Below are positions 1 through 64,000 of a stretch of DNA of 64,000 bases, piece after piece. The notes below the pieces were generated by a model. The model saw only the letters and a list, made by a program, of their open reading frames with translations, was not told where the DNA came from and ran no database searches. The number at the start of each line of letters is the position of its first letter. Position 1 is the stretch's first letter. The stretch covers positions 1-64,000 of the forward strand of contig JABWCP010000014.1 of NCBI GenBank assembly GCA_013360215.1. Direction: 5' to 3'. The translations under genes were made by a program, and so were the position numbers. The DNA is from a bacterium (GTDB lineage: Bacteria > CLD3 > SB21).

Positions 1-1
1 T

Positions 2-1741
2 GCAAACGGTGATCCTGCTTTAATCGCTGATCAACAAACATGGGCCGTCTTCAATGATCTGGATACCACGCTCAGCCAAGAAGGCACCCTATCCAGCCCA
101 TCACCGGGCCTTGGACTTGAAGTAACACTCGAATCATTCGTCTTTGATAAGCCCATACTTGAGGATGCTGTTATCTTAAAATACACGATCACCAATAAAA
201 CCAATACCTCCTACCCGGGTGCGTACTTCGGCCTATGGATGGATGCTGATGTGGATGTTTCGGGCAATGACCTCATAGGTTCGGATTCGATTCGTGGACT
301 GGGATATGTTTATAACGTAGATAACTCCGATACACCGCTTGCCGTAGGGCTTGATTTTTTGCAAGGGCCTGTGGTAAACAGTGATAGTCTTGCACCGCTG
401 TATGCCATGAAGTTTCAACATCAAAAACAAATCCTCACCTATGATCCTTCAAACAATCAATATATCCCACGTACGCTCGGTGGCGATTCTGTGTTGCTGA
501 GGGCTACCTCAATGTTCGATAATACTAAGGATTTTCCACATAACAATTATGAACGTTATAATATGCTCAGAGGTTTAACTATGTCTGGACAAATTGATGC
601 GAAGACACGAAACGGATGGTATTTTCCCGGCAATCCGATTGCAGGTAGTGGGTTGATTGATCGTACCCCGACTGAAAAACGCATCCTCCTCTCCACCGGC
701 CCGTTTCGTGTGGAAGCCGGCTCCACGCAGGAGATATGGGCGGCGGTGGTGGGTGGACGCGGCTCCGATCACTTGGATGCCGTGAGTAATCTCTTCGTAA
801 ACGATGACATCCTGCAATCTCTGATGACGACCGGCCTCGGCCTTCACCTCTTCGATGTCCCGGCACCCGAGTTTCACGCCACCGCCGGTGACGGATTTGT
901 CACACTCGCCTGGGACACCACGGCCGAAGCCATGATACATCCCTATGCTATGGCTTCCATCATCGATACCGCCAATGGTTACAGTGACGCCCTGCGTGTA
1001 TACGACTTCCAGGGCTATCGCATCTACCGTAGTCTCACCGGGCTGGAGGGTCATTTTACACGTATCGCGCAATTTGATAAAATTGACTCCTTAAACACGC
1101 TCCGGGAGTGGTACCTCAATACGTTCTCACACTGGGAGAGCCGCACGATTGATGTCGGTCATAATACCGGTCTGGTTTACTCCTATACCGATCATGATGT
1201 CACAAGTTTACACAAATACTTCTACGCCGTGACAGCCTATGGCGCTCAACCGGAGATCGTCAATCATCGTTATTACTACAAACAACTGACTCCGGGTTAT
1301 GTATCACCCATACCGCTCAATTTACCCATCCTGCGCGAATCCCCCATACACGGGCATATAATCAAAGTAACACCGCAAGCGGAAATAGCACGCAAAGCCG
1401 GCGATCTCTCCCTTATACGCGTGGTACCTAATCCTTACATCATTCGTAGTGATGAAGGCCGGCAAATCAAGTTCACCGGACTGCCTGCACGTTGCACGAT
1501 GCGTATCTTCACCGTTGCCGGAGATCTTGTCAAAACATTGATACATAACACCGCCAGCAACAACCATCGTGTGGATGAAACACCCCATGATGACAACACG
1601 GAGCCTGTAGCTCAGGAAACATCTACGGAGACATGGAATCTCCGCAACGAAAACAATTACCTCATAGCCTCCGGTGTGTATATCGCGCATATCCATTCAT
1701 CGCTCGGTGATAAAATCGTCAAATTCGCCGTCATACGGTGA
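2..1741 (+). CDS. Large secreted protein (5' truncated) with fibronectin-III-like region and T9SS/FlgD-like C-terminal sorting-type domain
   Basis: Frame is open from position 2 (ANGDPALIADQQTWAVFND...), upstream of the track start at 239. C-terminus IRVVPNPY...IKFTGLP..CTMRIFTVAGDLVKTL...WNLRN..ASGVY...KFAVIR is typical of FCB-group secreted proteins. Confidence 0.75.
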   Translation, partial: ANGDPALIADQQTWAVFNDLDTTLSQEGTLSSPSPGLGLEVTLESFVFDKPILEDAVILKYTITNKTNTSYPGAYFGLWMDADVDVSGNDLIGSDSIRGLGYVYNVDNSDTPLAVGLDFLQGPVVNSDSLAPLYAMKFQHQKQILTYDPSNNQYIPRTLGGDSVLLRATSMFDNTKDFPHNNYERYNMLRGLTMSGQIDAKTRNGWYFPGNPIAGSGLIDRTPTEKRILLSTGPFRVEAGSTQEIWAAVVGGRGSDHLDAVSNLFVNDDILQSLMTTGLGLHLFDVPAPEFHATAGDGFVTLAWDTTAEAMIHPYAMASIIDTANGYSDALRVYDFQGYRIYRSLTGLEGHFTRIAQFDKIDSLNTLREWYLNTFSHWESRTIDVGHNTGLVYSYTDHDVTSLHKYFYAVTAYGAQPEIVNHRYYYKQLTPGYVSPIPLNLPILRESPIHGHIIKVTPQAEIARKAGDLSLIRVVPNPYIIRSDEGRQIKFTGLPARCTMRIFTVAGDLVKTLIHNTASNNHRVDETPHDDNTEPVAQETSTETWNLRNENNYLIASGVYIAHIHSSLGDKIVKFAVIR

Positions 1742-1794
1742 GGGAAGTATGCATGAGAATATCTGTTGCATGTTCAAAGACAAACACTATTTCT

Positions 1795-1855
1795 CGCAAA
1801 GACGCTAAGAGCGTAAGACATCAATTACGCTTTGCCAACTTTGCGACTTAGCAAG
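1795..1855. repeat. Degenerate inverted REP-like element between convergent genes
   Basis: CGCAAAG-ACGCTAAG-AGCGTAAG on the left and CTTTGCCAA-CTTTGCGA-CTTAGCAAG on the right: inverted tandem 8-9 nt units. Confidence 0.4.
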
Positions 1856-1949
1856 CATATATGACGTTATTGTTCTTAGAAAATCACCCGATAGTGCAGG
1901 TATTTAAATCGCTTACATCCACTCACCACGCGGCGACAGAATCGGCAAT

Positions 1950-2723
1950 TCACCATCCTAACACATCCCTTAACGCCTGCACTCGTCCCCGCGCTACGTC
2001 AATTTCCGAATTCTTTTTATCGTTGAGAATGATTTTATAGGCGCCGTTGAACCACGGCGTCATCTCGCGGATCGCATTCAGATTGACGATCGTAGCCCGA
2101 TGCACACGCAAAAATTCGGACGGCCTGAGACGTTGTTCGATTTCATCCAATGTGTAGCGAATATCATGCGCCGATTGGTCCGTATGCAGGTACGTCACGC
2201 TGTCTTGGGTGTCAAACCACAAACACTGTGCAGCTTTGATAAAGCGAATTTTTTCACCGTCACGATACGGGATGCGTTCCAGATACGCGGTTTGCGTGTT
2301 CTTTTCCTGTATCGCATCGGTTATCAGTTTTTGTATGCTAAGTGTGCTTGCGGATTCTGGAACTGTGAGGTGCGCAATGATGCGTTCGATAGCGCGTTTT
2401 AACCGCTCTTCATCAAACGGTTTAAGCAGATAATCAACGGCATTCACTTCAAACGCACGGATCGCATAATGATCGTAGGCCGTCGCAAATATCACCGGCG
2501 GAACTTTTTTGAGATGCATCAAAACTTCAAAACCGCTTAGTCCCGGCATTTGAATATCAAGAATAATGAAATCGGGTTGCAAACTTTCGATTTTTTCCAA
2601 CGCTTCGATGCCGTCGGATGCTTCGTCCATGATAGCAATTTGTCCGGCAAACGATACCGACAACATATCTCTCACGCGTTGGCGTGCGAGCGGCTCATCG
2701 TCTATAAGCATACAACGGTACAT
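1950..2723 (-). CDS. LytTR-family response regulator
   Basis: REC domain (IDDEPLAR, LDIQMPG, TAYD, DYLLKP) plus LytTR domain (FLRVHRATIVN). Confidence 0.95.
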   Translation of the reverse strand: MYRCMLIDDEPLARQRVRDMLSVSFAGQIAIMDEASDGIEALEKIESLQPDFIILDIQMPGLSGFEVLMHLKKVPPVIFATAYDHYAIRAFEVNAVDYLLKPFDEERLKRAIERIIAHLTVPESASTLSIQKLITDAIQEKNTQTAYLERIPYRDGEKIRFIKAAQCLWFDTQDSVTYLHTDQSAHDIRYTLDEIEQRLRPSEFLRVHRATIVNLNAIREMTPWFNGAYKIILNDKKNSEIDVARGRVQALRDVLGW

Positions 2724-2726
2724 AAA

Positions 2727-3821
2727 TTAACTCACTCGTATCGGAATTCGCACTTCGGCCACGGCGCCGCCTTGAGGACGGTTGGTCAAAATCAATTGAC
2801 CTTTGCCGCCGTACATTTTTTCGATTCGCTCGCGTACATTTTTTACACCGATGCCTTCGCGATTTAAAATCACTTTCCCGTTGCGATCTACAGAAAAGCC
2901 TTCGCCGTCGTCCGAAATACGTAACATTAAAAAATCGTCCTGACGCGACGCTGAAATTTCCAATACCCCATTCTCTCGCCGCGAAGCAAGACCGTGTTTG
3001 ATTGCATTCTCAACAAGAGGCTGCAAAATAAGCCCCGGTACCCTTACCGATCGTACCGTTGCATCCACATTTTCACAAATGGTAAGTTTTTCGCCGAACC
3101 GAACGCGCTCGATGCGCAAATAATTATCTAAAAAAGTAAGCTCTTCGTCCAACGTGACGGTTTCCTTTTCCGAAGCGACCAGCACATAACGAAACACCTC
3201 CGATAAACGCTGGACCATCATTTCAGCGCGTTTGGGATCCGACGCGATCAAAGCCGCTATGGCATTCAGCGTATTAAAAAGAAAGTGAGGATTGACCTGA
3301 GCACGCAATGCACGCAACTCCGCTTCGACCGCGGCTTCACGTAATTCTTGTGCGATTTTCATTTTATTCAGCATTTCGCGATAAAAGGCTACCGAATAAA
3401 AGCTGACCGTAACCAATAATGTTAAAATGACAGCGATGAAAACTTGCACATAGATCATGCGCAGCGAAATCAAAAAATTAATACCCGTGATAAATTCAGC
3501 AAGCATAAACGCCAAAAAACTTCCCACCGTCCCCAGTATTACGCGGATAAGTATCTCGATAGCAAAAAACTTTTTGGGACGCTCCAAAGTACGCGGAACA
3601 AACCGACGTATCACCCGTTCGGCAAATGTGCCCATTAAAATTCGCATGACAACATAAAACGAAAATGATACGCGCAGGGAAATCCAATAATTATTCCATG
3701 TCCATACCGGCACATAGAGCGAGCCGATGATAAAGCCCGTCGCGCAGATGACTACGACAGCCCATGCGATCTCGTGAATAATAAAACGTTTTATCGTATT
3801 ATTGCTTTTCATGACGGACAC
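2727..3821 (-). CDS. LytS/YehU-type membrane sensor histidine kinase
   Basis: N-terminal TM helices; LRAQVNPHFLFNTLN, LQPLVENAIKHG, ISDDGEG, GIGVKNV motifs. Confidence 0.93.
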   Translation of the reverse strand: MSVMKSNNTIKRFIIHEIAWAVVVICATGFIIGSLYVPVWTWNNYWISLRVSFSFYVVMRILMGTFAERVIRRFVPRTLERPKKFFAIEILIRVILGTVGSFLAFMLAEFITGINFLISLRMIYVQVFIAVILTLLVTVSFYSVAFYREMLNKMKIAQELREAAVEAELRALRAQVNPHFLFNTLNAIAALIASDPKRAEMMVQRLSEVFRYVLVASEKETVTLDEELTFLDNYLRIERVRFGEKLTICENVDATVRSVRVPGLILQPLVENAIKHGLASRRENGVLEISASRQDDFLMLRISDDGEGFSVDRNGKVILNREGIGVKNVRERIEKMYGGKGQLILTNRPQGGAVAEVRIPIRVS

Positions 3822-3827
3822 TCGTTC

Positions 3828-4940
3828 CTATTCCCACTTAAATAATTTGACAGCTACCGCATAAACGACCACACCCCAAACGCCCAATACCATCAATTCA
3901 AAACCCACGTCGGCAAAACCTGCGCCTTCAAAGGCTATTTTGCGCAGCGCATCATTGACATACGTCAGCGGTAAAGCATGGCACACCGGTTGTAGCCATT
4001 CCGGGAAAACGCGAATACTAAAGAACGTGCCCGCCAACAAGAACTGTGGCATTACGATCAAATTGGCAATGGGGGGAACGGCTTGTTCATGGCGCGCTAT
4101 ATTTGAAACGATCATTCCAAAACCCAAAAACACCATGAGCGCGATGAGACAAACCAGCAGCATCATGAGTAGTGTCACCCATCCGTTGATCAGCGTGAAT
4201 CCGAAAACCCATTTGCCGATGAGTACGATGATGGATACTTGCGCCAACGCAAAAAGCATCCGTGCAATAGCCTCGCCGACCAAAATCACGCTCTTCGGCG
4301 CCGGTGTAGCAAACATTCGCTTGATCACCAATCGGGACTTGAGGGCAATAAGTAAATACGCCGCGCCGAAAATACCCGAACTAAGCACCACAAATCCTAA
4401 CTGACCCGGTAAAATAAAATCAATCGTTTTGTATCGCCGCCCTTCTATCGTCGTGTGCGCGATCGCAAGCGGCACATGCTGCACTTGCATCATAAGTAGA
4501 TTGGCCTGTGCGGTAAGACCGCGCAACATATTAAGCACCACAATACCATTGGGGGAAGCGTCGGAGGTCTGAATATGCGCAACATAACCGGAATCGGCTT
4601 TTTCAACGCGCATCAGCGCATCGACTTCACCTTTGCGTAGCTTTTCTGTCAGCGCTACGTCATCCAGATTACGCACCAATTTTATTTGATCAATATGACT
4701 GAGCATTTCCATCATCGGATTTTCTTGCGAATCATTTTGTATCATGCCGATGGTCAAATTCAATGTACGATTTCCTATAAAACCGAAAATGACGATGAAA
4801 ATGACAGGAAAAATAAATCCGAAGACGATGCTCGACGGATTGCGGCTAATCGCACGAAGGCTCGTAATGACATACACACGCAAAGCGTGAAAATAGGAAT
4901 AAGATTCGGGTTGATTCATCATGGTGTCTGGTTTTTTCAA
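3828..4940 (-). CDS. ABC-2 type exporter permease
   Basis: TM1, extracytoplasmic domain, then five TMs; LAGTFF..FPEWLQ...LPLTY motif. Start may be an ATG near 4922. Confidence 0.9.
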   Translation of the reverse strand: MKKPDTMMNQPESYSYFHALRVYVITSLRAISRNPSSIVFGFIFPVIFIVIFGFIGNRTLNLTIGMIQNDSQENPMMEMLSHIDQIKLVRNLDDVALTEKLRKGEVDALMRVEKADSGYVAHIQTSDASPNGIVVLNMLRGLTAQANLLMMQVQHVPLAIAHTTIEGRRYKTIDFILPGQLGFVVLSSGIFGAAYLLIALKSRLVIKRMFATPAPKSVILVGEAIARMLFALAQVSIIVLIGKWVFGFTLINGWVTLLMMLLVCLIALMVFLGFGMIVSNIARHEQAVPPIANLIVMPQFLLAGTFFSIRVFPEWLQPVCHALPLTYVNDALRKIAFEGAGFADVGFELMVLGVWGVVVYAVAVKLFKWE

Positions 4941-4943
4941 AAT

Positions 4944-5711
4944 TTAAGCGTCGCGCAGTTCTTTGCCGGTCAGATGTATAAATACATCTTCGAGTGTTGC
5001 TTCGCGTACACGGGTCGGTCGTTGGAACCCCGTAGCGAGTAAGCCGTGAATAAGCCGCTCCGGTGAATCCAGTGCTATGATACGTCCTTCATCCATGATA
5101 CCGACGCGATCGCATAACAACTCGGCTTCGTCAAGATAGTGTGTCGTCATGATAACCGTCGTACCGTCGTCGCGAATGGATCGAATCAATTCCCACAAAT
5201 TACGCCGGGCTTGCGGATCCAATCCTACGGTGGGCTCATCCAAAAAAACCACACGCGGTTTATGTATTAACGTCGTTGCTATGGAGAAGCGCTGTTTTTG
5301 TCCGCCGGAAAGTTTATCCACACGCGTTTTAGCCTTATCCGTCAGGCCGACTTTCGCCAGCAAGGCCGATGCATCATGATGCACATTGTACAAACCGGCA
5401 AACAGTACGCACACTTCGAGCAATGTGGAATTGGGATAATATCCCGCTTCCTGTAGCTGCACGCCGATTCGGCGTTTGATCAGCATCGGATCGCGATCAA
5501 CGGAAAATTCTTCAATCAGAACTTCGCCGGAAGTTTTTTCGCGCAATGTCTCCATGATCTCAAGCGTCGTCGTTTTGCCGGCGCCGTTAGGACCGAGCAA
5601 TCCGAAAATTTCGCCTTCGTACACATCAAAACTAATACCACGAATGGCTTCAAAAGAACCGTAATTTTTTTTCAGGTCACGCACCTGAACTATTTTTTTT
5701 CTCTCTGTCAT
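4944..5711 (-). CDS. ABC exporter ATP-binding protein
   Basis: GPNGAGKTT, LSGGQKQR, FLDEPTVGLD, TTH motifs. Confidence 0.95.
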   Translation of the reverse strand: MTERKKIVQVRDLKKNYGSFEAIRGISFDVYEGEIFGLLGPNGAGKTTTLEIMETLREKTSGEVLIEEFSVDRDPMLIKRRIGVQLQEAGYYPNSTLLEVCVLFAGLYNVHHDASALLAKVGLTDKAKTRVDKLSGGQKQRFSIATTLIHKPRVVFLDEPTVGLDPQARRNLWELIRSIRDDGTTVIMTTHYLDEAELLCDRVGIMDEGRIIALDSPERLIHGLLATGFQRPTRVREATLEDVFIHLTGKELRDA

Positions 5712-5798
5712 ATATTTCTCGATTAACCGAAGTGCAGGCCAATATACCTTTTTACGGCAATTTTTAAACCGATTTATTTTTACACTAAAAAATCACGG

Positions 5799-7991
5799 TC
5801 ATAAGCTCAAACTAAAACCCATCACAACGGTTCGGTTGCTGAAATAACTCGGCACACTATGACGTTCGGAGAAATCCTCGGAATATGAATAATCAAGAAT
5901 ATTTCGGATACCCAAAAGATTGAGCGCTTCAATATATAACACGACATGTTTCTGCGGACCGAGGATAAAAAACTTCGACAGACGGGCATCAAGCCGCTTG
6001 AAATCCGGGAACCGATCGGAATAATCGGCGGCATAAACCGGTTGCCAAATCCCGCGCACCGGATCGTATTGACCGGCGGTAACCGGCGTATAGGGGCGTC
6101 CTGTCGCATACCGCAGTGTAGAAGCCAATTCAAAATTACGCCCAAGGTTTTGTTTGACGATCAATGAAATATTATGGGTGATATCATAAAGACTGGGCCG
6201 CATTGTTTGAATCTGCATTTCTTTTCGCCGCGTCTGAATAAAACTATAGGAAAACCAACCGCTGGTTTTTACAAAACCGCCCTTTAGAAAAAAATCTAAA
6301 CCGCGCGCATACCCGCGCCCTTGACTGACATAGTTTTTATCTTCATCGGAAAGCGGCAGATGATCATACCATTTGTAGTACGACTCTATTTTTAGTTGAT
6401 ACGTCGCAGCATTCTTTTCCCACCCGACGACGGCATGGCGCGCACGCATCGCCTTAAGTTCGGGATTGCCGATGGTTTTATCGTACATCGTAATGTGCGG
6501 AAATTGATGAAATGTCCCGGCTGAAAAGCGTAAAAAAGAATTCGCGGCTAATTCATGCACAACGGAACCGCGTATATCCCATATTTGATTTTGTGACAAG
6601 GTCTGATAATCGGTGCGAAAACCTATTTGTGCCGACCAACGCCGCGCAATTTTTTGCTGCACTTCGGCATACGCAGCCACTACGGCAGCATGGTGATTTC
6701 CTTGCAAAACCACACTATCGGCGCCATTGTAATATTCGCCGCGCCGTAGCGGGAGTATATAATCAAACCGGTAGAAATCACCGTAGGTTTCTCCGCCAAA
6801 ACTCAAAATGGTTCGGTTATGCAATGCATAATGATGATCCCAGCGCCATTTGATATTGTACTCACGGTTCGCCCGCTTCCAGTCACCGAACGTCCAGTCG
6901 TTACGGTACATGCTATACGACCACGACGCCTTACTTGTCCATTGGGGGTTAAATAATTCCGACCACTGGAGACTCACAACGCGATTGCCGGTTTCCAAGG
7001 CGTACCGCTGGCTATTGGACTGCAACGTCAGGTCAAACGTCTGTGCATCGCGGCTTTCCAATATCATAGCCTGGATTTGCCCCGACGGACGGTAATTATA
7101 ATTAACGATGCCCGTGACATTGCTCGTTACCGGATCACGCACAACATCAAAAGCCGGTTTGTTCATTTTAAAAAGCAAAGCGGTCGAGGTATGATCCGCA
7201 TAGACCTGCGCGGAAAGCGTATTGGGAATAATCTGCCGTTGTAATCCTCCGCCGACCGATACGAGATTGGCATCCACAGCTACCCTGTTTTGCGCCACGT
7301 GATTATCCGTTTCGATATCCAGGACGCCGGATAACGCATTGCCATACCGCACGGAAAAACCGCCGCTGGAAAAATATAATTTTCTGATCACGGCGGTTTT
7401 GACAATCGTAAAAAGACCGTTGCCCGCCGTATTTTCGCCGTGATACGGATGAGCCAACGTCGCACCGTTGAACAGAATCAGGTTTTCGGAAGGACTGCCG
7501 CCGCGCACGGGAACAGCCGCTGTCTCATCCGTTTGTGTTACACCCGGCAAAACCTTGACGCTCTGAAAAACATCGGCGGCGCCGCCCGGCGTAGTATATA
7601 CATCTATTTTAGAAACGGCGACCTTGCCTTCACCGCCGCCGTAGGCGCTGGCCTCGATCACCAGTTCGCCCAATTCTACCGACTTCTCATGCATGGTGAC
7701 ATGAATTGTTTGAGCATGAGGTACTTTTATTTTCTTAACTTCCGTATCATAGCCGATCAAACTCGCTGTCAGATGACGCTCTCCGGCTATGTGCGTGCGA
7801 ATAATCGCCACACCGCTGTCATTGGTAAACGCTCCGGCAAAATCGCCGTCGGCAAAATACACATTGGCGTACGCCACTTTTTTTCCATCACTATCCACCA
7901 ACTGTACACGTACGGCATACGATGCGGCCGTCTGTGCGTAACTTTGGTATTGCGCGCATAGCAGCAGAACTACGATAAAAGTTTTTTTCAT
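5799..7991 (-). CDS. TonB-dependent receptor with N-terminal carboxypeptidase-regulatory-like domain
   Basis: Signal peptide from MKKTFIVV (ATG 7991); plug motifs LPGV, VRGGSPSEN, GGFSVRYGNALSGVLDI; beta-barrel ending GFSLSL. Confidence 0.88.
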   Translation of the reverse strand: MKKTFIVVLLLCAQYQSYAQTAASYAVRVQLVDSDGKKVAYANVYFADGDFAGAFTNDSGVAIIRTHIAGERHLTASLIGYDTEVKKIKVPHAQTIHVTMHEKSVELGELVIEASAYGGGEGKVAVSKIDVYTTPGGAADVFQSVKVLPGVTQTDETAAVPVRGGSPSENLILFNGATLAHPYHGENTAGNGLFTIVKTAVIRKLYFSSGGFSVRYGNALSGVLDIETDNHVAQNRVAVDANLVSVGGGLQRQIIPNTLSAQVYADHTSTALLFKMNKPAFDVVRDPVTSNVTGIVNYNYRPSGQIQAMILESRDAQTFDLTLQSNSQRYALETGNRVVSLQWSELFNPQWTSKASWSYSMYRNDWTFGDWKRANREYNIKWRWDHHYALHNRTILSFGGETYGDFYRFDYILPLRRGEYYNGADSVVLQGNHHAAVVAAYAEVQQKIARRWSAQIGFRTDYQTLSQNQIWDIRGSVVHELAANSFLRFSAGTFHQFPHITMYDKTIGNPELKAMRARHAVVGWEKNAATYQLKIESYYKWYDHLPLSDEDKNYVSQGRGYARGLDFFLKGGFVKTSGWFSYSFIQTRRKEMQIQTMRPSLYDITHNISLIVKQNLGRNFELASTLRYATGRPYTPVTAGQYDPVRGIWQPVYAADYSDRFPDFKRLDARLSKFFILGPQKHVVLYIEALNLLGIRNILDYSYSEDFSERHSVPSYFSNRTVVMGFSLSL

Positions 7992-8007
7992 TTTTATACC
8001 GGATTGA

Positions 8008-8784
8008 TTATTGCGTGTTTTTGTTCTCAAGTCGCATCAATTGCGCTTTAGCCCGGCGCGATTCGGGATTGATGGTCAATGATTTCTGATAACAACTTTT
8101 AGCTTCGTTAAACATTTTTTGCGCTTCGTATGCGGATCCTAAAAAAGAATAACACTCATCATAGCCCCATGTCGGCGCCAACGGATCCGCCGGCGGGTTG
8201 GTCGCTTCTTCTTCATACAAACGTATAGCTTTGAGAAAATCGCCCGTCGCTTTATCCGCACCGCCGCCAAACATGGACGGTGTATTCATCGTACCGATAC
8301 CGGTAAGATAAAAAACACGAGGGCTTTTGGGATCCGCTTCGACGGCTTTACTCATATACTCCTGTGATTTAGGGCCGAGCCACATAGCCGATAATGGATT
8401 AAAACGAATTTTCATACCTGTGAGAGAGCCCGTTAATGCTAACGACTCCGCATGACCCGGTTTGAGCGTGTTGATTTTTTCCAATAGAGACAGTCCCGTT
8501 TCGATATATTGTTTACCGGCGTCTTCATCGGGTTCGCTGCCGTACAGTTTCATGATCGCCAGACGATAATGTGCAAATGCGCTCCAATACAACGGCCACA
8601 CATTCTGCGGATCGGCCATAGCAGCCCGTTCACACAGTGCGCTGCCCTCGCGGATCATCGTTTCATTCCATGCGGCAAACCCATTTTGAATTTTGTTTTT
8701 TCCTTCGATGGCTATAGAAGCCGCCGGGTTTTGAGAAAAAAGTGTCCCCGCGGTCAACATCAGTACAACGATCATGCGCTTCAT
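8008..8784 (-). CDS. Secreted TPR-repeat protein
   Basis: ATG 8784 preceded by GGAGGA; signal peptide; TPR-like helices (AVEADPKSPR, YQKSLTINP); TPSMFGGG motif. Confidence 0.8.
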   Translation of the reverse strand: MKRMIVVLMLTAGTLFSQNPAASIAIEGKNKIQNGFAAWNETMIREGSALCERAAMADPQNVWPLYWSAFAHYRLAIMKLYGSEPDEDAGKQYIETGLSLLEKINTLKPGHAESLALTGSLTGMKIRFNPLSAMWLGPKSQEYMSKAVEADPKSPRVFYLTGIGTMNTPSMFGGGADKATGDFLKAIRLYEEEATNPPADPLAPTWGYDECYSFLGSAYEAQKMFNEAKSCYQKSLTINPESRRAKAQLMRLENKNTQ

Positions 8785-8813
8785 ACATCCTCCTCTATTG
8801 TGATAATTAAAAA

Positions 8814-9521
8814 TTAACGTACTCCAAATCCTGCGGCGCCAAAAAGCAATGTCGCATAAGGCCCGTTCCACAAAGGAATACTTCGCCCTTCCGTATCGCC
8901 GCCAAAGCGTTGCCAATCATTTGTAGCCGGTGTGTAACGATATCCGATTTGCATAGCGATGGCAAAACCTCCGCCGGAACGTCGCCCGCTGTCAAACAAC
9001 GTATGCAATACGCCCCATCCGGCATCAATGGTCGTCGCCTTGACACGGAGTCTTGAAGCTCTGGCCGGCTGATCCAATATGTCTTCAAAATCCGCCGGTA
9101 TGCGCTCGGCAATCTCCAACATAAAATCAGACTCACCCAATCCGACAAACGGATAAAAGCGCGTTGATCCTTTTTGTAAAAGTATGTATCCGATTTTAAA
9201 CTGCCCCACAGCACCGCGCAGTTTTACCCGATACAGCGCATTCTCCGATACCGTGTTGCGGGCCATCAAAGCATGGCTTTCACCGCCAAACAAGAACCGT
9301 CCCAATACGGCAAAACCACCGCCGCCATACATCCAGCTCTGATTTTCGTAACTGCGGTATCCGCTATTCTTGAGGGTTTTATTAAAATCTCTCATATCTT
9401 GTTTACTCGCACCGAAAATAAAACCGCCGAATCCGCCATAGGTTTTACGAACTTGCTGCGCTGTGCCAGGGCTGACGGCAATTATTATCATACATACGAG
9501 AAACCATACACGATACCGCAT
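8814..9521 (-). CDS. Hypothetical outer-membrane beta-barrel-like protein
   Basis: ATG 9521 with AGGAAAG upstream; signal peptide; Gly/aromatic alternating strands (YGGFGGF, YGGGGF, IGYRY). Confidence 0.65.
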   Translation of the reverse strand: MRYRVWFLVCMIIIAVSPGTAQQVRKTYGGFGGFIFGASKQDMRDFNKTLKNSGYRSYENQSWMYGGGGFAVLGRFLFGGESHALMARNTVSENALYRVKLRGAVGQFKIGYILLQKGSTRFYPFVGLGESDFMLEIAERIPADFEDILDQPARASRLRVKATTIDAGWGVLHTLFDSGRRSGGGFAIAMQIGYRYTPATNDWQRFGGDTEGRSIPLWNGPYATLLFGAAGFGVR

Positions 9522-9580
9522 AACTTTCCTTTCATTTTTAATAACAATACGCCCAATACCGTTTTTTTCCGACATACTTC

Positions 9581-9613
9581 CGCCAAACTGCAGTAAATGG
9601 GGGTTGAAGTGCA
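9581..9613 (-). promoter_or_regulatory. Putative LytTR-type direct repeat operator
   Basis: Minus strand TGCACTTCAACC and TGCAGTTTGGCG at 21-bp period, upstream of a TATTGT -10 (9544-9549) that lacks a good -35. Confidence 0.4.
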
Positions 9614-9706
9614 CAATACTGCGTACGAAAAGCCCCTTTGTGCCGATGCATGCAAGGCATGCAACACGATTTTCAAAAAGTGGCAACCTAGGCATTGAAA
9701 AAAAAT

Positions 9707-9735
9707 TTGCTTTCCGATGTTAGATTCGTTAATAT
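9707..9735 (+). promoter_or_regulatory. sigma70-like promoter for candidate sRNA
   Basis: TTGCTT (9707-9712), 17-bp spacer, TAATAT (9730-9735). Confidence 0.5.
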
Positions 9736-9738
9736 GAA

Positions 9739-9811
9739 GTCCCCACAAGAGGTCTCCCCGACCTCTGGCTACGATAGAGACCCGGAAGCTTGTCTTCCGG
9801 GTGTTTTTTTT
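9739..9811 (+). ncRNA. Candidate small RNA with UCCCC-loop hairpin and intrinsic terminator
   Basis: AGAGGTC-TCCCC-GACCTCT hairpin (9748-9766); terminator ACCCGGAAG-CTTGT-CTTCCGGGT then G-T8 (9780-9811); no plausible + strand gene upstream to terminate. Confidence 0.5.
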
Positions 9812-9854
9812 ATAATGATGTTCTTTTTGTGCCGTATGACGGACAAAATTACAT

Positions 9855-9883
9855 TTGACTTTCATGCGCCGTTTATATAATAT
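9855..9883 (+). promoter_or_regulatory. sigma70-like promoter of the BMC shell operon
   Basis: TTGACT (9855-9860), 17 bp, TAATAT (9878-9883); AGGAGG RBS before ATG 9941. Confidence 0.6.
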
Positions 9884-9940
9884 CGAATACTATTTTGCAC
9901 ACTTGATGTCCTATCTCAATATTTTCTAGGAGGAATTTCC

Positions 9941-10225
9941 ATGGCTCTGGATGCATTAGGCATGGTAGAAACCAAAGGTTTGGTCGGCGCAATCGAAGCC
10001 GCTGACGCGATGGTCAAAGCCGCAAAAGTCGAATTAATCGGCAAAGAAAAAATCGGCGGTGGTTACGTGACCGTCATGGTACGTGGCGATGTCGGCGCTG
10101 TAAAAGCAGCTACCGATGCCGGCGCTGCAGCAGCAGAAAAAGTCGGCGAACTGGTTTCCGTCCACGTCATTCCGCGTCCGCATCCGGAAGTGGAACTTAT
10201 TCTTCCCAAAAAAGGCTCCAACTAA
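9941..10225 (+). CDS. BMC-H microcompartment shell protein (EutM/PduA/CcmK family)
   Basis: [24 protein letters not shown]...[11 protein letters not shown]...VHVIPRPH is the canonical BMC domain. Confidence 0.97.
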
Positions 10226-10243
10226 TTTAACACGGCAAATCGT

Positions 10244-10576
10244 ATGGCAGATGAACGTGCATTAGGAATGGTGGAAACGCTCGGATTGGTCGGTGCGATC
10301 GAAGCCGCAGACGCTATGATCAAAGCTTCCAATGTCAAACTGATCGGCAAAGAAATAACCGATGGTGCCATGATCACGATCAAAGTGGTCGGCGAAGTAG
10401 GCGCTGTACAAGCCTCTGTGTCCGCCGGTGAAGCCGCTGCACGTCGTGTAGGACAAGTCGTTTCCGTTCATATTATACCGCGTCCGGATGCAATGACGGA
10501 ATCCATCATCTATGATGAAGGATTGGTAGAAGCTCCGAGCGGCGGCACGGGCTCAAAAAAAAAACTGAACGCCTGA
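10244..10576 (+). CDS. Second BMC-H shell protein, short (0-frame) isoform, 110 aa
   Basis: [24 protein letters not shown]...VHIIPRPD; ends GSKKKLNA* across the A10 run. Confidence 0.95.
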   Translation: MADERALGMVETLGLVGAIEAADAMIKASNVKLIGKEITDGAMITIKVVGEVGAVQASVSAGEAAARRVGQVVSVHIIPRPDAMTESIIYDEGLVEAPSGGTGSKKKLNA

Positions 10577-10800
10577 CGCTTGCGCAGCAAGATCTGTTTA
10601 AGGGTGTTCAAAAAGGCGAATCCATACTTAAGAAGAAAAAGTTAGTTGTTCCTGAAACCGATTATCATGAGTTCAGCGTTTCGGAACTTCGGCATTATGC
10701 ACGGTCTGTTCCCAATTTCCCGCTAAAAGGCCGCGAAATTTCCAAAGCCAACCGGGATATGCTGATCGAAGAACTGGATAAAATAATTCCTAAAAAATAA
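10564..10800 (+). CDS. -1 frame C-terminal extension of the second BMC-H (78 aa; fused isoform about 185 aa)
   Basis: TERLTLAQQDLFKGVQKGESILKKKKLVVPETDYHEFSVSELRHYARSVPNFPLKGREISKANRDMLIEELDKIIPKK*. No ATG/GTG/TTG start between the upstream stop (10516) and the last residues; reached via A10 at 10555-10564. Confidence 0.8.
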   Translation, partial: TERLTLAQQDLFKGVQKGESILKKKKLVVPETDYHEFSVSELRHYARSVPNFPLKGREISKANRDMLIEELDKIIPKK

Positions 10801-10833
10801 ACACCCTGAACATCCTTCAGGGTGTTCTTTTTT
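10800..10833 (+). terminator. Intrinsic terminator of the BMC operon
   Basis: AACACCCTGAA-CATCC-TTCAGGGTGTT then C-T6, immediately after the -1 frame stop. Confidence 0.8.
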
Positions 10834-10853
10834 ACGCTTCATTTCTACGACGT

Positions 10854-12344
10854 ATGTTTAAATTGCCCGAATGGCTTCTGCGTGCCGACCGGCGAATTCA
10901 GGAGCTTAATCTCTTTCGCCGGATCTTCATCATGATGTTTCCGCTCATGATCGCGGCGATTGGTGTATTTGAAATCACCATACGCTGGTTTGATATCCAC
11001 GCTATCGAGTACGCACACATATGGATCATACTAATTCCGCTTATTTTTTCTATCATCATATCGTATTTATCGGCTCGATTTACCGCGAAAGAAGTTGCCC
11101 ATCCTATCAAACTCTTCATCGAAAGCGCCAAAGCCATCGCGCGTGGTAATTTTGATCACAAGGTCAATGTGCATACCAGCGAAGAAATGACTCAGCTTTC
11201 GCGCATTTTTAACTATATGACCCGTGAATTGAAAGAGATCAATCAGGGCAACATCCGAAAAACAATCCAAGAAAAAATTAAGACCGAAGCCATCATTCGC
11301 AATATTGCCGACGGTATTATCGTGGTCGGCCCGCTGAATGAAGTTCTGATGATCAATGAAGTGGTCGAAGGATGGTTTCATGTACAACAAAAAGCCGTCA
11401 TCGGTTTTTCGCTCAATTTTTTCTTTCCCGAACTCAAATTTCTCGTGAAACAGGCGCTTGACACACAAGGCGAAACGGTTTTTCAGGACGAACTTACGAT
11501 CAAGCCGCTCAATAGCCCCTCGGAAATCTATCTCGGTGCCAATGCTTCCAAAGTCATGGATAACGACGATCTGATTGCTTTGGTTATTGTTCTTAGAAAT
11601 ATTACGAAAGAAAAAGAAATTGATCGGATGAAAACCGAACTGGTGAATGTCGTCGCCCATGAACTGCGCTCACCGTTGACCAGTATCGCCGGTTTCAGTG
11701 AAATCATCAAAGATCCGCATTTATCGGAAGCCATTCGTAAAGAATACATTGATATTATCCACTACGAATCCGGTCGTTTAGCTGAAATGATTTCCAAGTT
11801 TCTGGACATCAGTCGCATTGAAAGCGGTAAAACGGTTATCAATAAAGTCCCATGCGATCTTACCACGGTTGTAGATAACACCATCACCGCCAACACACCG
11901 ATGGCTCAAAAGCGCAGCATGCACGTCAGCAGCACATTGCCCAAATGGGTTCCTCTGGTTCACGCCGATCCCGACCTGATCGGTCAGGTCGTACTCAATT
12001 TCTTTTCCAATGCCGTGAAATACAGCCCCGAAGGTTCAGAGATCAAACTGCGTGTCGCGGTCGCGGATGATACGGTGATCGTGGAAGTGTCCGATAACGG
12101 CTACGGTATATCCAAAGAGAATATGAAACATCTGTTTCAGAAATTTTTTCGCGCTAAAGATGAGAAACATGTGAAAGATGTGGAAGGCACCGGTTTGGGA
12201 TTGGCGTTCGTCAAAGAAATCATCCATCAGCACAATGGTACCATACATGTCGAGAGCGAAGTCGGAAAAGGTTCTTCTTTTTCGTTTGCCCTGCCGATTG
12301 ATTTTACACTGCCGGAAAATGCTGCGCTCAAACCCGCTTCATGA
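10854..12344 (+). CDS. Membrane sensor histidine kinase (HAMP-PAS-HisKA-HATPase)
   Basis: 2 TM; VAHELRSPLT, NFFSNAVKYS, DNGYGI, GTGLGL motifs. Confidence 0.93.
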   Translation: MFKLPEWLLRADRRIQELNLFRRIFIMMFPLMIAAIGVFEITIRWFDIHAIEYAHIWIILIPLIFSIIISYLSARFTAKEVAHPIKLFIESAKAIARGNFDHKVNVHTSEEMTQLSRIFNYMTRELKEINQGNIRKTIQEKIKTEAIIRNIADGIIVVGPLNEVLMINEVVEGWFHVQQKAVIGFSLNFFFPELKFLVKQALDTQGETVFQDELTIKPLNSPSEIYLGANASKVMDNDDLIALVIVLRNITKEKEIDRMKTELVNVVAHELRSPLTSIAGFSEIIKDPHLSEAIRKEYIDIIHYESGRLAEMISKFLDISRIESGKTVINKVPCDLTTVVDNTITANTPMAQKRSMHVSSTLPKWVPLVHADPDLIGQVVLNFFSNAVKYSPEGSEIKLRVAVADDTVIVEVSDNGYGISKENMKHLFQKFFRAKDEKHVKDVEGTGLGLAFVKEIIHQHNGTIHVESEVGKGSSFSFALPIDFTLPENAALKPAS

Positions 12345-12352
12345 TATCTTTT

Positions 12353-14149
12353 CTAAGCAATGAACTCCTGATCTTTGTATTGCAATTGATACAACCTGTA
12401 ATATAATCCACCCATAGCCAATAATTCTTCATGCGTTCCGCGCTCACGGATTCGCCCCTTGTGTAAAACCAGAATCTGATCCACGTGTCTGATGGTTGAC
12501 AGACGGTGGGCAATGATTACCGACGTGCGCCCTTGCATCAGTTGGGCTATGGCTTTTTGTATCAGGCGTTCCGTTTCGGTATCGATACTTGATGTTGCTT
12601 CATCCAAAATCAATATCCGCGGATCAAAAACCAACGCGCGCGCCATCGCAATCAATTGGCGTTGGCCTACCGAAAGCGTGCTGCCGCGCTCTTGCACGGG
12701 TTCAAGATATTGTAAAGGAAGCCGGCGAATAAAATCATCCGCACCGACTCGCCGCGCGGCTTCTTCGACCTGCGCTTCACTAATATCATGACGACCTAGA
12801 CGTATATTGTCTAAAATCGTACCCGAAAATAAAAATACATCCTGTAACACCACGGCCATCGTGCGACGCAAAGCATATTGATCCATCCGGCGAATATCCG
12901 TCTGATCCAGTAAAATATCGCCGCGCTGAGCTTCATAAAACCGCGACGCAAGGTTGATAATCGTACTTTTGCCCGAACCCGTCGCACCGACCAATGCAAC
13001 ACTTTGACCGGGCTGAGTAACAAACGAAATATCTTTTAAAATATAGTCTTCATCCGAGCGTATATCCTGAGGATTATAAGCAAAATACACATTACGAAAT
13101 TCAATGCGTCCTGACATCACTTTCGGCGTTATCGGTTGAGCCGGATTAGGTATTTCCGTCGGTGTGTCTATGAGTTTGAAAACACGCTCCGACGAAGCCA
13201 TCGCTGTCTGCAGAATATTGTATTTATCACTCAGATCCTGAATCGGCCTGAAAAACAACATGCCGTACTGTATAAAAGCAATCAATGTACCCAGTGTTAT
13301 TGACGAAGAGCGCACTTCTCCGCTTCCATACCAAATCAACATGCCGATGGCAAAACTACTCGCCACGTTGATCGCCGGATAAAACCAGGCGTAATGAAAT
13401 ACCGAATCCAAATGTGAATCCGTGAGCGTACGATTGAGCGCATCAAACTTTTCAAAATTTTTCTTCTCACGATTAAAAATTTGAACCGTGGTGACGCCGG
13501 TGATATTTTCCTGAAGATACGAATTTAAAGCTGCGATTTTAAGACGCACTTCGCGAAACGCGACCCGTACCTTGGACTTGAACACAACGGATATATAGAA
13601 TATGAGTGGCAAAATGGCCAGCGTAACGAGTGTCAAATGTACATCGAGAACAAACATCATGACAATAATGCCGGCCAATAAAAAAATATCACCGAAAAGA
13701 TAGACAAGCCCGGAAGTAAACATATCGTTAAGCGATTCGATATCCGATGTTACGCGTGTGATAAGTCGGCCCACGGGGTTTCGATCAAAAAATTGCAAAT
13801 GAAGATGCTCGAGATGCGTAAATAATTTCATCCGCAGATCAAAAATGATACGCTGACCCATCAGTTGAGTCACATAGATCACACAGTATTGTAAAAGAAA
13901 TTCGCCGATCAAAAGAACGACAAACAAGATGGCAAAATTGCGTAAACGTAATCCGTCACCGGCCAGTATAGCCGCGTCCACGGCTTCCTGAACAAGTTTG
14001 GGACGGTATGCGCTAAAACCCTGAGCGGCTATTAATAAAATCACAGAAACAACGGCCATCCATCGATACGGGCGAACCAAACTCAATAGCCTACGCATCA
14101 AACGCGCATCGTAGGCTTTCCCCATGATATCATCATCTTGTGTCTGCAT
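12353..14149 (-). CDS. ABC exporter, fused permease/ATPase (MsbA/MdlB-like)
   Basis: Six-TM domain plus GATGSGKST, LSVGQRQ, ILDEATSS. Confidence 0.93.
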   Translation of the reverse strand: MQTQDDDIMGKAYDARLMRRLLSLVRPYRWMAVVSVILLIAAQGFSAYRPKLVQEAVDAAILAGDGLRLRNFAILFVVLLIGEFLLQYCVIYVTQLMGQRIIFDLRMKLFTHLEHLHLQFFDRNPVGRLITRVTSDIESLNDMFTSGLVYLFGDIFLLAGIIVMMFVLDVHLTLVTLAILPLIFYISVVFKSKVRVAFREVRLKIAALNSYLQENITGVTTVQIFNREKKNFEKFDALNRTLTDSHLDSVFHYAWFYPAINVASSFAIGMLIWYGSGEVRSSSITLGTLIAFIQYGMLFFRPIQDLSDKYNILQTAMASSERVFKLIDTPTEIPNPAQPITPKVMSGRIEFRNVYFAYNPQDIRSDEDYILKDISFVTQPGQSVALVGATGSGKSTIINLASRFYEAQRGDILLDQTDIRRMDQYALRRTMAVVLQDVFLFSGTILDNIRLGRHDISEAQVEEAARRVGADDFIRRLPLQYLEPVQERGSTLSVGQRQLIAMARALVFDPRILILDEATSSIDTETERLIQKAIAQLMQGRTSVIIAHRLSTIRHVDQILVLHKGRIRERGTHEELLAMGGLYYRLYQLQYKDQEFIA

Positions 14150-14155
14150 CGTGTA

Positions 14156-15475
14156 TTATTGTCTTTCGTAATGATGTAATAATTCTTGGATCGGCTGCCG
14201 TATTAGAGCCTCGTTTCCTATAATTGCTAAAACCCAATGTTTGGGATCAATCATATCAGCGGCTTTTCTCAAATCATCCTGCTCTAACGATTGTAATTCG
14301 GCCAATTCGCGCTCAACGTAATCCGGCGGTAAATCAAAAAAAACGCCTTGTTCGATCAATAAAGCCATGCGCTCAATGGTTTCCATCGTAAACGGATGAT
14401 GTCCTGAAAAATAAAGTTTTGCATCCTCGAGTTCCTGATCCGACACACCATCGGCTTTGATGGCTTCCAGTTCCTTTACAATAGCCGTAACGGCGCGAGG
14501 CGCATGAGCCGCAGAAGTTTGCAGCACAACGGAAAACATACCACCGAATTTACGTTTTGTAAGACTGGAATATACGGAATAAGCCAAACCTTGTTGCGTC
14601 CGGATATGATGGGTTAATCGGGACGATAAACCGGCGCCGCCTAGAATATAATTTAGCGCCATCTGCGGCACATGGCCCGGCTCACCGCGTGCGGGGCCGG
14701 TATGGCCCAGCGCAATGTGCGCCTGTGCGATCGGACGGTCGGTCAAACAAAAAAACCGTTGTCCCAATGGTTGCGGGCTATCCATCTGAATCGTGCTTAT
14801 ATTTACCGAATTTTTAAAATGGGAAGCCCAGTTATTTTCAACGAACGTTCTCATTTTAATTTCATCCACATCACCGACCACCGTCACGATCGCACCGCAC
14901 GCGGTGAGCTTTTCGTTATAAAATCGCAGCACTCCATCGCGCGATAAATCATCCACACCGCTTTCCATGCCATCGGTCGAGCGGCCATAGGGATGTCCAC
15001 CAAATAATGTACTTTGGAATAATTCTCCCAATAAAACCCCGGGCATATCTAATTTCTTTTTACAATCGGCTTTCATTTGCCCTCGTGCACGTTGCAGTTC
15101 GTGTTCCGGGAAAACAGCATCCGTAAGAATTTCGTGCACGATCTGAAGTGCCGGATCCAATTGTTCGCGGCTAACAGTTAGATGTAATGTAAACGCATCA
15201 TGGGTAACTGATACGGAGAGCGAAGCCGCCAGATATTCCAGCGCATCGGCTATACTCAGAGCGGTTTGTTTGGATGTGCCGGATTTTAGCGTCAGCGCAA
15301 GTAACTTACACAGACCGGGTTGGTCGGCGGGTTCATGCGCGATACCGAAAGGAAATCGCAAGCGTAAAACCACAAAAGGTGTGTGCGTGGATTGACGAAG
15401 GTGAAACGTCCACCGATTGGATAGAGTGTGGGACACGGCTCCGACGAAATTAGAAAGCGGATTGAACTCGGGCAC
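14156..15475 (-). CDS. M16 family peptidase-like subunit, probably non-catalytic
   Basis: GHPYG, LGGAGLSSRL, IRTQQGLAYSV motifs; the HxxEH site is replaced by KLLAL. Confidence 0.85.
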   Translation of the reverse strand: MPEFNPLSNFVGAVSHTLSNRWTFHLRQSTHTPFVVLRLRFPFGIAHEPADQPGLCKLLALTLKSGTSKQTALSIADALEYLAASLSVSVTHDAFTLHLTVSREQLDPALQIVHEILTDAVFPEHELQRARGQMKADCKKKLDMPGVLLGELFQSTLFGGHPYGRSTDGMESGVDDLSRDGVLRFYNEKLTACGAIVTVVGDVDEIKMRTFVENNWASHFKNSVNISTIQMDSPQPLGQRFFCLTDRPIAQAHIALGHTGPARGEPGHVPQMALNYILGGAGLSSRLTHHIRTQQGLAYSVYSSLTKRKFGGMFSVVLQTSAAHAPRAVTAIVKELEAIKADGVSDQELEDAKLYFSGHHPFTMETIERMALLIEQGVFFDLPPDYVERELAELQSLEQDDLRKAADMIDPKHWVLAIIGNEALIRQPIQELLHHYERQ

Positions 15476-15477
15476 TT

Positions 15478-16101
15478 CTAATCGCGCGGATTGGTAAATT
15501 TGAGCGATTTATAATCTTGTCCGACGATGACGGTAACTTCAAGCATCAACTGTGGGTTCTTCTGCTGAATAATACCCGACTCGCCGACACCAAGCGCGAC
15601 GGCGACTTGTTGTGCACCGGCTAAATTTCCAGCCCGATCCTGTACGATTGTTTTTTTGTAATTGGAATTCGGCGCATTGCCCGTACTCACAACATCAAAT
15701 CCTTTACTGCGTAGATAATCGGCCGCTTTGGCTGCCAGTTTGGGTACACCGCTGCCGTTGAGCACTTCGATACGGATTTTCTGAGGACGTGATTGGGTAC
15801 CATCAAACGTGGTTGACGGTGAAGTCTCCGCAGGAACTTCATTGGTCTGTGTTTCGGCTTCTGATGTGCCGCTGCTATTGATACGAATAATCAACGAAAT
15901 CACGAGAATTAAAACAACTAGGCCCAAACCGCCAATCATGTAATTCAAAATTTTGTCCCACTTGGGATCGTGAATGCCGGTCATCGTCAGTTGAGTCGGC
16001 TCCGGCTTCGGATCTTGAGTTCGGGTAGCCGATGTTTGGTCCAAGGTCTGTGTTGATTCTTTCGGACGGTCGTCCGTGCGTACTTTGCGTTGCATATCCA
16101 C
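15478..16101 (-). CDS. Membrane protein with LytR_C domain
   Basis: Single TM, then IRIEVLNGSGVPKLA...VTVIVGQDY. Confidence 0.85.
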   Translation of the reverse strand: MDMQRKVRTDDRPKESTQTLDQTSATRTQDPKPEPTQLTMTGIHDPKWDKILNYMIGGLGLVVLILVISLIIRINSSGTSEAETQTNEVPAETSPSTTFDGTQSRPQKIRIEVLNGSGVPKLAAKAADYLRSKGFDVVSTGNAPNSNYKKTIVQDRAGNLAGAQQVAVALGVGESGIIQQKNPQLMLEVTVIVGQDYKSLKFTNPRD

Positions 16102-16145
16102 TCCGTAAACAATTAATCCCGACGGTATCGGGATTAAAAGTATTT

Positions 16146-16655
16146 TTAAGGCCTCATAAATCCGTAATCGTCAAACAATCCTCCTGAACCGCTTCGTTGC
16201 GGGCCCGGATTAAAAAGACTATTACCAGTATAATAAGGATTGTTACTGTATCCCACTTGCATCTGAAAATGTCGGCTCGGTCTATAAACCAATTCTGCTC
16301 CGTGCAATATTTCACGGTTTTTTTGCATTAGGCTATTCTTATTCTGACCAAACGGCTGATGCATCAATCCTGTATTGAGACGCAGCACCAAAGGATCCGA
16401 GAGACGAATATTAAGCGAATTGGAATACATGCCCAAGGTACCGCTTGCACCGCCACCGCTATAATATGTCATGGCATAACTCTGCGTCATCGTCACGCGG
16501 TCGGAACCGATAAAACTGAGAAGCGATCCGGGAACGGCTGAAGTAATACCACCATGCACATCGATGGGTTCACGCCCAGTCTGAGTTTTGAGTTGCGCGG
16601 AAAGCGAAACTGAACAAAGCCCGAAAATCAAAAGGAATATTGTTTGTTTTTTCAT
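16146..16655 (-). CDS. Hypothetical secreted protein
   Basis: Signal peptide from MKKQTIF (ATG 16655); co-oriented with neighbours. Confidence 0.65.
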   Translation of the reverse strand: MKKQTIFLLIFGLCSVSLSAQLKTQTGREPIDVHGGITSAVPGSLLSFIGSDRVTMTQSYAMTYYSGGGASGTLGMYSNSLNIRLSDPLVLRLNTGLMHQPFGQNKNSLMQKNREILHGAELVYRPSRHFQMQVGYSNNPYYTGNSLFNPGPQRSGSGGLFDDYGFMRP

Positions 16656-16730
16656 GCTAACCCTTTCTACGCTTAGCCGAATCAATATCAAAAAAAGGTA
16701 TAAAAAAGTCAAGAGAACGCAGCTCGGTTT

Positions 16731-17474
16731 TTATGGTACCTCGACAACGTACCCGATGCCGTAAACCACGCCGTCAGCGATAAATTTTTCATATACCCCC
16801 GTTTGACCGATAACCGATTGCACTTCCCGCGCAATTACGCCTTCGATCACAACACTATTTTCGGCGGCATTGGGTTCGTAATAACTAACGTCATGCGTAT
16901 AGACGGAAGACGGTAAAATCGCGCGCACAGGCCACGCAGGCCATTGCACACCGCGCGCTGAACCGGATTTTTTCACATAGAGTCGGATACGTGATGCCAC
17001 ATAAGGACGGAGCGCCTCATATTCCCATGTATCCATTTCTTGATTACAATAATGCATACTATCCAGCCAACCGCCTTGGGCTGAAAATCCAAGCCCTCGC
17101 ACAGCGAGCGTATCCCAACCTATGATCCACTCTATCACTGGAATCGCCGCGGACGTATCCACAGTTTTGTGATGCATGGCCTTCACAGAATCCCTGATGT
17201 TTTGTATGCGTTTTATACGTTCACGAAACACTTGCGGTTTCATATGACCGAGCATCCAACGGCGTTTACCTTCGTTATATGCGGGACGTATTACCACACC
17301 GTTGGCATAAATTGCCAAAGATGGCGCATTGAGTTCCTCGCCGGTCCAAGCGGCCGCACCGCCGCGAACCCATTTGGAAAAAACAATCGGACTCTCCGGT
17401 TCAATCAAAACATGCCGCGATGTACATCCAATAGCACCAAACAAAAAAATAAAACTGCCTACAAATTTAACCAT
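16731..17474 (-). CDS. Hypothetical lipoprotein
   Basis: MVKFVGSFIFLFGAIGC lipobox; start overlaps the stop of the HAD gene. Confidence 0.6.
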   Translation of the reverse strand: MVKFVGSFIFLFGAIGCTSRHVLIEPESPIVFSKWVRGGAAAWTGEELNAPSLAIYANGVVIRPAYNEGKRRWMLGHMKPQVFRERIKRIQNIRDSVKAMHHKTVDTSAAIPVIEWIIGWDTLAVRGLGFSAQGGWLDSMHYCNQEMDTWEYEALRPYVASRIRLYVKKSGSARGVQWPAWPVRAILPSSVYTHDVSYYEPNAAENSVVIEGVIAREVQSVIGQTGVYEKFIADGVVYGIGYVVEVP

Positions 17475-18168
17475 GGAACGGCTCCACCGCGATATCAAGC
17501 AATTGCCTGAAATCGGTCAATTCGTAATCCGCACCGGATTCGCGGGTATCAAACGTATCGCCGTATCGGGCAAATGCCGTTTTCATTCTGATCTGTTTGG
17601 CACCGGCCATATCGCGTTCCGCCCAATCACCGACCATCAAAGCGTGCTCCGGCTGGATGTCCATCTGGGTAAGCGCTTTGCGAAACGGCTCCGGATTAGG
17701 TTTTCGCTGAAACGTATCTTCGTACGTCACGACGGCATCAAAAGTATGATGGAGACGCAGATAGCAAAGGCGCAGCCACGCTTCGCGCGTCGGCGCATCA
17801 CTGACAACGGCCAATTTAAAGCGCCGTTTGACCAATTCATTGAGCGTGGATAAAACATGCGGATAGGTGACCAGCGAAGCTTCGCGGGTCTGGCGATACG
17901 CCACAATACCGTTGGCTAAGATTTTGTGGTCAATGCGGCCAAGCGTATTCTCCAAAAAAATATCGAACACCTTTTGGTATTCGTAGCCTTGCGAATTATA
18001 GATCGTCCATATTTTGGATATAATATCTTCTTTTTTTACCTCCAAGCCGGCATCTATCATGGCTTCCGCTGCACTGGCAATCGCACGTTCTTTGAGGCGC
18101 ATAAAATCAACAAGGGTATTGTCGAGATCAAAAATAATCGCTCGCAGATGGATATCGGGTTTCACCAT
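17467..18168 (-). CDS. HAD-superfamily hydrolase
   Basis: FDLDNTL, VVSD, KPNP, VGDWAERD motifs; ATG 18168. Confidence 0.9.
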   Translation of the reverse strand: MVKPDIHLRAIIFDLDNTLVDFMRLKERAIASAAEAMIDAGLEVKKEDIISKIWTIYNSQGYEYQKVFDIFLENTLGRIDHKILANGIVAYRQTREASLVTYPHVLSTLNELVKRRFKLAVVSDAPTREAWLRLCYLRLHHTFDAVVTYEDTFQRKPNPEPFRKALTQMDIQPEHALMVGDWAERDMAGAKQIRMKTAFARYGDTFDTRESGADYELTDFRQLLDIAVEPFHG

Positions 18169-18179
18169 ACAAAATCCAT

Positions 18180-19421
18180 TTAATGTATTTCGTAATTTTT
18201 TTTGCGCATGGCCACATTTAATACAAATCCGATCAGGAACATATTGGCCCAAAGCGCCGAACCGCCATAACTCAATAAAGGTAAGGGTATACCCGTAACC
18301 GGCATAAGACCAGTGGTCATGCCTATATTGACAAGCAACTGAAACGCAAACAGCGACGCAATACCGATTAATGCGAGACTGGCAAATTTATCATCAACCG
18401 CATCGGCAATAATGACAATTCGAAAAATAAGGATACCGAATAATGCCAACAAAAATAGACTCCCTAAAAATCCGAACTCTTCCCCGATCACCGAAAAAAT
18501 AAAATCCGTATGCTGCTCCGGTAAAAAATTGAGCTGCGTTTGCGTGCCGTGAAGATAGCCTTTACCGGCCAAGCCACCTGAACCGATAGCAATCTTGGAT
18601 TGTGTAACCTGGTAACCGCTGCCCTGCATGTCGCGTTCCGGTTCTATGAAATTGAGAATACGCTGCTTTTGATAATCTTTGAGTGATTCCCAAATCGGTT
18701 CCGATGAAAGTCCCACAATCACATTGACGGCAAAAACGCCAAGGATGATCAGTGTTTTTCGTTTTGAAAAATACAGTATGGTCAGAATAATAAACAGCAT
18801 CGTAATAAACGCATTAAAACTGTAACCGCTGATGATGTGCACCAGTACGGTCGCAATCGGCGAAAACATAACGAAGATGGAAAACAACGATATACCGTTC
18901 CAATACAGGATAGGCAGCGCTACGCTGCCCACGCAAAGCGCCGTACCCAAATCGGGTTGTTTCATAACTAACAGCATCGGTATCGCCGCAACGGAAAACA
19001 CGATAATGATATTCATCACTTGCGAACTGTTGACTTGCCGCAATGCCAATATCCGCGCTATAAAAAGAATGGCTGCAATTTTGGCAAGCTCCGACGGTTG
19101 GAATCCGAATGGGCCAAGAGTAAACCAGCGCCGAGCGCCATAACGTACCGAGCCGGCAAAAAAAACTAAAATAAGAAGCGCTATGGTGACAGCGAAAACA
19201 GTAAACGAGGCGCCATCTATCAATCGCAGCGGGATAAGCACCGTCATGAGCATCAGCATGACACCGATGAAAAAAAACGTGAGCTGTTTGGTGAAATTTA
19301 ATTGATCGCCCGTAAACGTCGCACTGTAAATACACGCCAATCCTAAACCGCACAACATCAATGTGGGCGCAAGAATCAGATAATCCAAGTCCTGTAAAAA
19401 TTTTTTAATTCGTTGTACCAT
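18180..19421 (-). CDS. rodA: Rod shape-determining protein RodA
   Basis: SEDS motifs GARRW, QPSELAK, PEQHTDFIFS, PLPLLSYGGS; follows PBP2. Confidence 0.95.
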   Translation of the reverse strand: MVQRIKKFLQDLDYLILAPTLMLCGLGLACIYSATFTGDQLNFTKQLTFFFIGVMLMLMTVLIPLRLIDGASFTVFAVTIALLILVFFAGSVRYGARRWFTLGPFGFQPSELAKIAAILFIARILALRQVNSSQVMNIIIVFSVAAIPMLLVMKQPDLGTALCVGSVALPILYWNGISLFSIFVMFSPIATVLVHIISGYSFNAFITMLFIILTILYFSKRKTLIILGVFAVNVIVGLSSEPIWESLKDYQKQRILNFIEPERDMQGSGYQVTQSKIAIGSGGLAGKGYLHGTQTQLNFLPEQHTDFIFSVIGEEFGFLGSLFLLALFGILIFRIVIIADAVDDKFASLALIGIASLFAFQLLVNIGMTTGLMPVTGIPLPLLSYGGSALWANMFLIGFVLNVAMRKKNYEIH

Positions 19422-21279
19422 GAACTTCGACTACGGCCGCTTGCGGGGCCGGAGTATTTTTAGGCGTTTCTTTGCGATCTTTTTCTTTCGGATCAAACGA
19501 TTTTTTGTTCCGAACAAAATTGAAATAATAATTCATCACAAGTGCACTCATCGGCGCCGCCACATCGGAACCCTCGCCGCCGTTTTCCATTAGCACAACT
19601 ATAGCTATTTCTGGATTTTCATACGGTGCGAAACCTACAAACCAGCCGTGATAACCTTCGGTACCGGAACCGACTTTACCATGTACGTTCTCTGCCGTTC
19701 CTGTTTTACCAGCAACCTGCGCCGCTTTCAATCCCGCTTTTTTTCCCGTACCTTCAAAATAATTGACGACGCCGAACATCGCTTGCCGCATCATATCCAT
19801 GTGTTCTTGTTTTACGGCCACATGCTTGACCGGGAATGTTACACGGCGGATACCTTCACTATCCTCCGCATACCGCACCAAATGCGGCGTTTGGTAAGTG
19901 CCGGCATTCGCAAAAATCATCGCGTATTGCAAAAGTTGCACGGGTGTCACCAAAATTTCCCCCTGACCGATACCCAGATTGACCACCGCGCCGCCTTTCC
20001 AATTATTGAAACCATACCGGCTGTTGTAGTATTCTGTCGTAGGAATCAATCCGCGGCGTTCGTTGGGAATATCCGTTCCTGTAGGTTCACCCAGACCAAA
20101 CATACGCGCATATTTAGCCAAACGGTTGATCCCCAATTTCCATGCTAATTCATAAAAATACACATCGCACGAACGCACCAATGAACTGGAAACATTCATG
20201 TGACCGTGGCCTTTGAGATTCCAGCATCGAAATTTATTACCACCGAGCTGATACACGCCTGTACACTCCACATACGTTTCCGGTGTTACCAATCCCTCTT
20301 CCAAACCGGCCAATGCCGTGATCATTTTAAAGGTGGAGCCAGGCGCATACCCGCTCTGTACCATACGATTAAAAAGCGGTTTGTCGGGATTTTCATTAAG
20401 CTCGCGCCATTGATCAATCGTAATGCCGTCCACAAACCAACGAAAATCATAATCCGGTTTGCTGGTTGCAGCCAAAATTTCACCCGTTCGTGTATCGGCC
20501 ACCATGATCGAACCGCGACGCGTGCCCAAAGCGCTTTCGACAAATTTTTGATAATCATTGTCTATCGAGAGATACAGATTATAACCGTCGCGCGGGTGCT
20601 TGGATATGCCGAGATCGCGCAGAACTTGCCCCTTGGCATTGGTTTCTAAACGATGATATCCTTTTTCGCCACGCAATTCGACTTCGTAAAACTTCTCCAA
20701 TCCCGATACGCCGACACGCTCGCCGATTTTATAGTCGGTATCCTGAAACTCGGCAGTTTTGTAATAACCGATGGTATTATCCGTAATCTGGCTCATATAG
20801 CCGATCAGATGCGGCATGGTAATATCGTCGGCATAAATCCGGTTGATATCTACTTTATATCCGATGCCTCGATGAAAACGGCGCTCTTCTTCAAGATGCG
20901 CGATCGTGACAAAATCCACTTCCGGTTTTATTACAACCGGTGCGTAGGGCCATGCGCCGCGCAATTTTTTGAGAATGTCCTCATCCGTCATACCGGTCAG
21001 CGAACGCACATACTGCATTTCGCCGGCGTTAAGCGTGTCAAATTCCGACAAGGTAATCGTCAATGCAAACGTAGGCCGATTTTCAACAATGCGCCGTCCA
21101 TATCGATCGTAAATCAATCCGCGCGAGGGAATCTGATCAATCGTGCGGGTGCTGTTATCCTCAGCGCGTGCGTGAAAATTATCATAAGCCATGATTTGCA
21201 AATAAAACAAACGGCCGAGCAGCATCAGCAAAATAGCCGCCAACGAAACATACATGGTAACGACACGATGATGATTCAT
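19405..21279 (-). CDS. mrdA: Penicillin-binding protein 2
   Basis: PGSTFK, SCDVYFY, KTGTAE motifs; located in the mre operon. Confidence 0.95.
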   Translation of the reverse strand: MNHHRVVTMYVSLAAILLMLLGRLFYLQIMAYDNFHARAEDNSTRTIDQIPSRGLIYDRYGRRIVENRPTFALTITLSEFDTLNAGEMQYVRSLTGMTDEDILKKLRGAWPYAPVVIKPEVDFVTIAHLEEERRFHRGIGYKVDINRIYADDITMPHLIGYMSQITDNTIGYYKTAEFQDTDYKIGERVGVSGLEKFYEVELRGEKGYHRLETNAKGQVLRDLGISKHPRDGYNLYLSIDNDYQKFVESALGTRRGSIMVADTRTGEILAATSKPDYDFRWFVDGITIDQWRELNENPDKPLFNRMVQSGYAPGSTFKMITALAGLEEGLVTPETYVECTGVYQLGGNKFRCWNLKGHGHMNVSSSLVRSCDVYFYELAWKLGINRLAKYARMFGLGEPTGTDIPNERRGLIPTTEYYNSRYGFNNWKGGAVVNLGIGQGEILVTPVQLLQYAMIFANAGTYQTPHLVRYAEDSEGIRRVTFPVKHVAVKQEHMDMMRQAMFGVVNYFEGTGKKAGLKAAQVAGKTGTAENVHGKVGSGTEGYHGWFVGFAPYENPEIAIVVLMENGGEGSDVAAPMSALVMNYYFNFVRNKKSFDPKEKDRKETPKNTPAPQAAVVEVHGTTN

Positions 21280-21285
21280 AGTTTA

Positions 21286-21810
21286 TTAAAAATCATAAAT
21301 AGTGTTGAAACGAACATAGTCCAGTGTGCGCAGGGGTATGGAAAGATAAATCACAAAAGCGGTAACGGCTGAATACAGTGAATTCCATAATCCATAGTGA
21401 AACATCAGATTCCAAAAATCTACGACGCCGTCCAGCGATTGGATCGCATAAAAAAACACGGCATGAATAACCGATAGAAAAAAAATCATGATCGGGAAAT
21501 AATATTTTTCGATCAACATCACGCGATCGGCCGCGAAGAAGTATGTCGCAAAGGCGGCAATTGTTTTACATAACGCATTGAGTCCGTAAAAATCAATCAT
21601 CGCATCTTGCCAAAGCCCAACCGTAAATCCAAATAACATACCCGGGATCTGCCCGAGGCGCATGCTTACAAATACCGTCAATATCAAAAGCAAATCCGGC
21701 ACATTATCCCCGACGGCCAGAAAAACTGAAACAAAACTTACTTGCATCAGGTAAAAAAAAGCCGCCGCACCCAGCAGCGAGAATGTCAAAATATTTCGTT
21801 TACGACGCAT
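21286..21810 (-). CDS. mreD: Rod shape-determining protein MreD
   Basis: Hydrophobic; PDLLLI...GFTVGLWQD; between mreC and mrdA. Confidence 0.88.
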   Translation of the reverse strand: MRRKRNILTFSLLGAAAFFYLMQVSFVSVFLAVGDNVPDLLLILTVFVSMRLGQIPGMLFGFTVGLWQDAMIDFYGLNALCKTIAAFATYFFAADRVMLIEKYYFPIMIFFLSVIHAVFFYAIQSLDGVVDFWNLMFHYGLWNSLYSAVTAFVIYLSIPLRTLDYVRFNTIYDF

Positions 21811-21813
21811 AGG

Positions 21814-22680
21814 TCAACGCTTTACGATAAAATAATTTTCAAAGCCTACAGCCACCGAACGCGTTCGGGACGTATCCGTTACGACAAACACTTCCTCCAA
21901 ACGATCGAAATCAACGGCCGTTTGCACCCGGATATCTTTAAAAAGGCCTTCGATCTCGTTATTCACTTCCGTAACCACGCCGACACGAAAATTAGGAAGA
22001 AAATATTCGCTATACTCTGACGTCAGAATGACATCGCCGATACGCACATCCAGATTCTTAAGAACGCCATAAAATGCCACTTCATCCGGATTGCCGAGCC
22101 AAAATACCACTCCGTTGGCACGGGTACGTTGTATTTTTGCGGCAACACGAAAATTTTTATCCAACAGCATCTGGCAAACGGAATGCTCTTCAAACACTTC
22201 GGCGATCTGGCCGACAAGACCGTATTCGTTGATCACATTTTGGTGCAGCCGTACACCATCGGCAGAACCTTTATCCAAAACAATATTACTGATCGCAGGA
22301 CGCGACTCCCGTGCAATGATGCGTGCGGGGCGCACACTCAGCGGAAACCGACTTCGAAATTCGACCAACTGGCGCAGGCGCACGTTTTCCATATACGCAT
22401 CTTCCAAAACGATATTACGCGACGCCAATTCGATATTGCGTTGTTGTAATTCCTTAATAACAACATCCGAATCGCGCCACCGCGGACCGGATGAAATTTT
22501 TTCACCCAGCATCGCCGCGAGATAAATCACGCGTTTGCGGAGAAAAATCATCGATTGATTGGGATTATTCTGCAAAAGAAGAATAGATGCGATGACAAGA
22601 ACGAGAAAAACAAATGAATGCCGGTAGACATACAGGATCTCTTTCAGGCCGGCATAAAAGTTTCTTAGTTTCCAGAGCAT
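21814..22680 (-). CDS. mreC: Rod shape-determining protein MreC
   Basis: ENVRLRQLV coiled coil, LDKGSADGV, GLVGQI, DFDRLEEV. Confidence 0.92.
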   Translation of the reverse strand: MLWKLRNFYAGLKEILYVYRHSFVFLVLVIASILLLQNNPNQSMIFLRKRVIYLAAMLGEKISSGPRWRDSDVVIKELQQRNIELASRNIVLEDAYMENVRLRQLVEFRSRFPLSVRPARIIARESRPAISNIVLDKGSADGVRLHQNVINEYGLVGQIAEVFEEHSVCQMLLDKNFRVAAKIQRTRANGVVFWLGNPDEVAFYGVLKNLDVRIGDVILTSEYSEYFLPNFRVGVVTEVNNEIEGLFKDIRVQTAVDFDRLEEVFVVTDTSRTRSVAVGFENYFIVKR

Positions 22681-22719
22681 GATGGGATCTTAATGCACGC
22701 TACCGGTACGGTACGGCGA

Positions 22720-23745
22720 TTAGTATTTGCGATTTTTGAGAATGACGGCCTGATATTTGGTCAGATTTTCCAGAACGCGTCCGACACCGCGCACGACGGC
22801 GGTCAGCGGATCTTCGGCGACGATCACCGGTAAACCCGTTTCTTTGCGCATACGCTCATCGAGCCCTTTGATCAAAGCACCACCGCCGGTAAGAACAATA
22901 CCGCGGTCAATCAGGTCCGATGCCAATTCAGGCGGGGTTTTTTCCAATGTACTTTTCGTACCTTCCACGATTTCACGAATCGTTCCTTCCAGTGCGCGTC
23001 GTACTTCTTCGGAATCCGTTTTCATCGTTTTGGGAATACCCGAAACAATATCGCGACCTTTGATTTCCATTTTCAATTCCTGCGCAAGCGGTACGGCGGA
23101 GCCGATATTACATTTGATGTCTTCCGCCATTTGTTCGCCCAAAAGCAAATTGTGCTGGACGCGGAAATATGTGATAATAGATTTAGTCAGTTCATCACCG
23201 GCGCTGCGAATCGAACGGTCGCATACGATGCCCGACAATGCAATCACGGCGATTTCGGCCGTTCCTCCGCCGATATCAATCACCATACTGCCTTTGGAAG
23301 CTTCGATATCTATACCCACGCCGATCGCCGCCGCCATAGGTTCTGCCACAAGATATACTTCTTTTGCCCCGGCATGTTCAGCCGAATCGCGCACGGCACG
23401 TTGTTCGACCATTGTAATTCCGGAAGGAACGCCTACGACAACGCGTTTACCCATAAACCGGGCCGGGCTCACCTTGCGAATAAACTCCTGCAGCATCAGC
23501 TCGGTCATTTCGAAATCAGCGATCACTCCGTCTTTCAGCGGACGCACCGTGAGTAACTCGTCATGGGTACGTCCTTCCATTTCTTTGGCTTCTTTGCCGA
23601 TCGCCATCATTTTATTGGAGCGCTTATTGATCGCTACGATCGAAGGCTCATTGATCACGACGCCTTTGTCTTTGACATAGACCAACGTGTTGGCCGTCCC
23701 GAGGTCAATCGCAATTTCATTGTTAAAAATATCAAACAGGCTCAT
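22720..23745 (-). CDS. mreB: Actin-like protein MreB
   Basis: IDLGTANT, PLKDGVIADF, DIGGGT, LTGGGAL. Confidence 0.97.
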   Translation of the reverse strand: MSLFDIFNNEIAIDLGTANTLVYVKDKGVVINEPSIVAINKRSNKMMAIGKEAKEMEGRTHDELLTVRPLKDGVIADFEMTELMLQEFIRKVSPARFMGKRVVVGVPSGITMVEQRAVRDSAEHAGAKEVYLVAEPMAAAIGVGIDIEASKGSMVIDIGGGTAEIAVIALSGIVCDRSIRSAGDELTKSIITYFRVQHNLLLGEQMAEDIKCNIGSAVPLAQELKMEIKGRDIVSGIPKTMKTDSEEVRRALEGTIREIVEGTKSTLEKTPPELASDLIDRGIVLTGGGALIKGLDERMRKETGLPVIVAEDPLTAVVRGVGRVLENLTKYQAVILKNRKY

Positions 23746-23778
23746 AACGCTCCGTATGCGTGGTTTTCTTAAATGGAT

Positions 23779-25332
23779 CTAATGTTTGAAATGACGGATA
23801 CTTGTAAATACCATCGCCATATTGTGTTCATCCGCCGCCGCGATTACTTCCGCATCTTTCACGGAACCGCCCGGCTGGATCACGGCCGTAGCACCTGCCG
23901 CCGCCGCCGCGTCAACGCCGTCGCGAAAAGGAAAAAAAGCATCCGACGCGATGGCCGAATTTTTCAACGAAAGCCCACTCTTGCCGGATTTGCTGACGGC
24001 TAACTCCGACGCATCAACCCGGGACATTTGTCCGGCACCGATACCGAGTGTCCGATCCGCCGCGGCATATACGATGGCGTTGGACTTAACGTGTTTGACG
24101 ATCGTCCATCCGAAAAGCAACGCGTGCATTTCTTCCGCATTGGGAGCGCGTCGCGTTACGACCTTCCACTCCGTCTGCCCCGCACGACGCATATCGGCGT
24201 CCTGAATCAAATAACCATCCAACGCTTTGCGGATCTCCGGCAACGCCGACCCCTGCGCCCGCGCCGCTTCAAAATCATAACGGATTAACCGGATATTTTT
24301 TTTCTTGGAAAGGATCTCAATTGCACCCGATTCAAATTCCGGTGCGATGATCGCCTCCACAAACACTTCACTTAAGGCTTCGGCGGTCGTCGCATTGAGA
24401 CGGCGATTAAAACCGATCACTCCGCCAAATGCCGAAACCGGATCTGTGGCTCTGGCATTCTGGTACGCCTGATACAAGTCGTCGTGCATCGCGGCACCGC
24501 AAGGATTGGTGTGCTTGACGATAACGCATGATGGTTTTTCAAAATCCGATACAACGCGCACACAGGCATCAAGATCGAGAATATTGTTGTATGACAATTC
24601 CTTGCCGTGCAACTGATCATAATACTTTTTAGAGTGAAAATTAGCCGCATAAAATGACGCTTTTTGATGCGGATTTTCGCCGTAGCGGAGCGGCTGAATT
24701 TGCTTAAACGTAAGATTTATTTTTTCGGGCAATGTCTCCGAAGAAGCGGTTACCTTAGATGCGAAATAACTTGAAATCAACGCATCATAACGTGCCGTAT
24801 GTTCAAACGCCTTGATCATCAAACGATAACGGGTGTCTTGCGATACATCGCCGCTAGTCATGATTTCCTGCATGACAGGTTCGTAATCCGACGGATCTAC
24901 CAATACAATGACACTGCGATAGTTCTTTGAAGCCGATCGTATCATCGAAGGTCCGCCGATATCAATATTTTCGATAGCCTCATGCAAAGGTACATCGGGT
25001 TTGCTGATCGTCGCTTCGAAGGGATATAGGTTAACCGCCAAAAGATCGATCATACCGATGCCGTGGTGATTAGCTTCTTCCATGTGGGTAGCATTATCGC
25101 GCAACGCCAGAAGTCCGCCATGTATCTTAGGGTGCAGTGTTTTGACGCGGCCATCCATCATTTCGGGAAATTGCGTGAGGTCCGAAATTTTTACGACGGG
25201 GATTCCATTTTGAGACAGCGCGGACGCCGTACCGCCGGTTGAAATAATTTCGACACCGACTTGATGCAGTTTTTGAGCCAGCGATTGAATTCCTGTTTTA
25301 TCGGATACACTAATAAGCGCACGTCGAATCAT
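23779..25332 (-). CDS. purH: Bifunctional AICAR transformylase/IMP cyclohydrolase
   Basis: ALISVSDKTG, GRVKTLHP, LRYGENPHQ, ASDAFFPF, RHFKH. Confidence 0.98.
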   Translation of the reverse strand: MIRRALISVSDKTGIQSLAQKLHQVGVEIISTGGTASALSQNGIPVVKISDLTQFPEMMDGRVKTLHPKIHGGLLALRDNATHMEEANHHGIGMIDLLAVNLYPFEATISKPDVPLHEAIENIDIGGPSMIRSASKNYRSVIVLVDPSDYEPVMQEIMTSGDVSQDTRYRLMIKAFEHTARYDALISSYFASKVTASSETLPEKINLTFKQIQPLRYGENPHQKASFYAANFHSKKYYDQLHGKELSYNNILDLDACVRVVSDFEKPSCVIVKHTNPCGAAMHDDLYQAYQNARATDPVSAFGGVIGFNRRLNATTAEALSEVFVEAIIAPEFESGAIEILSKKKNIRLIRYDFEAARAQGSALPEIRKALDGYLIQDADMRRAGQTEWKVVTRRAPNAEEMHALLFGWTIVKHVKSNAIVYAAADRTLGIGAGQMSRVDASELAVSKSGKSGLSLKNSAIASDAFFPFRDGVDAAAAAGATAVIQPGGSVKDAEVIAAADEHNMAMVFTSIRHFKH

Positions 25333-25380
25333 CTTGGAAGCAACACTTTTATAAATAAAATATAATTTTTCGGGCGCGCC

Positions 25381-25409
25381 AATGTAGAAACTGAGCGGTT
25401 AAAATGCAA
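25381..25409 (-). promoter_or_regulatory. sigma70-like promoter upstream of purH
   Basis: Minus strand TTGCAT-N17-TACATT. Confidence 0.5.
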
Positions 25410-25488
25410 GGTGTTTAGAGGCGAAATTCATTTGATAAGGGCATGGAAACGTAGACATACTTATAACAAACCCTCTCGCTGATAAAAT

Positions 25489-25520
25489 AAAAAAGGAAGA
25501 GTTTTAGCTCTTCCTTTTTT
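25489..25520. terminator. Intrinsic terminator (bidirectional form)
   Basis: AAAAAAGGAAGAG-TTTTAG-CTCTTCCTTTTTT. Confidence 0.75.
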
Positions 25521-25539
25521 ATACGATTCCTTATACCTA

Positions 25540-25920
25540 CTATTGAGCGGTCGCCGTAAATTCGCCGGACTGCAACACTTTACCGGTGCTGTCCACGATT
25601 TCGACTTTCCAGGTACCGGCACGGTGCACTTCATAAAACGCATACGTGCGCATCGACCAGGATTTGATTTCGAGCGGTACTTCATTTTTCAAGGTTTCGC
25701 CGTGATACCATTTCATGGTAACCGTCTGGCCTTCACCGCCGACAACTTTGATCCAGCAATAAACATTGCTTCCATTGGCGGGAAACGATGTAGCTTCGCC
25801 GACAACTTCGCTTTTCTCGACGGCGGTACCAAACTTCATGCCGTCAATCTTAACCTGAGCATGACCGGATTGAACAAATGCCAATGCGATCAAAATGACC
25901 AAAGCACTTACGTACTTCAT
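25540..25920 (-). CDS. Secreted DUF2914-like Ig-fold protein
   Basis: Signal peptide from MKYVSAL; GTWKVEIVDSTGKVL motif. Confidence 0.7.
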   Translation of the reverse strand: MKYVSALVILIALAFVQSGHAQVKIDGMKFGTAVEKSEVVGEATSFPANGSNVYCWIKVVGGEGQTVTMKWYHGETLKNEVPLEIKSWSMRTYAFYEVHRAGTWKVEIVDSTGKVLQSGEFTATAQ

Positions 25921-26076
25921 ACTACACCTCTTCTTAAAATTAATAAAATAAATATCGCGAGTTTTCCCACTTCGCATGCCTATTATACACGAAAGTGTCT
26001 ACGTGGTCAATATATAAATATAAAAACCTACGAAAAAATCGCAGGTTCTAATAGTAACCGTCTATTTTTTTAAATT

Positions 26077-26544
26077 TTATCTCGATCCGGCGCCCCATTC
26101 GTAATTAAGATCCAAACGAAATGAAACCTCTTTTTTATCTTCTTCCGACGGATTGTCAACAATCAGGTAATACAGTGTTTTTTGCGCTCGAAATTGATTA
26201 AGTAACCGAATTTTAAATGTGTGTTGTATTTTTTCGCCGGAATCATACTGTGTTTTGTAGGGTTCTTCTTCTTTAAATTTGAGAAAATTTTCTTCGTCCA
26301 TCACCATCACACGCGCTTTGCGATCGCCACCGTCTTCGACACGCCATTCACCATCCACTTCGATCGCTTCCATCTTATCTTCCAGCGTAATTTCAAACTG
26401 ATAATACTCACCTTTTCCAAGTGTTTCTTTCTTTTCGACATGTGTGATTTTACTGTTCATCACGGCTTTATTGCTGCCGCAGCCAAACAGCATCACGGAC
26501 GCCAACATCGCTACGCTATAAAGCCAAATTTTACTTAAGCGCAT
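26077..26544 (-). CDS. Hypothetical lipoprotein
   Basis: LFGC lipobox; beta-rich mature region. Confidence 0.7.
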   Translation of the reverse strand: MRLSKIWLYSVAMLASVMLFGCGSNKAVMNSKITHVEKKETLGKGEYYQFEITLEDKMEAIEVDGEWRVEDGGDRKARVMVMDEENFLKFKEEEPYKTQYDSGEKIQHTFKIRLLNQFRAQKTLYYLIVDNPSEEDKKEVSFRLDLNYEWGAGSR

Positions 26545-26620
26545 ACATTTCCCTTTCTGAAATAATAAAAGTTATTGACCTCGCATACATCAGTATATCT
26601 ATTTTGAGGTAAACGATGAT

Positions 26621-27919
26621 TCATCCTTTATAAAACATCCATTTGGCTAATTCGGGCAACGTGATTTTTTTACCGTACATGAGGATTCCGATACGATATA
26701 TGCGACCGGCTACCCACACAGCGCTCAAAAAACCGACGATCAGCAAACTCATCGAAAGGGCCAATTGCCACCAAGGCACGCCAAAAGGTATTCGTCCTAA
26801 CATTACAATGGGTGATGAAAACGGAATCATCGATGCCCAAAATGCCACCGGCCCGTGCGGATCATTGACCGAAACCTGAAGCAGAAAAAAAGATAGAATC
26901 ACCGGTATGGTGACGGGAAATGATAACGACTGCACGTCACCGGCATCATTGGCGCCCGAGGCCGCGGCGGCGTACAATGCCGCATAAAAAAGATAACCGC
27001 CTAGAAAATAAAACACGAAGCAGAAAAATAATTCTGTAAAATTAATCGAATCCAGATTTTTCATAAATACGGTTATCGCCTCCGCATCACGGGCGTTGAT
27101 ACCGCCTTGGGCAAGTGCATCCGGAGATAGCTGACCCATCTGCGGACCCAGCAGCAGCATTGCCCCCTGAAACAGTAACGCGCCGATAGCTATCCATGAC
27201 ACGAGCTGAGTCAATCCGACGGCAGCTACGCCGAGTATCTTACCTGTTAACATTTCAAAAGGCCGCACGGACGAGACGATCACTTCCACGATGCGATTGG
27301 CTTTTTCCTCCACCACACCATTCATCACCATCACGCCGTAGATGATAAGAATGATATAAATAATGATACCCATAATAATAGCCGTCGTAAGAGCGACAAC
27401 TTTATTATCTGAAGACTCACCTTCTTCGGTCATAATGATCGTTTCAAACGAAACACGCTGTTTGATCGCATCGATCTTATCCTTAGTCATTCCGGCCTCG
27501 GATAATCGCTCTTTTTCCTGTTCACGTGACAGTTCGCTATTGATATATAAGGTTGTCGTAAACCCAAGACCGCGGGATGAAAAATATTTTACCCCATCGT
27601 TTGGATCGGTACTAGCCGCAGGAATATACAAAACACCGTCATAATTATATTTGGTGTCCCGATACACGCGTTTGAGCGAATCCAGGGGCATGGATTCGTA
27701 GAAAAACTGAACAAGCCGTGAATCCTGTAATTTCTGAATATATAACCCGCTTTCGTCTCGTACGGCAATACGTTCGGCATCGTTATTGCGCGCGATCAGA
27801 AATATCGTCACCGGCAAAAGAAGCATCAAAAAAGGTACGACCAGTGTCGTAATCAAAAATGATCGTTTGGTCACGCGGCTGATATATTCACGTTTTAAAA
27901 CAAGGCCTATTTTACGCAT
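26621..27919 (-). CDS. ABC permease (NatB/YhaP-like)
   Basis: VVEEKANRIVEVIVSSV, GKILG, IPFSSPIVM, RIYRIGILMYGKK. Confidence 0.92.
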   Translation of the reverse strand: MRKIGLVLKREYISRVTKRSFLITTLVVPFLMLLLPVTIFLIARNNDAERIAVRDESGLYIQKLQDSRLVQFFYESMPLDSLKRVYRDTKYNYDGVLYIPAASTDPNDGVKYFSSRGLGFTTTLYINSELSREQEKERLSEAGMTKDKIDAIKQRVSFETIIMTEEGESSDNKVVALTTAIIMGIIIYIILIIYGVMVMNGVVEEKANRIVEVIVSSVRPFEMLTGKILGVAAVGLTQLVSWIAIGALLFQGAMLLLGPQMGQLSPDALAQGGINARDAEAITVFMKNLDSINFTELFFCFVFYFLGGYLFYAALYAAAASGANDAGDVQSLSFPVTIPVILSFFLLQVSVNDPHGPVAFWASMIPFSSPIVMLGRIPFGVPWWQLALSMSLLIVGFLSAVWVAGRIYRIGILMYGKKITLPELAKWMFYKG

Positions 27920-28826
27920 GGTTGTATCCCTTCACGTGTTCGATGAAAATTTCATTGAGCGACGGTAAAACCTCCTGAAATGCATGCATTTCCACCCGGC
28001 TCAAAAGGTGCGTTAATAATTGATTGGGCGAAACACCGGGTTGTGTTGCGATCACGGCCTCACCCGTTTTTTGAGATACGATCGAATAAACGGCATCGCC
28101 GGATTGCGGTAAAGCTCCGTCAAATTGTATGCGATAGTGATGCTTTTTGAACTGTTGTTTGATCGCTTTGACTTCACCATTAAGTATATTTTGACCTTGA
28201 TGCACCAGCGCTATACGATCGCATATTTCTTCGACTTGCTCCATACGGTGTGTGGAAAATATAATCGTCGCACCCAGTTCTTTGAGACGATGGATTTCAT
28301 CTTTGATCAGATCGGCATTGATCGGATCCAATCCGGAAAAAGGTTCGTCCAGTATAAGCAGGTCCGGTTCGTGTACGACGGTTGCAACAAATTGAACTTT
28401 CTGTTGCATCCCTTTGGATAACTCCTCTACCTTTTTATTCCACCAGTTCATGATATCCAACCGTTCAAACCAAGCTTTCACTTTTTTTTCAGCATCCCAA
28501 GATGACAACCCTCGCAACTCGGCGAGATACATCACATGATCGCCGATTTTCATTTGTTTATACAATCCTCGTTCTTCAGGCATATATCCTATTTTTTGAG
28601 TGTGTTCGGGTTTGATAGGATTCCCGTCAAAAAGAATAGCGCCTTCATCCGGCATCGTGATTTGTGTGATCATACGGATCAATGATGTTTTGCCTGCACC
28701 ATTGGGGCCAAGTAAACCGAAAATGGATTGCCGAGGCACGTCCAGAGTAATACGATCCACCGCCGTGTGCGACTGATAGCGCTTGACTACATCGCGCACA
28801 GAAAGTTTAGCATCCGTCATCGTCAT
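27912..28826 (-). CDS. ABC ATP-binding protein (YhaQ-like)
   Basis: GPNGAGKT, LSKGMQQK, LDEPFSGLDP, PSLNEIF. Confidence 0.95.
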   Translation of the reverse strand: MTMTDAKLSVRDVVKRYQSHTAVDRITLDVPRQSIFGLLGPNGAGKTSLIRMITQITMPDEGAILFDGNPIKPEHTQKIGYMPEERGLYKQMKIGDHVMYLAELRGLSSWDAEKKVKAWFERLDIMNWWNKKVEELSKGMQQKVQFVATVVHEPDLLILDEPFSGLDPINADLIKDEIHRLKELGATIIFSTHRMEQVEEICDRIALVHQGQNILNGEVKAIKQQFKKHHYRIQFDGALPQSGDAVYSIVSQKTGEAVIATQPGVSPNQLLTHLLSRVEMHAFQEVLPSLNEIFIEHVKGYNHA

Positions 28827-28845
28827 GATTTTCCCTCGAAAGTAA

Positions 28846-29457
28846 TTAATTATGTAAAGTCGTTTCTATGTTTTCCAAGACTTGTAACTGAGCCGCCATT
28901 TGTTGTGCATCTTTATCAAACATCCAGCGAACATAAGGGCGATAAAAAACTGTAACTACGGCGATAAAACCCATAAATCCGAGTTTGAAATACATCATAT
29001 AATTTTCGTTTACAGCCTCCATAGGTATAAACAAAACAATCAATGCAAGCACTATGCTGAAGCCGTATGCCGAACGCAGGTAGATACGAATTGTTTTTTG
29101 ATGAAGCCGAAGGTATGCCGTATGACGTGCACGCAGATCAATTCCGTAATCTAATGATGATACCCGGCGAATCAGAAGAATAAACAAAAAGCCATTGGGT
29201 ATAATAAAAAGAAAAGACGCCACTGTAATCGTCAATGAAATCAGTGGTAAATGCGATTGGACAAATAACACCGCGCCAATCATAAAAAGGATGGCCAACA
29301 TTCCGCTCAATTCAAAAAGAAGTTTTTTTCGGATACGAAGTTGCGCCGTTCGAATCCGCATTTCCAGAAGTTCACGAATATCCTTTTCATTCATACCGGT
29401 TTGAGGATAAAGCGACTGCCCTTGTTTCCAAAGTTCACGGAGTTCATCGTTTTCCAT
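28846..29457 (-). CDS. Membrane protein, probable anti-sigma factor
   Basis: MENDELRELWK N-terminus plus four TMs; overlaps the ECF sigma stop. Confidence 0.65.
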   Translation of the reverse strand: MENDELRELWKQGQSLYPQTGMNEKDIRELLEMRIRTAQLRIRKKLLFELSGMLAILFMIGAVLFVQSHLPLISLTITVASFLFIIPNGFLFILLIRRVSSLDYGIDLRARHTAYLRLHQKTIRIYLRSAYGFSIVLALIVLFIPMEAVNENYMMYFKLGFMGFIAVVTVFYRPYVRWMFDKDAQQMAAQLQVLENIETTLHN

Positions 29458-29983
29458 GATTTCCGGCCTCCATGATTTGTTTGAGTTGTTTCTTAATACG
29501 ATTGATTTTTACGCCGACGTTGGATTCCGTCAGACCCATGATCACCGCCATATCGGCGTAACTTACTTCCTCGAGATACAAAACGATCAGCGCTTTTTCG
29601 ACGGGTTCGAGCTGCGTTATCGCCGACTCCAATCTCCGTAACGGTTCGGTGTCTTCACTTTTTTCCGGAGCCATATTTTCCAGTACGCCGTCTTCCACCC
29701 GCTCGGCGACGATCGAACGCTGCTGCTTACGTTTGTACATCAGCGCCGTATTGAGTGCCACGCGATAGAGCCACGTCGAAAACTTGGAAGCACCTTCGAA
29801 TCGCGGATACGATTTCCATGCATTGAGCAAAACTTCCTGAAAAAGATCATCCTGATCATCCGGCGTGTGCGCGTACACCCGGCATATTTTATAAATGATC
29901 CCCTGATGTGTATGCACCAGATCGAGAAAAGTTTTAGAAATAACGTCCATCCGACCTTTCGTTTTGCTCATAGGTTGCCGCAA
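29444..29983 (-). CDS. ECF RNA polymerase sigma factor
   Basis: DDLFQEV, SKFSTWLYRVALN, SNVGVKINRIK. Confidence 0.93.
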   Translation of the reverse strand: MRQPMSKTKGRMDVISKTFLDLVHTHQGIIYKICRVYAHTPDDQDDLFQEVLLNAWKSYPRFEGASKFSTWLYRVALNTALMYKRKQQRSIVAERVEDGVLENMAPEKSEDTEPLRRLESAITQLEPVEKALIVLYLEEVSYADMAVIMGLTESNVGVKINRIKKQLKQIMEAGNHGKR

Positions 29984-30107
29984 AGTGCGAAAACTTACAA
30001 GGTTTCAAAACGAAATCGTATAAAAAAGAAAACCGGGTATGAGGAAACCCGGTTTATACGATATATTGCAGGGCGCCGATATATCGCGGATACATATATA
30101 GGATAAA

Positions 30108-30962
30108 CTAAGGCGTGCGGGATTTGGTTTTGAAAAAACTCAGCACGGTTTCCGTTGTATTAAAATCATTAAAAAACCATTGATGTCCTTCTTCTTCCGG
30201 CGTCAGCAGACGGATTTCATGGCCCGATTCCAAACCATACCGATCCAACGTAGTATTTTTCCCCGCTTTTTCGCCGATCGCCGTTCGCTGCATTTTATAA
30301 TAATTGCCCCACCACGTTAATGTTTGTGGCGCAGAAAGCAGCGAAAAACTGCCTTCATTGGAACCTTGATACGGTAAAACGCCGTCATTTTTACCGTGAA
30401 TGATAAGCACCGAAGTTTTTTCTTCCGGCGCACCATAGGTGGAGAGCGGCTGATTCATCGACGATGCCACACTGGCAACAGCGGCAAAACGATGGGATAA
30501 ACGGCAAGCCACATGATGGGCAAAAAGCCCTCCCTGCGAAAATCCGACAGCATATACACGGCGCGTATTTACAGGATATTTATCTATCATCGTTTTATAT
30601 ATCGCATCAATAAACCCTATGTCGTCAATGCCGAGACGGTAAGGTTTATTACACCGGCAGCCTTCGTCCCAATTTTCGACTTTGGCATCCGGATACACAA
30701 AGATACAGGAATCACCCCACGTACTTTTGTCAAAACCGGAGAACGAACGAATACCCGCGCCGTTTCCGCCGGCGCCGTGAAAAACAAAAACGAGCGGATA
30801 TTTTTTTCCATCGCGTAGCATCGGCACCGATGTGATATATGTACGATCGGCAAAAGTCGAATCCGCCACCGTTTCGGGATACACCGGTTTGAGCGGCCCG
30901 TCTTCGCATGCCGTCATCATTGCAGCCAATGTATAGATCATAAGAAGTAAGGAATGCAGCAT
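30108..30962 (-). CDS. Alpha/beta-hydrolase lipoprotein (LpqC/PHB depolymerase-like esterase)
   Basis: FHGAGG, DDIGFI, GFSQGG nucleophile, HGKND, GHQW. Confidence 0.85.
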   Translation of the reverse strand: MLHSLLLMIYTLAAMMTACEDGPLKPVYPETVADSTFADRTYITSVPMLRDGKKYPLVFVFHGAGGNGAGIRSFSGFDKSTWGDSCIFVYPDAKVENWDEGCRCNKPYRLGIDDIGFIDAIYKTMIDKYPVNTRRVYAVGFSQGGLFAHHVACRLSHRFAAVASVASSMNQPLSTYGAPEEKTSVLIIHGKNDGVLPYQGSNEGSFSLLSAPQTLTWWGNYYKMQRTAIGEKAGKNTTLDRYGLESGHEIRLLTPEEEGHQWFFNDFNTTETVLSFFKTKSRTP

Positions 30963-30964
30963 AG

Positions 30965-32242
30965 TTATTTGGCCTCCGGTGTAAAGCGACGAATCATCGG
31001 AGGCGCCGCCTTGGTTATATCCAATTGATGATTTTTATCGTAAGCGCCCCACGGGCTATTGGCTATGTAGTACAAAGAACCGCTCGCCACACATCCCAAC
31101 GTAGGTTCACCTAAGAAATGAGCATTATTATCAATAACCTCAACGGAAGTGATTTTATTCCATGCCGGATCACAGCTCAATCGTAGAACACGCAACGGGC
31201 TTGTTCCATTTTGTATCGCATAAATGGCCGTGCCGTCTATCAGTAATCCATCAATGCCTCGCAACAGCGAAGACGGCTTGAAGAATAGTTTTACCGTTTC
31301 ACCTGTTTTGATGCTAAGGCGATAGATGCCGGAAACGTAATCAGCGATGACAATGTACTGCTGATCGTGCGTTACGTCGATACCTTGCAAATTCCATACG
31401 TCATCCATTGTTTTCCATTTTACCATTTTTTTCATATCCGGATCGATGTGATAAATCTCCGGCGCTTTACTGTCGCTGATAAAAACCGAACCCGAAGCCG
31501 TAACACAAAGGTCACCGAAAATATGCCCACCCGAAACTTCAAATCGAGCGACTTCATGACCGCCATCAGCATCAAAACAAACAACAGCGGCTCTCCCGTC
31601 AAGTGAATCCGTGAACCCTGACATTTCCGACATGACCGATGTTGTCACCCATAAACGACGACGCAGAGAATCTATACGCATGCCCATCACCGAATACAAA
31701 GGTTTCGACGGCTTAAAAAAAGTCGTACCCCATATCCCGTCAGAACGCCGGACTCCGATCAATCCTTTCCTAATACTTCCTGTGATCCAGCGTTTGTTTT
31801 TTTTATCAAAAGTAATCCCTTCGGGATGAAAACCACGATCATCCAGTGTAAAAGCCGTTTCAGATTTTACAATTACGGTTTGGAGTGATTCGGCTAATTG
31901 CCGGGTGGATGCAAATCGCGGATCTGTTTTTACCGCATCGAAATCCGAGTCTTCAAAAAATTTTAATCCGGCATTCACATACAATGCAGCGCGAAGCGGC
32001 GCCCATACTTTATCTGTCTGACCTGTCAACACATATCCGGCAGCAAGGTTATATAGTATTCCGTAGTTATTAGGACGCAGAGAATCGGCCCGTTCGAAAT
32101 GATAAATCATTTTTGTGTAATTTTTTTCATTGGCTGCCGTCGCGGCTTCTTTGTAATGAAACTGATACTTCTCCATACGAGTTTGGGCTTGCGTCGTAAT
32201 CGTTATTAACCAACAAAAAGCAAAAAATGAAATTCGATGCAT
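30965..32242 (-). CDS. Secreted TPR plus beta-propeller (SMP-30/gluconolactonase-like) protein
   Basis: Signal peptide, YNLAAGY...DSDFDAV, HPEGITFD, GIDGL blades. Confidence 0.7.
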   Translation of the reverse strand: MHRISFFAFCWLITITTQAQTRMEKYQFHYKEAATAANEKNYTKMIYHFERADSLRPNNYGILYNLAAGYVLTGQTDKVWAPLRAALYVNAGLKFFEDSDFDAVKTDPRFASTRQLAESLQTVIVKSETAFTLDDRGFHPEGITFDKKNKRWITGSIRKGLIGVRRSDGIWGTTFFKPSKPLYSVMGMRIDSLRRRLWVTTSVMSEMSGFTDSLDGRAAVVCFDADGGHEVARFEVSGGHIFGDLCVTASGSVFISDSKAPEIYHIDPDMKKMVKWKTMDDVWNLQGIDVTHDQQYIVIADYVSGIYRLSIKTGETVKLFFKPSSLLRGIDGLLIDGTAIYAIQNGTSPLRVLRLSCDPAWNKITSVEVIDNNAHFLGEPTLGCVASGSLYYIANSPWGAYDKNHQLDITKAAPPMIRRFTPEAK

Positions 32243-32299
32243 AAAAATGTTTCCTGTTTTGATTTTTCAATCATACTTCATACGAACTGCGACTTCGTA

Positions 32300-32860
32300 T
32301 TATTTTTGAGATTCAATCATTTGTTTCAATTTTATTTTTCTACCGTCAGCGCCCAACTTTAAAGCTTTTTCCCACATTTCTTTGTAGTTATTTGTTTTAT
32401 TGCTTCTCTTGTTCTCTGCTTTAATCTGCAATTGGGCGAACTCCTCCCCATATAAATCAAGCCAAACATCATATAGATATAAGAATAATAATTCATGATC
32501 GTTAAAATCCTTTGTACGACGTTTCAAACAAAAATGAAGCCTATGTCCTAACTCATGAATCAAAGTACCTTGTTTGATAAGAGTAGGGTAACTTGATCTC
32601 AATCGCATGGGCGTGTCCGGCCCACCTGAATTACTGGGCATGTCGACGACATGCACTATTACAAGTGTATCAATAAAATTCATGCCGGAAATACGCTCCA
32701 TTGCTTCAACTATTTTTTTGCTTTCGGAATACCATATAGAGTCGTATTCATTTTTTTCTGAAACTGTAGTTGAATCGGAAGCCATAAAAATCAATTTTAG
32801 TTTTGTCTGTCCAGCGATGTGCGCCGAAAAAAGAAGAAACGTCATGACTAAAATTTTCAT
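32300..32860 (-). CDS. Secreted HExxH putative zinc metallopeptidase
   Basis: Signal peptide from MKILVMT (ATG 32860); LIHELGHRL plus downstream DHELL. Confidence 0.6.
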   Translation of the reverse strand: MKILVMTFLLFSAHIAGQTKLKLIFMASDSTTVSEKNEYDSIWYSESKKIVEAMERISGMNFIDTLVIVHVVDMPSNSGGPDTPMRLRSSYPTLIKQGTLIHELGHRLHFCLKRRTKDFNDHELLFLYLYDVWLDLYGEEFAQLQIKAENKRSNKTNNYKEMWEKALKLGADGRKIKLKQMIESQK

Positions 32861-33015
32861 AATCAGCCTTACCGGATATGTGAAACATGAATTGATCAAC
32901 CTGACCACACAATATACGGTGACTTTATCACTGTAAACGATATCGGTGGCGTGAAACGTCATTTTTTTGGAGGGAATGGTATGTTTATGAAGGAAAATCC
33001 AATTATATTGGTCGT

Positions 33016-34062
33016 ATGATTAATTTATTGTATCCCTCATGGTTGTGGCGCATGACGATTGCCGCATGTATCGGTTTATTTTCATATCCCGTGATCATGC
33101 TTATCCGCGGTTATACGATCGAATTGACCACAGGATATTATTATGCCGGTTTTTCTTTGTATGCTGCTTGTGCCCATGCCTGGATGATAGAGTGGCATTT
33201 ATTTAAGAATCGCCGTTTGCGGAACAAACTATCATGGCTTGATCATACCTGGTTACGTTTTTTAATTGAGCTTCCGTTGGCCTTTCTGATCGGAGCAACA
33301 GGGGTTTTTATCGGGCTGTCGGCGCTGATGCTGAGTTTTTTTGAAGCCTACAACCTCAGTCTGACACTCTGGTCATTTTACTTGACGTTGGGTATTCTGA
33401 TGTCGCTGGTATATTCCGCATTTTTTCATGTAGCCGAATTATTGCATGCCTGGCAGTCCGCAAAAGTACGTGCCGCCGAAATGGAGCAAGCCTCCGTTCG
33501 CGCACAAATGGCAGCCTTACAAAATCAAGTCAGTCCTCATTTTTTGTTTAATAGCTTAAATATGGCGCATGCTTTGATTGATCGCGACACGGAGGAGGCC
33601 AAATCGTTTATTGACCAACTCGCCGAGGTGTATCGCTACGTTCTGAAAAACCGGCAGGAGGAACTCGTTTCAGTACAAGAAGAAATCGAATTTGCTCGCC
33701 ATTATCTTGCGCTTGCTCAAATGCGATTTCAATACATCCTAATCAAAGAATCTGTTTCGCCGGATGCCCTGCAAAGGGCCATTCCTCCGGTTACGCTACA
33801 AATCCTGATTGAAAATGCCTTGCATCACAATGCCATTACGCACGAACATCCTCTGCATCTTTATATCGAATCTACGGACAACTCGCTCATTTTACGAAAT
33901 ACGCGAAACCCACGATTGCACGCTCCTGATCATTCCCACGCCGGAACAGGGTTAAACAATATTCGGCAACGTTATCTTTTTTTTACGGAACGTGCGATAC
34001 AGATTAATCAAACTGACGCGATGTTTTCAGTAACCATACCATTATTGGAATTTCCTGCATGA
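33016..34062 (+). CDS. LytS-type membrane histidine kinase
   Basis: TMs; LQNQVSPHFLFNSLN, LQILIENALHHN, GTGLNNI. Confidence 0.92.
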   Translation: MINLLYPSWLWRMTIAACIGLFSYPVIMLIRGYTIELTTGYYYAGFSLYAACAHAWMIEWHLFKNRRLRNKLSWLDHTWLRFLIELPLAFLIGATGVFIGLSALMLSFFEAYNLSLTLWSFYLTLGILMSLVYSAFFHVAELLHAWQSAKVRAAEMEQASVRAQMAALQNQVSPHFLFNSLNMAHALIDRDTEEAKSFIDQLAEVYRYVLKNRQEELVSVQEEIEFARHYLALAQMRFQYILIKESVSPDALQRAIPPVTLQILIENALHHNAITHEHPLHLYIESTDNSLILRNTRNPRLHAPDHSHAGTGLNNIRQRYLFFTERAIQINQTDAMFSVTIPLLEFPA

Positions 34063-34811
34063 AGGTATTGATCATCGAAGACGAACCGGTCGCCGCGGAT
34101 CACGTGGCCTCGTTGCTCCGACGTATTTTGCCGGACGTCGAAATCACGGGACAAATCGCAACGGTGCGCGAAGCGGTGCACTTACTTGGACAAAATCGTT
34201 TTGATCTGATCTTATCAGATATCCAGTTAGCCGACGGGTCGTGTTTTGAGATTTTCAGACAAACCAAGGTTAACACGCCGATTATTTTTATTACAGCCTA
34301 CGATCAATATGCATTACGGGCATTCGAAGTATTCAGTGTGGATTACATACTGAAACCGGTAACCGAAAAAAAAATTGAAACAGCCTTAAACCGATTCAAA
34401 GAACGACGTGATTTGTTTTTTGCAGATTATGAAAAACTTGCGCAGCCCTCGGGTAAAGAATATAAACAACGGTTTTTGGTGCGAATTGGAAGTAAATTGA
34501 TTCCTGTGGAATGCAAAGACATACTGTTTTTTTATGCTGAAGACAAATGGATTGACCTCATAACAAAAGACAATAAGCGTTTTGTCGTAGACTTCAGCCT
34601 CAATCAATTGGAAGATTTACTTGACCCGAAGGATTTTTTTCGCATCAATCGGCAATACATCATTCACAGGCAGGCATTGATCTCCATCGCTCAGCATCAA
34701 CCGGGACAAGTAACGGCGCTTATCAAATCAAATCCATCGGAATCCCCGGTCATCAGTCGCCGAGTTACGCCCCGCTTCAAACTATGGTTATCCGAAAATA
34801 AAAAACCCTGA
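34059..34811 (+). CDS. LytTR response regulator
   Basis: IIEDE, SDIQLADG, TAYDQY, FFRINRQYII; ATGA overlap with the kinase. Confidence 0.95.
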   Translation: MKVLIIEDEPVAADHVASLLRRILPDVEITGQIATVREAVHLLGQNRFDLILSDIQLADGSCFEIFRQTKVNTPIIFITAYDQYALRAFEVFSVDYILKPVTEKKIETALNRFKERRDLFFADYEKLAQPSGKEYKQRFLVRIGSKLIPVECKDILFFYAEDKWIDLITKDNKRFVVDFSLNQLEDLLDPKDFFRINRQYIIHRQALISIAQHQPGQVTALIKSNPSESPVISRRVTPRFKLWLSENKKP

Positions 34812-34849
34812 CGGTGACATCAGGGTTTATAGTTAAATATGATGATGTA

Positions 34850-36307
34850 TTATAGCAAAGTTCGGTTAAAATGGTAGGTCAAGCTAATGCCATAGTACCA
34901 TTGTTTTGACGACTTCACGCCATTATAAGGGTCAAACAGATTTCCGCTATTAACAAACCGTATAGCCTCCATTGCACCCATGTCATAATAACCATTCAAA
35001 TCGGATGCCGGGCTATTTTTCTTCTTTAACCATGCGGCATCCCCCGAGATACTTAATCTGTTTTCGATAAAATAGGTTAAGTTAGTGCTAATTTTATATT
35101 TCTTACTTTTAAATGTTTCGTGTGTATCCTCATCGCCGATTTTAATATGTGCATTATCGTATGTGCCGCTGACAGTCCATAATAACCGATCCGCAATGGA
35201 ATACAGATGATTGACGGCCAACTGCATTTGCTTAAGATCACTGACAGGGTTGTATTTTTTTGAACTTGATCGAAAATCCAAACTACCTGTTGCCGAAAAA
35301 TCAATTTGCCCATTAATGGAGTAATTATGATAAAATTGCCCGTTGAGCATCATTCCTAAATAAGTGGAACGAAACTTCACGTCTTCATCATCCAGATAAT
35401 AATTGCTCGAATTTCTCTTATCTCGGCTTTGGTAGCGAATAATTCGTGGTCCGACATCAATCACATAGCCTTCCAAACGATTTCCGATCGCTTCCTGAAA
35501 AACATCGTTCATATAGTGCGCTTCAAACGGCGTTAAATCCGGTAATGCTTCATCTAACGAGTTCCAGAATTCTTTTTGATGCCTATCATAGACATTTTGA
35601 TAACCATATAACCGTGCAAACTCTGCGGCAACACGCTGCGTTGTTTCTTCGTTCCATGATTCACCCTTTCCGACAGCGTTGAGCCTTTCATGCACTCTCA
35701 TGGCGCGAATGACAGGTGTCACGTTACGGATTCGGCCAATACCAAACAATGTCGCCAAAGACAAATCAATGGCGTTTGATTTTTCTTTAGAACGCATTAT
35801 GGCCGTATCAGGAAACATATAACCGATATCCGTTACTTTATAAACAGACTCGCTCTTTGTATAAGCTATGTGCGGTAGAATGGTGGCATGATAATATCCC
35901 GCATAGTGGGAACTATTTCCTCGCAACATAACATGAGCAACTATGTCATTATAGTCACGGTCAGAGTGACCTAGATCGTTATTTCTACTGGTTTCATTGG
36001 TTCGTTTGGAATAAAATGCCGAAGCTGAAAAGTTTAAATCCTGCTTTTCCGATTCACGCATAAGGATATAATTGGAATTTAGCCAATACGACGAGTTATC
36101 ATTCTTATATTCTTCATCAGAATAATCCGAAGAGCTATTGTTTCTACTCAGGCTCGCATTGATCCATCCGCGGCTATATCCCCAATCGGGCAACCGGTAA
36201 TCCTTGATCGGTTTGGGATTATTATCTGAAAAGCCTACACTTGTCTGTGCGGATAATTGATCCTGCATTAATAGTGCAACCAAGCAAAGAAAAATGACTT
36301 TTCTCAT
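34850..36307 (-). CDS. Hypothetical secreted/outer-membrane protein
   Basis: Signal peptide; GIGRIRNVTPV motif; beta-strand-like C-terminus YGISLTYHF. Confidence 0.7.
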   Translation of the reverse strand: MRKVIFLCLVALLMQDQLSAQTSVGFSDNNPKPIKDYRLPDWGYSRGWINASLSRNNSSSDYSDEEYKNDNSSYWLNSNYILMRESEKQDLNFSASAFYSKRTNETSRNNDLGHSDRDYNDIVAHVMLRGNSSHYAGYYHATILPHIAYTKSESVYKVTDIGYMFPDTAIMRSKEKSNAIDLSLATLFGIGRIRNVTPVIRAMRVHERLNAVGKGESWNEETTQRVAAEFARLYGYQNVYDRHQKEFWNSLDEALPDLTPFEAHYMNDVFQEAIGNRLEGYVIDVGPRIIRYQSRDKRNSSNYYLDDEDVKFRSTYLGMMLNGQFYHNYSINGQIDFSATGSLDFRSSSKKYNPVSDLKQMQLAVNHLYSIADRLLWTVSGTYDNAHIKIGDEDTHETFKSKKYKISTNLTYFIENRLSISGDAAWLKKKNSPASDLNGYYDMGAMEAIRFVNSGNLFDPYNGVKSSKQWYYGISLTYHFNRTLL

Positions 36308-36499
36308 GAGAATTCCCTCTAATTTGTGAAAAATGAAAGATTGACCTAAAAACTACGAAACCGTTATAGTAAAAAATTCATTGACTACCTGTGTTAAGTA
36401 AAAGAGGAATATGTCTGTATTAGACAGAGATAAGGCCGGAGGGTTTAATAAAAAATCACCCGCCGCATGGAAAACATACGGCGGGAGTACAAATCAATT

Positions 36500-38572
36500 C
36501 TAGTACTTTGCTAAATTTTCAAGCGCGGTCGTAATGTTATGATCCTGCGGAAGTATCATTTCTTCGAGGAACCAGTTATACGGCACCGGTGAAAAAGCGC
36601 CAGCCACACGTTGGACCGGAGCATCAAGGTATTCAAATCCTTGGTGCATGATCTGCGCAACGATTTCGCTGCCAAAACCACAAAATTCGACATCTTCGTG
36701 CACCACGAGGCATTTGCCTGTTTTCTTGACGGAATTCAAAATCGTATCGGTATCCAAAGGCACGATCGTACGAATGTCAATCACTTCGATTTTCACATTG
36801 TGAGTTTCTTCCATGTACTTCGCGGCATTGAGGCATTTATTGACCATCATACCGTACGTCACGACCGTGATATCCGAACCCTCACGTTTGACGGCCGCTT
36901 TGCCGAAAGGAAGCAAATAATCTGCATCCGGTTCCGGCATCTGCGCAAAACCTTGACGATACATGCCTTTGTGTTCCAAGAACAACACCGGGTCATCACA
37001 ACGAATGGCCGTTTTCAGAAGCCCTTTCGCATCGGCTGCATTCGACGGTAATGCGATTTTCAAACCGGGAATATGCGCAAAAAAGGATTCGATATTCTGC
37101 GAATGGCAAAGCGCACCGTGAATATAACCGCCTATAGGAATACGCACGACCATCGGACATTTCCACGTACCATTGGAACGGTAACGCATCGTCGCGAGTT
37201 CGTTGCGAATCTGCATCATCGCCGTCCACACATAATCGCCAAACTGAATCTCTACCACAGGTTTCCATCCGCGCACGGCGAGCCCTACGGCCGTCCCGAC
37301 GATAGATGATTCCGCCAGCGGTGAATTGAATACGCGATCGCGTCCAAATTTTTTAGACAGGCCTTTAGTTGCCGTAAATACGCCGCCTTTGTCATCTTCG
37401 ATATCTTCACCGAACATAATGATTCTAGGATCACGCTCCAGTTCTTCGGCCATAGCATGATTGATCGCATCCACAAGCACGATGGGTTTTCCGCTCGGTA
37501 CGGTTTTTTCATATGCAAGCGTATCCGGTTCTTCAGAAAACACATGTTTCATGGCAACGCTTTTATCCGGGTGCGGCTGCGTTTCGGCCCAATCCGCTGC
37601 GTCATCTACAGATTTATAACATTCCTGACGAAACGCTTCATCGTCTTCTTTTTTAAGAATGCGGTTATCGGTGAGAAATTTGGCCATTTGTTCGATCGGA
37701 TCGCGCGCACGATCTTTCGCAAGATCTTCCTCCGGACGGTATTTACGCTGATCATCGGAAGAGGAGTGCGGTAATAAACGGACGACATCCGCCACAACCA
37801 AAGCCGGTCCTTCGCCTTTGCGTGCTTTCTCTGTCGCTTCTTTTATGATGGCATAGCTTTCTAGAAAATTCGTTCCGTCCATTTCATAGCAATGAATATT
37901 CGAATACCCGGCGCCGAGCGAGAGGATCGAATCCGATGTTTGCTGATGGATCGGTACAGAAATCGCGTATTTATTATCCTGAATAAAGAACACCACAGGA
38001 AATTTCTCACGGCTCGCCCAATTGAGGGCTTCGTGAAAATCACCTTGAGACGTCGTACCGTCCCCTGAAGACACATACACGACTTCGTCTTTGCCCTCTT
38101 TAGCCGCGCCCATCGCACAACCGACCGCCTGCAAAAACTGTGTTCCCGTGGGACTGGATTGCGAAGGAATTCGTAAACCCGCATGACCGTAGTGCTGGGG
38201 CATCTGACGACCGCCGGAATTGGGGTCATCGGCTTTCGCTAAAAAGCATAACATAAGTTCTTGAGCCGTCATACCTACGCTGAGGCAAAGCGCCTGGTCG
38301 CGATAATACGGATAAAACCAGTCTTTGCCGGGTTGCATGGCAAACCCCGCCGCCACCTGCGCGGCTTCGTGGCCGGAGCATCCGATATGAAAAAAACTCT
38401 TTCCTTGTTTGAGCATACGCAACATTTTGTCATCCAAATATCGTGCGATGATCATGTGACGATACGCGGCCAACAGCCGCTCTTTCGTCAATTCGGGAAA
38501 ATCGCTCAGCGAATATTTTTTTCCGTTACCGGGCCTGACCATATCGGGACGGGTCTGGGCTTTGGAAGCCAT
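36500..38572 (-). CDS. 2-oxoacid (branched-chain type) dehydrogenase E1, fused alpha/beta
   Basis: GHEAAQ, GDGTTSQGDFHE ThDP motif, PHSSSDD, SPLAES, EIQFGDY; ATG 38572 with AAGGAG. Confidence 0.93.
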   Translation of the reverse strand: MASKAQTRPDMVRPGNGKKYSLSDFPELTKERLLAAYRHMIIARYLDDKMLRMLKQGKSFFHIGCSGHEAAQVAAGFAMQPGKDWFYPYYRDQALCLSVGMTAQELMLCFLAKADDPNSGGRQMPQHYGHAGLRIPSQSSPTGTQFLQAVGCAMGAAKEGKDEVVYVSSGDGTTSQGDFHEALNWASREKFPVVFFIQDNKYAISVPIHQQTSDSILSLGAGYSNIHCYEMDGTNFLESYAIIKEATEKARKGEGPALVVADVVRLLPHSSSDDQRKYRPEEDLAKDRARDPIEQMAKFLTDNRILKKEDDEAFRQECYKSVDDAADWAETQPHPDKSVAMKHVFSEEPDTLAYEKTVPSGKPIVLVDAINHAMAEELERDPRIIMFGEDIEDDKGGVFTATKGLSKKFGRDRVFNSPLAESSIVGTAVGLAVRGWKPVVEIQFGDYVWTAMMQIRNELATMRYRSNGTWKCPMVVRIPIGGYIHGALCHSQNIESFFAHIPGLKIALPSNAADAKGLLKTAIRCDDPVLFLEHKGMYRQGFAQMPEPDADYLLPFGKAAVKREGSDITVVTYGMMVNKCLNAAKYMEETHNVKIEVIDIRTIVPLDTDTILNSVKKTGKCLVVHEDVEFCGFGSEIVAQIMHQGFEYLDAPVQRVAGAFSPVPYNWFLEEMILPQDHNITTALENLAKY

Positions 38573-38787
38573 GCGTTTACTCCTTATTCGTACAATAATT
38601 TGAGTTATACAAAAGTAGTCTGAAACGCGGGATTGTAGGTAAAAAAACCTATATGCACAAGCGGAAATTAGCAGATAAAATATTCGCATCCAATCGAAAC
38701 AAATTCTTTATTTTATCGTTCTTACCATCAACCTTTCGTTTAACACTATTCTATTTTATATACCATTTTAGTTTGAGGTCATCGTAT

Positions 38788-41181
38788 ATGCTCTCCAATT
38801 ATCTGACGGTCGCATGGCGTTCTATCACCCGCAAAAAAGGATTCTCCGCCATTCTTATTTCCGGCTTAGCCGTCGGCATGGCTTGTTTTCTGCTTATCGC
38901 TTTGTACGCATTGGATGAATGGTCCTACGATCGCTTTCACGGCAAAAAAGATCGCATTTATCGTCTGGCGGAAAAGCTCGAATCGGAAAATTCATCGAGT
39001 AACCCGTTTCCGGTAGCCCAAGCTTTGAAAACCGACTACCCGCATCTTGTGGAGCAAACCGTACGCCTGTTTAATTTCCAATTAACTTCTTTTACGCTGC
39101 AGATCGGCGATCAAAAATACAACGAATCCAATTTGTACTTTGCCGATTCGACTTTTTTTCAAGTGTTTGACTACGCCTTAGCGGAAGGTGATCCGCAAAC
39201 AGCGCTTGCCCGCCCCAATAATATCATCGTATCCCGCGCCATGGCCAAAAAATATTTCGGTGATACGCCGCCGTTGGGAAAAATACTTCGATTAGAAGGC
39301 AAACTTGATCTGATGGTGTCCGGTATCTTTGCGGAAATACCGACCCAAAGCCATATTCGATTTGACGCGCTGATTTCGTTTTCTACGGCGGCTTCCTTGA
39401 CCGGACCGAATACATTCAAAGGCTGGGTTTGGAATCCGTGCTGGACATACTTGCTTCTGAAAGAGGGCGTTTCACCCGATGAATTGACAACTCAATTTCC
39501 GGAATTTATAAAAAAATATTATCCTGATTTTCTCAAAGCTCAGGTTACGCACTATCTGCAGCCCTTGACCGATATTCACTTACATTCCAAATTAGATTAT
39601 GAAATGCACCCCAACGGGGATGCGGCCACCGTATGGGTATTCTGCACCGTCGGTTTGCTCATTTTGCTTATCTCGTGTATCAATTTTACCAATCTCGCCA
39701 CGGCACGTTCGCTGATGCGCGCACGGGAAGTCGGTATGCGCAAAGTGCTTGGCGCGGATCGAAAGATGATCGTGCGTCAGTTTCTCGGCGAATCGCTTTT
39801 GATTAGTTTGATCGCATGGGTTGGTGCACTGATTCTGTCGGAAATATCATTACCGCTGCTGAATGCGCTCACGGGAAAAAATTTCAGTTGGGCCGCGTTT
39901 CAATATGCATGGTATATACCTCTCGGGTTACTGATCGCCGCGCTGTGCGGAGTTTTGGGCGGATGGTATCCGTCGTTGTTTTTAGCACGATTTGAGGCCG
40001 TGACGGTCCTCAAAGGACAATTCAAACATTCCGGTAAAACGCGGTGGCTGCGTCAAACTCTCGTGGTGATGCAATTTGCGATTTCTACCGGTCTTATTGC
40101 CGGCACTATCGTCGTCTATCTCCAGCTTCATTATATGCGTTCCGCCGATACCGGATTCCAAAAAGAACATATCCTCGTTATTCCTACGCGACCGGCGATG
40201 ATCAAACGGTATGAAACGCTGAAGTCCGAATGGAAATCCGATAGCCGAATTCAAGACGTCACCGTGATGAATGAAATCCTGGGTGTACATCATAATACCC
40301 ATGAGATTCGTTATGAACCTATGCCTGTCGGTCAATGGCAATATTTCCCCGGTCTCATGGTGGACGAAGATTTCGCGGAAACATTTGGCTTGCTACTGCT
40401 GGCCGGGCGGGATTTTTCAAAAGATTTTCCACGCGATGATTCGCTGGGAATTTTAGTCAATGAAGCGGCCGTTGAACGCATGGGCTGGGGTTCTCCGGAA
40501 AAAGCGATCGGTCAGATTTTTGAAACCATCGGCGGTCACGAACGCGTGATCGGTGTAGTCAAAAATTTTAACTACAAATCGCTCGCACACCGTATCGAAC
40601 CTTTTTTTATAGACATGCCCAACGCCGGTAATTTCAATTTCTTCAGAAAGTTCATGGCGCTTCGCATTCGATCCCATGATCTGCCCGGTACGATCTCACA
40701 CATTGAGTCGGTGTGGAATCGTATCGTTCCGGAATATCCGTGTGAATTTTCATTTCTTGATCAGAATATCGAAAAAATGTATCGCGCTCAGGAAAACCTG
40801 AGCCGGATTATCGGATACTTCGCCGGGCTGGCTATTTTTATTGCCTGCCTCGGTATGTTTGCGCTGGCTTCTTTTATGGCCGAACAGCGCACCAAAGAAA
40901 TCGGCATTCGTAAAACCCTCGGCGCGCGCACCTCCGAACTCGCGCTACTTTTCGCACGGGATTTTGTCATCTTGGTACTCATCGCCGCAGCGGTATCAAG
41001 CCTTCCTTCCGCATGGTTTATGCAGGATTGGCTGAATAATTACAATTTCCGCATCACATTGGAATGGTGGATTTTTGCCGCTTCGGCCGGTGTTGCGCTG
41101 TTGATCGCCGCACTTACCGTCAGCTATCAGGCTGTACGTACGGCTTCCCGTAATCCCGTAAAGGCGTTACGGTATGAGTAA
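38788..41181 (+). CDS. ABC permease, duplicated MacB/FtsX type
   Basis: LQPLTDIHL, RAREVGMRKVLGA, RTKEIGIRK, NPVKALRYE; ATG 38788. Confidence 0.92.
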   Translation: MLSNYLTVAWRSITRKKGFSAILISGLAVGMACFLLIALYALDEWSYDRFHGKKDRIYRLAEKLESENSSSNPFPVAQALKTDYPHLVEQTVRLFNFQLTSFTLQIGDQKYNESNLYFADSTFFQVFDYALAEGDPQTALARPNNIIVSRAMAKKYFGDTPPLGKILRLEGKLDLMVSGIFAEIPTQSHIRFDALISFSTAASLTGPNTFKGWVWNPCWTYLLLKEGVSPDELTTQFPEFIKKYYPDFLKAQVTHYLQPLTDIHLHSKLDYEMHPNGDAATVWVFCTVGLLILLISCINFTNLATARSLMRAREVGMRKVLGADRKMIVRQFLGESLLISLIAWVGALILSEISLPLLNALTGKNFSWAAFQYAWYIPLGLLIAALCGVLGGWYPSLFLARFEAVTVLKGQFKHSGKTRWLRQTLVVMQFAISTGLIAGTIVVYLQLHYMRSADTGFQKEHILVIPTRPAMIKRYETLKSEWKSDSRIQDVTVMNEILGVHHNTHEIRYEPMPVGQWQYFPGLMVDEDFAETFGLLLLAGRDFSKDFPRDDSLGILVNEAAVERMGWGSPEKAIGQIFETIGGHERVIGVVKNFNYKSLAHRIEPFFIDMPNAGNFNFFRKFMALRIRSHDLPGTISHIESVWNRIVPEYPCEFSFLDQNIEKMYRAQENLSRIIGYFAGLAIFIACLGMFALASFMAEQRTKEIGIRKTLGARTSELALLFARDFVILVLIAAAVSSLPSAWFMQDWLNNYNFRITLEWWIFAASAGVALLIAALTVSYQAVRTASRNPVKALRYE

Positions 41182-41341
41182 TCACAGCTTAGGTTGGTTC
41201 ATGTTCTAACATACCCCGTCGCACTTGATCTTTGTCATGTCGCATGTCGTCAACGCACACGATATTTATTGCAAAATAGGCGAATCTTGGACATATTGCG
41301 CCGCTTTTTATTTAACCGCCTAACTTATAAAGGGCCCGGAC

Positions 41342-42415
41342 ATGCAATTAGACATTATCCGCGTTGACGAAAATAAGAAAAAAATCAAACCTACCGACGA
41401 ATCCACACTCGGTTTCGGAAAAATTTTCAGCGATCATTTTTTTCACATGACCCACACAACCAAGTTGGGTTGGCATAAAGCCATGATCGAACCGTATCGC
41501 GCACTCAGTTTGGATCCGGCGGCGGTGGTTTTCCACTACGCGCAGGAAATTTTTGAGGGCCTTAAAGCCTATCGCGGAAAAGACAACGGTGTGTACCTCT
41601 TCCGTTCCAAAGATAATTTCCGACGAATGAACCGTTCCGCCGTGCGTGTTTGTATGCCGGAGTTAGATATCGAATTTGTCAACGACGCGCTGAAAAAACT
41701 CGTATTGATAGATCAGGATTGGATTCCCCGTAGTCGCGGTACGGCGATGTACATCCGCCCCACCATGATCGCCACCGAACCGTCCGTCAGCGTCAAAAGT
41801 TCAGATGAGTTTTTGTTTTATATTCTTCTTGGTCCGGCGGGTAACTACTACCCGGAAGGCTTTAATCCGATAAAAATTTACGTCAGTAAAAAACATATTC
41901 GCGCGGCCAAAGGCGGACTTGGCGAAGCTAAAACCGGTGCTAACTACGCAGCCAGTCTTTATACTGCACAAGAAGCCAAGAAAAAAGGTTTTACGCAAGT
42001 ATTGTGGCTCGACGCTTTTGAACACCGTTATATCGAAGAAGTCGGCGCGATGAATATTTTTTTCCGTTTCAAAGACGAAGTCGTCACTTCCCCCTTAGGC
42101 GGTACGATCCTTCCGGGCATCACCCGCGACTCGATCATACAATTACTCAAACACTGGGGCATGAAAATTTCCGAACGGCCGATCACGATTGACGAAGTGG
42201 CCGAAGGCGCACAAAACGGCAACCTTCTGGAAGCGTTCGGTGCGGGTACGGCAGCCGTCATTTCCCCCGTCGGCGAGTTTTCCCATAACGATCAACCCAT
42301 CATCGTCGGACAAAACAAAGTCGGCGAATTGTCCAAAAAACTATACGACGAATTGCTGGCCATCCAATACGGCGAAAAGCCGGAACCTTTCGGATGGGTG
42401 GAACGTATCGGATAA
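41342..42415 (+). CDS. ilvE: Branched-chain amino acid aminotransferase
   Basis: HYAQEIFEGLKAY, YIRP, KTGANYA, ILPGITR, GTAAVISP. Confidence 0.96.
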   Translation: MQLDIIRVDENKKKIKPTDESTLGFGKIFSDHFFHMTHTTKLGWHKAMIEPYRALSLDPAAVVFHYAQEIFEGLKAYRGKDNGVYLFRSKDNFRRMNRSAVRVCMPELDIEFVNDALKKLVLIDQDWIPRSRGTAMYIRPTMIATEPSVSVKSSDEFLFYILLGPAGNYYPEGFNPIKIYVSKKHIRAAKGGLGEAKTGANYAASLYTAQEAKKKGFTQVLWLDAFEHRYIEEVGAMNIFFRFKDEVVTSPLGGTILPGITRDSIIQLLKHWGMKISERPITIDEVAEGAQNGNLLEAFGAGTAAVISPVGEFSHNDQPIIVGQNKVGELSKKLYDELLAIQYGEKPEPFGWVERIG

Positions 42416-42431
42416 ATCATCGAACGATTGC

Positions 42432-42458
42432 ATTCCCGCGCAAGCGGGAATTTTTTTA
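42432..42458 (+). terminator. Intrinsic terminator after ilvE
   Basis: ATTCCCGC-GCAA-GCGGGAAT followed by a T-run. Confidence 0.75.
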
Positions 42459-42494
42459 GTATATAAAATACGTCTATTTACATAAGGAGTTCAC

Positions 42495-44381
42495 ATGCAT
42501 ACAATGGAAGTTCTTTTTATTTTCACAATCGGCTTGATTGCCGGTACGGTCGCTTTTGCACAAGAGCGCGATCGCACCAAAATCGAAGAAAAATACAAAT
42601 GGAATCTCACCGACATCTACAAATCGGATGACGACTGGAAAAAGTCCAAAGATCAATTGATTTTGGATATCCAAAAACTCGCACCGCATAAAGGCCAGCT
42701 CGGCAAATCCGCCCAACATCTTTTGGACGGACTCAATACGATGTTTGATCTTTCCAAAACGTTTACACGCTTGTACTCCTATGCCAGCATGTCGTCGGAT
42801 CAGGATACGCGCGATTCCAAATATCTTGCAATGGTACAGGAAATGAGCCAAATCGGATCTTCTTTCAGTGCGGCCGCTTCCTTTATCGAGCCTGAAATCT
42901 TAGCGCTTGATCGTGCCATGGTGGATGGTTTTATCAAACAGGAACCAAAACTGGCAATTTATAAATTTTATCTTAACGATATTCTTCGCCGTCAAGCTCA
43001 TACCGGTTCCGCAGCGGAAGAAAAAATCATAGCCGACGCCAGCCTGATGGCTGATGGCGCACAAAACATCTATAGCATTTTTTCCAATGCCGATTTTCCA
43101 TATCCCGAAGCTACGTTTTCCGACGGCAAAACAGTAAAGCTGGATCAGGCTTCGTTCGGCTTTTTCCGCGCTTCACAAAATCGCGAAGACCGCAAAAAAA
43201 CCTTTTCGACGTTCTTCGGAAAACTCAATGAATTCCGCCGCACCTACGGCACGCAACTGTATGCGGAAATCAAAAAGAATATTTTCTACAAAAATGCCCG
43301 TAAATATAATTCATCCCTCGAATCGGCTCTGGATGCCAATAACATTCCGACGGACGTCTATCATAACCATGTCAAAAATGTCAACGCCAATCTCAATTCG
43401 TTTCATCGTTATCTGAAGCTGCGCCAGCGTATCCTCGGCGTCGACCAATTGCATTATTACGATCTGTATGCGCCGCTCCTCAAAAACGTGGAGCTCAAAT
43501 ATTCTGTGGACGAAGCCGGCAAACATATTACGACGTCGCTAGCGCCTTTGGGCAAAGAGTACGTCGGCGTGATCGAAAAAGCATTAAACGAACGCTGGAT
43601 TGATATGTACCCGACCGACGGCAAACGCTCCGGCGCGTACTCCAACGGTTCCGCCTACGATGTGCATCCGTATATGCTGATGAATTATAAAGGCAAATAC
43701 GACGACATGAGCACACTGACGCACGAACTTGGCCACACGATGCAAAGCTATTTGTCCAACAAAAAACAACCATATCCCACGGCCAATTATCCGATTTTTG
43801 TTGCCGAAGTCGCTTCGACATTCAATGAGGCATTGCTCATCGAATATATGCTCAAAAATATCAAAGATGACGAGACGCGCCTTTCCTTACTCGGCAGTTA
43901 TCTCGAAGGCATCAAAGGAACCGTATTTCGTCAAACGCAATTCGCCGAATTCGAATTACGCATTCACGAAATCGCTGAAAAGGGCGAAGCACTGACAGGC
44001 GACCGCTTCAATGAAATCTACATGGAAATCACCCGTAAATATTACGGACACGACTTGGGTGTGTGTATCGTAGACGACGACATCAAAATCGAATGGGCCT
44101 ACATCCCGCATTTTTATTATAATTTTTACGTGTATCAATACGCCACATCATTTACGGCTTCTGCGGCATTATCCGAAAAAGTGATTTCCGGTGATAAAAC
44201 AGCGACGCAAGCGTATTTGAATTTCCTCTCATCGGGTGGTTCTAAGTATCCGATCGAACTGCTCAAAGATGCCGGCGTGGATATGCTCAGCACACAGCCG
44301 ATCGAACTCACGATGAAAAAGATGAATCGCGTCATGGATGAAATGGAAAAAATCCTTGATCGCATGAATAAGAAAAAATAA
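42495..44381 (+). CDS. pepF: Oligoendopeptidase F (M3B) with signal peptide
   Basis: KWNLTDIY, GKRSGAYS, THELGH, AEVASTFNE, PHFYYNFYVYQYAT. Confidence 0.95.
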   Translation: MHTMEVLFIFTIGLIAGTVAFAQERDRTKIEEKYKWNLTDIYKSDDDWKKSKDQLILDIQKLAPHKGQLGKSAQHLLDGLNTMFDLSKTFTRLYSYASMSSDQDTRDSKYLAMVQEMSQIGSSFSAAASFIEPEILALDRAMVDGFIKQEPKLAIYKFYLNDILRRQAHTGSAAEEKIIADASLMADGAQNIYSIFSNADFPYPEATFSDGKTVKLDQASFGFFRASQNREDRKKTFSTFFGKLNEFRRTYGTQLYAEIKKNIFYKNARKYNSSLESALDANNIPTDVYHNHVKNVNANLNSFHRYLKLRQRILGVDQLHYYDLYAPLLKNVELKYSVDEAGKHITTSLAPLGKEYVGVIEKALNERWIDMYPTDGKRSGAYSNGSAYDVHPYMLMNYKGKYDDMSTLTHELGHTMQSYLSNKKQPYPTANYPIFVAEVASTFNEALLIEYMLKNIKDDETRLSLLGSYLEGIKGTVFRQTQFAEFELRIHEIAEKGEALTGDRFNEIYMEITRKYYGHDLGVCIVDDDIKIEWAYIPHFYYNFYVYQYATSFTASAALSEKVISGDKTATQAYLNFLSSGGSKYPIELLKDAGVDMLSTQPIELTMKKMNRVMDEMEKILDRMNKKK

Positions 44382-44400
44382 AAAACGCATATCATCCACG

Positions 44401-44436
44401 AAACGCCTGGGCCTCGCCGCTCAGGCGTTTTCTTTT
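44401..44436 (+). terminator. Intrinsic terminator after pepF
   Basis: AAACGCCTGGGC...GCTCAGGCGTTTT-CTTTT. Confidence 0.7.
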
Positions 44437-44456
44437 CTCAGAAATGAGTTCTTTGT

Positions 44457-46328
44457 ATGAATCTTCTGTCCGTCGAAAATGCCGGTAAAGCGTTTGGTGT
44501 AAAAACACTATTTGATAATATCACTTTTGGTGTAGCGCAAGGTCGTAAGATCGCTCTCGTGGCTAAAAATGGCGCCGGCAAAACAACGCTTCTCAAAATG
44601 CTGATGGGTACCGAACCACCGGATAGCGGACGGATCGTTTTTCGTAATAATCTTACGATCGGTTACCTAGCTCAAGAACCGCAGTTTGACGAAAAAGCCA
44701 CGGTATTAGAAACGCTTTTTGCCTCGGATACGCCCGCCCTGCGCGTGATCAAACATTACGAAGCCTTACTGGATTCGCCCGACTCGGATGCCGCTTATCA
44801 AAAGGCACTGGCCGATGCGATGGAGCAAATGGAACATCTTCAGGCGTGGGATTATGAATACAAAATCAAAGAAATCCTATCCCACCTCCAGCTTCATCAC
44901 TTACATCAGACGATACAAACATTGTCCGGAGGCCAACGCAAACGCGTAGCGCTTGCGCGGGTACTCATCGAAGAACCTGAATTATTGATACTGGACGAGC
45001 CGACCAATCATCTTGATCTCGATATGATCGAGTGGTTGGAATCTTATTTATCCCGGCCGGAGCAAACATTGTTTCTGGTCACCCACGATCGTTATTTTTT
45101 AGATCGCATTTGTGACGAAATCCTCGAACTGGAACGCGGAATCCTCTACAGACACATCGGTAACTATTCTTATTTTTTAGAGAAAAAAGAAGAACGCGAA
45201 TTTAAAGAAGGTCGTGAACTGAATCATACCCGCAATGTATTGCGTAAGGAACTGCAGTGGATTCGTCGTCAACCCAAAGCGCGTACGACCAAATCCAAAG
45301 CACGCGTTGATGCGTTTTATGTCTTGCAGGAAAAGGCGGAAGAAGAAATTCCGGACGATAAACTTAAATTGGCCATGCAGATGAAGCGTATCGGAGGAAA
45401 AATCCTGGAACTGCGCGATATCGAGCATCGGTTTGGCAACAACACGATTTTAAACGGGTTTTCGTATTCATTTAAAAAAGGGGAACGCATCGGTCTTGTG
45501 GGCCGCAATGGCGCCGGTAAAACTACATTTTTGGAAATCATTACCGGCCGTCTGCATGCCGATCACGGCACTATCGAAACGGGTGAAACGATCACATTTG
45601 GATATTATTCGCAAAAAGGCCTTCTGGAAAACGAACAGCAACGCGTGATTGATCTGGTGCGGAGTTATGCTGAAGTAATTCCGATGGCTGACGGTTCGAC
45701 ATTATCCGCATCGCAGTTTCTCAATCAATTTCTTTTTCCTCCGGAACTGCAGCATACACCGGTATATAAACTCAGCGGCGGCGAAAAAAGGCGACTTTTT
45801 TTGCTGACCGTTTTGATCAAGAATCCCAATTTTCTGATCCTCGACGAGCCGACCAATGATTTGGATTTGATCACGCTCAGCGTTCTTGAAGAATTTTTAC
45901 TTCATTTTCAAGGCTGCCTGCTGATCGTATCGCACGATCGTTATTTTATGGATCGGCTTGTAGATCACATCTTTGTCTTTGAGGGCGAGGGGGTGATTCG
46001 CGACTTTATAGGAAATTATGGCGAGTATCGGGAAGCTGAACGCGTAAAGGAAACTGTCAAAGATACCCCTGTAGAAAAAACTAACATCAAAGATACGAAT
46101 AAAAAAACAAAACTTTCGTACAAAGAAAAAATCGAATTTGAAAACCTTGAAAAAGAAATTGCAGCCTTAGAAAAAGAGAAAAACGAACTGGAGAATAAAC
46201 TCAATAACGGTTCCGCGGATTACATTGAACTTCAAAAATGGTCTGAACGTTTATCCGTTATTTCGCAAACGTTGGATGAAAAATCAATGCGTTGGTTGGA
46301 ATTAGCCGAATACACATCCGCCAAATAA
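44457..46328 (+). CDS. ABC-F family ATPase (Uup/YfmR-like)
   Basis: Two ABC domains (LSGGQRKR, LSGGEKRR, DEPTN), no TMs, C-terminal coiled coil ending RWLELAE. Confidence 0.93.
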   Translation: MNLLSVENAGKAFGVKTLFDNITFGVAQGRKIALVAKNGAGKTTLLKMLMGTEPPDSGRIVFRNNLTIGYLAQEPQFDEKATVLETLFASDTPALRVIKHYEALLDSPDSDAAYQKALADAMEQMEHLQAWDYEYKIKEILSHLQLHHLHQTIQTLSGGQRKRVALARVLIEEPELLILDEPTNHLDLDMIEWLESYLSRPEQTLFLVTHDRYFLDRICDEILELERGILYRHIGNYSYFLEKKEEREFKEGRELNHTRNVLRKELQWIRRQPKARTTKSKARVDAFYVLQEKAEEEIPDDKLKLAMQMKRIGGKILELRDIEHRFGNNTILNGFSYSFKKGERIGLVGRNGAGKTTFLEIITGRLHADHGTIETGETITFGYYSQKGLLENEQQRVIDLVRSYAEVIPMADGSTLSASQFLNQFLFPPELQHTPVYKLSGGEKRRLFLLTVLIKNPNFLILDEPTNDLDLITLSVLEEFLLHFQGCLLIVSHDRYFMDRLVDHIFVFEGEGVIRDFIGNYGEYREAERVKETVKDTPVEKTNIKDTNKKTKLSYKEKIEFENLEKEIAALEKEKNELENKLNNGSADYIELQKWSERLSVISQTLDEKSMRWLELAEYTSAK

Positions 46329-46391
46329 TCGCAACATATTCTCGACGCCGGATGCAGTGAAAACGACGTATTGAGGTGCCCGTCATTACGG

Positions 46392-46958
46392 CTAACGTGA
46401 TAAACGTACGGCATCAATATTAAAAAATTCCGGAATTTTTCCGGTTTTATCTTTATAAAAATCCCTGATCTTTGCCATATCCCCTATTTCATCACCGGTC
46501 ATATATAGTGCCGGTCCAAAGCCTGCGAGCTTCTTTTCATAATCCAAAAAACCCAATACGACCGGTACATTGGCACCGAGCGCCAGATGATAAAACCCGG
46601 ACTTCCATTTTTCAACGCGCTTACGGGTGCCTTCCGCAGGTATGATGATCATCAAATCTTCGCGCGCCTTGAAAACATCAATCATCGCATCCACCATACT
46701 GTTTTTTCCCGAGCGATCCACAGGAATGCCGCCCATACGCACAAACATGCCTTTCAACGGAAATCGAAAGAGTTCTTTTTTCGCAAGAAAATTAACACGC
46801 ATGTTAAAACATTCGAGCGCCCCTATACCGTACACAAAATCCCAATTACTGGTATGCGGCGCACCGATGATCACGCATTTTTTTATATTCGGAGCGATAG
46901 GCGCTGTGATCGTCCATCCCTTCATTCGGAAAAACCAGCGAAAAAGCTTAGCGATCAT
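46392..46958 (-). CDS. PlsC-family acyltransferase
   Basis: PHTSNWD, GGIPVDR, PAEGTR. Confidence 0.9.
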   Translation of the reverse strand: MIAKLFRWFFRMKGWTITAPIAPNIKKCVIIGAPHTSNWDFVYGIGALECFNMRVNFLAKKELFRFPLKGMFVRMGGIPVDRSGKNSMVDAMIDVFKAREDLMIIIPAEGTRKRVEKWKSGFYHLALGANVPVVLGFLDYEKKLAGFGPALYMTGDEIGDMAKIRDFYKDKTGKIPEFFNIDAVRLSR

Positions 46959-47011
46959 ATTGTTTATTACATCAATTAGTGTGAAAAATTAGGTTCGGAA
47001 ATTAACGCATA

Positions 47012-47374
47012 TTATTTTTTAATAGTGCGCCGAGGTTTTGAATACAGCACAGGCTTCGGATGTCGGATAATTTTACCTTGCGCTTCGAGTTCACGGGCAA
47101 CAGAAATCGTATACCACGATAACGAGCCCTCAAAATCGGGAATCTTCTTCTCTACAAGCCGTACTATTTCCGTAAATCGTATAGGACTAGTGGTCAAAAC
47201 AGACAATATGGCTTTGGATACTATTTTGTATTTGTCCGAATCAATGGCCACGGATCTTTTCCAACCGAGGCCTTTTACACGCACTCGTTTTGTGGACTGT
47301 ACTTGGCTTTTCTTTGGCATAAATGACATTTTCTCTCTGAATACGACATCAACGTAAGAAATATTAAAAATCAT
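47012..47374 (-). CDS. Small basic hypothetical protein (winged-helix-like; true start likely near 47320)
   Basis: IDSDKY...FEGSLSWYTISVARELEAQGKI motif. Confidence 0.6.
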   Translation of the reverse strand: MIFNISYVDVVFREKMSFMPKKSQVQSTKRVRVKGLGWKRSVAIDSDKYKIVSKAILSVLTTSPIRFTEIVRLVEKKIPDFEGSLSWYTISVARELEAQGKIIRHPKPVLYSKPRRTIKK

Positions 47375-48306
47375 GGAAATGTGATATACGGATCGGAAAT
47401 TACTTTTTCACTGCGAAAACGCTGAATCACTGACCACGCCTCAACATGACGGTCCGTAGATAACACATCGGCACCATTATTTAATAATTCATAATATACC
47501 GTATCACCACGGGCCTCGGCTTTTTTATCAAGGTTACCCATAGTTCCAAGTTGGCAAAAAATATTTTGCGCATGTAAGAGCTGATACAGTGATTTATTCG
47601 GTTCTGAAATTCCACAAAACGCTACTATATTCCTTGGTTTGACACCATATGCGATCAAGCGGTGATAATCTTCTTCTTTCTCAATACTGCATGATAAGAT
47701 CAACGTAGAATCCAGTTTGATAAACGACGCCGCTTCGGAAGCGTTATAAGTTATGGGAACAACATAGCTGAATGCCCCATGACGTCGAAGCGCTTCCATG
47801 ATCATTACCTGCGTGACACCTTCTTTTATGTCAAGCATCAATATAGTTTTGCCCTTAGCCCAAACTAACACCTCGTCAAGCGTAGGAATAGTATATGCCG
47901 TGATTTTACCGTCGTTGTCTTTTAATCGCAATTGCTTCAGATCTGCAAAAAGCATATCCGATACAGGGCCTTTGCCGGTAGTCGTGCGATCCAGTGTTTT
48001 GTCGTGCATCATGACCAGATTACCGTCTTTACTTATACGCACATCACACTCAATCAATGCATAAGTATACTTGATGGTATTTTCAAATGTTGCCAAGCAG
48101 TTCTCAGGAAAACCGGATATCGGGCCGCCGCGATGAGCGCTAATCAAAGGTGAGCGCTTTCCAGACCATAAAAAAAATTGCTGTAGCTCGTCTCGCGAGG
48201 CCGGAGTAATTGTTTTGAAATGAACATTCACCCCATGCTTCGGAGGGGACGGTGTACAGGACAAAATAACCGTCAGCCATGACAACACGACAACAAATGA
48301 GCGCAT
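47371..48306 (-). CDS. Glycerophosphodiester phosphodiesterase lipoprotein
   Basis: ILSC lipobox; SAHRGG, PENCL, ECDVR, HDKTLDRTT. Confidence 0.92.
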   Translation of the reverse strand: MRSFVVVLSWLTVILSCTPSPPKHGVNVHFKTITPASRDELQQFFLWSGKRSPLISAHRGGPISGFPENCLATFENTIKYTYALIECDVRISKDGNLVMMHDKTLDRTTTGKGPVSDMLFADLKQLRLKDNDGKITAYTIPTLDEVLVWAKGKTILMLDIKEGVTQVMIMEALRRHGAFSYVVPITYNASEAASFIKLDSTLILSCSIEKEEDYHRLIAYGVKPRNIVAFCGISEPNKSLYQLLHAQNIFCQLGTMGNLDKKAEARGDTVYYELLNNGADVLSTDRHVEAWSVIQRFRSEKVISDPYITFP

Positions 48307-48431
48307 AAATGATCGTTTGTTAGTAGTCTATGAAATATCCGGTCTATTTAAACTCATAACTATAAATAACTGCAAATCATTTCCTCAGCACAAAAAGTAC
48401 TCAAAAGATCATTCTTTGGTGAGTACAAACT

Positions 48432-50948
48432 TCATACTATCTCACACTTTTTAGCTAAAACATCGGCTTCAACATATTTGTATTTTTTCTTTTCAATTCT
48501 TCCATCAGGATACTTTACTTCGACAATATCGTTTCTGCCAAATTTTTTAGAAGTAAGTAATAACATGAAAATCTCGTGTGAGTTTTTTATTTGAAGCAAC
48601 TGATTCTTTATTGTTTGGATTCCTTTTTCATCGATTACTGATGTTTTTTTTCTGCTTGAATTCTCCAGTAATTCCAACGCATGGTCGGCGTACAACATGG
48701 ACTTTTTCCCATCTCGTAATGAAAAATACAAGTTTGACATCCAATAATAAATAATTAACGATTCAAACTTTGTTTCATCGTCAATAGTCTCTTTAAGTTT
48801 AAGTTCAATTATTTTGGCTATGCTAAGCGCCTTATTTATCTCTGAACTATCTGACAAACTCTTGATTGCTACTGCGAATAAATATATATCGCTCGGATCA
48901 ATAAACGCATTCCCACTAAACAATTCCACATACTTATTAAAGTGTACGTTATCTGTCAAATTTGCCAGATCAATAAGGCATATTTCTTTAGTCGCCTTAT
49001 ACAACAACGTTTCATTTGTCTCATCTAAATTGTTTACTAAGTATTTGAGAATTTCGTTTCTCTTTAGCTTGGACAATTTACTTATAGAGTATATTATTTC
49101 AGGTTTAGTTATATCCTTCAAAAAATTCTTGTTTGAGTAGTCTAAAAGTAAAGAAAAGTTGTCTAAATTATCTTTGTCGAAAGCTAACTCCAAATACAGC
49201 AAGAGATTGTTTTTATTAAATCCAATTGGATGCGAATCACTTTCGATCTTCAGAATTGAACTACTAAGGATAGTTTTAAAAATATCGTCTTTTATAGAAA
49301 CATCAGTTTGTTGAGAAATAACATATTTTTGATATTTTAAAAAAAGAGAATCTGAAACATTACAAAACTCAAGAGCTTTGTTGATTTGCTCTAAAGCCGA
49401 TTCTACATCTTCTTTTTTTTTATATATAACTGCCTGGTAATATAGAGATAGAGATCTTATCTTATTAAGGTATTCCTTTTTTTCTCCGCTTGCTTTATAT
49501 GTCGAACTAAAGAGCTTTTCAAGTAAGTTGAGTGCCTGATTTTGATCATCAATAGAAATAGCAAGATTTAACAGTCCAATGTGATATGCACGATTGTGAT
49601 TCTCACCTTTTATGTACTCTTCTAAGATAGATATACCTTCGTTTTTTTCTCCAACAGCTATTTTACACACACCTAAATAGGGTTTGTAATCTAATACGAA
49701 TGGTTCTTCAGAGAAACCATCACTAAGAATTTGCATTGCTTTTTTATAATTTTTTACATTAAAATATGATAGGCCTAGGAAATATCTATTAGACTCTAAA
49801 TCTGTGTTCGATAGTGAGTCTTGATCTACACTTTCAAAAATCTCTATAGCTTCATGATAACTTTCATTAGAATACTTTATTAATCCATCTATATGAGTAT
49901 TATCTTTAATCGATGTCAACCATTCTTCTGAAAGACTTTCTTCAATAATTTTGTTTTTGATTCTAATTTCTCCTTCAAAATTAGAACTTATTATTCCGAA
50001 CAAATAGAGTTTACTTTTAATCTCATCAGTAAACTCCTCAGGCCTACCTTTGCGAAGAGCAATTAACGCGTTTTTTAACTGCTTATTGTTCTTAATTAGC
50101 TCTCGAATGTGATCTATCGGGGAGACATCAAAAAAAGTTAAATATTTTTTTTTAATTAAGTCTTCAATAAGATCAACAGTTACAGAACGTCCTTCTATCA
50201 CAAGACTTTCCACGTCTGAACAAATATCAAATGTCAGTCTTGGGTTACCGTTTGCCCACTTATAGATTTCGTTTGAAATTAAAGTTGATATTTGTAATCC
50301 ACTTTTTGATATAAAATCATCATGTTCAGATTTTGTAAAATCATCTAAATATATTTTTTCGCCAATATTAAACGGTGATTTATTTTTATCCTTTATCAAC
50401 TCCGTAGGCTCAACAACACCAGAAAGTACATAAGTTAATCTTTCAAATTCAGGGAAATTTGTTCTTGAAAAATAAGTACTTCTTATTTGAGCAAATATAT
50501 TGTCAGAGTACGAAATGCTTTTAAGAGCATCGATTTCATCTAAAATTATAACTAATTCACAATTAATTTTATTTAGAATTAACTTTAGACAACGATAATA
50601 TTCGCTATGTGGAGAAAGTGATTTTCTCCTAATTTGATCTATGTCGTTTTCAATATTCCCAATAACGCCGAGATTGGACTCAACAATGATATTAATAATA
50701 TTCCTATAACAATCGACTTCGTTATCATATAAATTTGATAAATCAATATAAGCAAATAACCTCTTTTCGTTTTCAAGAGTACCCTTGGCATGAAATAGTA
50801 AGTTTGTTTTACCCATTTGTCTTGCCACCAAAACGTACCCCGGCCTTTGCATCTCTTCAATTATATTTTTCAACTGAAGATCGGCGTTTCGTTCAACGTA
50901 TAAATGGGGTGGAATTTTTGTATATTTTTTTAAAACTTTTTCTTTCAT
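48432..50948 (-). CDS. AAA_35-type (STAND-like) ATPase with TPR repeats; candidate defence sensor
   Basis: YVERNAD, Walker A ARQMGKT, Walker B ILDEID, SPFNIG, W.NGNP.LT; TPR-like helices; about 30% GC. Confidence 0.8.
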   Translation of the reverse strand: MKEKVLKKYTKIPPHLYVERNADLQLKNIIEEMQRPGYVLVARQMGKTNLLFHAKGTLENEKRLFAYIDLSNLYDNEVDCYRNIINIIVESNLGVIGNIENDIDQIRRKSLSPHSEYYRCLKLILNKINCELVIILDEIDALKSISYSDNIFAQIRSTYFSRTNFPEFERLTYVLSGVVEPTELIKDKNKSPFNIGEKIYLDDFTKSEHDDFISKSGLQISTLISNEIYKWANGNPRLTFDICSDVESLVIEGRSVTVDLIEDLIKKKYLTFFDVSPIDHIRELIKNNKQLKNALIALRKGRPEEFTDEIKSKLYLFGIISSNFEGEIRIKNKIIEESLSEEWLTSIKDNTHIDGLIKYSNESYHEAIEIFESVDQDSLSNTDLESNRYFLGLSYFNVKNYKKAMQILSDGFSEEPFVLDYKPYLGVCKIAVGEKNEGISILEEYIKGENHNRAYHIGLLNLAISIDDQNQALNLLEKLFSSTYKASGEKKEYLNKIRSLSLYYQAVIYKKKEDVESALEQINKALEFCNVSDSLFLKYQKYVISQQTDVSIKDDIFKTILSSSILKIESDSHPIGFNKNNLLLYLELAFDKDNLDNFSLLLDYSNKNFLKDITKPEIIYSISKLSKLKRNEILKYLVNNLDETNETLLYKATKEICLIDLANLTDNVHFNKYVELFSGNAFIDPSDIYLFAVAIKSLSDSSEINKALSIAKIIELKLKETIDDETKFESLIIYYWMSNLYFSLRDGKKSMLYADHALELLENSSRKKTSVIDEKGIQTIKNQLLQIKNSHEIFMLLLTSKKFGRNDIVEVKYPDGRIEKKKYKYVEADVLAKKCEIV

Positions 50949-52294
50949 TCTATTATTTCTTGATTTATTTGTTTGATTATTGAATCAATAATTTCCGCAT
51001 TTAATACTTCCGAACTAACGACTCTTCTAAGAATTGCTTTCAATCTTCTTGGTGAACAACTAGAGGCCTCGATTATTTTACATTTAAATGTGTCTAGGTT
51101 TAATCGTAATGCGTCCTGAATTAAACAAAAAAGCAACTCAATGCTTTCGTTCCATCCGTTATTACAGTTTATATATTGAAAAAAATCAGATGCTTTTGAC
51201 CAATTCTTAATTAAGATAGATGGATCTGCAATGGTAGATATTACAAACTTTAAACTATTATCTGTTTTTTTATTACCATAGTAGTTTACTAAACTTGTTA
51301 GATCATCTGATATTTTCCTAACAAGAGTTATATCAATTAACGGTAACTCATCTATTACTATTACTTTTCGTTCTCTGTTTACTTCGGCCAGAAGCTGAAC
51401 TATCTGTTTTATCACGTTCTGTTCCAATTGATTTCGTTCTTTGGAATACTTGTCTTCAATTCTACAAAGAACTTCTTCTAAAACGTCGTTTGACGTTCTG
51501 ATATTTACAGGGCTAAGGTCGCAGAAACAGTAATCAATATCTGAAATCAACAAATTTCGATTTATTAACGTTGTTTTCCCAACTCCCGATTTTCCGAAAA
51601 CCCATATATTATTTATGCTCAGAAATTTTATAAATTCGTCGTCTATTTTCCTTTTTAAATAAAAAGGTTCGCTTTTTTGGGAATAGCTATTAAATAGGAT
51701 CGTTTCCGAATCAGGTTTTGATCTTCTTTTTAAGATGTAAGTATCCGATTCCTTTGTTTGTGTAGCACCACAAATAGTTTGATGCATTTCCTGAATTCTA
51801 AGTGAATCTTCTATCCTGAAAACTGTATTATAAAGATCCTTCTCTTTAAGTAGATTGATTAGTTCATTTCCATTTATCAGTTTAATGAATTCATCTGTTT
51901 TACTATGCTCAACAATTTTCTCACTCTTCCACTTCTCCCACCAACGCGCTTGATCAATATCTAAAACCGATGGAATACATAAAATCCAACTTTTAAGTTC
52001 GAAATTATCGGATTCTCTCGCGGTATCGAATGACTTTCTGATTTGTTGTTTTTGACTATCGGAAAAACTTTCCAAGAAAAACTTACATTGAACTACTGTT
52101 ATTGGTTCTATTCCTATTTTCCCAATAAAAACATCAATCCCTCCATCTCCATGTTTTACTTCAACCTGACTTACGACCTGATTGGAATACATTTTTCTAA
52201 ATAAGTTCTCACAAGCAATTTCAAATGCTTTCCTTGCGCCCTCAATATTCCCATGTAGCGCTTTAAAGTCACTCCAATCTCTATTCATTTTCAT
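50945..52294 (-). CDS. Restriction-endonuclease-fold (Mrr-like) domain fused to a P-loop ATPase; candidate defence effector
   Basis: FE...GDGGID...VQCK nuclease motif; YLKRKID, GKSGVGKT, VIDE; ATGA overlap with the downstream gene. Confidence 0.8.
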   Translation of the reverse strand: MKMNRDWSDFKALHGNIEGARKAFEIACENLFRKMYSNQVVSQVEVKHGDGGIDVFIGKIGIEPITVVQCKFFLESFSDSQKQQIRKSFDTARESDNFELKSWILCIPSVLDIDQARWWEKWKSEKIVEHSKTDEFIKLINGNELINLLKEKDLYNTVFRIEDSLRIQEMHQTICGATQTKESDTYILKRRSKPDSETILFNSYSQKSEPFYLKRKIDDEFIKFLSINNIWVFGKSGVGKTTLINRNLLISDIDYCFCDLSPVNIRTSNDVLEEVLCRIEDKYSKERNQLEQNVIKQIVQLLAEVNRERKVIVIDELPLIDITLVRKISDDLTSLVNYYGNKKTDNSLKFVISTIADPSILIKNWSKASDFFQYINCNNGWNESIELLFCLIQDALRLNLDTFKCKIIEASSCSPRRLKAILRRVVSSEVLNAEIIDSIIKQINQEIIE

Positions 52295-52455
52295 TTACCC
52301 AAAATGTCGTTAAAAGATGATGATTCTAAGGTTGGTTTAGAAATGCACAATAGCATAATGTATATACTATTTCAGTAGTCATAATATAATTAAATTTATC
52401 AATCCCAAACAGGAATCAATAATAATTATACATAATTTCCATATGTAAGATATAA

Positions 52456-52485
52456 AAAAAGCCGTTTCATATTGAAGCGGCTTTT
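52456..52485 (-). terminator. Terminator downstream of tmRNA
   Basis: AAAAAGCCGTTTCA-TAT-TGAAGCGGCTTTT. Confidence 0.7.
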
Positions 52486-52493
52486 AGAATTCG

Positions 52494-52854
52494 TGGAGAC
52501 GACGGGAATTGAACCCGTGTCCGAATATAAGTTCCTAAGGGCATCTACATGCGTAGGACTGTTTTGGTTTTTAACCGGCTCATAAAAAACGTCCAAAAAG
52601 CAAACCGGCGAGCTCGATAGTATTTCGCGTCAGACCTCCGAGCATTGGCCCTTCGCTAGTCGATCAAAAATGACATCTCAGCTAACTCCGATCAACGGGA
52701 GATGGCCGAAACGGACTGCAGGAAATTAATCCTTAGGCAGCCAACGCGTATGCGTTATTGTTGAGTATTGGTTTCCGCTTATTTTACGCGCACACAGAAA
52801 AAGCGCGGCATGCGACCCAAAGCACCCTATACCCGTCGAATCCAGTTCGTCCCC
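52494..52854 (-). ncRNA. ssrA: tmRNA
   Basis: 5' GGGGACGAACTGGATTCGACGGG, 3' GGACACGGGTTCAATTCCCGTCGTCTCCA; tag frame ending AYALAA* (stop 52733-52735); 361 nt. Confidence 0.96.
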
Positions 52855-53009
52855 ATATTGCAAAAGAACATTGGTATCTGTGAGATACATTCCTAGAACG
52901 TCGCATGGTCGTAAAAAATTCCGTAATTGTCAACACCAAGGAACATCCTTGTATATAAATGCCGCATGTTTTAATTTACCACGTCCAACCATCTGCGAGG
53001 TTTTCATAT

Positions 53010-53999
53010 ATGCCGGCGAATTTATCCACTTCGTACATGGGTTTTACGTTAAAAAACCCGATTGTTCCTTCGGCTTCTCCGCTATCTAAACATTTAGACA
53101 ATATCAGGAAAATGGAAGATGCGGGGGCTGCGGCTGTTGTACTATTTTCGTTGTTTGAAGAGCAGATTTATCACGATGCGATGGAGTTAGTACAAGAAGC
53201 CTCCAAAATAAGTGAGGACTTCCGAAACTCCTTTGATTACTTACGCGAACTCAATCAGTCGCATTATAATCCTGATGCTTATCTTGAGCATATCCGCAAA
53301 GCCAAAGAAGTTGTTAAAATTCCTATCATTGCCAGCCTCAACGGATCTTCGGATAACGGTTGGTTACAATACGCCAAATCCATTGAAGCGGCAGGCGCTG
53401 ACGGGCTGGAGCTGAATCTGTATCACATCGCCGCAGATCCTAAAAAAAATTCTGCGCAAATTGAAGATCAATTCATACACGTCGTCCGTTCCGTCAAAAA
53501 TCTTAAGATCCCTGTTTCTGTCAAACTCAGCCCTCATATCACAGGGTTAGCTAACTTTGTTTCCCGGTTGGACGAAACGCGCGTGGACGGTGTTGTTCTT
53601 TTTAATCGCTTTTATCAACCCGATTTTAATCTTAACTCGCTCAAAGTTGTTCCTAATATCAATCTTAGTGACTCAACCGATTTACGGCTTGCTTTGCGCT
53701 GGACAGCGATCCTGTATGGTCAGGTGCATGCCCCGATTGCAGCGACAAGCGGCATACATTCCCACGAAGATGCGATCAAAATGATTATGGCCGGCGCTTC
53801 GGTAACGATGGTGTGTTCCGCCTTACTCAAAAACGGCATCTCTCACATTACGGAATTACTGCGTGATATAGAGCTTTGGATGGATATTCACGAGTGCCAA
53901 TCATTGAGCCATATCCGCGGCAGCATGAGTCAAAAATCCAAAGACGACCCATCGGCCATGGAACGTGCGCAATACATCAAAGCATTAGCTCAGTATTAG
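53010..53999 (+). CDS. Dihydroorotate dehydrogenase-like flavoprotein
   Basis: LKNPIVPSASPL, SLFEEQI, IIASLNG, ELN, VKLSP, LFNRFYQPD; ATG 53010. Confidence 0.9.
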   Translation: MPANLSTSYMGFTLKNPIVPSASPLSKHLDNIRKMEDAGAAAVVLFSLFEEQIYHDAMELVQEASKISEDFRNSFDYLRELNQSHYNPDAYLEHIRKAKEVVKIPIIASLNGSSDNGWLQYAKSIEAAGADGLELNLYHIAADPKKNSAQIEDQFIHVVRSVKNLKIPVSVKLSPHITGLANFVSRLDETRVDGVVLFNRFYQPDFNLNSLKVVPNINLSDSTDLRLALRWTAILYGQVHAPIAATSGIHSHEDAIKMIMAGASVTMVCSALLKNGISHITELLRDIELWMDIHECQSLSHIRGSMSQKSKDDPSAMERAQYIKALAQY

Positions 54000-54335
54000 C
54001 GACCTACATCATTGATTTACTTTACATCGTAGTCGGCGCCATACGTCTGGAGTTGATCATCGCTAGTCAATCTTTGTTTTATGATGGCGCCAGTAATTTG
54101 TTTTCTGTCAATCCATGGGCACACTATACATGCGGCGTTCACCATATTCACCGGTTCAGACTCCATACATAGACGATATCTGAGTTGTCAAAAAAAATAC
54201 AAGTTTATCTGTGATATCATAATTCCAACATCTTCACGTTCATTCATACTCGATGAATGAATGCTTTTTACTGAGAGCTAATATGTTATTACAAAAGCCT
54301 CAAACTGATCCGAGTTCACATTGTTACCACACATG

Positions 54336-55595
54336 CTATTGTTTTACGTTTCCATTCAAATCCAACTTCAAAAGATAAATATCGGTCGAATTGGAGTCCG
54401 TAAAAGTATATCCCGCACTGTAGATGGAATTTCTTATCACTTCCACCCCCATACCTTCATCATCCAACGCATCTCCATAATGTTTACTCCAAACCGCAGA
54501 ACCCTGCGCTGTAAATCGCGCTACCCACATTTGATATCTCGGCCCGACAAAGCGATCATAAAAACGTCCGCTTACAATATAGTCACCGTTGCTCAATCGA
54601 GAGAGCGCATGCGGACGAAGAATAGGGAAAGCATCTTCACGAAACTGTTCTCTGTATTTAGTTTGCATTATTATATTACCATCTAAGTCCACCCGGACAA
54701 ACCAAAAATCCGTGTGACCGTAATGAGGGAACGACAATAATGAACTCGCTGCTATTACAATATGCCCGGAGCTTTCAAAAGCCAAAGCTCGAGCCACATC
54801 ACGATTTGGAATAAGCCCTGTAGCAGAATCAATCAAACTATGGTATGTTTTTAACCATGTGGTTTGACCAAGATTGTTCATTTTGATCAAAAACGCATCA
54901 CTATAGCTACTATAAGGGGTATTCTGTATCGTCTGTCCACCAATGAAAATATCGTCGGCTGGTGTGATAAGAATATCTTTGGGTTCTATAGGAATGTCAG
55001 AAGTCACCGATTCTTGCCAAATTAATTTCCCATCGTCGCTGATTCTAAATACCAAAACATGGCCATCTTCCTGCAAAACCGTTTTCTCGTATGCAACGCC
55101 TGTAACCGATTCATCCGTACCCATATCCAGAGCAACACCATATGTACTGCTAGGACCTTCGACTTCGTATGTCCAAACAAGATTTCCGTCGGGCGACAAC
55201 TTTCCTACGACCGCATTCGTATCAGCGCTGGATCTACAGATGGTTCCAATGATATAAATATAACCTTCCTCGTCAACAACAGCGTCTGTCAATTCATCAA
55301 AATAATTCCCGCCCAAGGTTTTTGCCCATACGCTTTTCATGTTTTTATTGAAAAGTACGAGATATAAATCATATTGCCCTCTCAGGCTATTGGTGCGCCC
55401 CCCGATAAAGATTCCTCCCTCCGGCGTGGCGGCTACGACGCTGGCTTGTTCGGCACCTACAAGACCAAACGTACTGGCAAATTCACCGGAATTATTAACC
55501 GTAGAAACTGACTCGCACGAAACGGTTAAGAAGATTAAAAATAAATAGAGAAAATAAAAATCATCACATTGCATAGATAGAAGAGATTTGAACAT
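54336..55595 (-). CDS. Lipoprotein with beta-propeller repeats
   Basis: TVSC lipobox; repeated D.(Y/W)(L/F).K...G...W.K..G motifs. Confidence 0.75.
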   Translation of the reverse strand: MFKSLLSMQCDDFYFLYLFLIFLTVSCESVSTVNNSGEFASTFGLVGAEQASVVAATPEGGIFIGGRTNSLRGQYDLYLVLFNKNMKSVWAKTLGGNYFDELTDAVVDEEGYIYIIGTICRSSADTNAVVGKLSPDGNLVWTYEVEGPSSTYGVALDMGTDESVTGVAYEKTVLQEDGHVLVFRISDDGKLIWQESVTSDIPIEPKDILITPADDIFIGGQTIQNTPYSSYSDAFLIKMNNLGQTTWLKTYHSLIDSATGLIPNRDVARALAFESSGHIVIAASSLLSFPHYGHTDFWFVRVDLDGNIIMQTKYREQFREDAFPILRPHALSRLSNGDYIVSGRFYDRFVGPRYQMWVARFTAQGSAVWSKHYGDALDDEGMGVEVIRNSIYSAGYTFTDSNSTDIYLLKLDLNGNVKQ

Positions 55596-55820
55596 AGACG
55601 TAGGATTTGATTAATAATAAAATGTTATTTATTACGTAATATAATATAATATTTTTAAATAGAATACAATTTCTTCATAATTACTTTTTATGTAAACAAG
55701 GAATCGAATCCCGCTGCAACAGGAAACTTAATGATTGAAACCCACTACAATAACGCACAGAATGTGTAACACACTAAGTTAACCATTCCATTATCATCAA
55801 AATAAATCACGCAAAAAAAT

Positions 55821-55851
55821 AAAAACCTGAGTCTGTACAACTCAGGTTTTT
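55821..55851 (-). terminator. Terminator downstream of tRNA-Lys
   Basis: AAAAACCTGAG-TCTGTACAA-CTCAGGTTTTT. Confidence 0.75.
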
Positions 55852-55852
55852 G

Positions 55853-55925
55853 TGCGTCCACAAGGAATCGAACCTTGAACCTAATGATTAAGAGTCATTT
55901 GCTCTGCCAATTGAGCTATGGACGC
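55853..55925 (-). tRNA. tRNA-Lys(CTT)
   Basis: GCGTCCATAGCTCAATTGGCAGAGCAAATGACTCTTAATCATTAGGTTCAAGGTTCGATTCCTTGTGGACGCA; cloverleaf, anticodon CTT, CCA not encoded. Confidence 0.96.
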
Positions 55926-55979
55926 GTTTAAAAAATCGGACGCAATATAGTCGCGACATACTAACGACGCAAGCTCTTT

Positions 55980-58900
55980 TTATTCATTTTTATCATTGAT
56001 CACGTCGTATATTAATTGACGAAATGCATCCACCTGAAACGGTTTGATGATATAACCTTTAAACCCATACGATTTGTGATCAGCCATGATCGGATCGTTG
56101 GAATAGCCGCTTGAGACGACGGCGCGAACGTTCGGATCAATTTCTAAAAGCTTTTTTATTGTTTCTTTTCCGCCCATACCTCCGGGAATCGTGAGATCCA
56201 TGATCACGACATCATACGGCACTCCGGCATCTCGTGCCGTCGTAAACGCGCGTATGGCATCTGTGCCATCAGTGACGGAATCCGTCTGGTAACCAAACTT
56301 ACGCAGAATACGTGTGGTTATTTCCCGGATGTCTTCTTCGTCATCCATGACAAGTATTTTTCCGCTGCCCATTCCAAGTTCCTTTTGCGGGGCCGATTGT
56401 TGTTGCACTTGTTTTTCCGAAGCCGGCAGATACACCGTAAAAACAGAACCGACGCCAAGTTGTGATTCGACGGATATTGCGCCCTGATGGTTCTTTACGA
56501 TGGAATAACAAGTAGCCAAACCCAAGCCGCTACCGCGTTGTTTGGTTGTAAAATACGGATCGAAAATTTTAGACAAATATTCCGACGCAATGCCGACACC
56601 TTGATCGGTAATTCCCATGCGAATATATTTTCCTGCCGCAAGATGCATGATCGCATTTTCATCTAAGTATACGTTTTCTGCTTTTATATGTATAACTCCG
56701 CCGTCCGGCATCGCATGAACAGCGTTAATCACCAGATTCTGAATCACTTGACTGATCTGTCCCTCATCGATTTCGGCAGGCCATAAATCATCCGGCATAT
56801 CATACTCACACAACACATTGGATCCGCGCATCATAAAGTCCGCCGCTTCACGAATCAATTCACTGATGGTCAGCGTTTTCCTGACCGGCGATCCGCCTTT
56901 GGCAAACGTGAGTAATTGTTGCGTCAGTTCTTTGGCGCGAAATCCGGCTTTTTCAGAGCGGGATAATATATCATCAATTTTATCATAGTGATGCTGCTGA
57001 TGTTCCATACGCGCCAGTGAAATATTACCCAATATCGCTGTCAAAATATTATTAAAGTCGTGCGCAATACCACCGGCAAGTAATCCGACCGATTCCAGTT
57101 TGATAGATTTCAGGCGTTCTTCTTCTATTTTTTGTTTCTCTGTGATATCACGAAACACAAGTACCACACCGATGATCGTACTTTCTTTGTCACGGATGGG
57201 CGCACCGCTGTCGGCTATCAATCGTTCTGTGCCATCACGAGCGATCAACGCCGTATTTTGTTCCAGCTCAAAAATGCCGCCGCTTTGAATGATCCGACGC
57301 ACCGGCTCCGCAATACGCACTTTGGTTTTGTAATTGATGATATGAAAAATATCCTCGATCGGTCTGTCTTGCGCTTCTTCTTGCGTCCATCCGGTCAATA
57401 CTTCGGCAACACGATTGATCAAAACGATCCGTCCTTGCACATCCGTCGTGATCACGCCGTCACCGATCGAACGCAGTGTCACAGATAACCGCTCTTTTTC
57501 GGCTTCGAGAGCGCGTTCGGTTTTTTTGCGATCCGTTATATCATAATATACACCCTGAATAGCCGGTGTGTCATTCCATAAAATTTCAGCTACCCGCACT
57601 TCTAAATCACGAATGCGACCGTCTTTGGTGATTACCTTTAGTTCATACAAATCCGATACGGGTAATCCTTGACGTCGCCGTTCCATTCGCTCTTCGATCA
57701 TAGGCTTATTCTCGGGTGCGATAATCTTGTATATCGAGAAATCCGGTTGTGATACGTCATGCGCTGTATAACCGAACAGTTTTTCCCACGCCGGATTGAC
57801 AATTACGATTTTTTCGTTTTGCAAAACATACACCGGATTCAACGCTTGCTCGACCAATGTTTTATACTGAAGATCGCGTTGGCGAAGTATACTTTCTGCC
57901 GTCCGTAATTCGGTGATATCAGAAATAAATCCCTCGATGTATAAAAGTTTACCATCCGCATACACACCGGAACCGACTTCCGATAACCACCGCCAACTTC
58001 CGTCGCGATGTTGGATACGATAAGTTAAACTAAACGAATGTTGATCCCGCACGGCGGTATGAACAATATGATTGATCATAGCCACATCATCAGGATGATA
58101 CATCGTGCTCAGGCTTATTCGCCTGTCATAAAAATCTTCCTTCGGATACCCCGTGATGTCCAAAATCGCTTCGCTGGTATAAATGAACGTAAAATCAGCA
58201 TCGTTTTCACACATGTACACGACCCCCGGAAGGTTTTCGGCAAGTAATCGGAATTTTTCTTCACTTTGCCTCAACACTTCTTCCGATTTTTTACGTTCCG
58301 TAATGTCACGCGAATTAACCACGATGCCGCCGACAACCGCATCATGCAATAGGTTATGGGCCGTCACTTCCAATGTGCGCCATGAATGATCTTTGTGTAA
58401 AAATCGAAAATGGACATTGACTATTTTTTGCCCTTGATGAATTCCGGTTTGGAAGGCTTCGCGAATTAAGGGACGGTCTTCCGGATGGGCAAAATCTAAC
58501 ACGTTCTTACCGATAAGGTCGTTAGGCGTAAACCCGGTTATTTTTTCTACGGAAGGACTTTCGTACAAGATCGTACCATCAGCTGAAATAATACTGATAA
58601 GATCCAACGCATTCTCAATCAACGCGCGATAGTATTTTTCACGACGTTCCACGGCTTCCCGGCTTCGCACACGTTCAGTCACATCGCGCGAAAAAATGGA
58701 AGCGCCGCGAATAATCCCGTCGTCCGTGCGGATCGGAAAAAAAGAAATTTCATAATCACGCGACTCGCCGCCCAGATCATAGTGATCCGATTCCATAAAT
58801 ACCTCGCCGCGAACGATGACGCGTTCATACCTTGCCTTCCATAAGGCCTTGAGATCGTCGGGTATACTGTCAATCACATTCATTCCGACTTCCAATCGAA

Positions 58901-61604
58901 CCCCAAATGCCGCAAAATACGCATCGCGGAATGTCGAATTGATGGTGACAATCCTGTAGTCGGCGTCGATGGACCAAATGGAATCATGCGAATTTTCAAG
59001 AATTGCCGCTAAATTGGCTTCATTATTCCTTAAATCCTCTTCAACCAAACGTCGTTCGGTTACATCTTTGCGTACGGCCCATACGCGTTTCCAGAAACCT
59101 TGCTCCACGACACCGGTATAACTATTGATGAAAAATCGTTTGGAACCATCTTCGGATATTTTTTCCGACTCGATATCGCTCGCTGAATAACCGTTACGAA
59201 TTAAGTGTGCAACCCACTCGCGCTGTGCCGTTTGTTCCGTAGCTTCATCGCGCCAAACTTTGTTCCCCGTAAGCTGATCCGGTGTACGATAGCCTTCACT
59301 GAGCGCATACGTACTATTGCATTCACTGATAAAGGCCGTTTCAAAAAAAGATGCGATCTGATCTTCGACGGGTAGGTTCACGGCAATCGGTTTTTCAAAT
59401 TCAAATAAACAAATGCCATCGGAGCTGTTGGCCACAAATGCCCGATACCGCTCTTCACTTTGTTTGAGCGCTATTTCTGATTTTTTTAATTCTGTTATAT
59501 CTTTTTGCGTCCCCCAAATACGCGTAAGTTTTCCGTCTTCGACAATACCTATGGCACTGTTCAAAAATATCTTCTGCGCGCCATACTTATCCACTTCGTG
59601 CGATTCCTGATTGGCAAAATGATAACCCGATTTTACGAAGTCCACCATGTAGGCCACGTTATGCGGGTCATTTGGCAGAAGTAAGGTTTTGAGGGGTAAG
59701 CCAATTAACTCCTCTACCGAATTAAAGCCATACATCAGCGCTTGTACGGTATTGGCCTCGGCGATATAGCCTCCGGCAAATATACTAGCCACTTGCTCTT
59801 CCGGCATCCAATCAATCGGAACTGGTTCATCTAACTCAAGGCGATAAATACCCTCCGTACTTTGCTCAATGAAAGCGCGGTATTTTTGATCACTTTGGGT
59901 CAACGCTTCTTCAGAACGACGTACGTCGGAAATATCACGGCAAATAAACTGCAGGCACGGTTGATCGTCGTATTCTATTTTGGAAATCACTGATGAATAC
60001 CAGTGCATCTTTCCCCACCGATCAATAAAACGATTTTCTATGATGCCGGAATGGGTCCTCGCGCTTTGTGCAAATTCGTCAATAAGCGCATTGACTCTTC
60101 CAAAATCTTCCGGGTGAACAAAAGGGTTTTCATCGGGCGGAAAACGAAAGTCATTGAGTGTATAACCGGTTTGACGTTCCATCGCCGGATTGACATACAG
60201 CATATTGCGTTTGTAATCTGTGATAAAAAGTACATCATGGAACGACTCGACTAGTTTTCTGTAACGCTCTTCCCGCTCTTTGAGCAACTGTTCAGCTTCC
60301 ACACGTTCGGTAACATCGCGTGTCGTAATGAGAATTCCCTCAACGGATGCATCCAAAAGCAAATTGACACCGACGCTTTCACAGTGACGCCACGTTCCGT
60401 TTTTATGTAAAAAACGGTACATAGCCGTAGCCGATTCGCCCGGCACACGAAGCAAGGATTCAAAAGTTTTTTGCAATACTTCAAGGTCTTCCGGATGAAT
60501 CTGATCGAATGCATTGCGCCCAAGCAACTCGTCCTGCGTATAACCGAGCATCGGAAATATGGAGGGGCTCTCGTACCGGATCGTACCGTCCGCTGCGACA
60601 ATCGTGATCAGATCGCGTAGTTGGCGCACCAGCATCGTAAATCGTTCTTCACTGCGATGTAATGCGTCTAAGGCAAATTTTTGCCCGGTGATGTCGCTGA
60701 CAACAAACTGAATGGCCGGTTTTTGAAGGTATTCGATTTTACTAAGTACGGACGAATGCCAGCGTAATCTTCCCCAACGATCCACAAAACGGTTTTCCAA
60801 AGTTTTAGAAAACATGGCTTCGCTTTGTATAAAATCCGCTATGAAACGATTGACGTTAGGCAAATCCTCCGGATAGATCAACGGATGTTGATGTACGTTA
60901 AAATCATAATCTGTGGCCGTGTATCCCGTGTGTTTTTCGACAGCAGGGTTGATGTACAACACATTGCGATAGTAGTCCTCGATAAATACCATGTCATCCG
61001 ACGCTTCGAGTAAAGCGTGATACCGTATTTCGGCTTGGCGTCTTTCTTCCGCATGTTTTGAGCCGGTGATACAATCGGCTACAGCGTTGGCAAACTCTTC
61101 TTCGCGTCGGGCCCATCGGCGTGATCCTCCGACATGCTCATGGCACAAAACACCGATCACGCGGCCGTCCTGCCAGATCGGTACATCCATCATCGCGCCG
61201 ATCCCGTTGGGCAAAAGATAATCTTCCGTAAAAGCACTGGTGCGGGGATCTTTGTGAGCATTCTTCGCCAGTAATGACCGGCCGGAATTCAATGCCTTAA
61301 AGTAAGGTTTATATTTAGAAGCTAAAAGTACGTCCCCTTTGAAATATTTTTTTTTCTCCCGACTGTAAAGTGCGACACATTGGATAGCCGATCGGTCCGG
61401 CGTGAATAACCAGACACTGACGCGATCAATAGATTGCAAGTCGGCGGATATACGTACGGCGGCACGCACCAAAGCGTCAAAACCTTTACGCAGACGATAC
61501 AGATGCAGCAGGGCATCATGCTGTCGCGTGCTATCTAATTTTCGAAGAGTCTTTGGGGGACTCTTCTTTTTAGATGAAACTCGCTTTGGGGTTTTACGCG
61601 CCAT
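55980..61604 (-). CDS. Cytoplasmic hybrid histidine kinase: GAF, ~10 PAS, HisKA, HATPase, REC
   Basis: GVLCHEHVG GAF; repeated PAS ending D(I/V)TE; GIAHDFNN, GSGLGL, VMDDE, MDLTIPGG. Confidence 0.93.
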   Translation of the reverse strand: MARKTPKRVSSKKKSPPKTLRKLDSTRQHDALLHLYRLRKGFDALVRAAVRISADLQSIDRVSVWLFTPDRSAIQCVALYSREKKKYFKGDVLLASKYKPYFKALNSGRSLLAKNAHKDPRTSAFTEDYLLPNGIGAMMDVPIWQDGRVIGVLCHEHVGGSRRWARREEEFANAVADCITGSKHAEERRQAEIRYHALLEASDDMVFIEDYYRNVLYINPAVEKHTGYTATDYDFNVHQHPLIYPEDLPNVNRFIADFIQSEAMFSKTLENRFVDRWGRLRWHSSVLSKIEYLQKPAIQFVVSDITGQKFALDALHRSEERFTMLVRQLRDLITIVAADGTIRYESPSIFPMLGYTQDELLGRNAFDQIHPEDLEVLQKTFESLLRVPGESATAMYRFLHKNGTWRHCESVGVNLLLDASVEGILITTRDVTERVEAEQLLKEREERYRKLVESFHDVLFITDYKRNMLYVNPAMERQTGYTLNDFRFPPDENPFVHPEDFGRVNALIDEFAQSARTHSGIIENRFIDRWGKMHWYSSVISKIEYDDQPCLQFICRDISDVRRSEEALTQSDQKYRAFIEQSTEGIYRLELDEPVPIDWMPEEQVASIFAGGYIAEANTVQALMYGFNSVEELIGLPLKTLLLPNDPHNVAYMVDFVKSGYHFANQESHEVDKYGAQKIFLNSAIGIVEDGKLTRIWGTQKDITELKKSEIALKQSEERYRAFVANSSDGICLFEFEKPIAVNLPVEDQIASFFETAFISECNSTYALSEGYRTPDQLTGNKVWRDEATEQTAQREWVAHLIRNGYSASDIESEKISEDGSKRFFINSYTGVVEQGFWKRVWAVRKDVTERRLVEEDLRNNEANLAAILENSHDSIWSIDADYRIVTINSTFRDAYFAAFGVRLEVGMNVIDSIPDDLKALWKARYERVIVRGEVFMESDHYDLGGESRDYEISFFPIRTDDGIIRGASIFSRDVTERVRSREAVERREKYYRALIENALDLISIISADGTILYESPSVEKITGFTPNDLIGKNVLDFAHPEDRPLIREAFQTGIHQGQKIVNVHFRFLHKDHSWRTLEVTAHNLLHDAVVGGIVVNSRDITERKKSEEVLRQSEEKFRLLAENLPGVVYMCENDADFTFIYTSEAILDITGYPKEDFYDRRISLSTMYHPDDVAMINHIVHTAVRDQHSFSLTYRIQHRDGSWRWLSEVGSGVYADGKLLYIEGFISDITELRTAESILRQRDLQYKTLVEQALNPVYVLQNEKIVIVNPAWEKLFGYTAHDVSQPDFSIYKIIAPENKPMIEERMERRRQGLPVSDLYELKVITKDGRIRDLEVRVAEILWNDTPAIQGVYYDITDRKKTERALEAEKERLSVTLRSIGDGVITTDVQGRIVLINRVAEVLTGWTQEEAQDRPIEDIFHIINYKTKVRIAEPVRRIIQSGGIFELEQNTALIARDGTERLIADSGAPIRDKESTIIGVVLVFRDITEKQKIEEERLKSIKLESVGLLAGGIAHDFNNILTAILGNISLARMEHQQHHYDKIDDILSRSEKAGFRAKELTQQLLTFAKGGSPVRKTLTISELIREAADFMMRGSNVLCEYDMPDDLWPAEIDEGQISQVIQNLVINAVHAMPDGGVIHIKAENVYLDENAIMHLAAGKYIRMGITDQGVGIASEYLSKIFDPYFTTKQRGSGLGLATCYSIVKNHQGAISVESQLGVGSVFTVYLPASEKQVQQQSAPQKELGMGSGKILVMDDEEDIREITTRILRKFGYQTDSVTDGTDAIRAFTTARDAGVPYDVVIMDLTIPGGMGGKETIKKLLEIDPNVRAVVSSGYSNDPIMADHKSYGFKGYIIKPFQVDAFRQLIYDVINDKNE

Positions 61605-61607
61605 AAA

Positions 61608-62375
61608 TCAAAAAACTATGTTAACACCATTACTCAATTCAACATCATATGTGCGAATCCCGGGTGCCGGGCGATGATCATACCGCGCATTGAAGGCCGT
61701 CACAAAACTCAATTTTTTCCAGAGAGCGATGGTCATACTCGTATTATGTAATAGACGGTAGTCGGAAAACGCGCGCGTATCGGCTTGATAATAGGTCGTA
61801 GCAACAAATGCTAACCGATCATCCGGATTCCATCGTATGGATAAATAATTAGTGGAGCGTAGTTTTCGGACGGTCGGCTCATTGTGTTCATACATTTCAC
61901 GCTCCCACATCAATCCAGCACCGACAGCCCATACCAATACTGGAGACTTGCGCCCCGAATCCGTTCGCATAATTTCATAGCGTAGACCACTGCCGATCAA
62001 TTGACGATCTTTAAGGTCAATAAACGCATTAAATTCTTTCTGCGTAAAACCTTCGGCAATTACGTAATCGCTCAGATTTCGGGTAACACGCAAATGCATA
62101 AATCCTTTATGCGAATACAGTTTTCCCCGGCTTTCGGCACGCTCATAATTCGCGGCAAAAAAAGAATAATATGCCGTGGTAAGCCAATCCAAGCGGTAAT
62201 TGCTTTTCATGCTCAGGGATTCGGAATTGCCTTCTTGGAGACCGAGACTAAAACCTACGGTATGATGGAATCCTCGATCCGCATTATACTTGCGTAAATT
62301 TTCAGTATTTACTTGCGCCAATAAGACACACGACAAGCTCAATGCGATATAAACGCAAAAAATTCTGATCTTCAT
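61608..62375 (-). CDS. DUF481-like outer-membrane beta-barrel protein
   Basis: Signal peptide, QVNTENLR, beta-strands, terminal Phe. Confidence 0.7.
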   Translation of the reverse strand: MKIRIFCVYIALSLSCVLLAQVNTENLRKYNADRGFHHTVGFSLGLQEGNSESLSMKSNYRLDWLTTAYYSFFAANYERAESRGKLYSHKGFMHLRVTRNLSDYVIAEGFTQKEFNAFIDLKDRQLIGSGLRYEIMRTDSGRKSPVLVWAVGAGLMWEREMYEHNEPTVRKLRSTNYLSIRWNPDDRLAFVATTYYQADTRAFSDYRLLHNTSMTIALWKKLSFVTAFNARYDHRPAPGIRTYDVELSNGVNIVF

Positions 62376-62496
62376 ATATGTAGAACCTTTAGACAAGGAG
62401 GGTATGCCGGACAATATATAATAAAATCGGTGTTATGTAAAATATTTTTCATAGGAAATCTGTTGAAGAACGAAAATAACCTCTTTATTATTTATT

Positions 62497-63273
62497 ATGA
62501 TTGATTATTTACTCATTGCTATTGCAGCCTTTACGGCATCCGCGCTTACTTTTTTTTCGGGTTTCGGGCTGGGGACAATTTTGATGCCGGTCTTTGCTCT
62601 GTTTTTTCCGGTTCACACAGCTGTCGCATTGACCGCTGTTGTTCATTTTTTAAATAATATTTTCAAACTGGGACTTACCGGATTCTTTGCCGATAAAGCC
62701 GTGATCCTGCGATTTGGCATCCCGGCCATCGTAGCTGCTTTCGCCGGGGCCGAATTGCTTACATGGATGTCCGCATCGGAGCCTGTTGCGAGTTATTACT
62801 TAGGTCATACGATCTTCTATATACGATGGGAAAAAATAATCATGGCTATTGTCATGATCATTTTTGCATTGCTAGAGATCATACCGGCTTGGTCACAGAT
62901 ACATTTTGATCCTAAATATTTACCATACGGCGGGATTCTCAGCGGTTTTTTTGGCGGGTTATCAGGGCATCAAGGCGCTCTGCGCAGCGCGTTTCTTCTT
63001 CGTTTAGGTCTCGGTAAAGAAAGTTTTATTGCCACCGGTGTCGTCATCGCATGTATGATTGACATAACGCGATTAAGCGTTTATGGGTTTTCTATTTTTC
63101 AGGAAAACATCGCAGCCCATTGGCCGTTACTGCTCATAGCCATCTCGAGCGCATTTGGCGGTGCGTTTCTTGGAAATCGGTTTCTTAAAAAAATGACCAT
63201 TGCTTTACTACAAAAGAGCGTGGCTTTATTTCTTATCGCCCTTGCCTGCGCTCTGGCCACGGGTATCATCTGA
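62497..63273 (+). CDS. TauE/SafE (TSUP) family membrane transporter
   Basis: SGFGLGT and GGILSGFFGGLSGHQG; multiple TMs. Confidence 0.88.
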   Translation: MIDYLLIAIAAFTASALTFFSGFGLGTILMPVFALFFPVHTAVALTAVVHFLNNIFKLGLTGFFADKAVILRFGIPAIVAAFAGAELLTWMSASEPVASYYLGHTIFYIRWEKIIMAIVMIIFALLEIIPAWSQIHFDPKYLPYGGILSGFFGGLSGHQGALRSAFLLRLGLGKESFIATGVVIACMIDITRLSVYGFSIFQENIAAHWPLLLIAISSAFGGAFLGNRFLKKMTIALLQKSVALFLIALACALATGII

Positions 63274-63335
63274 TCACAATAAAAAACCCCGGAACTAAAA
63301 AATCCCGGGGCTTAAAAAAATCAGCTATTCAGTTA

Positions 63336-63893
63336 TTACTTCTTAGCTGTCAATTTCTCATTGATTTTGCCGTACATCATAGCGGCTTCATCGGCCGTAG
63401 CGCGTGAAGCTTTGAAATCACCGGCGGCAAATTGTTTTTTGGCTTCTTCTAATTTAGCTTTGCAACCGGCATAGGTTGTTTCCACTTCTTTTTTGTCCGC
63501 CGCTTTGAGTTTGCCGGCCGCCGCCATCATGGCTTTTTCATTTTTCGTCCAGGTCGTTTCGCAGTTTTTGATGAAATCATCCGTGGATGTTTTCACTTGT
63601 TCCATACCGGCCGGAGCTGCGGTAGCGGCTTCGTTATAGAGCTTTTCGGCTTCGACGTAAGCGGCTTTGGACTTATCCCATTCTTTCTTAGCCACAAGGC
63701 CATCGGCTTCTTTCATTTTAGCTTCGGCTTTTGCAAACGATTCGCTGGCATAATCAGCAGCTTTAGCTTCAGAGGCTTTTTTCGCGGCAGCTTTAGCTTT
63801 AGCAATTTCCTGCTCCGGGGGACCGCCGCAACCGATCAGTACAAATGCTGTCATAGCGACAGTCAACGCGGATACGATCATACGTTTTAACAT
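63336..63893 (-). CDS. Ala/Lys-rich helical lipoprotein (DUF4398-like)
   Basis: LIGC lipobox; PPEQEIAKA...A.DYA pattern. Confidence 0.75.
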   Translation of the reverse strand: MLKRMIVSALTVAMTAFVLIGCGGPPEQEIAKAKAAAKKASEAKAADYASESFAKAEAKMKEADGLVAKKEWDKSKAAYVEAEKLYNEAATAAPAGMEQVKTSTDDFIKNCETTWTKNEKAMMAAAGKLKAADKKEVETTYAGCKAKLEEAKKQFAAGDFKASRATADEAAMMYGKINEKLTAKK

Positions 63894-64000
63894 AGGATTC
63901 TCCGTTTATTTAAGGGTTATGGGAATATTTACAAAAAAACCCCGAATACAAGTATCCGGGGTTTATTCAAAACTAAATTTGAATTACTTCTTAGCAGGCA

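What the first reader, a model, noticed from the sequence alone, without database searches (positions are those of the whole stretch)
10244..10833. BMC shell gene with a hidden -1 frameshift extension: two shell isoforms from one gene
Seen in sequence: the second BMC-H gene reads TCA AAA AAA AAA CTG AAC GCC TGA (A10 at 10555-10564). The -1 frame from 10564 is open for 78 codons (TERL...SVSELRHYARSVPNFPLKGREISKANRDMLIEELDKIIPKK*), has no start codon of its own, and stops at 10800, exactly where the operon terminator begins. The 0-frame stop lies 224 nt earlier. Established: A-AAA-AAA is a slippery heptamer, A9+ runs support transcriptional slippage, and carboxysome CsoS2 makes two isoforms by -1 frameshifting. 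Inference: the V.ELR..AR....P..GREISKAN...L tail resembles the small helical (Rho-N/HeH-like) domain I recall on C-terminally extended BMC-H proteins. Recoding would set the ratio of plain 110-aa subunits to about 185-aa tailed subunits in the shell. The ORF track misses this entirely.
Basis: partly seen in the sequence, partly recalled or inferred. Interest (0 to 1): 0.92.

Follow-up and report, generated by a model that had tools for sequence, protein, structure and literature searches.

The report
Shell gene with conserved A10 recoding site
A bacterial microcompartment shell gene carries a run of ten A's, conserved across a whole small phylum, beyond which a conserved 78-residue tail can only be read after a one-base frame change, so one gene most likely makes a plain and a tailed shell subunit.

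Summary
The second BMC-H gene (10244-10576) holds A10 at 10555-10564. The -1 frame from 10564 is open for 78 codons to 10800, with a terminator-like hairpin directly after it.

It is not an assembly error or a private mutation. All 15 junctions that can be read in this order (window plus 14 species genomes) have exactly A10 and the tail in the -1 frame. One independent DNA contig and three RNA-library contigs also show A10.

The tail is under purifying selection in the -1 frame (dN/dS 0.14) and has no conserved start codon. Outside the phylum the same tail domain is fused in frame to BMC-H (107 of the best 150 representatives). A sister lineage has A11 in frame.

In 16 of 16 relatives dnaX carries an in-frame A10-A12 run with nearby stops in both other frames. 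This is the Thermus arrangement.

No conserved RNA structure or Shine-Dalgarno-like stimulator flanks the shell-gene run.

Best reading: programmed recoding, most likely RNA polymerase slippage adding one A, with -1 ribosomal frameshifting as the main rival. The product ratio and the tail's function are untested. I found no published case of recoding in a BMC shell protein gene.

The parts
9855..9883 (+). Promoter-like site upstream of the two-gene shell operon (weak consensus match).
   Evidence: TTGACT-17-TAATAT, 9 of 12. Three such sites were found in the region against 2.2 expected, so this is only a suggestion. A terminator-like hairpin at 9780-9802 precedes it.
9941..10225 (+). First BMC-H shell gene (94 aa), without a tail.
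   Evidence: PF00936, E 4.5e-30. It lies next to the tailed paralogue in the relatives as well.
10244..10576 (+). Second BMC-H gene, 0-frame product of 110 aa ending ...GSKKKLNA.
   Evidence: PF00936, E 2.9e-24. The orthologues are 69-87% identical.
10555..10564 (+). A10 run, the recoding site. One extra A in the mRNA, or a -1 ribosome slip, joins the BMC domain to the tail.
   Evidence: Exactly A10 in 15 of 15 readable junctions, in two different codon phases. A10 in DNA contig X9 and in RNA-library contigs X15, X16 and X18.
10564..10800 (+). Tail of 78 residues in the -1 frame, plus its stop codon.
   Evidence: Conserved at 54-69% identity in 14 genomes of the order. dN/dS is 0.14 in this frame against 1.1 and 2.4 in the other two. 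There is no conserved start codon.
10672..10797 (+). C-terminal three-helix domain of the tail (tail residues 37-78; V39 L42 R43 A46 R47 F52 G56 R57 S60 L67 are invariant).
   Evidence: invariant columns. (helices 39-48, 56-61, 64-74; pLDDT 84-90 in this part). (572 representative proteins carry it). (mostly fused to BMC domains).
10567..10609 (+). Local RNA hairpin starting 2 nt after the run, seen in this genome only. It is a possible frameshift stimulator but is not conserved.
   Evidence: -14.9 kcal/mol, z -1.88, 8 of 200 shuffles fold as well; relatives give 0 to -9.1 kcal/mol with unlike shapes; no consensus structure.
10800..10833 (+). Intrinsic-terminator-like hairpin and T run, directly after the tail's stop codon.
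   Evidence: stem of 11 pairs at 10800-10826, then CTTTTTT.

Best explanation
The A10 run is a programmed recoding site kept by selection in this order of a small phylum. From the DNA-templated A10 message the ribosome makes the plain 110-aa BMC-H hexamer subunit, which stops four codons after the run. In a fraction of expression events the frame changes by -1 at the run, and a 185-aa subunit is made. This longer subunit is the same BMC domain followed by a 78-residue tail with a short conserved helix, a linker and a basic three-helix C-terminal domain. The most likely mechanism is RNA polymerase slippage on the A10/T10 hybrid, which adds one non-templated A (an A11 mRNA) so that ordinary translation reads through into the tail. 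This is how Shigella mxiE makes its longer product and how Thermus dnaX makes its two products. A -1 ribosomal slip on A_AAA_AAA may contribute. The result would be a fixed minority of tailed subunits mixed into shell hexamers. What is shown: conservation of the run, of the frame relation and of the tail as coding sequence; that the stretch across the run and into the tail stands in RNA-library contigs (DNA carry-over not excluded); and that the in-frame fusion is the form outside the phylum. What is inferred: that both proteins are made, the mechanism, the ratio, and the tail's role. My guess for that role is an exterior tether that binds nucleic acid or another polyanion. The confidence of 0.6 is for the whole statement with slippage as the main mechanism; recoding of some kind I put at about 0.85-0.9.
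For: Real, not error: exactly A10 with the tail at -1 in the window and in 14 of 14 relatives whose junction is assembled. It is seen again in 7 loci fetched independently from genome contigs; these come from the same collection of species genomes and are probably the same genomes, so not independent support. A10 with no indel in a 46.9-kb DNA contig from another sample and in three RNA-library contigs that bridge the run, one of them from a related strain. In the same assemblies dnaX runs of A10, A11 and A12 are all in frame, so the homopolymer lengths are called reliably.

The tail is coding: pairwise differences by codon position are 0.286, 0.185 and 0.586. Median dN/dS is 0.14 (34 of 105 pairs usable, the rest saturated) against 1.1 and 2.4 in the other frames. 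In the strain variant of X18 all 4 changes after the run fall on third positions of the -1 frame and are synonymous, and all 8 changes in the BMC part fall on third positions of frame 0 (table, my arithmetic).

No start of its own: only 1 of 15 loci has a canonical start near the tail's beginning.

The run length itself is selected: A10 is kept in both codon phases, NNA-AAA-AAA-AAA in 10 loci and AAA-AAA-AAA-ANN in 5. All 45 junction lysine codons are AAA. Inside the tails lysine codons are 115 AAA to 44 AAG, and no A run exceeds 6.

No frameshift stimulators: RNAalifold finds 0 pairs from -30 to +100, and an SD-like core lies upstream in 3 of 15 loci.

Parallel in the same genomes: dnaX has A10-A12 at the gamma/tau junction in 16 of 16 relatives, with stops 1-7 codons away in both other frames. 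That is the arrangement described for Thermus transcriptional slippage (PMC5009743 and PMC1088944, passages read). Both tRNA-Lys(CUU) and tRNA-Lys(UUU) are present, the condition that review links to slippage rather than frameshifting.

Both polarities exist: G018 has A11 with the tail in frame and both other frames stopping in 1-3 codons.

Transcript: RNA-library contigs run from the BMC gene past the 0-frame stop into the tail. The only strong terminator-like hairpin follows the tail's stop.
Against: No run-length heterogeneity in RNA was seen. Only assembled contigs were available, they show A10, and they drop minority variants, so the key prediction is untested. RNA libraries can also contain DNA. 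No protein evidence exists for either C-terminus. A run of ten A's contains the slippery heptamer A_AAA_AAA in every phase, so ribosomal frameshifting is not excluded. In this genome alone a hairpin of -14.9 kcal/mol starts 2 nt after the run. The 15 genomes are kin, so the counts overstate independence. The dnaX analogy is indirect.
Confidence: 0.6

Rival explanations
1. Programmed -1 ribosomal frameshifting. The mRNA stays A10, and a fraction of ribosomes slip back one base on A_AAA_AAA within the run and read into the tail.
For: The heptamer A_AAA_AAA is present in phase in both codon arrangements. The frame relation is -1 in 15 of 15 loci. In the window a hairpin of -14.9 kcal/mol (z -1.88) begins 2 nt after the run. 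-1 frameshifting already serves a microcompartment protein, CsoS2 (PMC5009743, passage read).
Against: There is no conserved downstream structure (0 pairs; MFE 0 to -9.1 kcal/mol with unlike shapes in relatives). An SD-like element lies upstream in only 3 of 15 loci. Seven A's would suffice, yet ten are kept in both phases. [quoted passage not shown]
Confidence: 0.25
2. DNA-level phase variation. The run changes length during replication (A10 to A11 and back), so the tail is switched on in a subpopulation rather than made alongside the plain form in every cell.
For: Long homopolymers are hypermutable (PMC1088944, discussion passage). A sister lineage has A11 in frame. dnaX run lengths vary between A10 and A12 among species.
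Against: All 15 species-level junctions, plus one DNA contig from another sample and a related strain's RNA-library contig, show A10. A switching locus should be caught in the on state in some of them. Contigs cannot show minorities, so a rare on-state is not excluded.
Confidence: 0.06
3. The tail is a separate small gene translated on its own, by a non-canonical start or by re-initiation after the BMC-H stop.
For: Gene callers have predicted it as a stand-alone ORF (P0002 of 74 aa, P0003 of 51 aa). One relative (L002) has ATG at tail codon 4, overlapping the 0-frame stop as TAATG.
Against: Only 1 of 15 loci has a canonical start near the beginning. Three have none anywhere in the tail frame, and in the rest the first start is at codon 37 or later, inside the conserved domain. 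The residues right after the run are conserved. Everywhere else the domain is the C-terminus of a BMC-H protein (107 of 150).
Confidence: 0.03
4. A decaying remnant or an assembly artefact: a formerly fused gene broken by a one-base loss, or a homopolymer miscall.
For: In-frame fusions are the form outside the phylum. The genome's dnaX is also out of frame at an A10 run.
Against: dN/dS is 0.14 in the -1 frame across 15 species. Identical A10 is found in assemblies of different origin and in DNA and RNA-library contigs. The same assemblies call dnaX A10-A12 runs in frame in 16 of 16 relatives.
Confidence: 0.02

Closest known systems
Shigella flexneri mxiE (transcriptional slippage fuses mxiEa and mxiEb)
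   Same: Two overlapping frames are joined at a homopolymer run by one non-templated nucleotide. The longer product needs the slip, and the shorter is the templated one (PMC1088944, background passage read).
   Different: Here the gene is a structural shell protein and the run is A10. It is conserved across an order rather than sitting in one pathogen's regulator. Slippage itself is not shown here.
Thermus thermophilus dnaX (A9 run, tau and gamma by RNA polymerase slippage)
   Same: A long A run in a cellular gene gives two products of different C-terminal length at a set ratio. Stops lie close by in the other frames (PMC5009743 and PMC1088944, passages). The relatives' own dnaX genes have this arrangement with A10-A12, and G018's shell gene has it with A11.
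   Different: In the window's shell gene the polarity is reversed: the long product is the slipped one. The gene family is different.
CsoS2 of alpha-carboxysomes (-1 ribosomal frameshifting gives CsoS2A and CsoS2B)
   Same: It is a microcompartment protein made in two forms by recoding (PMC5009743, passage).
   Different: CsoS2 is a scaffold, not a BMC-domain shell tile. Its frameshift product is the shorter one, and it has a 3' stem-loop stimulator. No conserved structure is found here.
In-frame BMC-H proteins with the same C-terminal tail domain (Ignavibacteria-, Calditrichota-, KSB1- and Latescibacterota-labelled genomes and metagenomes)
   Same: The BMC domain, variable linker and C-terminal domain are the same (107 of 150 best representatives; loci L017, L063, L064, L101, L103-L106).
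   Different: They are single open frames without an A-run, so every subunit carries the tail. In the window's order the tail is reachable only by a frame change.
PduB/PduB' and EutK (recalled, from no call here)
   Same: PduB is made in two isoforms from one gene, and EutK is a BMC-H with an added C-terminal nucleic-acid-binding-like domain.
   Different: The PduB isoforms arise from two start codons, not recoding. EutK's extension is in frame and of another fold.

Membership tests
Programmed transcriptional slippage site (Thermus dnaX / Shigella mxiE type) | Homopolymer A or T run of nine or more inside a coding sequence | tested here: met
   A10 at 10555-10564. The length threshold of nine comes from PMC1088944 (abstract and passages).
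Programmed transcriptional slippage site (Thermus dnaX / Shigella mxiE type) | The run and the trans-frame coding sequence are conserved among species | tested here: met
   15 of 15 readable junctions are A10 with the tail at -1. dN/dS of the tail is 0.14.
Programmed transcriptional slippage site (Thermus dnaX / Shigella mxiE type) | mRNA population heterogeneous in run length while the DNA is not | tested here: inconclusive
   Three RNA-library contigs show A10 with no indel, but contigs drop minority variants and no raw reads were available.
Programmed transcriptional slippage site (Thermus dnaX / Shigella mxiE type) | Protein product spanning the junction | not testable with these tools
   No proteomic data were available here.
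Programmed -1 ribosomal frameshift site (E. coli dnaX / CsoS2 type) | Slippery heptamer X_XXY_YYZ in the 0-frame phase | tested here: met
   A_AAA_AAA lies in phase in both codon arrangements of the run.
Programmed -1 ribosomal frameshift site (E. coli dnaX / CsoS2 type) | Conserved downstream stem-loop or pseudoknot | tested here: not met
   RNAalifold finds 0 pairs in 15 sequences from -30 to +100. A local hairpin occurs in the window only.
Programmed -1 ribosomal frameshift site (E. coli dnaX / CsoS2 type) | Upstream Shine-Dalgarno-like stimulator | tested here: not met
   A 4-nt core of AGGAGG lies 4-22 nt upstream in 3 of 15 loci.
BMC-H shell protein (Pfam PF00936) | A single BMC domain above Pfam's gathering score | tested here: met
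   85.2 bits against a cut-off of 24.5, residues 6-81.
BMC-H with this C-terminal tail domain | The tail domain lies at the C-terminus of a protein with an N-terminal BMC domain | tested here: met
   107 of the best 150 tail-profile hits have a BMC domain by phmmer, and 111 of 148 by Pfam. In the window the two parts are joined only after a -1 change.
Rho_N (PF07498) / SAP (PF02037) helix-extended-helix domains | Match to the family model above its threshold | tested here: not met
   The window's tail has no Pfam family at E up to 10. Among the 16 tails, SAP reaches 0.069 and Fan1_SAP 0.047 in 1 of 16 each. PF07498 searched over 20 genomes matches no shell-gene tail, only rho-sized frames and two short unexamined ones.
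Rho_N (PF07498) / SAP (PF02037) helix-extended-helix domains | Profile-level or transitive similarity | tested here: inconclusive
   hhalign of the tail against the phylum's Rho_N gives probability 0.87, E 0.063, though in the expected register. P0090 matches the tail profile (E 4.9e-9 at 171-226) and Pfam Rho_N (2.7e-17 at 187-227). Rho_N hits 6 and SAP 5 of 148 relatives. Atlas feature scores are 0.80-0.86, below the 0.9 line. Foldseek finds nothing below E 3.9.
Phase-variable contingency locus | Run length differs among strains or genomes | tested here: not met
   A10 in 15 of 15 species junctions, in another sample's DNA contig and in a related strain's contig. Minority alleles could not be examined.

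The most novel reading that the evidence does not exclude
This phylum uses long A runs and RNA polymerase slippage as a general, heritable ratio-setter for pairs of protein isoforms, with at least two clients: dnaX and a microcompartment shell tile. Either polarity can be the templated one. In the shell gene it places a sub-stoichiometric, basic, Rho_N/SAP-like nucleic-acid-binding tail on the outer face of the organelle. That tail would tether the compartment to the nucleoid or to nucleic-acid-derived substrate. A sugar-phosphate (DNA-breakdown) type of microcompartment would fit, as hinted by RpiB and a PduS-like gene beside the BMC-T gene.
Probability: 0.15. Interest if true: 0.85.

Novelty: new member of a known kind. 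Interest (0 to 1): 0.72.

Why it matters
Conserved recoding in ordinary cellular genes of bacteria is rare; dnaX and prfB are the standard examples (recalled). In the searchable papers I found recoding in microcompartment biology only for the CsoS2 scaffold. If the two isoforms are real, the number of shell subunits that carry an extra domain is set by a hard-wired event at one homopolymer rather than by separate genes or promoters. This touches an open question about how shell composition and surface decoration are controlled. It would also give engineers a compact way to display a cargo or tether on a fraction of shell tiles. In addition, gene callers miss or mis-call this tail (it appears as orphan 74-aa and 51-aa ORFs), and a widespread BMC-H tail domain has no family model in the Pfam copy searched here.

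Tried and rejected
Assembly error or pseudogene: rejected.

Separate gene with its own start: rejected as the general case.

Direct domain naming:
- The window's tail has no Pfam family at E up to 10, and across the 16 tails only stray single-member hits above 0.01 appear.
- A PDB sequence search gave only weak spectrin matches, E 0.012 or worse, on the linker part.
- Foldseek against PDB found nothing below E 3.9.
- Atlas feature hits were all under 0.9.
- hhalign against the phylum's own Rho_N gave probability 0.87.
- A local Rho_N profile found only P0090 among the 150 hits.

The search for related loci with the 16-row tail alignment failed for lack of a conserved stretch. I used the genome search with the alignment instead, and later the single protein. 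The metagenome scan returned only 2 loci, both in-frame fusions from other lineages.

Read laying gave contigs only. The RNA contigs end at 10721, 10702 and 10778, which says nothing about transcript ends, and the absence of listed indels says nothing about minority A11 transcripts.

Earlier notes of this scan: nothing relevant.

Literature searches for a published shell-protein recoding case found none:
- 'microcompartment' with 'transcriptional slippage': 1 paper, the 2016 review, about CsoS2.
- 'microcompartment', 'frameshift', 'shell protein', 'C-terminal extension': 81 papers, of which I saw the listing of 25.
- 'recoding', 'microcompartment', 'slippage': only the listing seen.
- The 2021 BMC catalogue has 0 occurrences of 'frameshift' in its main text.
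- A search on EutK, DNA-binding and nucleoid returned nothing relevant.
- One search failed on a syntax error.

The catalogue's supplementary locus diagrams and shell-protein classes, and the additional files of PMC1088944 listing genes with 9A/9T runs, may bear on prior sightings, and I could not see them.

No complex prediction was run.

Full report
The window reads TCA AAA AAA AAA CTG AAC GCC TGA, with A10 at 10555-10564 and the 0-frame stop at 10574-10576. The ORF 10244-10576 is a 110-aa single-domain BMC shell protein (PF00936, E 2.9e-24). It lies 18 nt after a first BMC-H gene, 9941-10225. The -1 frame from 10564 gives 78 residues and stops at 10798-10800. That frame is open only from 10519, and its single canonical start codon is ATG at tail codon 66. 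A terminator-like hairpin with a T run starts at 10800. The only terminator-like match near the 0-frame stop is a weak 5-pair one at 10579-10591.

IT IS CONSERVED, NOT AN ERROR.
- A search of 61 genomes with the tail found it in 18, counting the window's own: 12 of 14 in the same family, 3 of 3 in the second family of the order, one genome of the same class and one from another phylum.
- The order holds only 18 species genomes and the phylum only 20.
- In all 14 relatives where both parts lie on one contig, the tail is in the BMC frame minus one. The junction is exactly A10 although the flanks have diverged.
- The three misses in the order are explained or uninformative. G014 has 97 N over the junction, with the same histidine kinase gene downstream. 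G016 has the two parts on two contig ends. In G004 no orthologue was found with this query.
- Seven of these junctions were fetched again from another collection and read the same. That collection holds the same species genomes, so this is probably a re-fetch rather than independent support.
- A 46.9-kb DNA contig from a different sample (X9) has A10. Three contigs from RNA libraries also have A10: X15 to 10721, X16 to 10702, and X18 to 10778, the last from a related strain with 13 substitutions. All bridge the run without an indel.
- The same assemblies report dnaX runs of A10, A11 and A12 that are all in frame, so homopolymer lengths are not being collapsed systematically.

THE TAIL IS A PROTEIN-CODING SEQUENCE READ IN THE -1 FRAME.
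- The 14 tails of the order are 54-69% identical to the window's.
- Pairwise differences by codon position are 0.286, 0.185 and 0.586. Median dN/dS is 0.14 on the 34 of 105 pairs whose dS is not saturated. The same nucleotides read in the other two frames give 1.1 and 2.4.
- In the X18 strain the four changes after the run (10578, 10584, 10587, 10596) are third positions of the -1 frame and synonymous there. The eight changes in the BMC part are third positions of frame 0 (table, my arithmetic).
- Only 1 of 15 loci has a canonical start codon near the tail's beginning. Three have none at all, and in the others the first is at codon 37 or later. Independent initiation therefore cannot account for the conserved first 36 residues.

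THE FORM OUTSIDE THE PHYLUM IS AN IN-FRAME FUSION.
- A profile of the tails found 572 representative proteins at E up to 0.001 among 1.84 billion. The match is almost always at the C-terminal end.
- Of the best 150, 107 have an N-terminal BMC domain by phmmer, and of 148 scanned, 111 by Pfam. They are 140-460 aa long, with variable and often acidic linkers.
- Loci from genomes labelled Melioribacter, Melioribacteraceae, Latescibacterota, Caldithrix and KSB1, the other-phylum genome G038 (L017), and two metagenome contigs, are single open frames with no A run of 8 or more at the junction.
- The only close hits are a 74-aa and a 51-aa orphan ORF. This shows how gene callers treat the tail in this phylum.
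- G018, from the sister family of the same class, has A11 with a shorter tail in frame, and both other frames stop within 1-3 codons.
- So an A-run sits at this junction in both lineages of the class. What differs is which product the DNA templates.

MECHANISM. Four things point to RNA polymerase slippage rather than a purely ribosomal event.
1. The run length is constant at ten in two different codon phases (10 loci NNA-AAA-AAA-AAA, 5 loci AAA-AAA-AAA-ANN). A frameshift heptamer needs only seven. All 45 junction lysine codons are AAA, whereas lysines inside the tails are 115 AAA to 44 AAG, and the conserved KKKK block never gives more than six A's in a row.
2. No stimulator is conserved. RNAalifold predicts no pair from -30 to +100, and an SD-like core lies upstream in 3 of 15 loci.
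3. In these same genomes dnaX has A10 (12 genomes), A11 (3) or A12 (1) at the gamma/tau junction. Tau is in frame, and stops lie 1-4 and 1-7 codons away in the -1 and +1 frames. This is the arrangement described for Thermus thermophilus, where slippage on a run of nine gives tau and gamma about 1:1 (PMC5009743 and PMC1088944, passages read).
4. The genome has both tRNA-Lys(UUU) and tRNA-Lys(CUU), the situation that review associates with use of slippage.

Genome-wide, A/T runs fall from 3226 (length 7) to 1087, 141 and 13 (length 10), and none is longer. Of the 13 runs of ten, only the shell gene and dnaX join two long frames.

Against this reading:
- No RNA heterogeneity could be examined, because the runs are held as contigs.
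- A_AAA_AAA is in phase in every locus.
- In the window alone a hairpin of -14.9 kcal/mol (z -1.88, 8 of 200 shuffles as good) starts 2 nt after the run.

I put recoding of some kind at about 0.85-0.9. Within that, slippage is about 0.6 and ribosomal frameshifting about 0.25. The two may act together.

WHAT THE TAIL MAY DO. AlphaFold on the 16-row alignment gives a short helix (residues 6-11), a low-confidence linker and a three-helix C-terminal unit (39-48, 56-61, 64-74, pLDDT 84-90; mean 74.8). The invariant residues are V39 L42 R43 A46 R47 F52 G56 R57 S60 L67, and across phyla the consensus reads NVHxLRxLARSxxxFPIKGREISKANRxxLLxYF.

The pattern looks like SAP or Rho_N helix-extended-helix motifs, but membership is not shown:
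- No Pfam hit for the window's tail.
- PF07498 matches no shell-gene tail in the 20 genomes. Its 21 matches are 19 rho-sized frames plus two short frames in G018 and G019 that I did not examine.
- hhalign probability is 0.87.
- Foldseek and PDB sequence searches found nothing.

The one positive link is P0090, a non-BMC protein with three such repeats. It matches the tail profile at E 4.9e-9 and matches Pfam Rho_N at 2.7e-17 over the same residues.

From recalled shell structures, the C-terminus of BMC-H lies on the concave face, which points to the cytosol. My working guess is therefore a basic, exterior tether for nucleic acid or another polyanion, present on a minority of subunits. This is inference only.

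CONTEXT. The shell genes of this genome are scattered. There are two BMC-H genes here, a tandem-domain BMC protein on C49 and four BMC-P genes on C32 (two), C28 and C14. Beside the C49 gene lie RpiB and a PduS-like flavoprotein, with an aldehyde dehydrogenase 3 kb further on. The 2021 catalogue lists RpiB with a DeoC aldolase as the signature of the sugar-phosphate (SPU) type (PMC8217296, passages read). I did not look for DeoC, so the type is not settled.

COMPARISON AND NOVELTY. The mechanism, if slippage, is that of mxiE (long product by one added nucleotide) and Thermus dnaX. If ribosomal, it is that of E. coli dnaX and CsoS2. The protein family, BMC-H with this tail, is widespread but has no model in the Pfam copy searched here. 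What is new is their combination: a conserved recoding site in a shell tile gene. My searches found no paper that describes it (supplements not seen). I file it as a new member of a known kind of recoding, with real interest for microcompartment biology.

Noticed in passing
G000:C28:445-454 (minus strand), locus L044/L045: dnaX of this genome is out of frame at an A10 run. The 0-frame ends ...TETVKKKVVP* three codons after the run, and the -1 frame continues for at least 148 codons (the tau C-terminal part) to the contig end. All 16 relatives have tau in frame. By eye the difference is one base fewer just downstream of the run, not in the run. A reversed dnaX polarity is mentioned for a few bacteria in PMC5009743 (passage).
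   Followed up: partly
Loci L046-L061 (dnaX of G001-G017): Every dnaX found in the order (16 of 16 relatives) has an A10, A11 or A12 run at the gamma/tau junction, with stops 1-7 codons away in both other frames. This is a Thermus-like slippage arrangement in a phylum where it has not, to my knowledge, been described. It was not found with this query in G004, G018 or G019.
   Followed up: partly
Whole genome G000: A/T homopolymers stop abruptly at ten: 3226 runs of 7, 1087 of 8, 141 of 9, 13 of 10 and none longer. Of the A10/T10 runs, 2 lie inside one long open frame on the A-sense strand (C11:76818-76827, C21:48120-48129) and were not examined.
   Followed up: no
Proteins P0004-P0151 (alignment A3): The tail's C-terminal domain defines a large family with no Pfam model: 572 representatives, mostly BMC-H fusions with long acidic linkers. 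A second conserved motif (RLRxEA) lies upstream of the domain. About 40 of the best 150 hits have no BMC domain. Some may be fragments, or further split or recoded genes. P0090 has three repeats of the domain and scores as Rho_N.
   Followed up: partly
L018 (G018:C141), locus coordinates 1486-1496: The sister-family orthologue has A11 with a shorter 44-residue tail in frame, and both other frames stop within 1-3 codons. This is the opposite polarity of the same site.
   Followed up: partly
L066 (G000:C49:54001-70000), locus coordinates 4532-12549: The tandem-domain BMC gene (7477-8025) sits beside RpiB (4532-4981), a tryptophan 2,3-dioxygenase-like gene, a PduS-like Complex1_51K/Fer4/RnfC_N protein (6140-7450) and, further on, an aldehyde dehydrogenase (11101-12549). 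This hints at a sugar-phosphate type of compartment with scattered loci.
   Followed up: partly
L065 (G000:C32:44001-64000), locus coordinates 9898-10520: One BMC-P gene (PF03319) lies directly beside a small cupin-domain gene and near a sigma-70 gene, a GGDEF/GAF protein and a PEP-utilising enzyme. No recognisable cargo enzyme cluster is present.
   Followed up: no
L089 (G014:C599) and L088 (G016:C192): In two relatives the assembly fails exactly at this junction: a 97-N gap in one and contig ends in the other. This may reflect trouble assembling or scaffolding across the run.
   Followed up: no
window 10854-12344: The histidine kinase gene downstream of the shell operon is syntenic in at least one relative (G014). 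It could be a regulator linked to the satellite shell locus.
   Followed up: no

Follow-up and report, generated by a model that had tools for sequence, protein, structure and literature searches.

A candidate anti-phage gene pair that may divide an Avs/NLR-like receptor between two NTPase proteins

Two adjoining genes in the 64,000-nucleotide stretch of DNA that we analysed (the window) are a well-supported candidate for a defence system of the Avs/NLR-like kind. In the explanation that we favour, and which we consider probable, the pair was acquired horizontally and forms an anti-phage system built like an Avs/NLR receptor and divided between two NTPase proteins, one (A) with a nuclease head and the other (B) with a repeat array. 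The function of the pair is a prediction.

Two coupled genes in a low-GC island

The original prediction placed two ATGA-coupled genes, of 449 and 838 aa and about 30% GC, right after the 3' end of a tmRNA gene, and this arrangement was confirmed by the open reading frames, base composition and an Rfam match (Table 1). GC content is 0.29-0.32 over 48.5-52.5 kb, versus 0.41-0.48 on either flank. The junction reads ...GAA TGA / ATG AAA..., and therefore the ATG of B and the TGA of A share four bases; a tight A-B junction is also found in related loci. The tmRNA gene is absent from the ARAGORN output and was located by the Rfam match only, whose placement puts the ATG of gene A 196 nt downstream of the tmRNA 3' end.

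Table 1. Coordinates, strand and supporting evidence for features of the A-B locus
Feature	Position in window	Strand	Basis or remark
Gene A	50945..52294	(-)	ORF, 449 aa; homologues start at M3, ~437 aa
A residues 3-175, predicted Mrr/LmuA-type PD-(D/E)xK nuclease head (E25, D50, D54, Q69-x-K71)	51770..52288	(-)	Pfam, PADLOC, invariant catalytic-type residues
A residues 196-449, sensor-less STAND/ORC-like P-loop NTPase (Walker A K240/T241, Walker B D315/E316, R416)	50948..51709	(-)	Pfam, Foldseek
Gene B	48432..50948	(-)	ORF, 838 aa, NTPase + repeat-sensor protein
B residues 1-345, AAA_35 NTPase, helical + winged-helix-like lid (Walker A G46 K47 T48, Walker B D137 E138, R156, R162)	49914..50948	(-)	Pfam, conservation
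B residues 350-795, TPR-like helical repeat array, presumed sensor	48564..49901	(-)	TPR/ANAPC3 matches, all-helical model
B residues 800-838, small conserved beta-hairpin + helix C-terminal domain	48435..48551	(-)	Model, conservation
ATGA overlap, A stop codon/B start codon	50945..50948	(-)	Sequence
tmRNA gene (ssrA)	52491..52854	(-)	Rfam RF00023, 148.6 bits; 3' end borders island
Low-GC island (~0.30), A and B its sole genes	48330..52470	.	Composition; approximate borders

The Mrr-like E...D...QxK nuclease and P-loop ATPase first proposed for A were both recovered. Mrr_cat matches residues 22-87 (E 1.5e-4; 22.3 bits against a Pfam cut-off of 21), which places the head among the Mrr-type PD-(D/E)xK nucleases, and the PADLOC LmuA model PDLC03851 spans residues 10-153 (E 3e-22). 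AAA_22 covers residues 230-343 (E 1.3e-8), with weaker matches to ATPase_2 and NB-ARC, and NCBIfam gave no match above its cut-offs. An alignment of 29 gene A homologues shows no variation at the predicted catalytic residues E25, D50, D54, Q69 and K71, in the Walker A motif GxxGxGKT (K240, T241) or at the Walker B residues D315 and E316. Homologues of A number 201, and the best 120 listed are 45-59% identical to it, its own record excluded. With the AF2 model of A (pLDDT 83), the best solved Foldseek match was Avs4 (8dgf, E 7.4e-8); Avs4 and Avs2 belong to the antiviral STAND proteins and carry a Mrr-type nuclease at the N-terminus. Further Foldseek matches were 2fna, CED-4, ORC, Avs5, Avs3 and ZAR1, and a profile search of PDB sequences gave a weak match to Cdc6. 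The A polypeptide stops directly past the NTPase lid, at residue 449, and the repeats sit on B.

B proved to have the AAA_35-type ATPase and TPR array expected of it, with AAA_35 (PF14516) at residues 14-239 (E 4e-19; 69 bits against a cut-off of 27, hence a member of that family) and a Pfam TPR/ANAPC3 match over residues 361-528. Proteins of the B family are about 845 aa long, with 43-58% identity among the best 120 listed, and the AF2 model of B has a pLDDT of 84.3. The Walker sites of B are strictly conserved in its alignment, as they are in A; mean column conservation is 0.79 in the NTPase, 0.67 in the C-terminal domain and lowest, at 0.54, in the repeats. The C-terminal domain is modelled as two strands (808-812 and 818-822) and a helix (823-831), with N806, V811, K822, K824, D829 and C835 invariant. 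A profile search of PDB sequences with B returned TPR proteins only, and its structure neighbours in the ESM Atlas are all AAA_35 proteins bearing other C-terminal sensors. A search of plasmids gave no full-length B, the best match covering 53% of B at 39% identity; the plasmid matches are AAA_35 proteins with other tails.

Pairing of A and B and the predicted complex

The pairing of A with B, proposed at the outset to be obligate, is strict. Searching with A gave 71 loci, of which 20 contain a near-full A, two of them cut by contig ends, and in 18/18 assessable loci the next gene downstream, on the same strand, is B; the other 51 match the head or part of A only and are without B. Among 401 genomes of one family, B occurs in four and the NTPase of A adjoins it in the same four, and among 401 genomes of the phylum of that family, an A-type NTPase occurs in four, each with an adjacent B; for these two samples, the statement on pairing covers genomes with the NTPase type of A that could be checked. 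The distribution of the pair is patchy: its frequency is about 1% in both samples, it is spread over Bacteroidota, Acidobacteriota, Desulfobacteraceae and Proteobacteria, and A and B were found in 0/19 other genomes from the window's own phylum.

Both ATPases were said to open with the same Y-x-x-R-x-x-D motif, and the motif is indeed invariant in both families (Y212, R215 and D218 in A; Y17, R20 and D23 in B). Profile-profile alignment of the two NTPase domains extends over 153 columns (probability 73%, E 3.2e-5), pointing to a moderate case for homology between them, and the observation on the motif is adjusted in that it appears to be part of this wider kinship.

The further suggestion that the two proteins co-oligomerise is backed by a model of the complex, at the level of a predicted NTPase-NTPase contact. 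With A and residues 1-350 of B as input, the complex scored 0.66 (0.63-0.67 in three runs) versus 0.01 for the best control, on a calibration in which 116 of 157 solved complexes and 2 of 215 mismatched pairs attain the mark; as own alignments were used in the modelling, this calibration holds only roughly here. The runs have at least 89% of contacts in common, with a partner pLDDT of at least 83. The modelled interface involves the P-loop (S236, G237, T241), Walker B residues (D315, E316), CDLSP motif and R416 of A, and the segments N150-N164 (with R156 and R162) and P181-K198 of B. Of the interface residues in A, 15/32 are conserved at 90% or more, versus 45/222 elsewhere in the protein; for B the corresponding figures are 24/34 and 158/316. 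The ATP site of A is thus predicted to face the most conserved arginine-rich motifs of B, with the proviso that AAA+ and STAND neighbours pack stereotypically, so that part of a high score may stem from resemblance to oligomers already solved.

Based on these results we can present a proposal for how the pair would act. B would be the sensor, whose variable TPR-like array binds a phage protein, and binding to the repeats would switch on its AAA_35 NTPase. A would be the executioner, a nuclease head on a short NTPase without a sensor of its own. In the order of events that we infer, activated B would dock its conserved arginine-bearing face onto the nucleotide-binding face of A and nucleate a mixed NTPase oligomer, of a stoichiometry that likewise belongs to the proposal, in which nuclease heads would be gathered. 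The gathered heads would then cut DNA and halt infection, probably at the cell's cost, as in abortive infection.

The same features could also describe a guard of the toxin/antitoxin kind, in which A and B form a constant complex, the NTPase of B restrains the nuclease of A, and a phage frees A by acting on B, through degradation or an inhibitor that binds the repeats, making B a guard or inhibitor rather than an activating sensor. Strict pairing and translational coupling would suit a complex of fixed ratio, the complex is predicted without any trigger, and A has no sensor of its own. However, the contact is predicted to be of the classical active AAA+ type, in which arginines point toward the neighbour's ATP site, and the nuclease is not occluded; a passive inhibitor, too, would have no need of the strict conservation seen at both Walker sites. 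In our reading of the literature (PMC13581612, PMC12799240), moreover, those relatives among the Avs and NLR proteins that have been solved are activated by oligomerisation. We therefore regard a guard as unlikely.

Interchangeable effector heads and genomic surroundings

The nuclease head of A is present, at 45-64% identity, in other architectures, namely in LmuA + MC6 + DUF2326 (Lamassu/ABC-3C) operons (about 50% identity), in NACHT/nSTAND proteins of about 1450 aa, and in TPR and beta-propeller fusions; Avs2 PADLOC models match the same head in relatives of A. Judged by these matches, the head is a defence module that has been shuffled. The NTPase module of A, for its part, falls into 328 representative clusters and occurs C-terminally in proteins with other heads. 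Among 96 proteins scanned, these were PNP_UDP_1 (29), DUF676 (16), Trypsin_2 (9), Metallophos (3), Peptidase_C14 (2) and a kinase (1), along with matches to the PADLOC LmuA models PDLC03851 (20) and PDLC03855 (18), so that the effector on the module is swapped among nuclease, nucleosidase, esterase, protease and caspase types. One such variant with a nucleosidase head (A'; MTA/SAH nucleosidase, E 1.3e-8) is directly followed by a B counterpart (B').

The defence context first suggested for the pair gains support from this sharing of the head with Lamassu LmuA and single-chain STAND proteins, from the alternative effectors, and from variants at prophage hot spots between integrase and repressor genes: on two IMG/VR contigs, A'-B' lies between an integrase gene and CI/CII-type (repressor) genes, and on one of them, prophage variant L086, an Avs1a/LmuA-type metallo-beta-lactamase gene lies directly upstream of A'. 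Defence genes lie no more than four genes from the pair in 6/19 loci and a clear defence neighbour is missing in 13/19, these being raw counts, uncorrected for background. The neighbours in the six loci are type I R-M genes (twice), Old/GajA-like, PtuA + AbiEii, TmtA/Ppl/PDC-S01 and SNF2/PDC-S02.

Those two adjoining type I R-M loci, the membership of the head of A in the Mrr family of restriction nucleases, and the annotation of one A homologue as 'restriction endonuclease' would be consistent with NTP-driven restriction of the McrBC/type IV kind, with a two-NTPase motor acting on foreign or modified DNA, the Mrr-type head cutting it and the TPR array serving only as a scaffold. We consider this very unlikely. 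The same NTPase module bears non-DNA effectors (nucleosidase, esterase, protease, caspase and kinase), which fits sensor/effector logic and not a DNA motor; Pfam, PADLOC and NCBIfam searches of the pair matched no McrB/GTPase or methylase family; and the fold neighbours of A are of STAND/ORC types.

Among the ORFs that flank the pair in the window, which are of housekeeping types, there is no integrase and no PADLOC match, and the far border of the island, searched for a directly repeated copy of the tmRNA 3' end, has none. The tmRNA flanks of 11 relatives gave no match to any of the five flanking proteins of the window; synteny around the tmRNA is lost in them, and no empty site can be demonstrated. 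Most related loci also adjoin housekeeping genes, which, together with the signalling domains (CHASE2, GAF, WD40) on many cyanobacterial AAA_35 proteins, might suggest a non-immune STAND-type signalling or regulatory pair (MalT-like or ORC/Cdc6-like) serving its mobile element, but we find this the least probable reading, as the pair has no DNA-binding output domain, its predicted output being a conserved nuclease or another toxic enzyme, and as its patchy distribution, its low-GC island and the location of variants at prophage hot spots speak against it.

Relation to known defence systems and significance

Avs proteins are among the known systems closest to the anti-phage system that we propose. 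As in Avs4 and Avs2, a nuclease head precedes a STAND-type NTPase and the system includes a TPR-like sensor, and A shows the Avs/AVAST feature of a STAND-type NTPase beside an N-terminal defence effector domain. However, Avs proteins have one chain and one NTPase, with effector, NTPase and C-terminal repeat sensor in a single polypeptide, whereas in the pair the presumed sensor belongs to another protein, which has a different NTPase (AAA_35) of its own. None of the PADLOC Avs models fits A past its head, and none fits B. We also rejected a simple split Avs, in which the second gene would be a detached sensor tail, because B has its own complete and conserved NTPase.

Lamassu consists of an LmuA effector and LmuB (SMC/DUF2326-type), usually with LmuC. 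The likeness to LmuA lies in residues 10-153 of A; neither an LmuB/SMC-like nor an LmuC/MC partner accompanies it, A consists of a P-loop NTPase beyond its head, and genuine Lamassu operons with an A-type head differ from it. The pair was thus rejected as a Lamassu, because the match is confined to the head of A.

PADLOC v2.0.0, whose library should include a PD-Lambda-4 model, gave LmuA and mad8 as the sole matches to A at E <= 1, via the nuclease head only, and no match to B at the same threshold. PD-lambda-4, or Avs8, resembles the pair in being a two-gene operon whose first protein, like A, joins an Mrr nuclease to a P-loop NTPase; Avs8A, however, is reported to work without Avs8B, which is dispensable and belongs to no known family (PMC12236752). 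In AVAST type 1 and other nuclease-protease pairs, the protease is fused to a complete Avs protein, sensor included (PMC12799240). The metallo-beta-lactamase gene of L086 and the trypsin-like heads recall this arrangement, but a protease here would sit on a short, sensor-less NTPase that pairs with B. AAA_35 NTPases with WD40, CHASE2, GAF or TPR tails, mostly cyanobacterial, are like B in their NTPase, and differ in being listed as single proteins with other tails and with no effector-NTPase partner annotated.

Our literature search found no paper that names or tests the pair, and none for PF14516. A 2026 census of STAND proteins (PMC13581612) describes no two-gene, operon or hetero-oligomer STAND system in its main text, and six homologue accessions gave no match in seven of its supplementary files; the passages compared from Kaur et al. 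2020 (PMC7159879) mention Mrr-like effectors and no such pair. Compared with PADLOC and the literature, the pair appears to fit no named system. This agrees with the original prediction, which had recognised none: PADLOC gave no two-gene match.

To our knowledge, the bacterial STAND/NLR-like receptors in the literature join sensing, switching and killing in one self-assembling chain. In NAIP-NLRC4 and in plant sensor/helper NLR pairs, a ligand-binding NOD protein is thought to nucleate oligomers of an effector-bearing NOD protein, the same logic that we propose for B and A, and the contact predicted by our model is of the NOD-NOD type; these pairs differ in having no sequence kinship to A-B beyond the P-loop fold class, and the effector here is an enzyme, not a death-fold adaptor. 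We tentatively raise the bolder possibility, to which we lean less than halfway, that the pair is the first bacterial immune receptor made of two different NOD-type NTPases, in which the arginine face of B, an AAA_35-TPR sensor, would enter the ATP site of the sensor-less effector-NTPase A, and B would nucleate a mixed oligomer, as a prokaryotic counterpart of NAIP-NLRC4 and the plant pairs. The pair would then also be one member of the large unnamed family of 328 clusters, sharing a sensor/adaptor chassis with interchangeable nuclease, nucleosidase, esterase, protease and caspase heads.

If a sensor and an executioner NTPase do form such a pair, the division of labour of NAIP-NLRC4 and plant sensor/helper NLRs would also have arisen in bacteria, and the pair would offer a small system in which to study one NOD protein activating another. 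Furthermore, the interchangeable heads on the NTPase of A would enlarge the catalogue of defence systems by a new chassis, and phage proteins have candidate receptors in the variable repeats of B.

The A-B island and its two proteins

Genes A and B, which code for a nuclease-headed NTPase protein and for its downstream partner, an AAA_35 NTPase with TPR-like repeats, share the four bases ATGA between the TGA stop of A and the ATG start of B. By the Rfam coordinates, A starts 196 nt past the 3' end of the tmRNA gene, as against ARAGORN, which reported no tmRNA in the window. The stretch carrying both genes has a GC content of 0.29-0.32 and its flanks 0.41-0.48, so that ORFs, composition and Rfam all agree with the original prediction of two ATGA-coupled genes of about 30% GC past the tmRNA. 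The flanking ORFs are of ordinary types, one side carrying GDPD, DUF6958, acyltransferase, ABC-F and M3 peptidase and the other a DHO_dh-like gene, and none has a PADLOC match. We saw no integrase at the island, and a search there for a direct repeat of the tmRNA end found none. A and B are each single-copy in their own genome, and neither was found in the 19 other genomes of the same phylum that were searched. All this marks the pair as a small, foreign, two-gene island. The 419-aa ORF beside tRNA-Lys(CTT) has no Pfam match at E <= 0.001 and no PADLOC match.

Coordinates of features in the window and at loci in other genomes
Feature	Sequence	Position	Strand	Basis
Gene A	window	50945..52294	minus	ORF, 449 aa
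Gene B	window	48432..50948	minus	ORF, 838 aa
B residues 800-838	window	48435-48551	minus	
tmRNA gene	window	52491..52854	minus	Rfam, full-length, 148.6 bits
419-aa ORF	window	54336-55595	minus	
tRNA-Lys(CTT)	window	55852-55925		
B in two ORFs	L017, Proteobacteria MAG	2416-4958	plus	two tblastn pieces
A NTPase, short frame	G365:C22, family sample	156741-157484		
Head protein and 1415-aa protein	L041	912-6541	plus	
Metallo-beta-lactamase-fold gene	L086, prophage contig	5607-6521	plus	
587-aa AAA_35 protein	L005, Mucilaginibacter MAG	14110-15870	minus	

Residues 1-175 of A make up an Mrr-type PD-(D/E)xK nuclease domain: the Pfam Mrr_cat score is just over the cut-off, the PADLOC LmuA model PDLC03851 matches residues 10-153 (3e-22), and E25, D50, D54, Q69 and K71 do not vary across 29 homologues. 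After a poorly conserved linker of low model confidence (residues 176-191), a P-loop NTPase extends to the C-terminus, with invariant K240 and T241 (Walker A), D315 and E316 (Walker B) and R416; it matches AAA_22, ATPase_2 and, weakly, NB-ARC, so the predicted nuclease-ATPase architecture holds. The best solved match to the AlphaFold model of A (pLDDT 83) is Avs4 (8dgf), followed by an archaeal ATPase_2 protein, CED-4, ORC, Avs5, Avs3 and the ZAR1 resistosome. A itself lacks repeats and any sensor region.

B likewise has the ATPase and TPR array foreseen for it, namely an AAA_35 NTPase (residues 1-345, E 4e-19; invariant G46, K47 and T48 in Walker A, D137 and E138 in Walker B) and TPR-like helical repeats (residues 350-795). 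Beyond a low-confidence linker, residues 800-838 form a small, strongly conserved beta-hairpin and helix domain (consensus KKYGRND-V-VKY-DG-...-C), for which no family or function was found. Mean column conservation across 32 B homologues is highest in the NTPase (0.79) and lowest in the repeats (0.54), the pattern expected where a constant switch carries a diversifying sensor. Profile-profile alignment indicates that the NTPase domains of A and B are related past the P-loop itself (153 columns, probability 73%, E 3.2e-5); it takes in the Y-x-x-R-x-x-D motif already noticed in both, the 'DLS' strand, Walker B and a stretch past sensor 1.

Pairing and distribution

A scan with the A alignment, using one genome per species, gave 71 loci. 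Near-full-length A is present in 20, and B lies directly downstream on the same strand in 18 of these, the other two ending at contig borders; the remaining 51 hold the nuclease head alone or the head with part of the NTPase, and none has B. In unbiased samples of 401 genomes each, from one family and from that family's phylum, full-length B occurs in four family genomes, the same four that carry the A NTPase module, which adjoins it, and the A-type NTPase in four phylum genomes, each time with a B-type gene downstream at a distance of about 10 nt or less. Four genomes match in the effector part only, and neither of the two checked has a B-type NTPase. The 18 assessable loci (18/18) and the two samples (4/4 in each) thus bear out an obligate pairing, which is also rare, being found in about 1% of genomes, and spread patchily among Bacteroidota, Acidobacteriota, Desulfobacteraceae and Proteobacteria. 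No conserved third gene accompanies the pair at related loci.

At locus L017, B is present as two ORFs of 608 and 244 aa, which may reflect a frameshift or an assembly error, and a HigB/HigA pair lies immediately upstream. In genome G365 the A NTPase, in a frame of just 303 aa, adjoins an intact B, and A may be truncated there.

A predicted A-B complex

The suggestion that the two NTPases may co-oligomerise gains support from a complex model of full-length A with residues 1-350 of B, built from our own alignments and leaving out the repeats and C-terminal domain of B. It scored 0.66 (three runs, 0.63-0.67) against 0.01 for the best control, the score mark being attained by 116 of 157 solved complexes versus 2 of 215 mismatched pairs; the runs have at least 89% of contacts in common, with partner pLDDT of at least 83. 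Because AAA+/STAND packing is stereotyped, the score may reflect likeness to solved oligomers. In the model, the nucleotide site of A (P-loop S236, G237 and T241; Walker B D315 and E316; the invariant CDLSP strand; R416) faces the two most conserved stretches of B, N150-N164 (including R156 and R162) and P181-K198. Positions conserved at 90% or more make up 15/32 of the interface in A (45/222 elsewhere) and 24/34 in B (158/316 elsewhere).

Such geometry is how adjoining AAA+ and STAND subunits complete one another's ATP sites, and we therefore propose that B would nucleate a mixed oligomer with A: the B repeats would sense a phage protein, B would then nucleate the oligomer, and this would cluster and activate the nuclease heads of A. 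A role for B as a guard or antitoxin that restrains A would fit the coupling of the genes, but appears unlikely, as it fits neither the active-type modelled interface nor the conserved Walker sites.

Swapped effectors and relation to defence systems

The head of A recurs at 45-64% identity on several other architectures, including LmuA proteins of LmuA + MC6 + DUF2326 (Lamassu/ABC-3C) operons, single-chain NACHT/nSTAND proteins of about 1450 aa, and TPR and beta-propeller fusions; these homologies show a module shuffled among known defence systems. Locus L041 may hold a further two-gene arrangement: there a 461-aa protein with an A-like head precedes one of 1415 aa that has WD40 propellers and an AAA domain at its C-terminus.

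The A NTPase module falls into 328 clusters (from 1.84 billion representatives) and, in the 150 listed, is nearly always C-terminal to a region of varying length. Among 96 A-type proteins scanned, the heads include PNP_UDP_1 nucleosidase (29), DUF676 esterase (16), trypsin-like protease (9), LmuA-type (20 and 18 by two PADLOC models), metallophosphatase (3), caspase (2) and protein kinase (1), which points to a chassis for swapped effectors. One variant A' has a nucleosidase head (MTA/SAH nucleosidase, E 1.3e-8) and has a B' directly downstream. Non-DNA effectors on the same chassis argue against A-B being a McrBC-like restriction motor, which we consider very unlikely.

Distant A'-B' pairs also occur on two IMG/VR contigs, with an integrase on one side and CI/CII-type regulators on the other. 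On one of the two, prophage contig L086, the gene immediately upstream of A'-B' has a metallo-beta-lactamase fold and matches PADLOC LmuA PDLC03854 (2e-60), RTasMBL and Avs1a, suggesting a variant of three genes in which a protease activates the nuclease; this is reminiscent of the nuclease-protease pairs described, in the available part of the source, for AVAST, Hachiman and Lamassu (PMC12799240). Clear defence genes lie within four genes of the pair at six of 19 related loci (type I R-M twice; Old/GajA-like; PtuA + AbiEii; TmtA/Ppl/PDC-S01; SNF2/PDC-S02); with none at the other 13, these raw counts are weak support on their own. A non-immune signalling role is very unlikely in view of the toxic enzymes carried as heads, the patchy distribution and the prophage hot spots.

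At locus L005, a second, different AAA_35 protein, with its NTPase at the C-terminal end and a weak N-terminal match to PADLOC DUF626_VIII, lies on the opposite strand just past A-B, and a type I R-M system comes after it.

As the original prediction had it, the pair appears to fit no named system: PADLOC v2.0.0 matches A via its head only and B not at all (E <= 1), NCBIfam matches neither, and we found no published description. By sequence, the solved relatives found were limited to TPR proteins and a weak match to Cdc6. The available part of the main text of a 2026 census of 589 STAND clades makes no mention of two-NTPase systems, and six homologue accessions are absent from the seven supplementary files searched (PMC13581612). 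Avs8/PD-lambda-4, in the part of its description available, is likewise a two-gene operon with one Mrr-NTPase protein, but the other gene there is reported to be unrelated and dispensable (PMC12236752). Taken together, the interpretation of A-B as an anti-phage system with sensor and effector split over two NTPases is supported, and the pair is a candidate variant of the Avs/NLR-like kind, with a predicted function, and probably belongs to a sizeable family as yet without a name.
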